From positions 12,474,464-12,538,463 of the forward strand of contig NC_043011.1 of NCBI RefSeq assembly GCF_006345805.1: DNA of 64,000 nucleotides. Reading direction: 5' to 3'. The DNA comes from Octopus sinensis. Taxonomy: Eukaryota. The translations under genes were made by a program, and so were the position numbers. The notes below the pieces were generated by a model that was not told where the DNA came from, ran no database searches, and was given only the letters and a program-made list of their open reading frames with translations. The number at the start of each line of letters is the position of its first letter. Within the stretch, counting starts at the first letter, position 1. This document shows, piece after piece, positions 1-64,000 of the stretch.

Positions 1-1032
1 TTGTAAGGCAGAGTGACGGTATTATGCTGAACAACATGTCATAAGAGGAAAGTACATCTATATAACAATGTAACTGTATTTAATTAAAGAAAGAAAAATT
101 GCTTAGAAAATATTAATAAAGGAGGTTATTCAACAAATATAGAATTCAGGTTAAGTGTGCCAACTGTCAATAATGTATCAAATACATGTTACCAGGCCAA
201 CAGAGAAATTTTCTGGTGAAATTGATCTAATAGGAGTCAGTAAAGAAAAGCAATTTAAGGGGAGTGTTTAGACACTCTGATAAAGAAATAACAGTAAGAC
301 TCTCATGTAAGAAATCGCATTAAGCAGTTGTGTGTTGTTCCTGATAACTATCAATAACTGTTTCAAGGGTATGGCTGAATGGTCACAAAGAATTTGAGTT
401 AGAGGACCAGACAATGGAAATGGTAGTCGTAGTAATGCTCAGCAGTACCTTAAGCAGTGCTATGGCTGGAATATGTATGGGTATTTTGTGTGTGTGTGAA
501 GAGATTATATGATGAATATTTGACAAGTATGAAAGGGAAATGTAGGCAAGGAAAGCAGATGGGCTGCAACAACAAAAGAACAAATTATAAATGATATATT
601 GATTGTAAGTGAATTATAAGACTGATTATTAAAATATAGAAATCTGTTGGTATTTTGGATTGCTTTAAGTATAAGATTAGTAAAGCAACCCTAATCTTCT
701 CACGAAGAGAAAAGAAAAGAAAAATGGGACAGAAAAGCAGAAGAAAAGACAGAGAAAGAAAAGTGAGAGAGGAAAGGATGTCTGCAGACAGGGCAAGTAT
801 ATGTCCAGACATCTAAAGAGAAAAACAGCAATTAAAAATACAGGTGTTGAAATAAAAATTGAAAGAAAGGTATATTTGAGAAAAACTACGGAAAAACCAC
901 ATGTGGGAAGCGAAAGGGTGCTATAAACTGATTATAGATAGAGAAAAAAAGTGAAGGTAGATAATAGAAGGGTCAGGTGATATTTCAAAATCAATTTAGA
1001 CACACATGTGGATATATGTTGATATATATAAT

Positions 1033-1433
1033 GGATGTTTTCCGTTTGAACGGCAGTTTTTTAAAATAATTTCCACGTAACTAAACGCTTTTAAACTTCG
1101 TATACTGGTAGAATCTGTTTATAAAACATCTTTTTCTCTTGGCTTTATTGAGATAGTTTGTAAGATATTTGTTGTTGTTTTTCTTCAATTTCTGCAATTT
1201 CAACCAATCAATGACATCTATTGAGGTGAAAACATTCTGTGCCGTATGAAAATGTTCCTCGTTTAAGAAACAGATTGGGTTTATTTACATTTCTGAAGAA
1301 AAAAAGATATCCTTCCCCCACCTCTAACCCTAACCCTAACCCCAAAATAGATTGAAATGCAATAGATCGATACTAGGGTCATAATTATGGGTGACAATTT
1401 CATATGACACTTCTGTTCAAACCGAAAAGATCC
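1033..1433 (+). mobile_element. MITE family M1 (GGATC TIRs, 8-bp TSD, internal CCCTAA repeats)
   Basis: TIR ggat(c)ttttc(g)gtttgaac / gttcaaaccgaaaagatcc; TSD tatataat (1025-1032, 1434-1441). Confidence 0.85.
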
Positions 1434-1699
1434 TATATAATTAACAATGAAACTGATGATGTTGATCTATTTCGTGACTACAGCCCTCAGAAACTGGTAG
1501 AAGATCAATGTTAAAATATACCATTTGTGTATTCTTACATTTCAAGATTACAATATTGTTATCTAGAACAAGAAATACAACACCTATATAATACTATGCA
1601 TTAATTATCCAAAAGAAAATGTTTATAGATAACTACTAAGAGGCTTGCATGTCTAAATTTTACATTTACATTTATATATACAGTAACTGAGAAATTAAG

Positions 1700-2085
1700 C
1701 AAGGTAATTAGTGGGGACGCTGGCCACGGGTAGTGTCAGAGCTATGCCGTCGGGAACTTCGGTTCCTGGTAGGGCCACCCAAGGCGGATTGGTGTCTGAC
1801 ACCGAGTGGTATTAGGGCCACAACCCGGCAGACGGAGGCCCTGGTGAAAATCCTTGGAGTGTCTGTTTCGTCAACCAGTGGCTCCTCGGTCATTCTGTCC
1901 CTGCATCTGCGGACAATCTACAGCAAACAGGATGTCTCCACATGCGGAATTGTTGGGGACTGCTTGTGAAATCCACATATTCCCACGAAACTTCTTCTGC
2001 CATGGTTCGAGATGCCTCGAGGGTGATAGAAGAAGCCGACTCAACCCGCTCAGGGTGAATGTCGCCACAAGTAGTAAGTAAGTAA
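1700..2085 (+). mobile_element. Short LINE 3' fragment (probably RTE clade)
   Basis: GC-rich patch with a WLLGHSV-like motif; ends gaagccgactcaacccgctcagggtgaatg + (GTAA)n, the same 3' motif as 60037-60070 on the minus strand. Confidence 0.5.
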
Positions 2086-2929
2086 TTAGTTTAAAATTGA
2101 GTATAATGGTGCATGCATAAAGAATCATGTCTTGAGCACAAAATACCATTTAATATTTTGATAGTCTTTCATCAAATGACTGTCAAGATTATTAAACTTG
2201 CTTTCTTGTTATGACCAACCAATATTCTCTACTTAGCTTTATATATTTTTCCAGTATTCATCACAGCACAAACAATCATTAGTCTCCTTGAACTCTAGTC
2301 ATTTATTCTTGACTATTATACAAATATCTAAATATCTATATTGAATCTTCAGAGGTCATGAAAGTCAGATGGAATTCATTAATTCATATACTACAAGCCC
2401 AGTTCATCAGATACTCATTAGCACACAAAATATTCTAGAATAAAATATTCTATTTTACCACCAGAAAAATATAAGACTTTTAAGACTTCATTAAAATGAT
2501 AAACTCTTGCCTGGTTAAAGAAATGTCAGCACTGATGCAACCACACAAAATGTACTTAACAGACTTCATTTCATAAATTAGATTAGTTTTTACAAAAAAT
2601 CCTTAGGTGCCAAACATTAGTATTACTGTTTCAGTTTCATTAGCATAAATAAAAACAAAGCCAAAAATACAACATGAAGTTTCCATGTTAAGTGAAAGCA
2701 AATAAATCTTTTCACTGTCATTTGCTTCTGAATTCTAGGATTTGTTCAATCATGATCAACATGATATAAACGTGCAGAAGGCTGATCATTGATTTTTTTA
2801 AAAAATATTACCTTAGCCTTTTTTTTTTTCCCCAGAGAATCAATGAATTACCAGCTAAACATTGACGCAGCAGTAGAAAATGATATGAAGAACTACATTT
2901 GTAATATTATACAAATCAAATCTGATGAC

Positions 2930-3470
2930 TAGCATCCGTGCTAGTGGGGTGCAAAGAGCACCATACGAGTGTGATCGTTGACAGAGTGGCTAACCGGCTT
3001 CTGTGCCAGTGGCACATAAAAGGCACCATTTGAATGTGATCATTACCAGCGTCGCCTTACTGGCACTTGTGCCCCATGCTAGTAGGGTGATAAGAGCACC
3101 ATCCAAGCATGATCGTTGCCAGAGTGGCTAACTGGCTTCCGTGCCGATGGCATGTAAAAGGCACCATTCGAGAGTGATTGTTACCAGTGTCGCCTTACTG
3201 GCACTTGTGCAGGTGGCACGTATAAAAACATTCGAGCCAGGTTGTTGCCAGTAACGCCTGACTGGCCCCCGTGCTGGTGGCATGTAAAAGCACCCACTAC
3301 AGTCTCAGAGTGTTTGGCATTAGGAAGTGCATCCAGCTGTAGAAACTCTGCTAGATCAAGATTGGAGCCTGGTGCAGCCATCTGGTTTGCCAGTCCTCAG
3401 TCAAATTGTCCAACCCATGCTAGCATGGAAAGCGGACGTTAAACAATGATGATGATGATGATGATGATTT
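2930..3470 (+). repeat. LINE 3'-tail-type repeat with two about 139-bp tandem units and (GAT)n tail
   Basis: Units 2933-3072 and 3073-3210; related tails at about 11270-11660 and 36915-37315. Confidence 0.75.
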
Positions 3471-4025
3471 ACCAACATATGTTGTTATTTCTAAGTTATA
3501 AACAGAGACATATGTTTTATATCTTTAATATGGCTAAGTCCTGATAATAAATATATAGGTATAACATGAAACATAAAAGCACAATTCAGCAATGCCTTTT
3601 GTGTGATAATATGAAAATGTTTGATCTGTTTTGTAATGTAAGTAGTAGAGTGTACCACAAAATCATTCAGAGATGTGATTTTACTTTTCTTTTTAGTAAA
3701 TCATGGCCATTCTGATTTTGTTGTTATTGCTGTTAACACCAACTTGACTCTGATGGAAGAGACATGATCAAAGGCATTTCACATGGGACTATGCCATCAT
3801 TTCAGCATCAACGTCCAGCCTGTCCTTTCATGTTAAGGTGGTAGTTTGTGATTTGAGGAAAATTTAGCTGCTATTTCTAACCAGTCAAAGGCTTCCACAT
3901 TAGTTGGACGATTCTGATATTTTGTTGTTGTTTAGCTCCAGGTTAACCCTGATTGAATGTATGTATGAAAGAGATAGTTCAACATTGCCCATCTTCTTTG
4001 TTTAAGAGTCTCTAGGACCACATTA

Positions 4026-4243
4026 GGCGATCCTTCGGTATAAGTACCAGAAGTACTGGAAGTGGCTTTGTTTACATTTCTGAAGATAACAGAAACCCTT
4101 TTCTCCCACCCCTAACCCTAACCCTAACACAAGCCCTAACCCTAACTCTAACCCTAACCCTAACTCTAACCCCCCAAATATATTAAAAAAACACTTTCTT
4201 GAAATGTATCCAGTACTTCCGGTACTTATACCGAAGTTACACC
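4026..4243. mobile_element. MITE family M2 (GG termini, 8-bp TSD, telomere-repeat core)
   Basis: 28-bp near-perfect IR 4033-4060 / 4209-4236; TSD ccacatta (4018-4025, 4244-4251); about 9 CCCTAA-like units at 4110-4173. Confidence 0.85.
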
Positions 4244-4470
4244 CCACATTATTCAATGTTTTCTACTCTTTCTTGAAGAGAGTAAGATATCGCAAATAAA
4301 TAATATGAATTATAAAATAAAAGATACATTTTAAGTAATAGAGATAAGGCTGGGTTGATTAAGGATAACAGAGGCTCAGAGGAGAATAAGTTAAGCAATG
4401 AAAAAGATTACGTTTATATATTTGTTTTGCAAGATTTTTGATGTGAAATTGTGTGTTGAAACAGATATAG

Positions 4471-4798
4471 TTGTATTTAGGAATGGTTATTTTGCCAGTT
4501 TAGCCAATAAAAACACACGTACTATATATTTGGCGTTACTTTGCTTCAGTGTTATTTATGTTTTACATTAATCTTAATCTTATTTCGGCCAGAGTTCTTT
4601 CGTCACACTCCTGTGACCGCATCAGTGGTCCTTTGCTTTCTTCTTTCTTCTTTGTGTGTCTCTCCTTACTAACAGTCAGCCATTTTGTATTTTGTATTTC
4701 TATTGTATGTGTCTTCATTTGCGCATAAGTAACACCAAATATATGGTGCGTGTTTTTTTATTGGCTAAACTGGAAAAAATGACCATTCCTAAATACAA
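4471..4798. repeat. Fold-back element, about 70-bp arms, hammerhead remnant in the spacer
   Basis: Arms 4471-4541 and 4727-4798. Confidence 0.8.
4587..4631 (-). ncRNA. Decayed hammerhead motif inside a fold-back element
   Basis: Minus strand GGACCA-CTGATGC G-GTCACA GGAG TGTGAC-GAAA-GAAC-TC-TGGCC. A9C change; perfect 6-bp stem II. Confidence 0.4.
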
Positions 4799-5021
4799 CA
4801 ATGAAAAAAATGAAAAATGAAAATAAATTGACTAATGTGGCTGATAATACAGAAATAAAAAATGAGAAATTTAGGATTAAAACTAGATGTGGTGATCCAT
4901 TAGAAGTAAGAAAGCCAGGTTATGTGAGTAGTTTTAGGTTCAAAGGACAATACACAGGAGTGCATTATAGTCATCAACACAAATGTATGTTTTCTATAAA
5001 ATAGAATTAAAGTCTTATATA

Positions 5022-5625
5022 TATCAGGTCATCCCATAAGTTCTGTCCAAATTTTGAATAAAGAAAACAAATGATCAAATGTTATATATCATTGAAATTT
5101 AATCATCAATATGCTTTCCCTGATTATCTATGACTTCCTTCCATCTATTTACAAGGTTTTTAATCTCATCAATGTAAAACTCTTTTAGTTTCAAAGAGAA
5201 GAACTCTGAAATGTCAGATTCGATCTCCTCCTGACTTGTGAAAATTATGTCCCCCAAATGATTCTGTAAACTATGAAACAAATGGTAGTCTGAAGGAGCA
5301 AGGTCAGAAGAATAAGGTGGATGAGGAATTTTTTCCCAACCAAGCTCTTCGATCTTCTGTCATGTGATCTTTGCAGTGTGGTGTCGTGCATTGTCCTTAT
5401 GAAACATAATTCTTTGTTTCACTAAAGCGGGTCTTTTTTCCTTAAAGGCTTGGTACAAACATTCTAATTGCTGACAGTAGACTTGAGCATTGATTGTTGC
5501 ATTAGGTGGTAACAATTCAAAGTGAATTACTCCTTTGCAATCCCACCTGATAGAGAGAAGAACCTTTTCGCCATGAAGTTCCCTTCTCGGTTGTGGTTGA
5601 GCTTTTTCCCTTTTACCAAAACTGT
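5022..5625 (-). mobile_element. 3' half of a mariner transposon
   Basis: Reverse translation ...KVLLSIRWDCKGVIHFELLPPN...FHKDNARHH...HPPYSSDLAPSDYHLFHSLQNHL...WKEVIDNQGKHIDD; TIR-like tcaggtcatcccataagttctgtcc at 5024. Confidence 0.9.
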
Positions 5626-5769
5626 AAATACATTGGATCGGCTAGCACAGCCTTTAAGTGACACTTCTACTACCACCGGTCATCTTTCAACGTCCCAGAA
5701 AGATGTTTCATCACGTCCCTGGCCAGCCATGTGTAACACCTCAAAGATCAAGAGACCCCATATGATATT

Positions 5770-6028
5770 GTGGAGGCACATGACCTAGTCGTTAGAGCAG
5801 AGGACTCGCGGTCGAGGGATCGCACGTTTGAATCTCAGACTGGGCGATGTGTGTGTTTATGAGCGAAACACCTAAACTCTTTTGCCACAACTTCCTCTCA
5901 CTCTTTCCTCCTGCATCTTGCAGCTCACCTGTGATGGACCGGCGTCCTGTCCAGGTGGGGAACCAATACGCCAAGGAAACCGGGAAACCGGCCCTTATGA
6001 GCCAGACATGGCTCAAGAAGGAACAAAC
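5770..6028 (+). mobile_element. SINE family B (tRNA-like head gtggaggcacatggcctagtggttagagc)
   Basis: A/B-box-like head; probable TSD atatgatat/atgtgatat. Confidence 0.85.
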
Positions 6029-6403
6029 ATGTGATATCAGGTAGAAGATCTTAGAACAACTGGGCCCCTATACTAATAGGAGTGGGCACTGCAAGATCTG
6101 CATTGCTGAGCAAACCAGAATACTTAATAAATATACTAGGCCTGGTTTTCTGAATAACCATCAAGAAATATACACACAATGCATCCATTTCAAGTGCTGC
6201 CTGCTGCAAAATTATGATTCTCCGTTCGCTGATTAAGCTCTTAAGAGTCACTATGAGATAGGTCCCTATTTCCCAATAATGGCTGGTCTAGGGGAGATAA
6301 CCTGTCCTCAGCAATGCTGGAACTTTCTTTCCCTGATGGCTGTTTGACCAGTTGACCGTAACATTTTTCCATGTCCGAGAGGTGAAAAGTCAAACTTGTC
6401 TTT

Positions 6404-6470
6404 GTATAGTCTGATGAGCTGTCCACAAGGCTGTGGCTTTCATGGATGCAAAACCATTGGTCAGTCTATG
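6404..6470 (+). ncRNA. Decayed hammerhead motif about 180 bp 3' of a Penelope GIY-YIG fragment
   Basis: CTGATGA(6411)-GC TGTCCA...TGGAT GC-AAAA (GAAA lost, consistent with CpG decay)-CCATTGG-TC-AGTCTATG. Confidence 0.45.
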
Positions 6471-6491
6471 ACCAGACTTTTAACATTAATG

Positions 6492-6536
<45 letters not shown>

Positions 6537-6629
6537 CAACAATTGAGGGTAAAATTAATTAATTATTAATCAATTTCACCAAGTATTCAGTATGCAAAGG
6601 GACCATTTAAGGCGAATTCAAATTATTAC

Positions 6630-6952
6630 ATTATATAAAAGGGCTTAGTAAAATAAATTACTGTGGTTGAGCTTTTTCCCTTTTACCAAAACTGTAAATA
6701 CATTGGATCGGCTAGCACAGCCTTTAAGTGACACTTCTACTACCACCGGTCATCTTTCAACGTCCCAGAAAGATGTTTCATCACGTCCCTGGCCAGCCAT
6801 GTGTAACACCTCAAAGATCAAGAGACCCCATATGATATTGTGGAGGCACATGACCTAGTCGTTAGAGCAGAGGACTCGCGGTCGAGGGATCGCACGTTTG
6901 AATCTCAGACTGGGCGATGTGTGGCAAAGTAATTTATTTTACTAAGCCCTTT

Positions 6953-6960
<8 letters not shown>
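6630..6960. mobile_element. Perfect 33-bp inverted repeats enclosing an exact 262-bp copy of 5592-5853
   Basis: attatataaaagggcttagtaaaataaattact at 6630-6662 and its reverse complement at 6928-6960; 6662-6923 identical to 5592-5853. Confidence 0.9.
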
Positions 6961-7006
<46 letters not shown>

Positions 7007-7013
<7 letters not shown>

Positions 7014-7240
7014 CAATAAGAGGCTTTGAAATGGGAAAGCCTTGTGCTAGAAAGAGCAGTAGAAAACTCAAACCACCGAATAGGGATAAATTTTCGAAAG
7101 GAATGAAAATTAAAAACGTTTACCATCTCGTTTTTAATTTTTATTTCTTTCGAGAATTTATCCCAATTTGGTGGTTTGAGTTTTCTACTGCTCCTTCTAG
7201 CACAAAGCTTTCCTATTTGGAAGCCTCTTATTGTATTTCT
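7007..7240. repeat. Fold-back element, about 110-bp imperfect arms, 10-nt loop
   Basis: Arms 7007-7118 and 7129-7240. Confidence 0.85.
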
Positions 7241-7333
7241 ATGTGAATTATATAGTCTTAATGACTAATTCGATTTTGTGCTAGGCCACTGGTAATAATA
7301 ATTTCTTATTGCCCAATTGTTATTTATTATGTT

Positions 7334-7364
<31 letters not shown>

Positions 7365-7495
7365 GCACAAACACAGATATATATATGTGTAAATCGTGTA
7401 AGAGTCCACACGTCAAGGAAAAATGCACTCATATATCTGTCAGTAGAGTGGGTATAGTATCCGAAATATCATATAGTATCATATATCCATTATGG

Positions 7496-7582
7496 ACGAT
7501 CTTACCAATTGGTTTTGCTCTTGGGGGTTCAATGGAGTGTTAGGTAACAATCCGATTATGTAACCCTATGCTCATCATAGGA
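7496..7582 (-). ncRNA. Strongly decayed hammerhead-like motif
   Basis: Minus strand ATGATGA-GC...GC-AAAA-CCAATTGG-TA. Palindromic stem III retained, core eroded; element flanked by (TA)n. Confidence 0.3.
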
Positions 7583-7940
7583 AGTCAATATGGAATGAAA
7601 TATGGCAAATGCTCTCTATAAACTTACATATATATAAACACACACACACACACATACACACGCACACACGCATACACAAGCATTTAAGTTGTTCTCCATA
7701 CATGGGGACCTATCAACATTAACTTTGTGTGTGTGTGTCTTTGAGTATGTGTTTGTACGCATCACCGCTTGACCACTGGTTCCTGTAACTTAGTGGTTTG
7801 ACAAAAGGGATGGATAGAATAAGTATGAGACTAAAGAATAAACACCAGGATTTATCTGTTTGACTAAATCCTTCAAGTGTGATGCCCCAGCATGGCTGCA
7901 ATTCAATGATTGAGATAGGCAAAGGATAGAAGATAAAAGA

Positions 7941-7976
<36 letters not shown>

Positions 7977-8056
7977 GCACCCACTCACACACATGTTAGT
8001 ATTTGCTTTGTAAGACTGGCTACTTTGCTCTAATAAAATAATAGCTGAAATATATA

Positions 8057-8466
8057 TACTCTTTTACTCTTTTACTTGTTTCAGTCATTTGACTGCGGCC
8101 ATGCTGGAGCACCGCCTTTAGTCGAGCAAATCGACCCCGGGACTTATTCTTTGTAAGCCCAGTACTTATTCTATCGGTCTCTTTTGCCGAACCGCTAGGT
8201 GACGAGGACATAAACACATCAGCATCGGTTGTCAAGCAATGCTAGGGGGACAAACACAGACACACAAACACACACACGCATATATATATATATACATATA
8301 TACGACAGGCTTCTTTCAGTTTCCGTCTACCAAATCCACTCACAAGGCATTGGTCGGCCCGGGGCTATAGCAGAAGACACTTGCCCAAGGTGCCACGCAG
8401 TGGGACTGAACCTAGAACCATGTGGTTGGTTAGCAAGCTACTTACCACACAGCCACTCCTGCGCCT
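8057..8466 (-). mobile_element. SINE family A (tRNA-derived head, internal (TA)/(TG) tract, AGTAAAAG tail)
   Basis: Full-length match to about 15 other copies in the window. Confidence 0.9.
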
Positions 8467-8488
8467 ATGGGCCATTTTGTAAGAAAAC

Positions 8489-8865
8489 AGGTGTGGCTGT
8501 GTGGTAAGAAGCTTGCTTCCCAACCACATAGTACCGGGTTCAGAGCCACTGTGTGGCACCTTGGGCAAATGTCTTCTACTGTAGCCTCGGATTGACCAAA
8601 GCCTTGTGAGTGGATTTGGTAGACAGAAACTGAAAGAAGCTTGGTGTATATATATTTGTGTGTGTGTTTGTCCCTCCCCCACCATTGCTTGACAACCGAT
8701 GTTGGTGTGCTTACATCCCTGTAACTTAGCAGTTCAGCAAAAGAGACTGATAGAATAAGTACTAGGCTTACAAAGAATAAGTCCTGGGGTTGATTTGCTC
8801 GACTAAAAGCAGTGCTCAAGCATGGCTGCAGTCAAATGACTGAAACAAGTAAAGGAATAAAAGAA
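8489..8865 (+). mobile_element. SINE family A
   Basis: Head-to-head with the previous copy, 22 bp apart. Confidence 0.85.
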
Positions 8866-8869
8866 TATC

Positions 8870-8969
8870 TATCTATCCATATATATATATATATATATAT
8901 ATATATGGATGGATGGATGAGTGTGTGGGTGGGTGGGTAGGAAGGTAGGTAGGTAGGTAGGTAGGTAGG

Positions 8970-9041
<72 letters not shown>

Positions 9042-9043
9042 CT

Positions 9044-9110
<67 letters not shown>
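8870..9110. repeat. Compound (TA)/(GGAT)/(GGTA)/(GATA)n microsatellite
   Basis: Direct reading. Confidence 0.95.
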
Positions 9111-9657
9111 CCTCACTTTATCAAATTCCACTCAAAATATATGCTACAACTGTATCAGGGTAAAAATGAAATATAATTATTTTCTATAAATGATTATTCC
9201 TTATGACAAAATAGCACCAACAATTTTGAGGAGATAGGTTTAATCAGTACCACTGGCCCCCACTGGTACTTTATTTTTCAACTCTGAAAATAAGAAAGGC
9301 AAAAGTGACTGTGGCATGATTTCGACTCAGAATATAAAGTGTCCTAACTAAATACTGTTAGCTCATGAGCTTTAACAGCAAACAGTTTCATCAGAATGGT
9401 GTTAAGAGAAGACATCCAATTTACCTGAGAGTGAAAGATGGCATATAACTACATTCCATTATTAACAATTGAACATTGTGTTCTATTTTTGTAACTGTTT
9501 ATGATATTGAATACAAAATGATCTTTGTGTAATAACCTTTCTCTTGTCATACATGTTTACAAAGATTGCTGTTATGAAACAAGTCAGAAGTAGAAGTAAC
9601 AAATGAACTGTATGGCAATCACGGACAAATAATTGCTACCAAAAGTATAGAGCTTGT

Positions 9658-10068
9658 GGATCTTTTCGGTTTGAACGGCATTTTTTTCTAGCGGTGTCAT
9701 ATGAAATTGTCACCCATAATTATGACCCTAGTATCGATCTATTGCATTTCGATCTGTTTTAGGGTTAGGAGTAGGGGGAAGGGTATCTTTTTTTTTTCAC
9801 AAATGTAAATTAAACCCAATCTGTTTCTTAAACGAGGGAATATTCATACGGCAGGGAATGTTTTTTACCTCAATAGACGTCATTGATTGGTTGAAATTGC
9901 AGAAATTGAAGAAAAAAACCAACAAATATCTTACAAACTATAGAATTTTCTCAATAAAGCCAAGAGAAAAAGATGTTTTATAAACACATTCTACCAGTAT
10001 ATGAAGTTTAAAATTTTTTAGTTACCCAGAAATTATGTTAAAAACTGCCATTCAATCCAAAAAGATCC
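9658..10068 (-). mobile_element. MITE family M1, reverse orientation
   Basis: Same TIRs and body as 1033-1433, inverted; TSD not recognisable. Confidence 0.8.
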
Positions 10069-10163
10069 AGCAATCGTTGCCTGTCTTGTGACAAGGAAAA
10101 GTAGTTGAGTGCTTTTTACTTTGAGCAGATATTTAGTTGGCTACTTCACACCCCACACACATT

Positions 10164-10205
<42 letters not shown>

Positions 10206-12863
10206 ACACACACACATCACACGAACATATGCACACAACTATGGAAAAAAAAAAAATCAGAATGAGGGAGAGCACATGTTTACACATATTTTGTATTGCT
10301 ATAGACAGTTAATGCATAAAACTATTTCTATTCATTACATTCAATGTGTATTCTTCAATAGTCCTTGAAGAGTGTTTATTGATTGAGGTTTCATTTATCC
10401 TCAGTGATTCTCTGATATTGAATTTCAACTTTGAAACTGTTTTCTAGGTCATAAGTAGTAAAACAAAGGCAACATTAGTATACATTGATGCTATTAACAT
10501 ATATATTCTTTTAGGTAATGAGTAACATTTTTCTACAATACATAAAAAAATTTAGGTAGCAAATCACAATAAATTCACATTAACTCCCTGTAATAAAAAT
10601 CACATACATGCTACACAGGATGTTTATAGAAGCCCTATTAATTCTGAAAAGCAAATCCTGTCTTCAACAGACAATAGACAGAACATGACAATTGTGGTTT
10701 TACAAAAGCACCAGCTTCTCACATAACATCTATTTTTATGGCTTAGTGAAAAAAATAAAGGGTAGTACTTGTGACCTTAACAAGACTTCTGATATTAATG
10801 TGAAAAGGAAATCATTACTCATGGGTTGCTGCTAACCATTAATTTAGTCTCTGCAAGTAGGACAGTGATTGCAGGTAGGCTAGCCATTAACTAGCATATT
10901 ATCCTAAGGTTAGTCTTCAGCCCTGACTGGCTACCAGCCTCTGCTGGAGGACCACTTCCATATGTAAATTCTAAGAAAACAGGGATATTTTGCGAAGGCA
11001 GGATTCAATATATCAAGATATTCTAAGACTGGGGATCATGTTCAAATGATTGTAATGCAATGGATCCCCCTAAAGATACTGAATTTTGGGTGGTAATGTT
11101 AAACTAGGCAATGGACGAGATCATTAGCCTGTTCTTATTGATTAATCAAAATATTATGAGAAAAAGGACCAAGTGAAATCAAATCAGAAATGTATCTAAA
11201 TATAGAAAACTCACAAGAAAATATTGAATTTCTGGCTGCTGCTGCTGCTGATGATGATGATCATCATCATCATCCTCATCATCATTTAAACTCCATTGTA
11301 TATGCTGGCATTGGTTTGACGGTTTGACCAGGACTGGTAAGGTGAGGGGCTGCACCAAATTCCAGTCTGATTTGGCATGGTTTCTACAGCTGGATGTCCT
11401 TCCTAACGTCAACCCCTCCAAGAGTGTAATGGGCACTTTTGCATACTACAAGCATGGGTGCCTGTTGTCTGACACCAGAGTCTACCATGACTTTGATTTC
11501 AGTTGGTTTGATGGGTCTTCTTCTCAAGCACAGCCTATTGCCAAAGGTCTCAGTCATTCGTCATTGCCCCCACATGGCCCAACACTTGAAAGGTGCTTTT
11601 TATGTGCCACTCGTACAGGTGCTAGTTACATGACACAAACATCGGCCCCATTTCCTTCAGTTTGAGAGACCGGATCCAAAATCCTTCTCACAGAAGGCAA
11701 TCTCTTACAGAATTTGAAATAAGCAACAAAGTATGAATCAAGTAGACAATGTAGTGAGGTGGTTGGTGTCATATGGTGAGACACCAGATATCTGGCCACA
11801 ATTTTGTCAGAACCGATAAATTTCTCAATTTTAAATGCTTCATTTACCTCTCTAATTCAGTTTGTATACAACTTGTCTTCTACAAAAGAATATTACTTAA
11901 AATTTGGTTGTTAATCAACAATAAAGATGCACCCATTTCATAGTGTTTCAGTGTTTTTGTTCTCTTTGTGAATGTTTCATAGCATGAGTCCCTTTGTTTA
12001 AACGCATGCTTGCAAATGATGGGTCTAACTTGCATTCAAAACACAATTGATGAGGTGTGCATGTGTGAATGATGTTACTGTTGCTGTCAAATGTTTTGCT
12101 TAAAATGTTATTGTTTTCGATTTTCAACAGCATTAATTTTCGTTTTATTTATTCATTTCCTGCAATTAGAAAGTCTCTGTGCGTAGTATTCATTTTTGCA
12201 TTTGCTTTTTTTTTCCTTTTTTTTTTTGTACAGCAACTCTCTCACTCTGTTCATTGTCATATTGAACAGTGGTTCCCATAAAACAAGAGGCTATTATTGA
12301 TATAAAATTACACATTGAAAGCAATTGGAATTAGTTGAAAGAAAAACCACCATGTTGTTTTACCCTGGTATGGATCAGACTTATAAATAATTGAAATAAA
12401 AAATCTGTGTATAAAATAGAATCCAGAATGAATATTATTTTTTTCAGTTACATTTGAAATACATTCAGAATTCTCAAAATCCATTCATGTTCATTAGAAC
12501 AAGTCAACCTCAATAATAAAAGTTCTAATAGAGGCATGAGGTCATGGATTTGGTGGGAGGGTTTAGGTGAGTATATCAATCCTAATATTTGACTAATACT
12601 TTATTTGGTCCCAATGGTAGATTAGTACTTTATTTTATCAATCCTGGTATTTGACAGGTACTTATTTTATTAACTTCAAAATGACGAAAGGGAAAAGTTG
12701 ACATCAGTGGAATTTGAACTCGGAAAGTAAAGAGTCAAAAGCAAATAAATCAATGCAATTTTTCTGACACTAACTTTTGTACCAATCCACCAATAATACT
12801 AATAATTATTTTTAATTTGTGTACAAGGCCTGCAGTTTCAAGGGTAGTGATTTAGTTGGTTAA

Positions 12864-13084
12864 CCCTTTCGTTACCAACCCGGCTGAAACCGGCTCTGGC
12901 TCTGTAGTACAAATGTCTTGTTTTCATAAGTGTTGAATTAAAATCTTCCACCAAACCTTAGTCACAATTTATGTTCCTAACATAAGCTTAATGATAACTA
13001 AGATCTTTTACTAAATTCTTTGTTATACGTAAAGTAATTGAAAGAAACACAGAGCATCTCAAAATAAATACAGTAACGAAAGGG
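12864..13084. mobile_element. piggyBac-like MITE
   Basis: TTAA-ccctttcgttac ... gtaacgaaaggg-TTAA. Confidence 0.85.
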
Positions 13085-13160
13085 TTAAATCAATGCAGGA
13101 CTTGACTGATACCTGTATTGAATCCAGAGAGTCAATAAAATAAATTTTGGCACAATAAAT

Positions 13161-13559
13161 TAGGTGCAGGAGTGGCTGTGTGGTAAGTAGCTTGCTAACC
13201 AACCACATGGCACTGCATGGCACCTTGGGCAAGTGTCTTCTACTATAGCCCTGGGCCGACCAATGCCTTGTGAGTGGATTTGGTAGATGGAAACTGAAAG
13301 AAGCCCGTCGTATATATGTATATATATATATCTGTGTGTGTGTGTTTGTGTGTCTGTGTTTGTCCCCCTATCATTGCTTGACAACTGATGCTGGTGTGTT
13401 TACGTCCCTGTCACTTAGCGGTTCAGCAAAAGAGACCGATAGAATAAGTACTGGGCTTACAAAATGAATAAGTCCCGGGGTCGATTTGCTCGATTAAAGG
13501 CGGTGCTCCAGCATGGCCGCAGTCAAATGACTGAAACAAGTAAAAGAGTAAAAGAGTAA
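13161..13559 (+). mobile_element. SINE family A
   Basis: Family match. Confidence 0.9.
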
Positions 13560-14158
13560 GGTCAGCTATTTTATAGAGCAGGTAGGTTCACTACATTCAT
13601 CCCCCCAAGTGCCCCCCTGCACAACTGGTATTTATTTTATCAACCCTGAAAGGATAAAAGACAAAGCTGATCTCAAAGGAATTTGAACTCAGAGCATAAA
13701 GAAATAGAAGAAATGCTGTTAAGCATGTTGCCCATCATACTAACAATGTTACCAACTTCCCACCTTCCCAGTAATAAAAATAATGGTTTCAAGTTTTTCA
13801 ACGAGGAAAACTGGTACTTATTTTATTGACCCCGAAAGGACGAAAGGTAAAGTCGATCTCGGCAGAATCTGAATTCAGAACGTAGCGGCAGACAAAATAC
13901 TGGTAAGCATTTCACCTGGAATGCTAAAGATTCTGTTAGCTTGCTGCAGCCAATAATAAAAACTCCAACCCTGAGCAAGTGTCTTTTACTATAGCCCTAG
14001 GCTAGCCAAAACCTTGTGAGAGGATTTTCTAGAAGGAAAGTGAAAGAAACCCATTGCATATAGACATACATACATACGTACGTACATACATATATAGATA
14101 CATACATACATACATATATACGTATGTACATACATACGTACATACATATATAGATACA

Positions 14159-14189
<31 letters not shown>

Positions 14190-14199
14190 GGCTGCCCCC

Positions 14200-14500
14200 T
14201 CGTTATCGAGTATGGCCATTGCACGAAGCTTAACTGTTACTGGTGCTGTGATTGAACGTGACTTTTTAGCCCAGCTAAAGATCTACAGTGTCTTGTACAG
14301 AATTAGCAACTAAAACCTTTACTGGTAATAGCCGGCTGTAGTTGTAACTGGGCTTCATGTACCTTTGCATGTCGTTTAAGTCCTCCTGCCAAATTACACT
14401 CTCTTCCACATGCCCGACAGATATGATTATTATGGTGTGTTACACCACCACCAGTGGCCAGGTTGTCACTCATCTGTCTCGTTTTATGACTACGAAGATG
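14200..14500 (-). mobile_element. LINE C-terminal C2H2 zinc-finger fragment
   Basis: HICRACGRECNLAGGLKRHAKVH between (TACA)n arrays; no splice context. Confidence 0.5.
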
Positions 14501-14669
14501 ACTCACATACATACATACATACATACATACATACATACATACATACATAAATGACAGAAAATGGAATTAATGACAGTCTTTATTTAAAATCACTACAATT
14601 TTTTTTTACACCTGTAGCACTTCAGTGAGATGCTGTGTAATCATTATCATACATCCAAAGTGAAAAATA

Positions 14670-15040
14670 TAATAATAATAATAATAATAATGAAATTATT
14701 GTATACAGTGCTCAGGTGCACCACAACTTGTCAGAAAGTGCATATAAAGTACATGCAGTAGTGTAGAAATGTCTGGGTGTATGGAGGGAAGAAAATCAAG
14801 TGTAGTGTTGGCGAATCTCAGGAAGCATGGAAGTCTTGAAGGAAGCAGTGCTCCGACAACTAACAACCGATTTCGGCAGTTTGTTCCACGCTTCAGCAAC
14901 TCTCAGCGTGAAAAAATGTTTCCTGAAGTCATGGGAGCTGTGCTGTTTTCTTAATTTGTAAATATGTCCACGGGTGTTAGATGGGTTGCCTCCTTAGCTG
15001 ATTGTTTGAATAAGTCCTTCATTAGAATCTATTGTTATCT
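14670..15040 (-). mobile_element. CR1/L2-type LINE 3' end
   Basis: Reverse translation TRGHIYKLRKQHSSHDFRKHFFTLRVAEAWNKLPKSVVSCRSTASFK, then (ATT)n tail. Confidence 0.8.
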
Positions 15041-15365
15041 CATTCTCACACTGAGTGAAAGAACAGTAGGATTTAACAGGTGTAAAAATGTGTTGAAACA
15101 ATTGAAATGCTTTTAAATAAAGAATGTCACTCATTCCATTTTTTATCGTTTATCTATTTATATAAACTCAACAGGAGCATTTCCACAGCATTCTACAGGT
15201 ATTTTACCTGTCTCTTACTTAACTATATATATATATATATATCTTAAAAGTAAGGGTATGATATGTACCTGTTTGCTTGAAAGGAGAATAAAACTCTCCA
15301 AAACCACATATCTCACTAATGTTCATTTGGAACAAATGCGCATGGAAACTTACTTACTTACTTTT

Positions 15366-15758
15366 AATTTTACTTGTTTCAGTCATTTGACTGCGGCCAT
15401 GCTGGAGCACCGCCTTTAGTCGAGCAAATAGACCCCGGGGCTTATTCTTTGTAAGCCCAGCACTTATTCTATCGGTCTCTTTTGCCAAACCGCTAAGTGA
15501 CGGGGATGTAAACACACCAGCATCGGTTGTCAAGCAATGCTAGGGGAACAAACACAGACACACATACACACATATATATATATATACATATATACGACAG
15601 GCTTCTTTCAGTTTCCGTCTACCAAATCCACTCACAAGGCATTGGTCGGCCCAAGGCTATAGTAGAAGACACTTGCCCAAGGTGCCACGCAGTGGGACTG
15701 AACCCGGAACCATGTGGCTGGTAAACAAGCTACTTACCACACAGCCACTCCTGCGCCT
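15366..15758 (-). mobile_element. SINE family A
   Basis: Family match. Confidence 0.9.
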
Positions 15759-15796
15759 AGAAAGGTAAATATATTTTTTAAAAAATAAACACAGTA

Positions 15797-15860
15797 AGTC
15801 TAACTGATGAGCTTTAAGTATCAATTTGACACAGAAAGCGAAATCAATTGATACTGGAAT
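15797..15860 (+). ncRNA. Type I hammerhead ribozyme core with weak stem I
   Basis: CTGATGA(15804)-GCTTT...AAAGC-GAAA-TCAATTGA-TA. Perfect 5-bp stem II and palindromic stem III; stem I only about 5/7 paired. Confidence 0.6.
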
Positions 15861-16559
15861 ATCTACCCTCCTGTTTGTAATTTACAAACTGGAAAAACCA
15901 TTTCCTAAAATGTATTTACTGCATTCTCTGTGTGAGTTTACATAGATTGATCTTGGACTCTGATGTGCATGTGCATTAAGTTTTAACATTCTAGCTCACT
16001 TCTGTTGTTTACAGCAGTGCTTGGAAGGAAGGTGTGTAGCATGTGATCATTGCATTGACCATGACAGAGAAAGGTGAGCAGAGAATATGCATCAAATATT
16101 GCCAAAAGCTTGGTAATACCTTCTCAGAGGCCTATGCAAAATTTTGGGGTTGATTCAGTTGACTAAAGATTCTTCAAGGTGGTGCCCTAGCATGGCCACA
16201 GTCTAATGACTGAAACAAGTAAAAGATAAAAGATACATGTATATCTAAATACACACACACATATATGCATATATAAATATGTGTGTGTGTGTCTGTGTAT
16301 ACACACACACTTACACACATACATCAGCAATAAACTAACTATTAAAGCTTGAGAAATGCCAATAAAATGGACTGATGACGTTAGCAATAAACTTAACTGT
16401 CCAAAGTTGAGAAGTGTTAATTTTTAGTCTTGATATAAGTAATTTTTATTAAGGCAACACTCACAGAATAGAAATTGACACAGCTAGCATTCACCAGCTG
16501 GGTGTTGACAGCTTCATTTATTAACAATGAAATTCTGCAGTAAGAATTATCTTTGTTAA

Positions 16560-16734
16560 CCCTTTAGCTTTCAGATTACTCTGTCAAATGTAAAGCCTGT
16601 TTAATCACATTGTTTTAAATTAATTGTACATCATCTTGTAACTCTGAGATTTTGATGATGTCCCTGTTTATTTTTAGAATGACTTTGTAGGGCAGGTGTG
16701 AGAGGTAGACGGAAACTGAAAGAAGCCTGTCATA

Positions 16735-16781
<47 letters not shown>

Positions 16782-17039
16782 GTATATATATATGTGTATA
16801 TATATGTATGTGTGTGTATATGTTTGTAGGTCTGCGTTTGTCCCTCCAACATCGCTTGACAACCGATGCTGGGGTGTTTACGTCCCCGTAACTTAGCGGT
16901 TCGGCAAAAAAGACCGATAGAATAAGTACTAGGCTTACAAAGAATAAGTCCTGGAGTCGATTTGCTCGACTAAAGGCGGTTTGAGCATAAAACAGGAAGA
17001 CAATTTTGGCCTGGTATGGCCAGTTTAAACATAAAAGGG
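16560..17039. mobile_element. piggyBac-like MITE carrying a SINE fragment (16704-16980)
   Basis: TTAA-ccctttag ... aaaaggg-TTAA. Confidence 0.75.
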
Positions 17040-17619
17040 TTAAACTCCTAAATTAAAACTGGACTATGCCAGTTCACACTTACGTTCACACTCATTCTCA
17101 TCTCCTTCTCTCTGGTTCGCATTCTCGCAGTCTGATTGTTTGGTTGGATAAAATTATCTACAAACGTTTATTAAGCATAACTGCAGAACCAGTTGCTAAC
17201 AATGTAATCTAAAGAATGTTCTACACCTTGCAAACCAAAGAAACATAAATGAACAATTATATCATATTTTGAGGATTTCAGCATCTCTTTCTGTGTTTGC
17301 ATGCTTCAGTTCATGTCTGTTATGATCAGACAGTCTTTTAGCATAGAAGAAATAGTTCTTGTTGGCAGATCTGATTTTTGTCCTAATTCTTTATTGTATA
17401 ATTCAAATCTCTCTTTCCATAAGAACCACTTAATGCATAAAACATTACACATCAAACACTAAACAGACATTACAATATATTGTCTAAGCATTTAACTGTC
17501 ACAATGTCTTGTCTTATCTAAATCATACAATTATTCACAACCTTTTCTTTGTCCCATTTAAGTTGAAAGATTATTTGCATTTCTTTGTTGCATTCCATTC
17601 CTATGTTGCTTATTTCTTT

Positions 17620-17875
17620 ATTTTCTTTTTACTTGTTTCAGTCATTTGACCATGGCCATGCTGGAGCACTGCCTTTAGTCGAGCAAATCGACCCCCAGGA
17701 ATTATTCTTTGTAAGCCTAGTACTTATTCTATCGGTCTTTTTTGCCGAACCGCTAAGTTACGGGGAAGTAAACACACCAGCATTGGTTGTCAAGCGATGT
17801 TGTGGGGGGACAAACGCAGACCCACAAACATATACACACATATACATACACATATATATATACACATACATATAC

Positions 17876-17932
<57 letters not shown>

Positions 17933-18093
17933 TATATACGATGGGCTTCTTTCAGTTTCCGTCTACCAAATCCACTCACAAGGCTTTGGTTGGCCCGAGG
18001 CTATAGTAGAAGACACTTGCCCAAGGTGTCACGCAGTGGGACTGAACCCGGAACCATGTGGCTGGTAAACAAGCTACTTACCACACAGCCACT
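17620..18093 (-). mobile_element. SINE family A
   Basis: Family match. Confidence 0.9.
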
Positions 18094-19070
18094 TCTTTAT
18101 TTTCCTCTGTATTATTTATCCCTATTAGTTTTGAAGCAGAGCTGAATACATCTAAACATGGTAGTCATGTCAGGAGGAGTTTGAAACTGCATAGAATGTT
18201 TAGCTGATGTCTGATGGAAGTGGGTATACCAGTTTGTTTATATCACATTTTATACATTGCTTTTCCATTTTTTTTTTTTGTTTCCATGTAAGTTCTTATG
18301 GAAAGATATTCCTACTTCTTTGTTTTTGCTTTTCTCCACCAAAAGCTTTTTCTGTTTTGGCCCTGTTCTGTACATTTTACTAGTTCATATCTGATTTCAT
18401 TTTTTTGTTCTTCTTAGTGTATGTTTTTTTGTTGTTTTTTTCCATGTGTTTGTACTATTAATGCAGTTATAGAAACTATGCCAAAACAGACAATGGAATC
18501 TGGTGTAGCTTCTGGTTTTGCCAACTCCTGTCAAATCGTCAACCCATGCCAGCATGGAAAACAGATATTAAATTATGATGATGATGATGATGATGATATA
18601 TGTATGTGTGTATATATGTGTGTGTGTGTGCATGTGTGTGTGTGTTTGTGTGCATGTGTGTGCATGTGTGTGTGTGTGTGTGAGTGTGTGTATGTGTGTG
18701 TGTGCACGCACACGCGTGTGCAATTGTGTGTGTGTGTGTGTGTGTGCATGTGTGTGTGTTTGCATGTGCGTGTGTGTGTGTTTCAGAGTTGTAGATTATC
18801 TCGTGGTGCAATCTAAAGCAAAGCAATGAAAGAACTAAAAGCTATTTTAGCTATCTAAAAACACAAGAGTTAAATTCAGTTTCCATTTATTTTCGAACTC
18901 TCAACATTTCCATTGCCCCACTATGATATGGCCATTACGACAGTTTCACTGTAACTGTCTGAAATTTAGTTAGAAGCCTAACCGTTTTTTTCACCTTCTT
19001 GAACTTACAGGCATACAGGTCTGTTGTATGTGTTGATTAAACAAATCCTCTTTACACTGGCCATCATTAA

Positions 19071-20571
19071 CCCTTTAGTGTTCAGATTATTCTGTTAAAT
19101 GTGATGTTTGTTTATTTAAAATGGTTTGAATTAATCATGTATTATTTTGTAGTTTAGAGATTTCAGTGATGTGATTTTTTAGTTTTAGAACGACATGGTA
19201 GGGCTGAGGTGAGAGGCGAGATCTGGTCAGTTTCAATATACGAGGGGCGTTCAATAAGTAATGCCCCTGACCCACTTCCCATAGTAGTAGAGCAACGAAA
19301 CTTGACATAGTTATTAGTCTTTTTCTACATAGGAACCACCCAGAGTTACGTATTTCTCCCATTGTTTGATGCAGCTCTGAAGACCGTTTTTGTAGAAGAC
19401 CCCAGCTTGGTCCTCCAACCACGACGTGACTTCAGAAATCAAGGCTGCATCATCTGGGAAACGCTTTCCTTTCAAAAACAACTTCATGGCTGGGAAGAGG
19501 TGAAAATCAGAGGGTGCAGGTCAGGAGATGGGGGATGAGTTCATAGCCGCACGCCTGTGCTTCTGATCTGGCGACACACGAGTTGTGGACCGGAGCGTTG
19601 TCCTGCAGGAGGAGGATGCCTTTGCTGATCTTGCCCCGCCTCTTGATTTTGATAGCTTCTCTTAATTTCCTCAAAAGTGAAGCATAATAGCCTCCTGTAA
19701 TTGTGGCACCCTTTGCCAGGAAATCTGTCATCACTACTCCGTCCTGGTCCCAGAAGACTGTGAGCATGACCTTGCCAGCGGAGGGCTGCACCCTTGCCTT
19801 CTTTAGAGGGGGTGAGTCACGGTGCTTCCACTGCATTGACTGGGCTTTGGTCTCTGGATCATCGTGATGGACCCAGGTTTCATCCTGTGTAATCAGTCTT
19901 TTGAAAAATTTTGACTCATCTTCTTGGCACATCTTCAAATTCATCCTCACGCAATCGACGCGTTCTTGCTTCTGGAAAGTTGTGAGCAACCTGGGAATCC
20001 ATCTGGCAGACACCTTTTGCATATGCAAATGGTCATGAATGATAGTTTCCACAGACCCGGTACTAATCTTGACCTCATGGGCTATTTGGCGAATAGTTAT
20101 GCGTCGATCTTCCAAAATGGCAGCCTCAACTTGACGAACAGATGCCTCATCAATGGCAGAAGGGGGCGACCAGATTTGGGAGCTGTTTCCACAAAGTTCC
20201 AACCATGTTTGAATTCATGATGCCAGCGTTTTACAAGGTCATATGATGGGGCATCATCACCATAAGTTACTTTTATTTCATCAAAAGTCTCCCGTGGTGT
20301 GCGTCCTTTCAAATACAAAAACTGCATCACTGCTCGACACTCAACAGGCTCCGTTTCACACTTCACTCAGTTCAAACACCTGTAAATCAGAAACCACAAT
20401 AAGTTCAGAGCTGTAATTTGCCACTTAATCTATAGAGATATAAATAATTGCACATGCAAAATTTCAGCTAGATCAAACAACTGCAAGTGGGTCAGAGGCA
20501 TTACTTATTGAACGCCCCTCGTAAAACAGGTTAAATATTTTGGACAGATATGGCCGGTTTGAATGCTAAAG
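19071..20571. mobile_element. piggyBac-like MITE (same family as 16560-17039) hosting the mariner
   Basis: TTAA-ccctttag left end; flanks of the mariner align with the 16560 copy; right end degenerate. Confidence 0.7.
19241..20521 (-). mobile_element. Full-length (1281 bp) mariner transposon, frameshifted transposase
   Basis: TIRs cgaggggcgttcaataagtaatgcc... at both ends with TA duplication. ORFs 20366-20097 and 20202-19507 give the HTH, WIPRLLT, TQDETW and QDNAPVH motifs; frame breaks near 20205 and before YSPDL. Confidence 0.95.
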
Positions 20572-20749
20572 AAAATAATTGAACCTCTTAGATTTATTCT
20601 ATTGTCTGTTCACAATTTACTTTGTTTCACCTTTCTTCCCTCATCTTTACTTTTTCTCCTTTCTCTGTTTATTTTCTTACCAGTGTCATGATGGTTCACT
20701 TAAAATTTATGCAATAGAAATCTGCTGAATTTTTTTCTCTTTTTTTACT

Positions 20750-20954
20750 TACTCTTTTTACTCTTTTACTTGTTTCAGTCATTTGACAGTGGCCATGCTG
20801 GAGCACCGCCTTTAGTCGAGCAAATCGATCCCCAGGACTTATTCTTTGTAAGCCTAGTACTTATTCAATCGGTCTCTTTTGCCGAACCACTAAGTTACGG
20901 GGACGTAAACACACCAGCATCAGTTGTCAAGTGATGTTGGGGGGGACAAACACA

Positions 20955-20999
<45 letters not shown>

Positions 21000-21180
21000 A
21001 TATATATACATATATACAACGGGCTTCTTTCAGTTTCCGTCTACCAAATCCACTCACAAGGCTTTGGTTGGCCCAAGGCTATAGTAGAAGACACTTGCCC
21101 AAGGTGCCACACAGTGGGACTGAACCTGGGACCATGTGGTTGGTAAACAAGCTACTTACCACACAGCCACTCCTACGCCT
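20750..21180 (-). mobile_element. SINE family A
   Basis: Family match. Confidence 0.9.
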
Positions 21181-24100
21181 ATGATTTTTTTGGTGATTTT
21201 TTTTTTTTGTGGTATCGATGCGGACTGAGTGGGATGACTTGAGCAAATACAGACTGTAGTGGATGAAGCAACATACCGCAATGGCACATGCCCCTATATC
21301 TGACTGGACCTGAGCCTGGGGGAAGAGGCATTGCCACCAAAACTGGTGAAACTGATGTCATTAATGTTCTTTTTAAACATACACACACATGGATTGCATG
21401 GATTGCTTGGGAGTGTGCCCAAATGAACTAAGATGCAGGAGAAAAGTGCATTCCGAGGAACAGAAGTGAGCTTTCCCTAACTAATGATGAAAGAAGACAC
21501 ATTCCTTCTATGTTTTTAATGAGCAGAAAAAAAAAAAGTAAGTAAGTCTTCTGATTCATACTGTATTGTGCATAAAATATTCTTTTCTACTCTAGGCACA
21601 AGAACTGAAATTTTGGGGGAGTGGGCCAGTCAATTAGATCGACCTCAGTATGCAACTAGTACATAACTTATCGACCCCAAAAGGATGAAAGGCAAAGTCA
21701 ACTTTGGCGGAATTTGAACTCAGAACATATTTGTGCATAAAATATTAATTGCTTAATTAAAGACAAACCATTAATTAAATACAAGCCATTAAAAACATAA
21801 ATGTGAATTTAGGTATCCACTAGAGTGCTAGCCTAATTTATGACCACTTTTCTCTTCTTTGTCTCCAATTCCCTTACTTGGTCATTAACATGCTCCAATT
21901 TATAAGTACTTTCAGCAGCTATATTTCCACCCCTGACCCCATCTCAGATATCTATTTCTGAACTTCCTGTTGTCATTGTTCCCTAGCCAAATTTACATTT
22001 ACAGAGCACAAGCTCCCACCCCACCCCCAACACATACCTACTACTGTTCACACTACAAATGAGCAAATGTAAGTATGAAGAAATGAGGCCCTTCTAGTTC
22101 TGTCTCACAGAGGATTCAACATTTTTAATGTTGATGCCATGAAAAAGATGAACCCAGTACACTCTGTAAAGTGGTTGGTGTTAGTAAGGGCATTCACCTG
22201 TAGAAACATGTTCAAGTACCTATGCTTTAGGAACAATAACTGCTAATGGGAAGTGACTTGAACTCTGACAACCCATCCAACCATGGCAGCATGAAAAGCA
22301 GATATAAAAATGATCATGAAGAAGACCTTTCAGTTATCAGAGTTTGGGCTCTACATCTTCAGTGAGTCTAATACTTCCTTAATAGGAATAATATAAAGGG
22401 TTGATTATATATTCCAAATGAAGAAAGTGTTAAAAATGTTTCTAATAAAATAAACTACTACAAAAAGCTTACTCTTTGTTTTCATAGGCACAAGTCTGCA
22501 AATTTGTAATAAGAGGGGACAGTGAATTCTATTTACATCAGCAACCTGAATGGTACTTTATTTTTGTCAATTCCAAAAGGACAAAAATCAAAGTCAGTCT
22601 GAGTGGGTTTGAACTTTAACTACAAAGACTTTAACTGCAAAGCATTTTATTTCATTCTTTACAACTTTGCCAACAAGTGTTTAAGAAAAATTATTTATTG
22701 TTTATTAAAACCAAGAGTATAGTTGAACGCTATATAGGAACCATGCAAAACATATTCAGAAACCATTTGTTACGAAATGATTCTTCCATAATATGTGAAA
22801 GAATGCAAAGGTTTTGTAAAAATATATTTTTTTTATTTAAAATAGAGAAACAAAATTAATGGAGCCCCCGCCTCCTCAAAAAAATTATCCATCGTTGAAG
22901 CTGCCAAATTTATACAGAAGGTGCCAAGAGATGTGACGCTTGCTTGGCAAAGAAACACCAAATCTAGAAGCAAAATGATAGAATATTCAACAAAAAACAG
23001 TAAGAATTGAAATAAAAGCAAAGAAATAAAATTGTTTCAAGAATTTCTATGAGTTACCACTTTGGTACTGTGCCTTAGTAATTTAGATGGAAACTAAATT
23101 AGGAAGATAGGCAAAGAAGTTTAACGTAGAATGTTCTAAAGTGTGAAAACTTCTAGTTACAAAAAAAGTCTTTCTCTTTTATTGTTCTGCTGCAGAACAG
23201 TCATTTTGCTATTGAGCTGATCAATGATAAGTACTGGGGTAACTTCTAGCAGCAATATCTGGGTTTACTGATGATTGCTGTGCAATAATTGGTACCTCCT
23301 AGCTGATTTGAGCTGATTTTGTGCTGATCAAAGTAAAGTGATTAAAGTGTCTCCATTATAGTGTAGTCACTGATGTTATGTGACTGAAAACAGTGACTAA
23401 GTTATTAGGCCAAAATGGCATGATTCCAGGTATGGCATTTGTATAAAATAAGAACACAAATGGATTTTAAAGGTTCACAACAGCTGTTTCAGTAGCATAT
23501 TTTTATTGAGGAATGAATCGATTACATTATGAAAAAGAACCCTACGTTGATCAAGTGAATTTAAAGTCAGGAAGAAGATTGACTAAAAGTCAAGGTCACC
23601 AGTATATAGTGATGAAGGAAATGTTGATGAAAATGTTGATGATTGGATAGCACAATGTTGCCCCTAATATCAAAATGGACATGTAAACACTTGCTGTACT
23701 ATTCATGTAGATATGGAACAGTGAATGTTAAACTGATGATATTTAAAGAGACTAAAACTTCACAGTCAGTCCTTGGAATCTTTTGGTAACAGTGATGCTA
23801 TTAATGAACTTGCATTTATGGAATAAAACCATTCCTGTTCTAAATTGGTTTACTATTATTTGTGATAAGAAATATAGATTCACATAGTTCTATTTCTCTG
23901 TCACAAAATTAATTTGCTTTTACCTCTCTGTCACTAATCCTTTTGTTCAAAAACCACCAGTTTTTGTCAACAATAGCACATTTCTTCATGGTTCTGATAT
24001 TAAGTAACGAAAAATGTACTTTCATTTTTTTAGTGATAGTATGAGATCTAATGCCACTCAAGAAATTTATAAGTTAATTGCACCCTCTATAGCCTGTTCT

Positions 24101-25465
24101 TACTAAGTACTAAATTCGAGCTTGTAAAGTGTGATTATATAGAGATGAAGAATTTTAAAATATGGCAGAATATAAAAAAAAAAACTACAGAACATAAAGA
24201 ACAAACAAGATGATAGGTTTAGGAAAAAAATCTATCTGAATAATTTAAAGAATTAGGCTTGAAATTAGTTGATACTAATCTTAGAATTAACATTTTTTAT
24301 GTATTATCCTAAATTCAGAAAATTGCTAATACTCCTATAGGAAATCCAGAGATATTACAGATAATCAGCAGAGATTCCAATTATTCACCGGCTATCATAT
24401 ATATTACAAACTGTAATACACACACATAGATACAACTATCCATCAATCACTAGTAAGTATGGTTTGGTAGCAGGTGCCATGCATCCACTAATAGTTTTAA
24501 GAGCTCAGGAGATGTAAGCAGGAACAGCCTCCCTCTCAGAACCCTACTCACCCTCAACCCAGCAAAATATCCAAGTTGTGGAAATGACAGCAGCACATGT
24601 CAGGTACTCTTTCAGTTGACGGGAACTATGTGTAACGATGAAAGTACTTTACTCAATGACACATGTTGTCTAGTTCAAGAATTGAAACCGTCACCATGAG
24701 TGAAAGATGCTAAACATTATGCCAGATCACTTCACAGACACATGCACGCGTGCACACACACACACATGTACCTCTTTCTTTACTACCCACAAGGGGTTAA
24801 ACACAGAGGGGACAAAAGGATTAAGTCGATTACATTGACCCCAGTGCATAACTGGTACTTAATTTATCGACCCCGAGAGGATGGAAGGCAAAGTCGACCT
24901 CAGCAGAATTTGAACCCAGAACGTAGTGGCAGACGAAATACCGCCAAGCATTTCGCCCGGCGTGCTAACGTTTCTGCCAGCTCACCAGTACACACACATG
25001 TACCGTCTAACTCATGCCAGCATGGAAAGCAGGCATTAATGATGATAATATATATAGACACTTTACTTGTTTCAGCCAGTTGATTGTAGTCACGCTAGAG
25101 CACCACCTTAATGGGTTTCAGTTAAACAAATCAACTCCAGGACTTTTCTTTTTAAGCCTTGGCCATTCCAAGTATAGAGTTTGTCAAATTTGTCCTTACA
25201 AATACATTCCTTACTTTTAGGTCACTTTAAATAAACCCTCTGTTCAATAGCACTGTGTACAAACACTGTACTTGGAATGACCAATTTTAAATACTATTGG
25301 AATTTACTCACAAGGTATTGGAATCTTATATGTATACCATTCTGCCTAAATAATGGATCTACAAATGCAATATCCCAGCATATCTCACGTCTATTTTCAT
25401 TCCTCCACCTCACTCTCTATTTCATATCTTATCTAAATTAACTATTTCTTAACCATTTTCTCACA

Positions 25466-25517
25466 CTGTCTCCGATGAAGGGATATAAAAAATATCCCGG
25501 AAACAGCTGTATGACCT
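25466..25517 (+). ncRNA. Hammerhead-like motif, U4C variant, in a Penelope-type terminal repeat
   Basis: GTCT-CCGATGA-A GGGATAT AAAAA ATATCCC G-GAAA-CAGCTG-TA-TGAC. 7-bp stem II, palindromic stem III, GUA site; followed by (TA)n. Confidence 0.55.
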
Positions 25518-25574
25518 ATTTATTAATGTTCTGAAAACTTTCACAGCCTTGGACTTTTTTTTATCTCATTCTGA

Positions 25575-25689
<115 letters not shown>

Positions 25690-25785
25690 CTGATATATAT
25701 ATTTATTTGTGTGTGTACATATATATATATATATATATACATATATACATACACACACATACATATATGCATCCACACACATATG

Positions 25786-26150
25786 TAGGTGCAGGCATGG
25801 CTGTGCAGTTGGGTAAGGAGTTGGCTTCCCAACTACATAGTTCTGGGTTCAATCCCATCTCATGGCACACTGGGTGTCTTCTACTAAATCCTCAGGCCAA
25901 CTAAAGCCTTGTGATAGGATTTAGTAGATGGAAACCGAACGAAGCAGATCATACATATTTTTATATATATGTGTGTGTGTGTGTATCTGTGTTTCTTCAC
26001 AAACCATTTGACAATCACTGTTCATTTGTTTACATCAGACTAAGTAACAGATTTTAAAACAATAAGTACAGGGGGTAAATCATTAACACTTCAAGGTGAT
26101 ATCCCAGCATACCTGCAGTCTAATGACTGAAACAAGTAAAAGATAAAAGA
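25786..26150 (+). mobile_element. SINE family A, old diverged copy
   Basis: Degenerate family match. Confidence 0.7.
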
Positions 26151-26239
26151 AAACGTATATGTGTGCACACACACACATACAAATATACAAATGCTAACAT
26201 GAATGTCTATATAATTTCTTAATTTTCTATATATGTGTA

Positions 26240-26546
26240 TTTGTTGTTTGTTCCTTCTTGAGCCATGCCTGGCTCATAAGGGCCGGTTTCCTGGTTTCTT
26301 GGCGTATAGGTTCCCCACCTGGACGGGACGGTGGTCCGTCGCAGGTGAGCTGCAAGATGCAGGAGGAAAGAGTGAGAGAAAGTTGTGGCAAAAGAGTTAG
26401 CAGAAGTTCGCCATTACCTTCCGCCGGAGCTGCGTGGAGCTTAGGTGTTTCGCTCATAAACACACACATCGCTCCGTCTGAGATTCGAACCGGCGATCCC
26501 TCGACCGCGAGTCCGCTGCTCTAACCACTAGGCCATGTGCCTCCAC
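26240..26546 (-). mobile_element. SINE family B
   Basis: Family match; partial copies also at about 38095-38275 and 41090-41235. Confidence 0.85.
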
Positions 26547-26559
26547 ATATATGTGTATA

Positions 26560-27790
26560 TATAAATAAGACTCTCATTCCAGCTGGCAAATGGCCCTGTT
26601 CAATATGTAGGAAAGAAGTGGGATGTAATCCCATTCACTACACCATGTGTAAACTATGGATACATAACAGATGCAGTGGACTCATGGGAAGATTATTGGA
26701 TAAAGTTGCTTTCATGTGTGGCAGATGGACAGGAACAGTAAACACTAAGACCACAATGGATTTAAACTCTCTCAAATGCCCAGGAGGCTCTCTTGAGCTA
26801 GTTGATAGTTTCTGCTATTCAGGTGACCAAATTAGTAATGGTGGAGGATGCTCTGAAAGTATTGTTTCTAGGTGCAGGAGAGGCTGTGTGGTAAGTAGCT
26901 TGCTAACCAACCACATGGTTGTGGGTTCAGTCCCACTGCGTGGCATCCTGGGCAAGTGTCTTCTGCTATAGCCCCGGGCCGACCAATGCCTTGTGAGTGG
27001 ATTTGGTAGACGGAAACTGAAAGAAGCCTGTCGTATGTATGTATATATATATGTATGTGTGTGTTTGTGTGTCTGTGTTAGTCCCCCTAGCATTGCTTGA
27101 CAACCGATGCTGGTGTGTTTACGTCTCCGTCACTTAGTGATTTGGCAAAAGAGACCGATAGAATAAGTACTGGGCTTACAAACAATAAGTCCCGGGGTCG
27201 ATTTGCTCAACTAAAGGCGGTGCTCCAGCATGGCCGCAGTCAAATGACTGAAACAACTAAAAGAGTAAAAGAGTCAAGAGTAAGAATAAGAATAGGGTGG
27301 AGGAAGTTCAGAGAACTACTACCCCCGTTGGCAACAAAAGGACTCTCTCTCAGAGTGAAAGGTAGGTTGTATGATGTTTGTGTGAGAACAGCTATATTAC
27401 ATGGTAGTGAGACAAGGGCTCTGACTGTGGAGGACATGCGTAAGCTGGAGAGGAATGAAGGTAGTATGCTTCATTGGACTTGCAACAACAGCGTGCATGA
27501 CCAACAGAGCACGTCTGTGTTAAGGGTAAAGTTAGTCATAAGAAGGATTGAACATGGTATGCAGGAGAGGAGACTGCGTTGGTTTGGACATGTGATGCAT
27601 ATGAGTAAAGACAGCCGTATACAGAAGTGCTTGTTGCTGAAAGTGGATGGTACCTGTGGAAGAGGGAAACCCAAGAAGACATGGGATGAAGTGATGAGGA
27701 CTGATCCTAGGATGTTGGGGCTCACAGACGAAATGACAGTAGACCGAGATGTTTGGTAATATGAGGTCCTAGGGAAGACCCATCCACAAA
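26560..27790 (+). mobile_element. RTE-clade LINE 3' fragment split by a SINE (26870-27272)
   Basis: GKWPCSICRK...WIHNRCSG...VDSFCYSGDQISNGGGCSES [SINE] RIRIGWRKFRELLP...LHGSET...RRLRWFGHVMHM...GRGKPKKTW. Confidence 0.85.
26870..27272 (+). mobile_element. SINE family A inside an RTE fragment
   Basis: Family match; RTE peptide resumes on both sides. Confidence 0.9.
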
Positions 27791-28093
27791 ACTGAGAGCT
27801 AGAAAAGTTGTGTCCCACCCACATGTAACAACACACTTTTCACAAGCTCTACCCTGGGAAATCAAACTACAACTCCTCTTCTAATTGCATTTTCCTCTTC
27901 CTCACATTTCCTCCTCATGACTGTTTTCCAATCCCCTTTCTTACCCTTACTGCTGTGCTCATTGTATCACTGCTCACCCCCCACTCCCACCATGCACACC
28001 TACTCCCTATTTTTCTAACCAAGTTCTATGCTCATACCCTAGCACTACATCATCTCTCTCCTACTCTCTCTCTGACACTTTTGCTGTTTCCTA

Positions 28094-28124
<31 letters not shown>

Positions 28125-29599
28125 CTTTTGGTCACACACACTCTCTCTCTCTCTCTCTCTCTCTCTTTCCTTTTGGTCACTCTCTCTCTCTCCTTCTCAT
28201 GTTTTTCCTCTGACTAGGTAACCAAGTATCACCTTTACACTTGTTTCTGGTTTCTTTCTGTACCCCTCTCTCACTCTCTATCCCCTCCCTCTGTCCCAGT
28301 CTGTCTCTCTCTCTCTCACTGGGTAACCATGTACCTCCTTTATAACAAGCCACCTATTTCTGCCACTCTGTTTCTCTGTCACACTCTAACCTTTCATCAT
28401 TTGATACTGGATCACCTCTTCCAATGTAGTGGCAAGACACCTGCTTCTGTCTCTTTGTCACACTCTAACTTCTATCCTCTGGCACAAATGCCCTGCCTCT
28501 GTTATAATTCATTGTCTTGTGAGTTATTTGGTTACCCTGCCAGTGCTGGTGCCATGTTAAAAGCATCCAGTCCACACTGTAAAGTGGTTGGCATCTGGAA
28601 GGGCATCCAGCTGTAAAAATCTTGCCAAAACTAACCTGCCTGTGCTAGTGTCACATAAAAAATCACTGAGTTCACTATGTTGAGTGGTTGGTGTTAGGAA
28701 GGGCATCCAGCTGTAAAATCCCTGTCAAAACAGACACAATAATCTTGGGTAGATCTTCTACCTGGCCAGGTGCTGTCAACCGTCCTACCCATGCATGAAT
28801 GGAAGATGGCAGAAACGTTAGCATGCCAGGCGAAATGCGTAGCCGTATTTCATCTGTCATTACGTTCTGAGTTCAAATTCCGCTGAAGTCGACTTTGCCT
28901 TTCATCCTTTCGGGGTCGATTAAATAAGTACCAGTTGCACACTGGGATCGATATAATCGACTTAATCCTTTTGTCTGTCCTTGTTTGTCCTCCCTGTGTT
29001 TAGCCCCTTGTGGGTAGTAAAGAAATAGGATGTTAAACGATGATGATGATGATGATGATATACGTGTTTGTGTAATATTTATCATGACGATGAACATTCC
29101 TATTTTTTTAAAATTTTAAATTTGGCTATATAGAACACTTTTGTGTAAGAATTTATGCAAAAATAGAATGACATTTGAAATTACGACATTTCAACTGGTT
29201 TTATGTCACACATCCATTTTAGTTTTGCAACAATGGGTGTATATATCAATAAGTGAATTTCAAATTCAGCTCCTTTCTTCCTGCCGATGGAAATAATACA
29301 GATGCATATATTTTTTACATATCTGCATGTATATGTTTGCAATTATATTTATGTCCTACTGAATTATAAAACTGCATATAAATCTTGTATTCCTCTTTTG
29401 TGTAAGAGATTTGATTCCAAACACATAAAGCACTCTAGTAAACTCTTAGTATCAAAATGCATTTTTGTTGTACCTCAGAAATATTTGTCATTTATATATA
29501 TATATAGTGCCCCAGCATGGCCACAGTCTAATGACTGGAACAAATAAAAGATAATATGATATATATATATATATATAATAATATATATATATATATATT

Positions 29600-31945
29600 A
29601 TATTTCATCATCATCATCATCATCGTTTAATGTCCGTTTTCCGCGCTAGCACGGGTTGGACAGTTCGACCGGGGTTGGGGAGCCAGGGCTTCCCCAGGCT
29701 CCAGTCTGATCTGGCAGTGTTTCTACAGCTGGATGCCCTCCTAAGCCAAACCAACTCCGCTTTTTAGTGCCACCTGCACAGGTGCCAGAGGGGTATGGCA
29801 TCGGCCGACGACGGTTGGTGCTTTTTATGTTGCCACCGGCACAGGAAGCAAGTCAAGGCGGTGGTGGCATCGGCACGTTCGTGATGGTGTTTGATGTGCC
29901 CCGGCACAGAAGCTAATTCGAGGCAGGGTGGGCATCGGTCACGTTCGGGTGGTGGTTTTTATATGCCACCAGCGCAGAAGCCAGTGGAGGGCCGCACTGG
30001 CAACGGCCACCGTTCGGCATGGTCTTTCTTTCATCGTGTCCACCAGCACAGGTCTCACGTAGTTTCCCTCTGATGATTGTTCGATGTTCATGTATGTGCA
30101 CTTGACTCACAGGTCGCATCAAGCACAGCGAGATGTTCCGGGATCCAAGGTACTTTGGATGGGCAGGGGGTATGCGGAAACTGGTGCCGAAGCATCCCGG
30201 GTCTTATTAGTCACAGCACATCTCCAAGATCCTCAGTCCTTCTCGCCATTGCCTCATCTTGAGGCCGCAACGCTCTACGTTCGGATGGTGCTTTTTATGT
30301 GTCACCGGCACAGGTATCACAGCTACTGTTTCCATTGATATTTGGTTCGATGTTCATGTATATGCACTTGACTCAACAGGTCTCCTCAAGCACAGCGAGA
30401 TGTTCCGGGATCCAAGGTACTTTGGATGGGCAGGGGGTATGCGGAACTGGTGCCGGAAGCATCCCGGGTCTTAGTAGTCACAGCACATCTCCAGAGATCT
30501 CAGTCCTTCGCCATTGCCTCAGTGAGGCCCAACGCTCTGAGGTCATGCTTGACTACCTCATCCCATGTCTTCCTGGGTCTACCTCTCCCCCTGATTCCTT
30601 CAACTGTTCGGGAGTGGCACTTCTTCACACATCTCTCCTCATCCATCCACAGTACATGACCATACCATCGCAAGCGTCACTCTTGCACACCGCATCTGAT
30701 GCTTCTTATGCCTAGCATTTCTCTCAGGGTGCTTACACTCTGTTGTGCATTCACACTGACATTACACATCCAGCGGATCATGCTAGCTTCATTTCTTTCA
30801 AGTCTACGCATGTCCTCTGCAGTCACGGCCCATGTTTCACTGCCGTGAAGCATGGCAGTTCGCACACATGCATCATCTGAGTGAGAGACCCTTTGTCACC
30901 AGTAGGGGTAGGAGCTTTCTAAACTTTGCCCAGGCTATTCGTGTTCTCTAGTGACACTCTCTGAGCATCCCACCCCCGCTACTAACTTGGTCACCCAGGT
31001 AGCGGAAACTATCACTACTTAGTTTCTTCTTCCCCCTGGAGTGTGATGGAATCTGTTTTTTAGTGTCTGTGGTGTCTATTGTCCCTGTGCATCTGCCGCA
31101 CATGAAAGCTATCTTATCAGTTAATTTCCCTTTGATGCTTTGCTGCACCTCTATGCGTCCATAGCTTACACTGGGTGCATCTTATGGAGTTTCTCTACCT
31201 ACACACCATTCCTACAGCTCGAGCAGGGCCACCTGCCCGATGGGGTGTGTGCTGAGTTCGCCTTTCTGCATACTATAACTTTGGTCTTCGCTACATTTAC
31301 TCTAAGGCCCTTAGATTCTAACCCTTGTTTCCACACCCGAAATTTCTTTTAGTTCCGGTAGTGATTCTGCTATGAGGGCCAGGTCATCAGCATAGAGGAG
31401 CTCCCAGAGGCAACCTGTTTTGAATTCCTCTGTTATTGCCTGGAGGACTATGATGAAGAATAAAAGGGGACTGAGGGCTGAGCCCTGGTGTACACCTACT
31501 TCTACCCGGAATTCTTCACTATATTCGTTGCCAATCCTAACCTTGCTGACAGCTCTCTCTGTATAGAGCCTGTACAGCCCTTATTAGCCATTCGTCAATC
31601 AACAGTTTCTGCATCGACCACCAGATAAGGGATCGGGGAACCCTGTCAAAGGCTTTCTCTAAGTCCACAAAAGCTATGTAGAGGGGTTATCTTTAGCTAG
31701 GTACTTCTCCTGCAGTTGTCGGACCAGGAATATAGCATCAGTGGTCTTCTACTACCTGGCACAAACCGAACAGGCATCTCGTCTAAGCAAATTCTCTCCC
31801 TAATGAGATGGGTTATGACCATCTCTGTGGTCTTCATCACCTAATCCGACAGTTTAATACCCCTGTAGTTATTTCTATCTAGAGCATCACCCCTTACCCT
31901 TCTTGTGCAGTTGACTATGGTGCTGCTACGCCAGTCATTGGGTGG
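29600..31945 (-). mobile_element. 5'-truncated RTE-clade LINE (RT domain pseudogene plus repeat-rich 3' region)
   Basis: Reverse translation TTDAIFLVRQLQEKYL...VGVHQGSALSPLLF...WELLYADDL (about 31400)...RTAMLHGSETWAVTAEDMRRLERNE; microsatellite tail at 29600; about 180-bp direct repeats at 30083 and 30347. Confidence 0.9.
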
Positions 31946-32349
31946 ACTCCATTATGATATATATTATTGTGAATGAACACAGAAAATATTTTTTAAACTG
32001 CTAATAGTTTCATGCAATGAAAACAACACAGTGACATGGATAAAAACACCGGAAAATGAAAGGAAAAGAGAAAAAGGCAAAATAAAAGGAAAAAGGGGTA
32101 ATTAGAGTTATGTCTCCTTTGACTGTAAAGCCACACATAATAAGGCTGAATGGATAGAGGTCAAGAGTCTGCAGTACAGTCGCTCAATCAGGAGAGGGTG
32201 GTATTTTCCAATTTGCCAACAGGAACTTATCCATATATTTACATCTACTGAAAATTTCAGATTTGGAATTCAGCAGTGCGGTGAAGTTCTTAGATCTGAA
32301 AAGAATCTGCTACCTTTCAGTTAAGCATACCTTGCATTTTTTTATCCAT

Positions 32350-33000
32350 TAACATATGGCATGGATTTTTCAACTATTTTTCACTTGATTCTATGTGGTG
32401 GGGCATTAGACTTCAACCTCCATACATGGTAAGTCAACATATTGGCTTTACTTTTGTCCCTGTACCTGAAGAAAGATATGTGGTTAGCACAGCAATTTTT
32501 GAAGTCACTTTCACATAACCTGATGTAACTCTTCTTTACAGTTCTGTTATCAACTAACATTGCTGTAACTTCTGCCTCATATACGATAGCTTTAATCATG
32601 CAGCCCTTGTCGAGTCCTTGGTCTTGACAGTTACAACTTGGGTAAGGTCTTGGTGGTGTTTGCATGCAATGATGCTCTCCATATTGGGGAAGCAGCTATA
32701 TGATAATTTAATAGAGTGTATGTTGAATATTTTTATGTACCTGTGATCTAAGGGGAAATGATTATCTAAGAGAGAAAGGAATTCTTTACCTATGCTGGTT
32801 TTTAACACTTAGGAAAGGATGGTGGGTGAACCAAATTATTCTCTTACGTCTATTTTAATTATTTGGACTAGACCGAGAGAGGTTGTAAAGTAATCTATCT
32901 TTAAAGCTACTGTTGGGTAGGGTATAGTTGTAGCAGGGACACAGATTCAGATAAATGATGGCTGTGGTTACAAAAGAGCAATCTAGAACCTGAAACAGAG
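32350..33000 (-). mobile_element. Penelope-like retroelement fragment (linker + GIY-YIG)
   Basis: ORFs 32596-32808 (GKEFLSLLDNHFP...IKLSYSCFPNM) and 32381-32665 (CNC...C...AIVYEAEV...SYIRLCESDFK...NH...YHVWRLK). Confidence 0.8.
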
Positions 33001-33831
33001 GCTTTGATATATGTAGCACATATCAAGGTTTCTGAAGCGAGACTGATGATGCTTGGAAAACTAGAGCTTGCTGTTCTTGTTGCTGCCTCGGCTACTTGAT
33101 GTTGCTTTGCTTTTTTGTCTTCTGGCCTAGTCTTTCAAAGTTCTCACCACATGTTGCCCCTTGTTAACCCTCCTTTAAGTACCTGTCCATACTACAGAAG
33201 TACAGAGGTAACAATCAACCACAGATCAACACTGTTTTCAATGCCTCTTATAATCACCAATCTATTTGTTTGTTCCGTATACTGGGTAACAAGTGTAAGG
33301 TTCTGTTTTAGCTGAGTCTTTGGTTTTCAATATGCAACAAACAATTCTATACCCTTTTGACTGAGATAATTTATCCCAAGATATCATCAAATACTTATTG
33401 TAATTTTCACTTCAATGCTAATTCTAATTCAGTACCATCCTTTCTAGAACACATGTATAATTTTTTCTTTGATCTTTCTCGGATCACATCTTGTAGCAAA
33501 GAAAGTATCTAGGTTTACAAAATTCTCTTTACTTTTTTTGGGGACCTGTGATAAATCTATACATTCTATTTGTGTAATATATCCACTATATGAATGATTT
33601 AAAATCACTGACTGTGTGAGTGTTGCTGTTGTTGTTGTTGTTATTATAGCCATCTTCAAGACTATCTGTTTGACAGATCAATTTTTTCAATGAATTGTTC
33701 AATAAAATGCTAATTTTTTTTTCTTCTTTTTGTTTATTTCATAATTTGTATCTTTTTTTCTTTTTTGTCTTTTCCATATTATTTGCCGTTGCAATATTCT
33801 GTCTCATACAATGCTGCTGTCTGAGCCATTT

Positions 33832-33906
33832 TGTGGCAAAAATGTGGAAAATGTGGCAAAAAAATGTGGAAAATGTGGCAAAAAAATGTGGAAAATGTGG
33901 CAAAAA
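33832..33906. repeat. 24-bp minisatellite, three copies
   Basis: aaaaatgtggaaaatgtggcaaaa repeated. Confidence 0.9.
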
Positions 33907-34863
33907 CATGGTTAACTGAGTTTGCCAAGAATATCTCAGAGAGAGAAGAAACATGCCTTCACACCATGAGAGTCATAAAAATAATATTTTTTTTTATGCA
34001 ATTTATAATAATATGAACAACAACAGTAATAAAAGGATTTTAAAATATGCCAAACATATAGAGAGTAGCACTACAGAGCATTTTGCCCATATTATGTAGA
34101 TGATCAAAACAATAAGACAAACAGAGAACATATCCTAAGCATACAAGCTTTACTCAGGAGGGTAGTGAAAGCATTAAAAAAGAAATCTGAATAATAAAAA
34201 GTTATTTTAGTGACCACAAGGACTAGAAATCTTGTGACCAATAAATTGAAAGAAATGGTACGGGATCTACATCAAATAAAAGAGTTCAACACAAAAGATA
34301 CATAAATAGACAAAGAGAAATAGAACAGTAGAGAAGAGAAATAATTAGAAATAGCTAGAAAAGAACTAGAAACAATAGATTGTCTTCATAAGCGTTGAAG
34401 TTCACCACCTCCAGGTCATTATTCCGCATGAACAGTTTAGCAAAGAGTCAGTGAAAGTCCGCACCAATATACTGGAATTGGATAGCACTTGCCTGCTGCA
34501 GTCTGCTAAAAATTGGGAGTCCCATCAAACAACATTTACTCCCCTTTTTTTTTTTTTTTGAGTTCACAATGATAATTAGCATACATGTGATATGTGATTT
34601 ATAATGAAAAATAATTGTTGCTGATTTAGGCACAAGGCCAGCAATTTTGAGAGGAGCAGATTAGTCAATACCACCAAGCCCAGCCTTTGTACCAGTCTTT
34701 GACTGGTATTTCAATTTATGGACCCCAGAAGGATGAAAAGCAAAGTTGGCCTAAGAATGGAAAGTACCAGAACAAATACTAGAAAGCATTTGCCTGGCAC
34801 ACTAATTATTCTGCCAATCCAACAACATTTTTCTGGTGATAGATTGGCAGAAGCTGCAAATCC

Positions 34864-34881
34864 ATTATTATTATTATTATA

Positions 34882-34928
<47 letters not shown>

Positions 34929-34957
34929 CATTATTATTATTAATAATAATAATAATG

Positions 34958-34990
<33 letters not shown>

Positions 34991-35015
34991 TAATAATAAT
35001 AATAATAATAATAAT
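34864..35015. repeat. Head-to-head (ATT)n/(AAT)n palindromic microsatellite
   Basis: About 75 nt of ATT then about 75 nt of AAT. Confidence 0.9.
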
Positions 35016-35216
35016 GAATGATTTCTTTTATTAGCCACAAAGGCAATGACAATAATAATAGTGTACATACTATATGCAATTTACTAAATTGGTATGTACA
35101 TACTATACAATGTGTTATGTTCAACTTTTATAAGAAATATTGATAAAAAAAAACTGAAATTGATTGGACATTTAAAACAGTAAAAGACAATGAAGTTATT
35201 TAATACATTTACTTAC

Positions 35217-35393
35217 AATTCACTGGCTATAGAGGAGTTTCTTGAATTTGATTTTGGAGACAGTTCATAGTCACTATCGGATCTATAAAGAAATGATTCT
35301 CGTCGCTGAGGTAAATTTTGTAATATTAATCCTGATGAAGGACTCATTTCCAAGGGACTACGGCCTGGTGCCTGACCATTTTCCACATCAAAA
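35217..35393 (-). CDS. PDE4: Internal coding exon of a PDE4/dunce-family cAMP-specific phosphodiesterase (UCR1 region, long isoforms)
   Basis: Reverse strand: poly-T tract + CAG acceptor (35394-35420), 177 nt = 1 nt + 58 codons + 2 nt, GTAAGT donor (35211-35216). Translation [58 protein letters not shown] matches the PDE4 UCR1 hallmark (FDVENG...[13 protein letters not shown]...SRNSSIAS) including the PKA site. The phase 2-2 structure fits the exon as recalled for other PDE4 genes. Confidence 0.96.
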
Positions 35394-37789
35394 CTGTAAA
35401 AAAAAAAAAAAAAAAAGAATTCACTATTATACTTAATTTATACATCGTAATAAATATGTAATCAATTTATACATCATAATAAATATGTAATCAATATCAA
35501 GGACACATTTTAGAGTAAAGTTGCAGACAAATATAAGGCCACTACTTGGCATCTACTTTCTTTTATGTAATCGTACTTACCTAATTTACTATATGAAACC
35601 AAAAAATAGTTTTACTCAAATGGGATTAAATGACATTTCAAATTTAAATGGAAGGAAACAGTAAAGATGAATTGCGAACCAGAATGTTATTTCATTTATA
35701 AAATATTTAGGTTTGATGAAAATAATTTACAGTACAGTTTTTTAGTTGATTATAGTTTAGTATAGTTCAAGTCAATGAACCAAAACAAGCAATGAAATCA
35801 CATTTAAATCAGACTTTATCATGTAACAGGATAATGTAGTCCTGGATTCACTGTCCAAAAGAAATGGATGTGATGGTGGGAACTCATATATTCATAGGTC
35901 TGCCCAGCCAGGGTTGACCTGAGCTTTTTCTATGAATACATGGAATATTTTTAATAGCTGTTTTCCAGTGGCATGAGTTAGTAGAGTATATCAGCTTCAT
36001 TTTGACAACTCATTTTTGAAACCCAATATCCTGAGATCAGATCTCACCACTCCTCTTATTTTTCTTGATTTTCTCCTATTCCCTGGCAACTTGCTTTTCT
36101 CTTGTCTCTCTCTGGCAACACACATCACTTCTCTTTTTCACGCACTGATCATTCATATCAGATGTCTATATCAGTGCAAACATCTTCTTTTCATGCATTG
36201 GTAAATCCTTTTAATGTCAACTCACTCCTTCATTTCATTTGTGTTCTACCTTCATTACAGATTAACATTACACATGCAACACTTGCCTCACTTCTCTCCA
36301 GCATCCTCACATCTTCCATACTCAATGTCTTGGTCTTGTTGATATAATCAGAATTGGATAACTTAATAGTTCCAGCAAGTTTAGTTACTGAAAGATTTCA
36401 TCTCCTATCCACATCTACCTAAATGTTACAAGCATTTTCCAAAAATTGTATTCTGCTTATCCAAGACCCTGAAACAGTGAAGATCACTAAGTGAAAAGGA
36501 ATTGTTCGCAATTTCTTGTTGGATGTAAATGCTTCCACCAGAATAGGGCATGCAGGATCTGCACAAATATATCTAAAACCAGTAAAACTCCTAAACATAC
36601 ATTCTGAAAGTTATAATAATTGGCCATCAGTCAAACTCATATTGTAATGATTTGGATTCTTTTGAAGATGGAAGAGTTTATTACATCCAACCAACTTATA
36701 GATATGAAAAATTGTTTTCTGTCATCTAGCTATGATGAAAACTAAATGGGAAGCCATCTTTCACCAAATATATCTGTGAATATGATTAAGACTTTGAAAA
36801 AATTGTATTTGTTCTCAGCTAAAAAATAACCTGTAAAAAGATTGTAGCCACCATATTGAGTAAAGTTTTAATTTTTTCCTAACGAGATATGCTTTTTCTT
36901 CTTCATATGTACATCATCATCATCATCGTTTAACGTCCGCTTTCCATGCTAGCATGGGTTGGACGATTTTGACTGAGGACTGGTGAACCAGATGGCTGCA
37001 CCAGACTCCAATCTTGATCTGGCAGAGTTTCTACAGCTTGATGCCCTTCTTAACACCAACCACTCCGAGAGTGTAGTGGGTGCTTTTTATGTACCACCGG
37101 CATGGGGGCCAGTCAGGTGGTACTGGCAATGACCTCGCTCAAATCTTTTACATGTGCCACTGGCACAGGTGCCAGTGAAGCGACGTTGGTAATGATCATG
37201 CTCAAATGGTGCTCTTTTACGTGCCAGGGGTAAGGAAGCCAGTTGGCTGCTCTAGCAACGATCATGCTCGGATGGTGCTTTTGGCACCCTACTAGCACAG
37301 GCATAAGTGCCAGTAGAATTAATTGTAATTTTAATTTGATAAAACACAACAATGGAAACCATTAAGGAAAGAGATGTCAATGAATTTAAATGCAGGCAAC
37401 TCATGAGCTGATATCAAAGCAGAATGACCAGTTGAGAAAAAGATTAGCAATTTTTGTATCAATTATAAAAAAAAACAATGAGTAACATAATCAAAAGGTG
37501 AACTGAAGAAGGGCATTGCTAAGTGAAGAAGAGATCTGGGGTTGTGGAAAGTTTTTGTGAAGACAAAGAGAGCAGTTATGATGGAAGTTATTAAAATAAA
37601 TGTGTAACTGTTAGAAAAGTTACAAATACAATCTTATAACTCTGCTTATCACTCCATTACTTAGCCTGTGTGTAATACTTTCACATGATTAGTTGAAAGG
37701 AAAGGTGAAGAGCGAGAGAAGAAGAGAGAGAAAGAAAATAAGGAGAGAGAAAAAGAGAGAGAGAGAAGCGTCCATGATGTGAGGTGACC

Positions 37790-38095
37790 TCCTTCGGTCA
37801 TGACTGACCATGGAATTGCACCTAGTAAGTTACCCTCCGAGGCACAAGTCTGGGCAATGTTGTTTATGGAAGACCAGCAGTCGCCCACACATACCAGCCT
37901 CCTCTCTCCACGCCACCAATGTTATCCAAGGGAAAGGCAAAGGCCGATACAGCTTGGCACCAGTGACGTCGCATCTCATTTATTAACGTGCAAGTGGCTG
38001 AGCACTCCACAGACATGTGTACCCTTAACGTAGTTCTTGGGGAGATTCAGCATGACACAAAGTGTGACAAGGCTGGCCCCTTTGAAATACAGGTA
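37790..38095 (-). mobile_element. SINE family C (head ggcgcatggctcagtggttagagc)
   Basis: Matches the 48336 and 49959 copies. Confidence 0.8.
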
Positions 38096-38673
38096 CAACA
38101 GGAACAGGAAGAAAGAGTGAGAGACAGTTGTGGTGAAAGAGTACAGCACCACCACCCGCTGCCGGAGCCTCGTGGAGCTTTAGGTGTTTTTGCTCAATAA
38201 ACACTCACAATGCCTGGTCTGGGAAATGAAACCGCGATCCTCCAACCACGAGTCCGCTGCCCTAACCACTGGGTAGAGAGAACATAATTGTAGTGCTTTC
38301 AAGTGATTAGCTGAAAGGAAAGAGAGAACAAGAGGGAGGAAGAAAATGGAGAGAGAAAGAGAGGATAAGGTGCAGAGTGAGATAGAAAGAGGGAGAAAGA
38401 AAAAGGAGAGAGAAAAGACAGAGAGAGAAGCATCCATAACGTGTGGTAGGGGGAATGTAATAGTTATTACATGGTTAAAAATTAGTTGAAGGTAGTGATA
38501 TGGAGAAGTACCAGTTACGCACTGGGATCGATGTAATTGACTTAATCTGTTTGTCTGTCCTTGTTTGTCCCCTCTATGTTTAGCCCCTTGTGGGTAGTAA
38601 AAAATTAGGTAGTGATATGGAGTTAGAAATATAATTTTAGTAAAGGGGTGATGTACTGATGGAAAGGTTAAAG

Positions 38674-38728
<55 letters not shown>

Positions 38729-39343
38729 AGGAGAGAGAGAGAGAGTGAGAGAGAGAGAGGAGAGAGAGAGGAAGGTGAGGGTGGAGAGAGAGAGGGGAAG
38801 ATAGACAGATGATGATGATGGTGGTGGTGGTGGTGGTGGTGTTGGTGGAGGTGGTGGTGGAGAGTGAAAAGTATTTTTCTTATAATTGAGCTAAGTTTTT
38901 TTCATATCACCTCTTATTTAATGCATGCAGATAAGTGCAATTCTGCGACATATTCAAGCTTATTTACATGGCAGATATATGCAATTTAACTATAGGTTGT
39001 ATCATATGCATGACAATTTTTTTTTATGAGGAAAGTGGAAAAATAAGAGTAACTATTCATTTTATGAGTGCTGTGCATTAAGTCTATAAAATTGTGCATA
39101 AAGTATATAAAGTGCATTAATTATCGTATTTCGATTTCTTTCACTTTCCAATGAGTAGCAGAAGAGTGACTATCTTTCCATTCAGACATATACGCATATG
39201 TCAGACACATTCAGACATATTCAGCATAACACAGGCTATGCTTTCAGAGATTTTGGATAAAATTTTCAGAAATAACCCAAAAGGTTTACCATTAATTCCA
39301 TGAAATATTTATGGGTTCCACTACTTATACATAAATGTATATA

Positions 39344-39381
<38 letters not shown>

Positions 39382-39449
39382 TAAAAATGGTAAGATAACA
39401 AAAGAAAGAAAGAGACCTCAATATTATGTAAATATAGGAAATTTATCAC

Positions 39450-39720
39450 TAAAATAATATGTGACAATTATTCAATAGCCAAGATAAAACTCTAAGTTTC
39501 GGATGCCGAGGTGGAAATCCACAACACCATCTCTTCGGTTATCTGGCCATCTGAAAAACGCTATGAAAATTACTTTCTAATTCCCTTGTATAACAGTCTT
39601 TTTTCATAGCGTTTTTCAGATGGCCAGATAACCGAAGAGATGGTGTTGTGGATTTCCACCTCAGCATCCGAAACTTAGAGTTTTATCTTGGCTATTGAAT
39701 AATTGTCACATATTATTTTA
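39450..39720. repeat. Near-perfect fold-back: 120-bp arms, 31-nt spacer
   Basis: Arms 39450-39569 and 39601-39720 differ at one position (C/T at a CpG); bracketed by (TA)n tracts. Confidence 0.95.
39623..39692 (+). ncRNA. Hammerhead-like motif (CCGAAGA variant) in the right arm of a 120-bp fold-back; mirror copy on minus strand at about 39478-39547
   Basis: GCCAGATAA-CCGAAGA-GATG...CATC C-GAAA-CTTAGAG-TT-TTATCTTGGC. Stem I 9 bp with one bulge; core deviates (U4C, extra C). Confidence 0.5.
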
Positions 39721-39721
39721 C

Positions 39722-39779
<58 letters not shown>

Positions 39780-39864
39780 TGTATATATATACATGTATGT
39801 GTGTGTAATATATAAAGTAGATATAAACATGATTAATTTAGTTACTTCTCTGTAGATTGAAAAA

Positions 39865-40335
39865 TTGATAAGCAATCCAAATCAATTTTTTAAAATCTCA
39901 TTGGATTCTCATCAAAGGCATCTACTGGAGAAATATAAGCAGCCAATAAGTAGCTACAGAGAAGTGGAACTTTTAATTTGCATACTATATTTAATATCAG
40001 AGGTCTGTCAATGGAGATCTCAGTCTACACAGTATCAAGGTATGATATAATAATATATGTAAACCTATAAGGTAGATATATAAACAGGGCTAATTTAGTT
40101 ATTTTGCCATAAACTGGAAAAAAGGATTAACAACCTTAATCAGTTTTTAAATCTTATTGGATTCTTGACAGAGGCATCTACATCAGTGTGACCAACCCTA
40201 CAGAAACAACCAGAAATCTGTTTATATATTCTACAATTACAGTATCTATAGAAAACTGGAGTTACTAATTTGCATAACTTTACTTAATATCAGGGGTCTG
40301 TCAATATGGATCTCAGTCCACACAGTATCAAGGTA
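39865..40335 (+). mobile_element. Two diverged direct copies of a probable Penelope RT fragment
   Basis: About 180-bp repeats at 39875-40065 and 40135-40335; GLSMGS-like motif (ggtctgtcaatgg...atctcagtc). Confidence 0.4.
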
Positions 40336-40351
40336 TATATATATATAAATT

Positions 40352-40587
40352 AAATTAGAGATAAAACCACTATTAGGCAACTCAAGCAGTGATATATAAA
40401 ATATAAAAATATATAAAAATATAAGAATTAAAAAATTAAAAAATTTTTAAATATAAAAATTTTTAAATTTTATATTTTATATATATATTATATATTATAT
40501 TAATTATATTTATATTTTTTGTTATTTATGTATTGGTTTATGTCTATCACTGCTTGAGTTGCCTAATAGTTGTTTTATCTCTAATTT
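40352..40587. repeat. Fold-back element, 43-bp arms, AT-rich spacer
   Basis: aaattagagataaaaccactattaggcaactcaagcagtgata and its near-perfect inverse at 40545-40587. Confidence 0.8.
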
Positions 40588-40712
40588 ATTTTATATTTAT
40601 ACTGTGAAATTTGATTTAACCCTAAATCTAATTTTTCCTTCTAAGTTTGGATATAATCCCTAATATTATATATATATATATATATATATTCAAATATTAG
40701 AAGCAGCCTGAG

Positions 40713-41572
40713 GTATATAAACAAAATCGAACACAGTTACACAAAGTGTGTGGGTTGTTACTTCGTGGGTCAGCTGCGTTTTTAGGCATAAGAGAATATA
40801 TTCTCAATGCACCTGGCACTAAAAACACCTAAAAGTAGGTCATTGGCAAGAGAGGCAACTCACATCAGGTCCCCTCTTGGAGCAACAACGAGGAAACAGC
40901 GATGTCTGTCACTCCAAAAAGGGACTTGATGTGAGTTGTTTCACCTGCATATGACTTACTTTCAGGTGTCTAAATGCATCCAACCCATGAGCTAACTATT
41001 ATGCACACCTTATGTATTTTTTATTTATATTTTATTTTATCTAGTTTCAGCTCACGAGCTGTGGCCATGCTGGGGCACCGCCATTCTAAAGAGTCAGCAG
41101 AAGTTTGCCATTACCTTCTGCTGGAGCCGTGTGGAGCTTAGGTATTTTGCTCATAAACACACACATCACCCGGTTTGAGATTCGAACCCACGATCCCTCA
41201 ATTGCGAGTCCACTGATCTAACCACTAGGCCATTTCTGTTCATATACTCCAAGCTACTTCTAATTCATGTTTGAATTTTTTTTTCCATGGCATGAAACTT
41301 TGGAACATGCCAGCAGATGGTTTTTTTAAACCATTAAGCATATAGTGAAAGTCAGCAATATAGCATAATGTGTGCTCTGTTCAGTCGGTGGTATTGAAAA
41401 GTCACAACAATGATGAACATCAATGTCTGTCACTCCGGAAAGGGACCTGATGTGAGTTGTCTAGCTTACCTTTGACTTACTTTCCGGTGCTTTAACACCA
41501 GGCACATTGAGAATATGTTCTCATACCTAAAATGCAGCTGACACATCTTGTGTATGTGTGTTTGATTTTGTT

Positions 41573-41579
<7 letters not shown>
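40713..41579. mobile_element. Long-TIR non-autonomous element with a nested SINE fragment
   Basis: Degenerate inverted ends of about 170 bp (gtatataaacaaaatc...caactcacatcaggtccc / gggacctgatgtgagttg...gattttgtttatatac), TA flanks. Confidence 0.65.
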
Positions 41580-41617
<38 letters not shown>

Positions 41618-41698
41618 AATATAGGATAAAATTTTTCGAAAAAAATTATATCAATGGCCAGCATATGAAAAAAATACCTTTAAAGGTTAAATTTATAA

Positions 41699-42008
41699 AC
41701 AACTTATAAACAAGGGCAAAAGAAAAAAAATTCTAATGCCAAATAGGCCGAAAACAGACACATCGTCAATAACCATATAATTCATCACTATAAGCATGCA
41801 TCTCGAAGAAAGCCGACAGAAATTACTAAAAAATTCTGTTATCATATCGGATCCGATTTCAGAGTTAATTCATAAGAACCTTCTCTTCATCAGTGATAAA
41901 TGCGACAAAGAAATAAATGAAATACCTACTTATACCCATGACGATGTGTCTGTTTTTGGCATATTTGAAATTAGAAATTTTTTTCTTTTGCCCTTGTTTA
42001 TAAGTTGT
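41699..42008. repeat. Fold-back element, about 70-bp arms, intact hammerhead in the spacer
   Basis: Arms 41699-41768 and 41939-42008; (TA)n on both sides. Confidence 0.8.
41839..41899 (-). ncRNA. Type I hammerhead ribozyme, canonical core
   Basis: Minus strand TTATCA-CTGATGA-AGAG AA GGTTC TTAT GAATT AA CTCT-GAAA-TCG GATC CGA-TA-TGATAA. Perfect 6-bp stem I, extended stem II, palindromic stem III, AUA cleavage triplet. Confidence 0.85.
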
Positions 42009-43107
42009 ACATATATATATATATACACATACACACACATGCACACACGCACACACATATGTATGTATACTTGCACTTGTACATGCACACACACATAATT
42101 GTCAGACGTAGCTAAATAGGCAGGAATTTTACTTTCCAATCACAATACTTTGGGTGTGATCCCAATTCATAGCACATTAGGAAAGATTCCACTACCATAA
42201 TTTTGGACCAACCCAAACCATGTAAGGGAAATTGGGTCGTCGAACACTGTGCAGAGACATATTGGTCGAACTGTATCTGGAATATATGGAAAGTCAACTT
42301 TGTTACACCAATTCTGTCTGACGATTTCTTTAAGAATACAAATGTTTATGGAATATTGAACCAGTCAGTGAAGAGGCAGCTGTAACACAGATCAAACAAG
42401 CAAAATAACACTGATCATTAAACAAGATCCATTCACTTTACTTTTTATATGTGAGAGCTTTTGCTATGTAACTGAATGTTTAAAGAAACTTTTTCCAAGT
42501 TTTATGGCCATCAATACTAGAACAGTGAACAGTAAGTTCACTCTGCTTGTAGCTGCTGTTTTTGTTTGTGTGTGTGTGTATCTATTATTGAACAATATGA
42601 CATAACTTATGAGACTTCATCCTATCTAACTACAATAAATACATCAGAATTGATATAATTCAAATCTATATATTGTTCAGTAAGACCATTGATAGACATC
42701 CTCAATAAATCTGTCAATAATTCTTCTCAATAACGAAAAAGAACTGAGAAGTTGAATTTGACTGATTCCTCACAAGTGCTGAATCCTGCAACACTAAATA
42801 CCGATTGAATTGCATCTCTCAATACTCTCTTCTAGTTAACACTTCTTGTTAACACTTAAGAAACTATAGGAGATCAAAACCAATACATTGCAATCCACCA
42901 ATTTTATCAGGCAAATCCATTTTATAGAAGATTGTTTAAATAAGAGTAATTTGTAATCAATACAGCAAGGACTTGTAGACATTTCATTAGATTCCTGTAA
43001 ATGCAGAAGTTCTCAATGTAATATTGTTGTTGTGTAATCTATTCTTCTAACTAAATCATAATTACCATTCCAGTCAGTGCAGCTGATTGTTTCTGTTAGC
43101 TTGATTA

Positions 43108-43313
43108 CTCTTTTACTCTTTTACTTGTTTCAGTCATTTGACTGTGGTCATGCTGGAGCTCCGCCTTTAGTCGAGCAAATCGCACCTAGGACTTATTCTT
43201 TGTAAGCCTAGTACTTATTCTATCGGTCTCTTTTGCTGAACCGCTAAGTTACGGGGATGTAAACACACCAGCATCGGTTGTCAAGCGATGTTAGGGAGAC
43301 AAACACAGACACA

Positions 43314-43357
<44 letters not shown>

Positions 43358-43530
43358 CATATATATATACATATATACAACGGGCTTCTTTCAGTTTCTG
43401 TCTACCAAATCCACTCACAAGGCTTTGCTCGGCCCAAGGCTATAGTAGAAGACACTTGCCCAAGGTGCCACGCAGTGGGACTGAACCCAGAACCATGTGG
43501 CTGGTAAGCAAGCTACTTACCACACAGCCA
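43108..43530 (-). mobile_element. SINE family A
   Basis: Family match. Confidence 0.9.
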
Positions 43531-44801
43531 GTCAGGAGAAAAAGTTTAGAGAAGACTTTACAATGTTTATTATATCTTCTGGACTTTTAAAAGCTTCTCA
43601 CAAAGGGCATTCTGCAATCTAATGAGATAGTGTGAGTGGAAGATAATGTAGCTTGTAACAGATATGTATGAGGCATTATCTCTGCTATTTGTTCCTTCAA
43701 CCTGCTCAAAATAGCAGCCAAATTTCCCTTAAATTAACACCATACCATCTTAAAAGAGTAAGGACATTAGCTAAAGTAAACCTAGATACCCATAAAATGC
43801 CTGAATGATCACAAACAAAATTCTATGTTCATAAAGCTGCTTTACTAGGGTTGACCTAGGGCTAAACAGTAGCATCAACCTATATTAAATATCAACTATG
43901 TCAACATCAGCAGTCCAGAATTATCTGGAAAGATCATAACTACATTTTTTTTCTTAACCTACAACTGAATATTCAAAAACCAAATATTTATTTTATATTA
44001 TATTCATACTTTTCAGCAGACTCCATTTTTAAACTCAAGTGTATGACACACTCTGTGTGAGTGTGTGTGTGTGCATGCGTGTGTGTATATGTGTCTCACT
44101 CTCTTTCTCTCTCTCCCTCTCTCTCTCTCTCCCTATATATATATAGGAAAGTGGGTTTGAAAATGCAGATGTCTTTTAAAGATGTTTATTGACTTGACTT
44201 GTTTTACTTTTTTTAAAAAGATTATCAAAGTAAAATGTAAAGCTTTGTATAAACTTTGTTGTGTTAAAAAATGGTTATCATAATCGTTTTAAAATACAGT
44301 TATACAGTCTTTGATAATGATAAGAAAATGTTAGAAAATAGAATTTTTGACAATGATAAGAAAATGTTAAGATGAGCTTTGTGTTTAAACAGTTTACATG
44401 AAAGTGTTCAAAATAGGTAGTAAAATAAATTTATAATGTATTTATATGACTGTATAACATATTTTTTAACCTGAAACCAATGGTAGCCTTAATATGCAAA
44501 TTAAAAAATCTTTATCCACCAATGTGGTCTTAAGAATTCATTCTCATTGTTCAACATTTACATGAATATAAAGAGTGCAGCAGAAGTAACGACCTTTTGT
44601 ATTTGAGTTTTCTAGTTTCTAATTGAGTTTCTTTTTTATTTCCTAAAACTTCTGTGATTTTCTTCATTAGTTTATTATTCAATTCTTTAAGTAATAAATT
44701 TGTGTTCAATAAAAAAATTACTAATTAAACACTTATTATATTTCACTAGAGTTCTTATATGTTTACAAGGGCTAGATGGCCATCTCCAAGTAGCAGGACA
44801 T

Positions 44802-44852
44802 GCTACTCCAGACTGATGACGAGCAAAGACTCAGAAACTAGTCTCTGAGTGC
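44802..44852 (+). ncRNA. Minimal type I hammerhead ribozyme
   Basis: GCTACTCCAGA-CTGATGA-CGAG CAAAGA CTCA-GAAA-CTAG-TC-TCTGAGTGC. Bulged 9-bp stem I, C.A mismatch at the base of stem II, palindromic ACTAGT stem III, GUC site. Confidence 0.65.
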
Positions 44853-45189
44853 AGGCTTAGCTGGGTGGGGTGCTTATCTCCCCCTTGTAAACATGAGAAC
44901 ACAGGAAATGTGTCAAGGCCGACAGGAAGCATTGCTGCTTCCTAGGGCTAAATAGCAGTAATGTGATTCCCTTCATGGGACTGTCACATTAAGTTGACAG
45001 TATACAACTACTCTATCGTACCACTACTGCATATATCTCTCTGAGATATTTAGAAATGCAATATTTCGATTTTATATATATGAATATATATACAAAGTTC
45101 AAGAATGGAATTTGGGATATTTTCTTTAGTCGTATTTTGGATATATTTCTTTAGTCGTATTTTTTTACAAGTAAATAGTTATGAATAAA

Positions 45190-45344
45190 AATATAAATTG
45201 TTTGTAATATTTCAACATATTACTTTGGGCCAATGTACATCACACACATCTCAGATAAATAACAATAAATTACTATTTATCTTGTCTGCTGAGATGCACA
45301 TTGGTCTAATGTAATATGTTGAAATATTACAAACAATTTATATT
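45190..45344. repeat. Palindromic MITE-like hairpin
   Basis: About 47-bp imperfect arms plus an inner catctcag/ctgagatg pair. Confidence 0.7.
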
Positions 45345-45550
45345 TTCTTTTAGTTTTATATTCACGAAAAAAAATTACATCTACCATATATTGTTAAAAT
45401 GGATGTAACTAAAGAATAAGCATAATACCATAAATTTTTTTCTTGGACACATTTATTATCCCTGGAATTTCAGTTTGTATAAATGGTTTCCTGTAAGGAA
45501 AATTGTCCACTTCTATACACCATGTTTGCCTGTGTTTGCAGGAGTTCTGA

Positions 45551-46440
<890 letters not shown>

Positions 46441-47194
46441 TAAGTACTCCTTTTGATTTACTTCAGTCATAGAAACATCTGTGCCTATATACAAACACAA
46501 CAAATTATGAAGGCAGGCAAGTCATTACAGAACCTCTAGAACTCTATCATAATTGAGGGCCCAAGCCATATGAACATAATTTTCTATAAATTCAATATTG
46601 GCCAGTAAAAAGGATTATTATTTTTAGTAGCATATTCTATTAATCTTCCATTATGACATCTTATCTGAGACAAAAAAAAAAAAAAACTTAGTCCTAATGC
46701 TGACAAAAGAATATACATTTTCCTTTTGTGAGGCATAATGAAAGATTAACTAACTATGCTGTTAAACTTCATTTTAAAACGTAAAACTTATTATATTTGT
46801 GTGTACAAGCTCTACCCTTATTTTCCATGTAGCTCTTTCTCCCTTGTTTTATCATAGTCAACACACATTTCTATTTCATGAATATGTTTATAACTCCATA
46901 TAAACACATGTAAATGGGAAACATTAACAAGCATTTCTGTATAAACACTCCTATCTATAACTTTCACTTATGTACAATTTACTGAAGAGAAGATGAGGTT
47001 CTATTCTTAATTTGCTTTTTATTTATGTAATTGCTTGAAATATTGATTATCAATAGCTTAAGACAGCATATATATTTCAAACTATGTTAAAATTAATTTG
47101 TGTTAAAATTAACTAAAAGTTAATTTAAAGTATAAGGAGAAAAATAAAATAAGATGTTAGTTATATATTTTAAGATATATTTCTGGATTTTCTA

Positions 47195-47590
47195 CAGGAG
47201 TGGCTGTGTGGTAAGTAGTTTGTTTACCAACCACATGGTTCCGGGTTCAGTCCCACTGCATGGCACCTTGGGCAAGTGTCTTCTACTATAGCCTCAGGCC
47301 GACCAAAGCCCTGCGAGTGGATTTGGTAGATGGAAACTGAAAGAAGCCTGTCGTATATACGTATATATATATGGGTGTGTGTGTGTCTGTGTTTGTTCCC
47401 CTAGCATTGCTTGACAACCGATGCTGGTGTGTTTACATCCCCGTTACTTAGCGGTTCAGCAAAAGAGACCGATAGAATAAGTACTGGGCTTACAAAAGAA
47501 TAAGTCCCGGGATCGAGTTGCTTGATTAAAGGTGGTGCTCCAGCATGGCCGCAGTCAAATGACTGAAACAAGTAAAAGAGTAAAAGAGTA
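47195..47590 (+). mobile_element. SINE family A
   Basis: Family match. Confidence 0.9.
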
Positions 47591-48286
47591 ATTTATTAAA
47601 GAAACATTACTTTCTCTATTTGACAGCTCATAAAGAGCACAATCTTATAAAATGTGCTTCAATTAGGGCTGGCCATTTCTTAAACCAACCCAAATCCTGA
47701 CCTTGTGTTTATAAGATGATTTTTTTTTGGACTTTATTTGTTACTTTTTTTCTTTTATTTCTTCAAGGAAAAAAACGCACCTTTTATGTAATTGAATACG
47801 CATTTAAAAGTCAACATGAGTAATGTTCTAGAATTTTATTAAGTTGATTCATAAAATATATTTTTAATGAGATATAATTTTACATGTCAGATAAAATTAG
47901 ACACACTGTTTCTCGCAGCAAATTACTCTCTCTATATAATAATGATTCTAGTTGAAAGAGTAAAAGAATTAAAATAAATTTCCAGATCTTTGAGTATATA
48001 TAAGGCAGATGTACAACTTAGGGAAATTATTGACAAGATAAACTACTTCAGGCACAAATAAGAATATACAGAGTATATACAACAGGCAGGTAGACAGGTA
48101 GATAAATAGATTCAAAAGGGCAGAAATTGTGTGAAGGTTATAAATACATGATAGAAACGTAAACAACTGCTGTCTTTGTAAACAGAAGGCATTAAAATCA
48201 TTGCCAAGTACAGAGAAAATATCATTTCACAAGCTCAATGAAAGATCACACAGCTAAAGATTTCCATAACAATACCCTCTCAAAAC

Positions 48287-48335
<49 letters not shown>

Positions 48336-48668
48336 GGTGCATGGCTCAGTGGTTAGAGCGTCGAACATACGATCGTGAGGTTGTGAGCTCGAATCCTGGA
48401 CCGGGCTGCATGTTGTGTTCTTGAGCAAGACACTTTATTTCACGTTGCTCCAGTTCACTCAGCTGTAGAAATGAATTGCGACATCACAGGTGCCAAGCTG
48501 TATCTGCCCCTTTGCCTTTCCCTTGGATAACACTGGTGACGTGGAGAGGGGAGGCCGGTATGCATGGGTGACTGCTGGTCTTCCATAAACAACCTTGCCC
48601 GGACTTGTGCCTCGGAGGGTAACTTTCTAGGTGCAATCCCATGGTCTGTGTTGTGACCAAAGGGTGTC
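48336..48668 (+). mobile_element. SINE family C
   Basis: tRNA-like head directly after (TA)n. Confidence 0.85.
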
Positions 48669-48683
48669 TCAGAATATATATAT

Positions 48684-49073
48684 ACTCTTTTACTTGTTTC
48701 AGTCATTTGACTGCGGCCATGCTGGACATCGCCTTTAGTCAAGCAAATCGACCTCAGGACTTATTCTTTGTAAGCCTAGTTCTTATTCTATTGGTCTCTT
48801 TTGCCAAACTGCTAAGTTACAGGGACGTAAACACACCACAATCGATTGTCAAGCGATGTTGGGGGGGGGAGGGCAAACATATACACATACATACATAGTA
48901 TATACATATATACGACAGGCTTCTTTCAGTTTCCATCTACCAAATCTATTCACAAGGCTTTGGTTCGCCCGAGGCTATAGTAGACACTTGCCCAAAGAGT
49001 TAAGCAGTGGAACTGAACCCAGAACTATGTGGTTGGTAAGCAAGCTACTTACCACACAGCCACTCCTGTGCCT
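48684..49073 (-). mobile_element. SINE family A
   Basis: Family match. Confidence 0.85.
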
Positions 49074-49499
49074 ATATATATATATTATTTAAAACAGTTT
49101 CATTCAGCTCCATGCTACTTCAAGATTTGCAGACCTCTAACAGGAGCCTGACTCCTTCACGCTTCTGGAATGCCAAATGTGTGTGTGTTTGTGTGTGTGC
49201 AAGTGTGTGTGTGTGAAGGTGTATGGCCTAGTGGTTAGAGTGTTGTACTCACAATTGAAGGCTTGTGGTTTTGATTCCCAGACTGGGTATTACATTGTGT
49301 TCTTGAGCAAAACATTTCATTTAATGTTGCCCTATTCTACTCAGTTGCAAATGGGTAAATCTGTGAGTGCAGGTATTCCATACAAAGGTGAATGTTAACC
49401 TGCATGCCCAGCTAGTGGGATGACACCATTCAAAAGCTACAACATTGAGAGGATACACATTGTGACCAGCAGTGTATTGCAATATCAAATAGTCTGGTT

Positions 49500-49958
<459 letters not shown>

Positions 49959-49960
<2 letters not shown>

Positions 49961-50290
49961 CGCATGGCTCAGTGGTTAGAGCATCGAGCTTATGATCAAG
50001 AGGTTGTGAGCTCGAATCCTGGACCGGGCTGTGTGTTGTGTTCTTGAGCAAGACACTTTATTTCATGTTGTTCCAGTTCACTCACCTGTAGAAATGAGTT
50101 GCGACATCATAGGTGCCAAGCTGTATCAGCTGGTGCCTTTCCCTTAGATAACACTGGTGGCATGGAGAGGGGAGGCCGGTATGCATGGGCGACTGCTGGT
50201 CTTCCATAAACAGCTTTGCCGGGACATGTGCCTGGCAGCGTAACCTTCTAGGTGCAATCCCATGGTCTGTCGTGACCGAAGTGGGTCTCA
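49959..50290 (+). mobile_element. SINE family C
   Basis: tRNA-like head directly after (TA)n. Confidence 0.85.
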
Positions 50291-50311
50291 GATATATATA
50301 TGTGTGTGTGT

Positions 50312-50462
50312 GTAAAGATTATTTGCCAACATAATGAGTCATACTGTTTGAAAATATAAGGACACAGATGTGCCAGTCAGAGATGATGTTTCCTGGGGCT
50401 AAAACAACAGTAATATTCATCCCAACTGGGACTGCCACATTATGTTGGCAAATAATCTTTAC
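50312..50462. repeat. Small MITE-like element with 25-bp inverted ends
   Basis: gtaaagattatttgccaacataatg / cattatgttggcaaataatctttac. Confidence 0.65.
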
Positions 50463-51058
50463 TTTAAAGTATTGCTACTATATGTCTCTCGTTGAGAGAT
50501 TTAGAAATAATAAAGTTTCTATTTACATATATATATATATATATATATATATGTATTAAAGTCATACTCTGTTACCACCAATGCAACAGAATATATCACT
50601 GGTAATTTGAGGCTCAAAGAAGCCATCTTCCTCAGTAAACAGAAACTGTCCATCAACATTGAAGCAAATTAGCTATTGTAACAATGCCATTTTATGCATG
50701 TCACGATCTATTCTCACATATCCATAGATGAGGATCAGTGTGTTTAACTTAAGTTGAAAGAAAGAAAAAAGAGCAAAAAAGTAAATATCTATGAAATGTT
50801 GAATCATAGTAAAGAAAGAGGGGAGAGAGAGAAGGAGGGAGAAGAGAGAGAGAGAGAAAGTAAGTAAATGGTGAAGAGTAAGACTATAATTTCTGCAGAT
50901 TTCCAGTTGACCAACAGCATTCATACTGTAAATCCACAGGAGGCTAACAAGCAATTCTTGCTTGCAACAAAATATGATTTGTTAAAACCAGTAATGTCAC
51001 AGTTTTCCACACAGGTTAGCTGTGTATATAATGATATAGTAAAACAGGAAATACTTAC

Positions 51059-51096
51059 TTGACCAACAAGAATTGGAATACTTTATCACTGTGCAT
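51059..51096 (-). CDS. Candidate alternative first coding exon of PDE4 (MHSDKVFQFLLV-N|FDVENG)
   Basis: ATG at 51096, 12 codons + AA, strong GTAAGT donor (51053-51058). Phase 2 is compatible with the UCR1 exon. In-frame stop upstream. No homology support. Confidence 0.35.
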
Positions 51097-51420
51097 GCAT
51101 ATACAGTTGCGTGCGTGTGTGCACACATACACGCGAGTACTGTCCAAATCTCCGACCAATCACATACAGCTAGCTGGCATTCAATTGGCGTATCAAGTTT
51201 CGGGCATTTTGATTGGGTTTTGATAGAAAATTCACAAAAAAGTCACTTCTATTGATTTTTTAACGGCTTTGCGGGGTTACTGGGAAATGTAAAGATGTGC
51301 ACGACCACCCTTGGATGGTTTTGAATGACCATAGAAAGTGTGAGCCCTCTAACTGAAAAATTGTGGATTTGTATAAAGGACACACACGCAGACATTTTGC
51401 CGTTTATACATATAGAGATT
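51097..51420 (-). promoter_or_regulatory. Possible internal promoter/5'UTR region
   Basis: Non-repetitive stretch with visibly more CpG than its flanks, CCAAT/ATTGG motifs near 51155, 51184 and 51211, directly upstream of the candidate first exon. Confidence 0.3.
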
Positions 51421-53243
51421 ATTTGAACAGATTTTTCTAATGAAGAACCTAATACATCTTGATTTTGCAAGAATCAATTAGACATAAATTCCAATAAACA
51501 TATACATTTCTGAACTAAAAACATCACTGCTATAAAAATAAATTTTGCAGCATCAAAATATGTAGATTTAAAGAACGACTAACCATGCAATACCTAACAG
51601 ATGTAATTATTTATAACACTTGAATGTATTCAGACCTTTAAAAATAAGGAATACTGGTGGAACATTCTAATAAAACAGTAATCACAATAGACCTGATATT
51701 GTTCTATAGGACAGGGAACAAAGCCATGCATTCTAGAGATCAGCTGCTGAGTGGATGTGAATGTTTCATCTAGAACTGTGGCAACTATGGGGAACTACCT
51801 ACTATCATAGGTGCACTAGGCTATGAAGCAACAGGTTTGCCTAAATACTGGAAATGCTGGGATTTTCCAAGAAAGAGCTAAGCAAACCGAATTGCATCAT
51901 CCAAGCCTAATCAATTAGGCAGTCCAGTGAAGATTAATAAAACATTCCAAAGATTCTCCATTTGAGTTTCCTGTAATGAATGTATAACAATCACATTTGG
52001 CATACACCCGTAAAACATAATTAGACACACACTCAAATACTAAAGTACATGCAATTCATTACAGGAGTGCAAGTATATCCACACGTAGGCCTATATACAC
52101 GCAATATATATACACATTAACTCATTCACATATTCACAGATCTCTTGAAGTTTCTTCATACAAAGGAGAAACCTTGTCACTGACTTGAATTCTGTAAAGA
52201 ATTTCAATATGTCTCAAAGTAAAGCATACATGAAAGTACGACTTGCATTTAGATTTACCAAGGAAGAACGTAGTTCCATGACTTATATACTACTGGCAAA
52301 CATGAGATTCGTGACAATAAAAACCTACATATCCTTTTTACAATTCAAAGCATTGCTGGTTTCACAGAGAATAAAAGAAAAAAAATCATTCTTTTTTTAT
52401 TATATCAAATATCTTTTCTTTACAATGTTGTCATGAGGCTGGTAGGTTATCAAAATATACACTAAAACTTCAAACAACGAAAATAAATTCATACATGTAG
52501 GCAAATAAAAAGAACACAAAGTTAAGTTGGTTGTATTTATATTCAGAATATGTACAAATTATTTTTTGCATTTTTTCACCTGCTTCTATAGAACTCCACT
52601 GTTTGGTGGTAGGTCAGTTATTCTAGATAATATGAAACAGTAATAAGCAATGTAAATTCATAAAAACAGTAGTGCATGTACTAAGGGGAAAATGACATTT
52701 CAAGGAATATAAAAAGCAGCAGTTTATACATTCATGAGGACAGATTGTCAGTGCAGAATTAAATTAATCAACAATATGTAAGTTTTTAAAATGACATTTA
52801 TGAGAGCAAAGCCTTATATTTGGATATCAATACTGGGTCATTTTCAAATGTCACACGGTTAAAGCAGACAATTTCACCACCATAAAAAGGAAATGACTAT
52901 ACTTTTGGGAACTGAACAGAATTGTCCAGCTTAGTAAGTATCTTGGATGAAACTAGATGAATGAAAGCTCCTTTCGTAGTAGAGATTCTGTTGTTGTGAC
53001 ATACAAATAAAGATGGGTAACAATTGATGTAGAAGCTGCAAAATGGCTTGGAGCTATAATAGTTGAAGCAGTGAAAGTAAAAAAGTTGCAGTGGCTTGTA
53101 AACTGTAATAGCTGCAAAATGGCTCGTTGCTGTAAGTTGTGCATCTGTTCATACTTTCAATGTTTATAAAATGTTTTAAAGTTAGTTTATTCTGTGTTAG
53201 GAGATGAAAGATGTACAACTGCATAAGTCAAATTATGCTGGAG

Positions 53244-53858
53244 TCATCTTTTCAGTTTGAACAGCAGTTTTTAACATAATTTCTAGGTAACTAAAAAATT
53301 TTAAACTTTGTATACTGGTAGAATGTGTTTATAAAACATCTTTTCTCTTGGCTTTATTGAGAAAATTCTATTGTTTGTAAGATATTTGTTGTTTTTTTTC
53401 TTCAATTTCTGCAATTTCAACCAATCAGTGACATCTATTGAGGTAAAAAAACATTCTGTGCCGTATGAATATGTCCCTCGTTTAAGAAACAGATTGGGTT
53501 TATTTACATTTGTGAAGAAAAAAGATACCTTTTCCCCCACCCCTAGCCCTAACCCTAACCCTAAAACAGATTGAAATGCACTAGATCGATAATAGGGTCA
53601 TAATTATGGGTGACAATTTCATATGACACCGCCAGAAAAACCAGAATGTTGTTTACCTCAATAGACATCACTGATTGGTTGAAATTGCAGAAATTGAAGA
53701 AAAAAAAAACAACAAATATCTTACAATCTATAGAATTTTCTCAATAAAGCCAAGAGAAAAAGATGTTTTATAAACACATTCTACCAGTATACGATGTTTA
53801 AAATTTTTTAGTTACCTAGAAATTATGTTAAAAACTGCCGTTCAAACCAAAAAGATCC
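53244..53858. mobile_element. MITE family M1 fold-back derivative
   Basis: Forward body 53244-53640, then an inverted copy of its own left about 215 bp (53642-53858). Confidence 0.8.
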
Positions 53859-54200
53859 ATCTTTATTTGAATAAGAAGCTGAAAATTTCAGGAATGAAAT
53901 ATGGATATTTTGAGAAATAAATAAAACTGCACTACTTATACTTGAATACCTTTCTCCCAACATATGCATATGCATTAAAATGCATCTCATTCTTTTACTT
54001 TATGTATGTATAAGTATTTGAAGCAATAAAACAAAGTAATAAAACTACAAATTTCCTTCAAGGATAAATTGTACCATGTTAAAAACATGATCAAAATTCA
54101 TGGTATTTACTCACTTGATCTTTGTGTGCGTATGTATATGCATTGTGTATGTAACATATAAACAAACAATAATTTCCTACACTAAATATGACCAGCTTAC

Positions 54201-54224
54201 CCGAAGCTGCTTGTTTCAGCAAAG
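54201..54224 (-). CDS. Candidate 24-nt symmetric (phase 2-2) microexon encoding FAETSSF(G)
   Basis: Reverse strand: tttttctggtttgatagttacag|CTTTGCTGAAACAAGCAGCTTCGG|gtaagc. Open in the frame that joins the UCR1 exon. Splice signals only. Confidence 0.2.
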
Positions 54225-54397
54225 CTGTAACTATCAAACCAGAAAAATGGATTTTAGAATCCTTTCTGTCCTACCTTCACTCTATAATCCTTTACGTTTT
54301 TGCTCTCCTTCTCCTTACTCTCCTTATCATCATATCCCTCTCCTAATTCTATTACTTCTTTATTCACACCACCATTTTTTTCTAAATTCTCTATCTC

Positions 54398-54790
54398 TTT
54401 TCTCTTTTACTTGTTTCAGTCCTTTGACTGCGGCCATGCTGGAGCAACACCTTTAATCGAGCAACTCGACCCCGGGACTTATTCTTTGTAAGCCCAGTAC
54501 TTATTCTATCGGTCTCTTTTTGCTGAACCGCTAAGTGACGGGGACATAAACACACCAGCATCGGTTGTCAAGCAATACTAGGGGGACAAACACAGACACA
54601 CAAACACACACACACACACACACATACATACACGCACACATATATATATATACATATATACGACAGGCTTTCAGTTTCTGTCAACCAAATCCACTCACAA
54701 AGCTTTGGTCGGCCCGAGGCTATAGTAGAAGACACTTGCCCAAGGTGCCATGCAGTGGGACTGAACCTGGAACCATGTGGCTGGTAAACA
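54398..54790 (-). mobile_element. SINE family A
   Basis: Family match. Confidence 0.9.
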
Positions 54791-55444
54791 AGATATTTCT
54801 TTATATATATCACAAAAATATACTACTTTATCACATGCGTTTTGTAGTTATATTGTACCACCAAATTTAAAACAAAGTAGCATACAATCAGATAAAGGAC
54901 ACTTAGCCAAAATTCTGAAGTAATTGTCAAACTTTTCTTGTAAAATAATACTCACACATACACATACATATTTTATCCTTGTATATCATAAGAAGGGACA
55001 AAAGGAGTTGGCAGCAGGAAGGGCATACACTTGTTGAACATTAGCACTTAAAAAGAAATGTATTGATTACGATTATCCTGTCATGGCGCCAATATGAGTA
55101 ACCACATATTGGCAAAGAAAACAGCTTTAATTTGTTGCTGTTGTTGTACATACACACAAAAGCATACACAAACACACACACACACACACACATGTATTTA
55201 CATACACATTTATGTGGAACAAGCTAGATCTATCCCCTTCATCCAGTTGTGCTTGTTTGGATTTGTATGACTGATCCTTCAGCCATTTCTACCTTCCATA
55301 GCATGTGACAGTCTTTCCTAGGGGTATCTTATGTCACCTATGTCACTGATTTATGAGTGTAGTCATAGGGAAACCAGTGCAGTTTCAATCATTTGTATCT
55401 CTCCGGTGCAATGTGTCACCAACAGGACAGTTTTTTACATATTC

Positions 55445-55655
55445 TCTTTTACTCTTTTACTTGTTTCAGTCATTTGACTGTGGCCATGCTGGAGCACCAC
55501 CTTTAATCGAGCAACTCAACCCCCGGGACTTATTCTTTGTAAGCCCAGTACTTATTCTATCGGTCTCTTTTGCCGAACCGCTAAGTGATGGGGACATAAA
55601 CACACCAGCATCGGTTGTCAAGCAATACTAGGGGCCAAACACAGACACACAAACA

Positions 55656-55726
<71 letters not shown>

Positions 55727-55872
55727 TACGACGGGCTTCTTTCAGTTTCCGTCTACCAAATCCACTCACAAGGCTTTGGTCAGCCCGAGGCTATAGTAGA
55801 AGACACTTGCCCAAGGTGCCACACAGTGGGACTGAACCCGGAACCATGTGGTTGGTAAGCAAGCTACTTACC
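55445..55872 (-). mobile_element. SINE family A
   Basis: Family match. Confidence 0.9.
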
Positions 55873-55984
55873 ACACAGCCACTCCTGCACCTATATGTAA
55901 CTATCTAGGCATAGAAACAATAAGTGAAATTTTGAACATCATGTTGTTATGATTATAAACTCTTGGGCATAATGAAAATTGGAT

Positions 55985-56335
55985 CCATAGTTCAAATTCC
56001 GCCGAGGTCGACTTTGCCTTTCATCCTTTCGGGGTCGATTAAATAAGTACCAGTTACGCACTGGAGTCGATATAATCGACTTAATCCGTTTGTCTGTCCT
56101 TGTTTGTCCTCTCTGATTTTAGCCCTTTGTAGGTAGTAAAGAAATAGGTATTTCGCCTGCCGCTATGTTCTGAGTTCAAATTCCACTGAGGTCGACTTTG
56201 CCTTTCATCCTTTCGGGGTCGATTAAATAAGTACCAGTTATGCAATGGGGTCGATATAATCGACTTAATCCGTTTGTCTGTCCTTGTTTGTCCTCTCTGT
56301 GTTTAGTCCCTTGTGGGTAGTAAAGAAATGGATAT
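55985..56335 (+). mobile_element. SINE family D, tandem dimer (184-bp period)
   Basis: agttcaaattcc...gtcgactttgcctttcatcctttcggggtcga at 55989 and 56173; other copies at about 21590-21730, 24770-24975 and 28810-29030, plus many decayed ones. Confidence 0.8.
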
Positions 56336-56488
56336 TGGAGTTATGAAAGGATAAAAGCACAGTGATTTGCAAACAGCAACAAAAGTATGATGGGTACAAC
56401 AGAGATATGTGAGAAAGGAGATTGAAACGAAGAGTCAAGAAGAAATTCACAATAACATAAATGTAGGAATATCAAAATAAAAAATAAA

Positions 56489-56900
56489 TAGGTGCAGGAG
56501 TGGCTGTGTGGTAAGTAGCTTGCTAACCAATCACATGGTTCCGGGTTCAGTCCCACTGCATGGCATCTTGGGCAAGTGTCTTCTGCTATAGCCCCGGGCC
56601 GACCAATGCCTTGTGAGTGGATTTGGTAGACGGAAACTGAAAGAAGCCTGTTGTATATATGTATATATACATGTGTGTATGTGTATGTGTTTGTGCGTCT
56701 GTGTTTGTCCACCTAGCATTGCTTGACAACCGATGCTGGTGTGTTTACGTCCCCGTCACTTAGCGGTTCGGCAAAAGAGACCGATAGAATAAGTACTGGG
56801 CTTACAAAGAATAAGTCCCGGGGTCGACTTGCTCGACTAAAAGTGGTGCTCCAGCATGGCCGCAGTCAAATGACTGAAACAAGTAAAAGAGTAAAAGAGA
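56489..56900 (+). mobile_element. SINE family A
   Basis: Family match. Confidence 0.9.
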
Positions 56901-57758
56901 GAGCAAACACTAATGGCTAGATCCCTCAATCTATTGCACCTCAGAAAGAATGGAAGCCTGAACCTATCACTTACCATCTATCTGAATATAAGCTGAAAAG
57001 ATCAATGATGAAAAAGATTCACTACAATCATATAAACTCAGACACACATACATGTCAATGTGTGTGGAAGTGTTTGTAAATGTGTGCTTTAAATATTACA
57101 ATAATATCTAAATCATAAAAAAATCTTGTGAAGTCTAAAAAGATATTACGCTAGGTATTATATGCAAGTCCATTTTCCTTTGAAACTGATCTCCTTAGCG
57201 TCCATTTTGATTGGCAGATTTCAAGAAGCACAAGCAAAAAGCTTTGTCTTTTCATGCATTTTTTTTTTTTAGATAATACTCAGAATTGATATCAAACTTT
57301 ACCTTAGCATTTTTCTACCTCTCACATTTATGATGATAAAAATCCAAATGTTATCAACATGAGAATTTTGTTTCTTCTCTAAGCTTTATTCACAAAACTC
57401 TTCATTTACTCAAGTCCATGCCACTGACTGAAGCCTATTTTTTAACTAAGAAACAGAAAAGGAATTATGAACTTTCTAAAATTAATATACAAAGCACATT
57501 CATTTACAAAATATCAGTATATTTCTGACTTACAGCTCTTGTAATATTATCATTAGAAAATGCATAAAATAAAATTTTAATTGTTAGTAAATAGCAAGAT
57601 TTTGATAGAAATGTACAAATCATGCAGGTAGATACATACATGGACATACACATACATACACACACACATACTGTTATAATGAAAACATACACACACATAC
57701 ATGCTGTTATAATAAAAATCCTTCCTTAATGTTAGGACAAATGTAGGTAGAAAATTCG

Positions 57759-58171
57759 GATCTTTTCGGTTTGAACGGCAGTTTTTAACATAAATTCTAG
57801 GTAACTAAAAAATTTTAAACTTCGTATACTGGTAGAATGTCTTTATAAAACATCTTTTTCTCTTGGCTTTATTGAGAAAATTCTATAGATTGTAAGATAT
57901 TTGTTGTTTTTTTTTTCTTCAATTTCTGCAATTTCAACCAATCAGTGATGTCTATTGAGGTAAAAAAAACATTCTGTGCCGTATGAATATGTCCCTCATT
58001 TAAGAAACAGATTGGGTTTAATTACATTTGTGAAGAAAAAAAGATATCCTTCCCCCTAACCCTAACCCTAAAACAGATTGAAATGCAATGGATCGATACT
58101 AGGGTCATAATTATGGGTGACAATTTCATATGACACTGCTAGAAAAACTCCTGTTCAAACCGAAGAGATCC
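57759..58171 (+). mobile_element. MITE family M1
   Basis: TIRs plus exact 8-bp TSD gaaaattc (57751-57758, 58172-58179). Confidence 0.9.
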
Positions 58172-59086
58172 GAAAATTCTTACACTTAGTAGATATTCAC
58201 CTTCTTAGAACCCATCGATGCAATATAATCTTTAACAAACACACAAAATTACCTTGCCTTGTCCTCCTAATGTTAAGACATATATCAATAAGCAGCCACT
58301 GACTCAAGCCTGCCCTGGATGCACGTGTAGAGACAAATCTAAATGTTCTCTAGGGCAGAAATACAGTATATTCTCAATTGTTTACAAAGCACAGGTATCA
58401 ACAAACTATGACAACAATTGAAAAGAAATTAAGCATTATATTGGAGATGTAAAAGGAAAATTTTAATCCAAATATAACAAACATCTTTCAACTTTCAGGC
58501 ACTATGATAAGTGACATTCAAGCACTCTTTCAGTTTTAACAAGGAAACTGAAATCTGAAGGGACCAACTATGACATCAAGTGGAAAATACTTTCCAAAAC
58601 CAAATCCTGTATGAATGGGTCAAAAACATGTTCAATATGTTCTCTTGAGAGACTATATCTCTTAAAGAACTTAACTGCCTCCAAAAACTATGTATTCCAG
58701 GAATGAAAGTTTTTCTTTATGCCCACACTTAAAGAAATGCATCATGGCAGAATTGTTTAAAATTAGGACACCGGACACAGCATAATCCACTAACATCTTG
58801 TTTAGCCTTTTCAACATTTTGACATTTGTTTCTTGTAATGTTGTTAATTCTCCCCTATTTTTCTTTTTTGTCTTTTTCCTTATGAGTGTTCTTTGTTCAA
58901 ATGTCATCTGCTTAGAAAGCAACAAACTTGAAAGATAGCAAAATAAATTAATGTTTTGGCCAGGAAATCCTGGGCAGCTGTTTTTCACAAGACTTGAGTT
59001 TTTCATTATCTTTGTAACATTATCTTTACTCTCTTAACTGATTGAATACTATTCTACTAGTTGAAGCCTTACCATATAATTATATA

Positions 59087-59124
<38 letters not shown>

Positions 59125-59219
59125 CTCTCTCTATCTCTCTGTGAAACAATTAAATGAACAAAGCAGGTAAAATAACCCAGTTTCACATAAATTTCAATGG
59201 GCTTACAGCCATCAGATGT

Positions 59220-59530
59220 TGTTGTTGTTTGTTCCTTCTCGAGCCATGCCTGGCTCATAAGGGCCGGTTTCCCGATTTCTTGGTGTATAGGTTCCCCACC
59301 TGGATGGGACGCCAGTCCGTCGCAGGTGAGCTGCAAGATACAGGAGGAAAGAGTGAGAGAAAGTTGTGGCGAAAGAGTCAGCAGAAGTTTCGCCATTACC
59401 TTCTGCCGGAGCCACGTGGAGCTTAGGTGTTTCACTCATAAACACGCACATCACCCGGTCTGAGATTCGAACCCATGATCCCTCAACCGTGAGTCCGCTG
59501 CTCTAGCCACTAGGCCATGTGCCTCCACAG
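59220..59530 (-). mobile_element. SINE family B
   Basis: Family match. Confidence 0.85.
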
Positions 59531-59986
59531 CCATCAGATGTAACTCCTCACATCTGGAATGGTCTCTGCAAAAGCAGACAGATCTGAGATACTTCTACTT
59601 CTTTAACACAGCTAAAAGAGTAAGTAGATATCACATCTGTCCTCTAGCAAGGAGATATTTGATAGAGGAGTCTCTATCACAACAACATCCTAGCTTCAAA
59701 CAGTTTCAAAAAGATGATTACTTACACACGTAGCCTCCAAAGGCAAAAGTATTGTAAAGTCATCTGATTTACAACCTCTTTCTATTTCAAGCTTAAGTCC
59801 AGCATAGGTAAAGCTTCCATGTGACTTGTTTGCAAACATTTTACTCCACTCTTAGGTACACGTTTTAGGTTTCCTTCAATTACATAAACAACATGAAGCA
59901 GCTCTTTTCACACAAGACCATCTAAGGTTGCACCTGTAGAGATAATAGCATATGTCCACTCAATAATCACTGTAACCCTGATGTTC

Positions 59987-60006
59987 TTCTTCTTCTTCTT
60001 CTCCTT

Positions 60007-60039
<33 letters not shown>

Positions 60040-60480
60040 ACATTCACCCGGGGTGGGTTGAGCTGGCTTCATTCATCCTCAATGCTACATCTCTCACAAA
60101 CGCCGACCAGGCCTGGCGATTTGAGGCTAACGACTACATGATCTCCAACCACTCCTTATTCCAGCGGCGAACGCCGTAGATATGGGGGCCTAGGTTGGGT
60201 TCCAGATCAGCCTTGACTGTCATCAGCCAGGTTTTTCATTGTCCACCACGTCGCTTTCACCAACTCTGAAGGGGAGCTGGGGCAATTGCTTCGTAGCTGA
60301 ATTCTCCTGGTTGACGACGGAGGGCATGACCCAGCCAATGCAGACGTCTTGTTAGGATGACTTGATGGAGAGAGGTGATTCTGCACTGGTGTCACACCGA
60401 ATTGTTGGAGACAAAGTGATGCCTTCGGACATGAAGGATGTGGCGTAGACAGAGGTGATCGAAGGATTCTAGTCACTTAA
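59987..60480 (-). mobile_element. 5'-truncated LINE (probably RTE clade) with (GAA)n tail
   Basis: Reverse strand AGHALRRQP motif, 3' end gaagccagctcaacccaccccgggtgaatg followed by (GAA)n. Confidence 0.6.
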
Positions 60481-61207
60481 TATCTTCCACTCTCATTGGC
60501 CATGACTCGCTGCCGTAAAATATTCCTCATGTATAACCCTGATGTTATGGTGTATGAACTAGAAGTCAGGTTCACAGAGCCAAATAAAGAATCTAATATG
60601 AAATGCAATGATGGAAGACACACTCAAGAAATGTCTACACAATCACAAAACCTCATTCAGTACCTATGAGAAGTGGAATGTCACAACACTGATCAAATAC
60701 ATATAGCTTTTGAAGGTATAAAATGTAAATTACAACATTAAATACGTGCACGTGCATGCACACATGCACGCATGCACGCACTCACACACACGCACACAGG
60801 TACACACACACACACACATTAAAGTTATTTGTCACTGGCTGTTGATGAGTGTATTGAATGAAACATGATCTGGCGCTAAAAAGGCAATGAATGACAATAG
60901 TTATATTATGGAATGTTTCTGCAAGTAATCTTAATTTTTAAAGTCTCTAAAGAATTTCATAATAGAAGTATCTTGCTAAATTCTGCTTCCTTAAAGGGTG
61001 AAGTTTGGATGAAAAAGTACATGATAAATAAATCACTCAACAAATTTTTATTTTAACAAGAATTCACTTCTTGAGGCCAATTCATTTGTTATATAAGTTT
61101 TTAAACCAAAATATAACCACATATGAGGATTGAAATATAAATAGAGGTTTTGATCAGGTTCTTTGAGGTGCTTATTTGTGTGGTACTAACATTTCTGTAA
61201 AATGGTA

Positions 61208-61592
61208 AAAAATTAAATATTTCAAAAGTGTGGTAAGTAGCTTGTTTACCAACCACATGGTTCTGGGTTCAGTCCCACTTAGCCTCGGGCCGACCAAAGC
61301 CTTGTGAGTGGATTTGGTAGACAGAAACTGAAAGAAGCTCATTGTATATATGTATATATATATATATATATATATGTGCGTGTGTGTTTGTGTGTCTGTG
61401 TTTGTCCCTCTAGCATTGCTTGACAACCGATGCTGGTGTGTTTATGTCCCCGTTACTTAGCGGTTCGGCAAAAGAGACCGATAGAATAAGTACTGGGCTT
61501 ACAAAAGAATAAGTCCCAGGTTCGAGGTGCTCGATTAAAGGCGGTGCTTCAGCATGGCCGCAGTCAAATGACTGAAACTAGTAAAAGAGTAA
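61208..61592 (+). mobile_element. SINE family A, internally deleted
   Basis: Family match. Confidence 0.85.
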
Positions 61593-61614
61593 ACATTTCT
61601 TACAATCTATAATC

Positions 61615-63280
61615 ATCATCATCATCATCATCATCATTTAGCGTCCGTTTTCCATGCTAGCATGGGTTGGACGGTTCAACTGGGGTCTGGGGAGCCCGAA
61701 GGCTGCACCAGGCCAGTCAGATCTGGCAGTGTTTCTACAGCTGGATGCCCTTCCTAACGCCAACCACTCCGAGAGTGTAGTGGGTGATTTTATGTGCCAC
61801 CGACACAGGTGCCAGACGAGGCTGGCGAATGGCCACGCTCGGATGGTGTTTTTATGTGCCACCGACACAGGTGCCAGACGAGGCTGGCAGACGGTCACGC
61901 TCGGATGGTGTTTTTATGTGCCACCGACACAGGTGCCAGATGAGGCTGGCGGACGGCCACGATCGGATGGTGTTTGTTACGTCCCCAAAGCACGGAGGCC
62001 AGTCTATGCGGTACTGGCTACGGCCACGTTCGGATGATTTTCTTGTGTGCCACCGGCACTGGTACCACAAAGATACAAATTCCATTGATGTTCATCTATT
62101 TTGATTTGTTTTGATTTGATTTGATTTTCACTTGCCTCAACAGGTCTTCACAAGTGTCACAAGAAGGAAGGTATGCACAGGTAGACTGACTACGTCCCAG
62201 GTAGGGGCCACGGGTTATGGCCTGACTAGTCTTGCCAGGTCTTCGGATGGTGTTTTTATGTGCCACCGACACAGGTGCCAGATGAGGCTGGCGAACGGCC
62301 ACGATCGGATGGTGTTTGTTACGTGCCCACAGCACGGAGGCCAGTCGATGCGGTACTGGCTACGGCCACATTCGGATGGTTTTCTTGTGTGTCACCGGCA
62401 CTGGTACCACAAAGATACAAATTCCATTGATGTTCATCTATTTTGATTTGATTTGATTTGATTTTCACTTGCCTCAACAGGTCTTCACAGGTCTTCACAA
62501 GTGTCACAGGAAGGAAGGAAGGTATGCACAGGTGGACTGACTACGTCCCAAGTAGGGGCCACGGGTTATGGCCTGACCAGTCTTGCCGGGTCTTCGGTTG
62601 GTGTTTTTATGTGCCACCGACACAGGTGCCAGATGAGGCTGGCGAACGGCCACGATCGGATGGTGTTTGTTATGTGCCCACGTCACAGAGGCCAGTCGAT
62701 GCGGTACTGGCTACGGCCACGTTCGGATGGTTTTCTTGTGTGCCAACGGTACTGGTACCACAAAGATACAAATTCCATTGATGTTCATCTATTTTGATTT
62801 GGTTTGATTTGATTTGATTTGATTTTGATTTTCACTTGCCTCAACAGGTCTACACAAGTGTCACACACTTGCCTCAACAGGTCTTCACAAGTGTCATAAG
62901 TAGGTGTCACACACTTGCCTCAACAGGTCTTCACAAGTGTCATAAGTAGGAAGGTATGCACAGGTGGACTGACTACGTCGCCGGGTCTTCGGATGGTGTT
63001 TTTATGTGCCAACGACACAGGTGCCAGATGAGGCTGGCGAACGGCCACGATCAGATGGTGTTTGTTGTGCCCACAGCACGGAGGCCAGTCGATGTGGTAC
63101 TGGCTACGGCCATGTTCGGATGGTTTTCTTGTGTGCCACCGGTACTGGAACCACAAAGATACAAATTCCATTGATGTTCATCTATTTTGATTTGGTTTGA
63201 TTTTCACTTGCCTCAACAGGTCTTCACAAGTGTCACACACTTGCCTCAACAGGTCTCCACAAGTGTCACACACTTGCCTC
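61615..63280 (-). repeat. LINE-type 3' tail expanded into a hierarchical tandem array
   Basis: (GAT)n tail at 61615; three copies of a 59-60-bp unit (61789-61970); four units of about 340-395 bp starting near 61901, 62241, 62591 and 62987. Confidence 0.85.
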
Positions 63281-63931
63281 TGCCTCCTTTGATTTTTCTC
63301 ATCATTGTAATTAATAAGAACTCAATTTCAATCTAATTTCAACAGATTCTTTAGACAAATCACTACTAGAAGCCTTCAGTCTCTTGCAAATAAAAAGTCT
63401 ACATTGAAATATTAGTTTTTAGATATTTTTTTTAATATTTGCTTATGTTGAAGATTTTGAAGGAAAGTCATTAATTTGAAAATCTATAAATGTTAACTAA
63501 TTTGTAATGCACCCTTTTGGACAGTGCTTTTTTCTTTATCTTTTTCCAATAGTTGTATTTGAATATTTGTAAAACCAATTACAAAATAACTATCAGTTTA
63601 AATTTTCAAGTTGATATGTTATGTTTCAATCTTAATTCTGTCTCTATAGTTTTTTTTTAAAGACCAACATTATGTGTATTGTTACATAACAAAATATAAT
63701 TGTCACTAAAATCTTAATGATATTTACTTTGTCTCATTTTCTAAATTTGTTTATATTTTGTTAATTTTTATAAAATTGATCTTTCAATCTATAAGAAGGA
63801 AAACAAACTAAATAAGAAAATATGAAAATTAACAATGTGTCTATGATAATCACTGTTGTATTTTGACTTCAGAGAACATCTCTTTTCAGACAATGTGTGT
63901 TTACAACACAATTCATTGAAATAGAAGGACG

Positions 63932-63974
63932 TTGAGACACTAGTGTTTCAACTTGCGTGTGTCTCTTCAGTCAA
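63932..63974 (-). ncRNA. Minimal type I hammerhead ribozyme
   Basis: Minus strand TTGA-CTGAAGA-GAC ACACGCAA GTT-GAAA-CACTAGTG-TC-TCAA. 4-bp stem I, 3-bp stem II with a G.U pair, palindromic stem III, GUC site. Confidence 0.7.
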
Positions 63975-64000
63975 AGAGTTGGTATATTAATTAACTAACA

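What the first reader, a model, noticed from the sequence alone, without database searches (positions are those of the whole stretch)
41839..41899. Fully canonical hammerhead sense to the PDE4 pre-mRNA, 6.4 kb upstream of the UCR1 exon
Seen: every core nucleotide is intact (CUGAUGA, GAAA, AUA), with a perfect 6-bp stem I, a bulged 9-bp stem II and a 3-bp stem III with a GAUC loop, so it could fold as a monomer. Predicted cut is between 41845 and 41844. It lies in the spacer of a 70-bp inverted repeat bracketed by (TA)n. Established: PDE4/dunce is a core cAMP learning and memory gene, and intronic self-cleaving ribozymes are known in other animal genes (for example the HDV-like CPEB3 ribozyme). 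Inference: it could modulate splicing or yield of PKA-regulated long PDE4 isoforms, or it may simply be a young TE copy.
Basis: partly seen in the sequence, partly recalled or inferred. Interest (0 to 1): 0.8.

Follow-up and report, generated by a model that had tools for sequence, protein, structure and literature searches.

The report
Transposon-borne hammerhead motif in octopus PDE4 intron
A real hammerhead self-cleaving RNA motif lies, in the sense direction, in a huge intron of the Octopus vulgaris PDE4 gene, but it sits inside a small foldback repeat inserted in a TA microsatellite and looks like the ribozymes carried by animal retrozyme/Penelope-type mobile elements, so it is most likely an ordinary transposon passenger, not a regulator of PDE4.

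Summary
On the minus strand, 41899->41839 reads UUAUCA-CUGAUGA-[26-nt helix II]-GAA-AUCGGAUCCGAU-A|UGAUAA. This is a type I hammerhead layout with an intact core, and the cut falls between 41845 and 41844. It is sense to a PDE4 UCR1 exon (35393->35216) 6.4 kb downstream, and it lies in an annotated ~488-kb gene span of Octopus vulgaris.

The motif is not chance: 0 of 300 and 0 of 200 shuffled windows gave such a motif. A second dimer-type hammerhead lies at 63974->63932.

"Fully canonical" and "folds as a monomer" are overstated:
- The 10.1-11.1 pair is A-U, not G-C.
- No Rfam hammerhead model matches, even at E<=10.
- The hammerhead fold is about 0.1% of the predicted ensemble.
- Helix III is a 12-nt perfect palindrome, the hallmark of mobile-element hammerheads.

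The motif sits in a 332-bp element with 30% GC and 81-nt inverted arms. The whole insert, about 385 bp, splits a (TA)n(CA)n microsatellite. Size, GC, self-pairing and target all match mollusc retrozymes and Penelope-like fragments.

Arm divergence suggests an age of about 16 My. Neutral survival of an intact motif over that time is 15-22%, so intactness is no evidence of selection.

I could not test copy number or orthologous conservation, because no octopus genome was searchable. Verdict: a new member of a known kind, of low interest.

The parts
41839..41899 (-). Type I hammerhead motif. Stem I 5' strand 41899-41894; core CUGAUGA 41893-41887; helix II 41886-41861; GAA 41860-41858; helix III palindrome AUCGGAUCCGAU 41857-41846; H17 (A) 41845; stem I 3' strand 41844-41839. 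The predicted cut is between 41845 and 41844.
   Evidence: Sequence read. Descriptor scans (0 hits in shuffles). Folding.
41688..41768 (.). Left arm of the inverted repeat. On the minus-strand RNA this is the 3' arm.
   Evidence: (81 nt, 89% complementary) and the alignment.
41939..42019 (.). Right arm of the inverted repeat. On the minus-strand RNA this is the 5' arm.
   Evidence: In the whole-element fold the arms form one long stem, -128.4 kcal/mol.
41624..41687 (.). Unique 'tail' between the left (TA)26 and the left arm. It probably belongs to the inserted unit, which would then be about 385 bp (41624-42008). It is unrelated to the body of the element.
   Evidence: local alignment no better than shuffles. 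PLE insertions often carry a 30-40-bp tail (PMC8557442).
41573..41623 (.). (TA)26 microsatellite, the left flank of the insertion.
42009..42075 (.). (TA)7(CA)n compound microsatellite, the right flank. It overlaps the last 11 nt of the right arm as the repeat finder called it. Joined to the left flank it gives a continuous (TA)n(CA)n, which is the putative empty site.
35216..35393 (-). PDE4 UCR1 exon (FDVENG...[19 protein letters not shown]...IASEL), with an AG acceptor and a GTAAGT donor. It is context only, not part of the element.
   Evidence: (tblastn E 8e-19), and (100% identity to the O. vulgaris model P0001).

Best explanation
The motif is the ribozyme of a solitary copy of a small non-autonomous mobile element. 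The element is of the hammerhead-bearing kind known from animals: a non-LTR retrozyme, or a fragment of the terminal repeat of a Penelope-like element (PLE). It inserted into a (TA)n(CA)n microsatellite inside the giant 5' intron of Octopus vulgaris PDE4.

In the life cycle of such elements, tandem or multimeric transcripts are cut at each hammerhead. Two neighbouring ribozymes often pair their palindromic helix III segments into one long helix. The ~170-400-nt monomers are then circularised and reverse-transcribed by PLE enzymes.

Here only one unit is present, so no partner ribozyme is nearby. The isolated RNA is predicted to prefer a competing fold, in which CUGAU pairs with AUCGG. After transcription the 81-nt arms will close into a long hairpin. 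I therefore expect weak or no self-cleavage in the PDE4 pre-mRNA and no selected host function.

Shown: the motif, its orientation, its intronic position, the foldback element and the microsatellite flanks. Inferred: the retroelement origin, the low activity and the lack of function.
For: 1. Hammerhead layout with an intact core and a 12-nt perfect palindrome as helix III. A short helix III with a palindromic loop is the stated hallmark of metazoan type I and PLE hammerheads (PMC4209133).
2. The unit is 332 bp between arm ends, about 385 bp between the microsatellite flanks, and 29.8% GC. It is strongly self-paired, -128.4 kcal/mol. Metazoan retrozymes are 170-400 nt, under 45% GC and highly self-paired. 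Mussel units are 350-390 bp, and their hammerheads lack the classical loop-loop contacts and cleave at about 0.1 per min (PMC7229834).
3. Inverted, 5'-truncated copies and insertion into microsatellites are described for PLEs. (TA)n is the target named for the Naiad clade, which itself lacks canonical hammerheads (PMC8557442).
4. A second, different dimer-type hammerhead lies at 63974->63932 (Rfam Hammerhead_1 17.8 bits, E 0.028). This gives two in 64 kb against 0.017 expected, so such motifs appear to be scattered in this genome.
5. The O. vulgaris genome has 30 recently active Penelope families (PMC13282606). The giant squid assembly has 235 Rfam Hammerhead_1 loci (PMC6962438).
6. In Xenopus, 42-44% of retrozyme sequences are intronic, and monomers are dispersed evenly (bioRxiv 10.64898/2026.07.22.740005).
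7. Folding gives the hammerhead fold -10.1 kcal/mol against an MFE of -13.8. About 0.1% of the ensemble has all three helices. The homodimer, with a 12-bp helix III, is -37.0 against 2 x -13.8.
8. The arms differ by 11%, a JC distance of 0.059 per arm, about 16 My on the published octopus TE clock. Neutral survival of the motif over that time is 15-22%.
Against: - No second copy of the element was found. There is none in the window, none through ORF look-ups and none in JGI metagenome contigs. No octopus genome could be searched, so the repeat-family status is inferred, not shown.
- The unit is not in tandem, which is the defining arrangement of retrozymes.
- No PLE reverse transcriptase or endonuclease ORF is nearby.
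- The hammerhead lies in the unique spacer, not in the arms. In a comparator locus, L001, both inverted arms carry one.
- Helix III here is 4 bp plus a tetraloop. That is longer than in amphibian dimer-only ribozymes, and invertebrate retrozyme hammerheads of that type do cleave as monomers in vitro (PMC7761336). The prediction of low activity could therefore be wrong.
- Nearest-neighbour folding ignores tertiary contacts.
Confidence: 0.6

Rival explanations
1. Exapted regulatory ribozyme. The hammerhead cleaves nascent PDE4 pre-mRNA before the UCR1 acceptor 6.4 kb downstream is spliced. It thereby lowers the yield of long, PKA-regulated isoforms, by analogy with the CPEB3 HDV-like ribozyme and the amniote intronic hammerheads.
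For: - Sense orientation inside the intron of the annotated model.
- Intact core and helices.
- Helix III of 4 bp plus a tetraloop could allow monomer cleavage, as in invertebrate retrozyme hammerheads (PMC7761336).
- There is a precedent that an intronic ribozyme tunes expression of a memory gene through kinetic competition with splicing (PMC10919898, abstract seen).
Against: - There is no conservation evidence at all, because it could not be tested.
- The motif sits in a transposon-like foldback in a microsatellite.
- Its intact state is unremarkable under neutrality, 15-22%, and it was picked out because it is intact.
- The predicted active fold is a 0.1% conformer.
- The 10.1-11.1 pair is A-U.
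- There is no match to the Rfam intronic hammerhead families HH9 and HH10.
- Retrozyme sequences are depleted from introns relative to intergenic DNA in Xenopus, which suggests they are mildly harmful there, not useful (bioRxiv 10.64898/2026.07.22.740005).
Confidence: 0.06
2. DNA-transposon derivative (a MITE or foldback element) that happens to carry a hammerhead in its internal region. It would be mobilised by a transposase acting on the 71-81-nt terminal inverted repeats, not by reverse transcription.
For: - Long terminal inverted repeats with a short unique interior, 332 bp in total.
- AT-rich sequence and TA-rich target.
- Other foldbacks lie nearby in the same intron.
- Tc1/mariner remnants are in the window.
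- 65 MITE families and many Tc1-mariner families are reported for O. vulgaris (PMC13282606).
Against: - No clear target-site duplication can be read, because the flanks are TA repeats and a 64-nt unmatched tail separates the left arm from the (TA)n.
- The papers read here describe animal hammerheads in retroelements (PLEs, retrozymes and others), not in MITEs (PMC4209133, PMC7761336).
- The arms are only 89% alike.
Confidence: 0.17
3. A chance match to the hammerhead consensus in AT-rich intronic DNA, with no ribozyme ancestry.
For: - No Rfam hammerhead model reports it, even at E<=10 in a 75-nt search.
- The minimum-free-energy fold is not the hammerhead fold, and its z-score is only -2.2.
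Against: - 0 of 300 shuffled windows gave a motif with stems of at least 6/4/4 bp. 0 of 200 gave any motif with a palindromic helix III.
- A 12-nt perfect palindrome sits exactly at the helix III position.
- A second such motif lies in the same window.
Confidence: 0.02
4. An intronic box C/D snoRNA: a terminal stem, with UGAUGA as box C and CUGA as box D.
For: Weak cmscan alignments to C/D families across exactly 41839-41899: snoZ169 at 16.1 bits and SNORD36 at 14.1 bits. It is also sense and intronic.
Against: - The scores are far below the gathering thresholds (55 and 30 bits), with E about 1-5.
- The CUGA is 15 nt away from the terminal stem instead of adjoining it.
- There are no C'/D' boxes.
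- Every position is accounted for by the hammerhead layout.
Confidence: 0.01

Closest known systems
Metazoan non-LTR retrozymes (Cervera & de la Pena 2020, PMC7229834), especially the Mytilus units
   Same: - Type I hammerhead.
- Unit length: 332-385 bp here, 350-390 bp in mussel.
- Low GC: 30% here, under 45% in retrozymes.
- Strongly self-paired RNA.
- The host is a mollusc.
- The mussel ribozymes also lack the classical loop 1-loop 2 contact nucleotides.
   Different: - A single unit, not a tandem array.
- A very regular 81-nt inverted repeat, not a viroid-like imperfect rod.
- Helix II is unusually long: 26 nt, 9 bp with an internal loop.
- The 10.1-11.1 pair is A-U.
- Family copies and circular RNA have not been shown.
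Minimal hammerheads of Penelope-like elements (Cervera & de la Pena 2014, PMC4209133; PLE structure in PMC8557442)
   Same: - Palindromic helix III that allows a two-ribozyme dimer.
- A helix II longer than usual.
- Mostly found as dispersed single motifs from truncated copies.
- Inverted 5'-truncated arrangements.
- Microsatellite targets.
- PLEs are active in O. vulgaris (PMC13282606).
   Different: - No PLE ORF or pseudo-LTR could be linked to it.
- Helix III is longer (4 bp plus a tetraloop) than in the minimal variants.
- Stem I is the canonical 6 bp, not 4-5 bp.
- The G10.1-C11.1 pair directly after the core is absent, unless the A and U next to the core are read as unpaired.
Conserved intronic ribozymes of vertebrates (hammerheads HH9 and HH10; the CPEB3 HDV-like ribozyme, PMC10919898)
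   Same: A sense-strand self-cleaving motif inside a large intron of a gene with neuronal functions. Those ribozymes are also thought to derive from retroelements (PMC7761336).
   Different: - Those are defined by deep conservation at an orthologous site and by demonstrated cleavage. Neither is shown here.
- There is no Rfam match to those families.
- This one still sits in a recognisable mobile-element shell.
Hammerhead viroids and viroid-like satellite RNAs
   Same: A rod-forming RNA of about 330 nt that carries a hammerhead, whose weak helix III favours cleavage in multimers.
   Different: - This is a genomic DNA copy.
- It has a hammerhead in one polarity only.
- There is no evidence of a replicating RNA.

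Membership tests
Hammerhead ribozyme, type I | Conserved core: C3 U4 G5 A6 N7 G8 A9, G12 A13 A14, the A15.1-U16.1 pair, and H17 not G | tested here: met
   CUGAUGA, GAA, an A...U pair closing helix III, and A17, read and required by the descriptor.
Hammerhead ribozyme, type I | Three helices around the core, with the open end at helix I | tested here: met
   Stem I 6 bp, helix II 4+5 bp, helix III 4 bp plus a GAUC loop. 0 of 300 shuffles matched.
Hammerhead ribozyme, type I | G10.1-C11.1 pair next to the core (highly conserved but not absolute) | tested here: not met
   The pair next to the core is A-U. G-C is the second pair.
Hammerhead ribozyme, type I | Score at or above the Rfam gathering threshold for a hammerhead covariance model | tested here: not met
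   No hammerhead family was reported at the gathering score, nor at E<=10 on 311 nt or 75 nt. The long helix II and the helix III insert probably cost the score. The second motif at 63976-63930 reaches 17.8 bits against a threshold of 34.
Hammerhead ribozyme, type I | Site-specific self-cleavage | not testable with these tools
   This needs a transcription and cleavage assay. Folding predicts that the active fold is about 0.1% of the ensemble, and that the dimer is favoured by about 9 kcal/mol.
Metazoan non-LTR retrozyme | Tandem repeats, each unit carrying a type I hammerhead | tested here: not met
   There is a single unit and no other copy in the 64-kb window. Dispersed monomers are, however, described as common derivatives (bioRxiv 10.64898/2026.07.22.740005).
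Metazoan non-LTR retrozyme | Unit of about 170-400 bp, GC below 45%, RNA highly self-paired | tested here: met
   332 bp (about 385 bp with the tail), GC 29.8%, MFE -128.4 kcal/mol for 346 nt.
Metazoan non-LTR retrozyme | [quoted passage not shown] | not testable with these tools
   No octopus genome or transcriptome was searchable. The indirect searches were empty.
Penelope-like element terminal repeat | Hammerhead located in the pseudo-LTR next to a reverse transcriptase / GIY-YIG ORF | tested here: not met
   None of the 22 ORFs of at least 110 aa lies within 3.6 kb of the motif. Ten non-repetitive ones across the window were scanned against Pfam, and only a mariner transposase was recognised. 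Most PLE hammerheads are reported as orphan motifs from truncated copies (PMC4209133), so this does not exclude a PLE origin.
Penelope-like element terminal repeat | Palindromic helix III / loop 3, inverted truncated copies, microsatellite target | tested here: met
   A 12-nt palindrome, 81-nt inverted arms, and flanks that join to (TA)n(CA)n.
Conserved (exapted) intronic ribozyme | Presence at the orthologous intron position across species, with constrained evolution | not testable with these tools
   Only the O. vulgaris model was retrievable, and its span is too long to fetch. No other cephalopod locus was obtained.
MITE | Terminal inverted repeats plus a target-site duplication, and many copies | tested here: inconclusive
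   Inverted repeats are present. A TSD cannot be read in the TA-repeat flanks, and a 64-nt unmatched tail lies on one side. Copy number is untestable.
Box C/D snoRNA | Boxes C and D brought together by an adjoining terminal stem, with an Rfam family score | tested here: not met
   The best scores are 16.1 bits against a threshold of 55, and 14.1 against 30. CUGA lies 15 nt from the terminal stem.

The most novel reading that the evidence does not exclude
The mobile-element hammerhead has been co-opted. It cleaves nascent PDE4 pre-mRNA in octopus neurons in competition with splicing to the UCR1 exon 6.4 kb downstream, and so sets the level of long, PKA-regulated PDE4 isoforms. That would be an invertebrate, hammerhead-based counterpart of the CPEB3 ribozyme in a cAMP learning gene. 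A second sense hammerhead 22 kb further upstream in the same intron would add to the effect.
Probability: 0.05. Interest if true: 0.75.

Novelty: new member of a known kind. Interest (0 to 1): 0.2.

Why it matters
If it is a transposon passenger, as I conclude, it adds one data point: hammerhead-bearing, retrozyme-like elements exist in octopus and land in neuronal gene introns. In the papers I could search, cephalopod hammerheads appear only as a count from routine Rfam annotation of the giant squid (PMC6962438). No octopus retrozyme family is described there. This copy also escapes the Rfam models, so such counts are probably too low.

It would matter much more if the copy were active and conserved. 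A sense ribozyme in a ~488-kb gene span of a cAMP phosphodiesterase would give a directly testable link between RNA self-cleavage and isoform output in a learning pathway. The present evidence gives no reason to expect that.

Tried and rejected
1. Rfam. There were no hits at the gathering threshold in the whole window. There was no hammerhead hit for the flagged motif at E<=10 on 311 nt or 75 nt. The only hits were C/D snoRNA noise, which I rejected.
2. Other copies in the window. blastn with word size 9 found only the element's own inverted arms and TA-repeat matches. A relaxed scan allowing one core mismatch found no decayed hammerheads beyond the two already known. An earlier version of that script did not return.
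3. Other copies via spurious ORFs. A two-sequence profile of the ORFs that cross the arms and the ribozyme found nothing among 5.8 billion proteins.
4. Metagenome contigs. The hammerhead pattern gave 0 hits. An 18-nt arm pattern gave one contig, L004, which shares only 19 nt and is a chance match.
5. Orthologous loci. The UCR1 peptide found only one cephalopod protein, the O. vulgaris model, whose span is too long for DNA retrieval.
6. Sampling octopus DNA through homologues of the window's mariner. The three long ENA contigs fetched (L001-L003) share only the mariner with the window, so they are probably not octopus. One of them did give a comparator pair of inverted hammerheads.
7. A palindrome through the whole element, centred on GGATCC. 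The interior between the arms is not significantly self-complementary; 90 of 1000 shuffles scored as well.
8. Terminal redundancy, which would indicate a more-than-unit copy from a circular template. There is none.
9. A PLE endonuclease next to the L001 hammerheads. I recalled a resemblance, but Pfam found nothing, so this remains unverified.
10. tRNA-derived SINE heads near the element. There are none.

Full report
**What is there**

The minus strand from 41899 to 41839 reads UUAUCA CUGAUGA AGAGAAGGUUCUUAUGAAUUAACUCU GAA AUCGGAUCCGAU A UGAUAA. This is the layout of a type I hammerhead:
- a 6-bp stem I that is open at its outer end;
- the CUGAUGA box;
- a 26-nt helix II, with 4 bp, a 2x2 A/A internal loop, 5 bp (two of them G-U) and a UUAU loop;
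- GAA;
- a helix III made of the A15.1-U16.1 pair plus UCG/CGA, closed by GAUC;
- then A17 and the 3' strand of stem I.

I wrote a descriptor that asks for the core and the three helices.
- It finds this motif and one other in the window.
- 300 first-order Markov shuffles of the window gave 0.017 loose matches per window, and none as good as this one.
- When helix III must be a perfect palindrome, the two motifs remain, and 200 shuffles gave none.

The motif is therefore real and not a chance match.

**Where 'fully canonical' goes too far**

- The pair next to the core (10.1-11.1) is A-U, not the highly conserved G-C (conservation per PMC4209133).
- No Rfam hammerhead model reports the motif, whether at the gathering score in the whole window or at E<=10 in 311-nt and 75-nt searches. 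The only alignments there are insignificant box C/D snoRNA matches (16 bits against thresholds of 30-55). They arise from UGAUGA and CUGA. I reject them because the CUGA is 15 nt from the terminal stem.
- Nearest-neighbour folding does not give the hammerhead fold. The MFE is -13.8 kcal/mol, with CUGAU paired to AUCGG, while the hammerhead fold is -10.1. About 0.1% of the ensemble has all three helices.
- Two copies would form a double hammerhead with a 12-bp helix III at -37.0 kcal/mol, against 2 x -13.8.

The 12-nt perfect palindrome AUCGGAUCCGAU is the feature that published work describes for metazoan type I and Penelope-element hammerheads. Many of those work as dimers in tandem transcripts (PMC4209133, PMC7761336).

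A caveat cuts the other way. Invertebrate retrozyme hammerheads with a helix III of a few pairs and a tetraloop do cleave as monomers in vitro, at 0.1-0.8 per min (PMC7229834, PMC7761336). Folding programs also ignore tertiary contacts. Monomer activity is therefore not excluded.

**Gene context**

- The exon has a polypyrimidine tract with an AG acceptor just before 35393, and a GTAAGT donor after 35216.
- Its peptide is 100% identical to an 88-residue protein model of Octopus vulgaris on an 84-Mb chromosome of GCA_951406725.2.
- That model spans 487,659 nt, and its first 29 residues are not encoded in the window.

The hammerhead is therefore sense to PDE4, 6,446 nt upstream of the UCR1 acceptor, and inside an annotated giant intron.

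**The shell around the ribozyme**

- The motif lies in the 170-nt spacer of an inverted repeat with 81-nt arms, 89% complementary (41688-41768 and 41939-42019).
- The interior is not significantly palindromic.
- The 332-bp unit has 29.8% GC. As RNA it folds into one long hairpin of -128.4 kcal/mol.
- To the right the arm runs straight into (TA)7(CA)n. To the left a 64-nt unrelated tail separates the arm from (TA)26.
- Joined, the two flanks make a continuous compound microsatellite of a type seen elsewhere in the window. About 385 bp therefore look like an insertion into (TA)n(CA)n.
- No other copy lies in the window.

**Comparison with known elements**

Metazoan non-LTR retrozymes are 170-400-nt, low-GC, highly self-paired units that carry a type I hammerhead. 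In the mussel they are 350-390 bp, and their ribozymes lack the classical loop-loop contacts (PMC7229834). A 2026 preprint derives retrozymes from the terminal repeats of Penelope-like elements. It finds dispersed monomers to be common, with 42-44% of copies in introns in Xenopus (bioRxiv 10.64898/2026.07.22.740005).

Penelope-like elements often carry an inverted 5'-truncated copy that creates inverted repeats. They also often have a 30-40-bp tail and insert into microsatellites; (TA)n is named for the Naiad clade, which itself lacks canonical hammerheads (PMC8557442). Most of their hammerheads are found as orphan single motifs, sometimes as pairs on opposite strands (PMC4209133).

O. vulgaris has 30 recently active Penelope families (PMC13282606). 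The giant squid assembly has 235 Rfam hammerhead loci (PMC6962438).

The present element matches these descriptions in size, composition, self-pairing, ribozyme type and target. It fails the tandem-array criterion, and no Penelope ORF is nearby.

A second hammerhead lies on the same strand at 63974-63932. It has a different sequence, a 10-nt palindromic helix III and an Rfam Hammerhead_1 score of 17.8 bits. It shows that such motifs are scattered in this region.

An unrelated ENA contig, fetched by accident (L001), shows the arrangement with identical hammerheads in both inverted arms. That differs from the octopus copy, where only the spacer carries one.

**Is its intact state evidence of selection?**

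If the arms were identical at insertion, 11% divergence gives a Jukes-Cantor distance of 0.059 per arm. The published octopus clock sets a distance of 0.09 at about 25 My (PMC13282606), which puts the insertion at roughly 16 My. Simulating substitutions at that level leaves the core and minimal stems intact in 22% of trials, and all observed stems intact in 15%. The motif was also noticed because it is intact. So there is no signal of constraint.

**How it most likely works**

I conclude that this is a solitary copy of a hammerhead-bearing non-autonomous retroelement (confidence 0.6). In the element's own cycle, the ribozyme trims multimeric transcripts to unit length, probably through a dimeric helix III. 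Here, alone in a pre-mRNA, it should be weak or inactive.

If it does cleave at a rate like the mussel ribozyme (0.1 per min), some nascent transcripts would be cut before the acceptor 6.4 kb downstream is reached. That is the kinetic logic shown for the Cpeb3 ribozyme (PMC10919898). I give this regulatory reading about 6%.

The other rivals are:
- a MITE-type DNA element that carries a hammerhead (about 17%);
- a chance match (2%);
- a C/D snoRNA (1%).

**What could not be done**

No cephalopod genome or transcriptome is among the searchable collections. The following attempts all failed or were uninformative:
- reaching other copies through spurious ORFs;
- metagenome scans;
- the PDE4 exon;
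- the window's mariner transposase.

The two decisive tests therefore remain open: the copy number and family of the 385-bp insert in octopod genomes, and its presence or absence at the orthologous intron.

Noticed in passing
window 63932-63974 (minus strand; Rfam alignment 63930-63976): A second hammerhead motif: UUGA CUGAAGA GAC-ACACGCAA-GUU GAA ACACUAGUGU C UCAA. It has a 10-nt palindromic helix III and scores 17.8 bits on Rfam Hammerhead_1 (threshold 34, E 0.028 in a 71-nt search). It is sense to PDE4 in the same intron, 28.5 kb upstream of the UCR1 exon and 26 nt from the window end. Its flanks are unrelated to the first element.
   Followed up: partly
window 39500-39670: A near-perfect hairpin with 70-nt arms, 99% complementary, and a 31-nt loop. 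Two further foldbacks lie at 40338-40601 (123-nt arms, 73%) and 40825-40969 (63-nt arms, 79%). The intron is rich in foldback or MITE-like sequences that would form long double-stranded RNA in the pre-mRNA. Such RNA is a possible ADAR or small-RNA substrate.
   Followed up: no
window 19230-20524 (ORF 19507-20202, minus strand): A mariner remnant (Pfam Transposase_1, E 1.5e-24). It is 90-94% identical in DNA to copies on three ENA contigs that share nothing else with the window. The highest-ranking hit that carries an organism name is from the mantis shrimp Oratosquilla (86% identity). This pattern would fit horizontal transfer among marine invertebrates.
   Followed up: partly
L001 12391-12438 (minus) and 12887-12934 (plus): An unidentified ENA contig (ERZ25067889) carries two identical minimal hammerheads on opposite strands. 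Each has a bulged U after A9, a G10.1-C11.1 pair and an ACAUGU palindrome. They sit in the arms of an inverted repeat around an 87-residue ORF. I recalled a resemblance between that ORF and a Penelope endonuclease C-terminus, but Pfam found nothing.
   Followed up: partly
window 8442-8819, 17585-18145 and 56341-56712; also 11324-11665 and 61654-62037: Two sets of ORFs share long peptide strings (for example [13 protein letters not shown]..., and DLA.FLQLD.LPN.N). These are copies of two interspersed repeat families, probably SINE-like. They fit the 66% repeat content reported for O. vulgaris.
   Followed up: no
window 27097-27759 (plus strand): A 220-residue ORF that looks like the C-terminal part of a LINE reverse-transcriptase protein (my recollection). 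It has no Pfam match. It lies in the GC-richer stretch around 24-32 kb.
   Followed up: no
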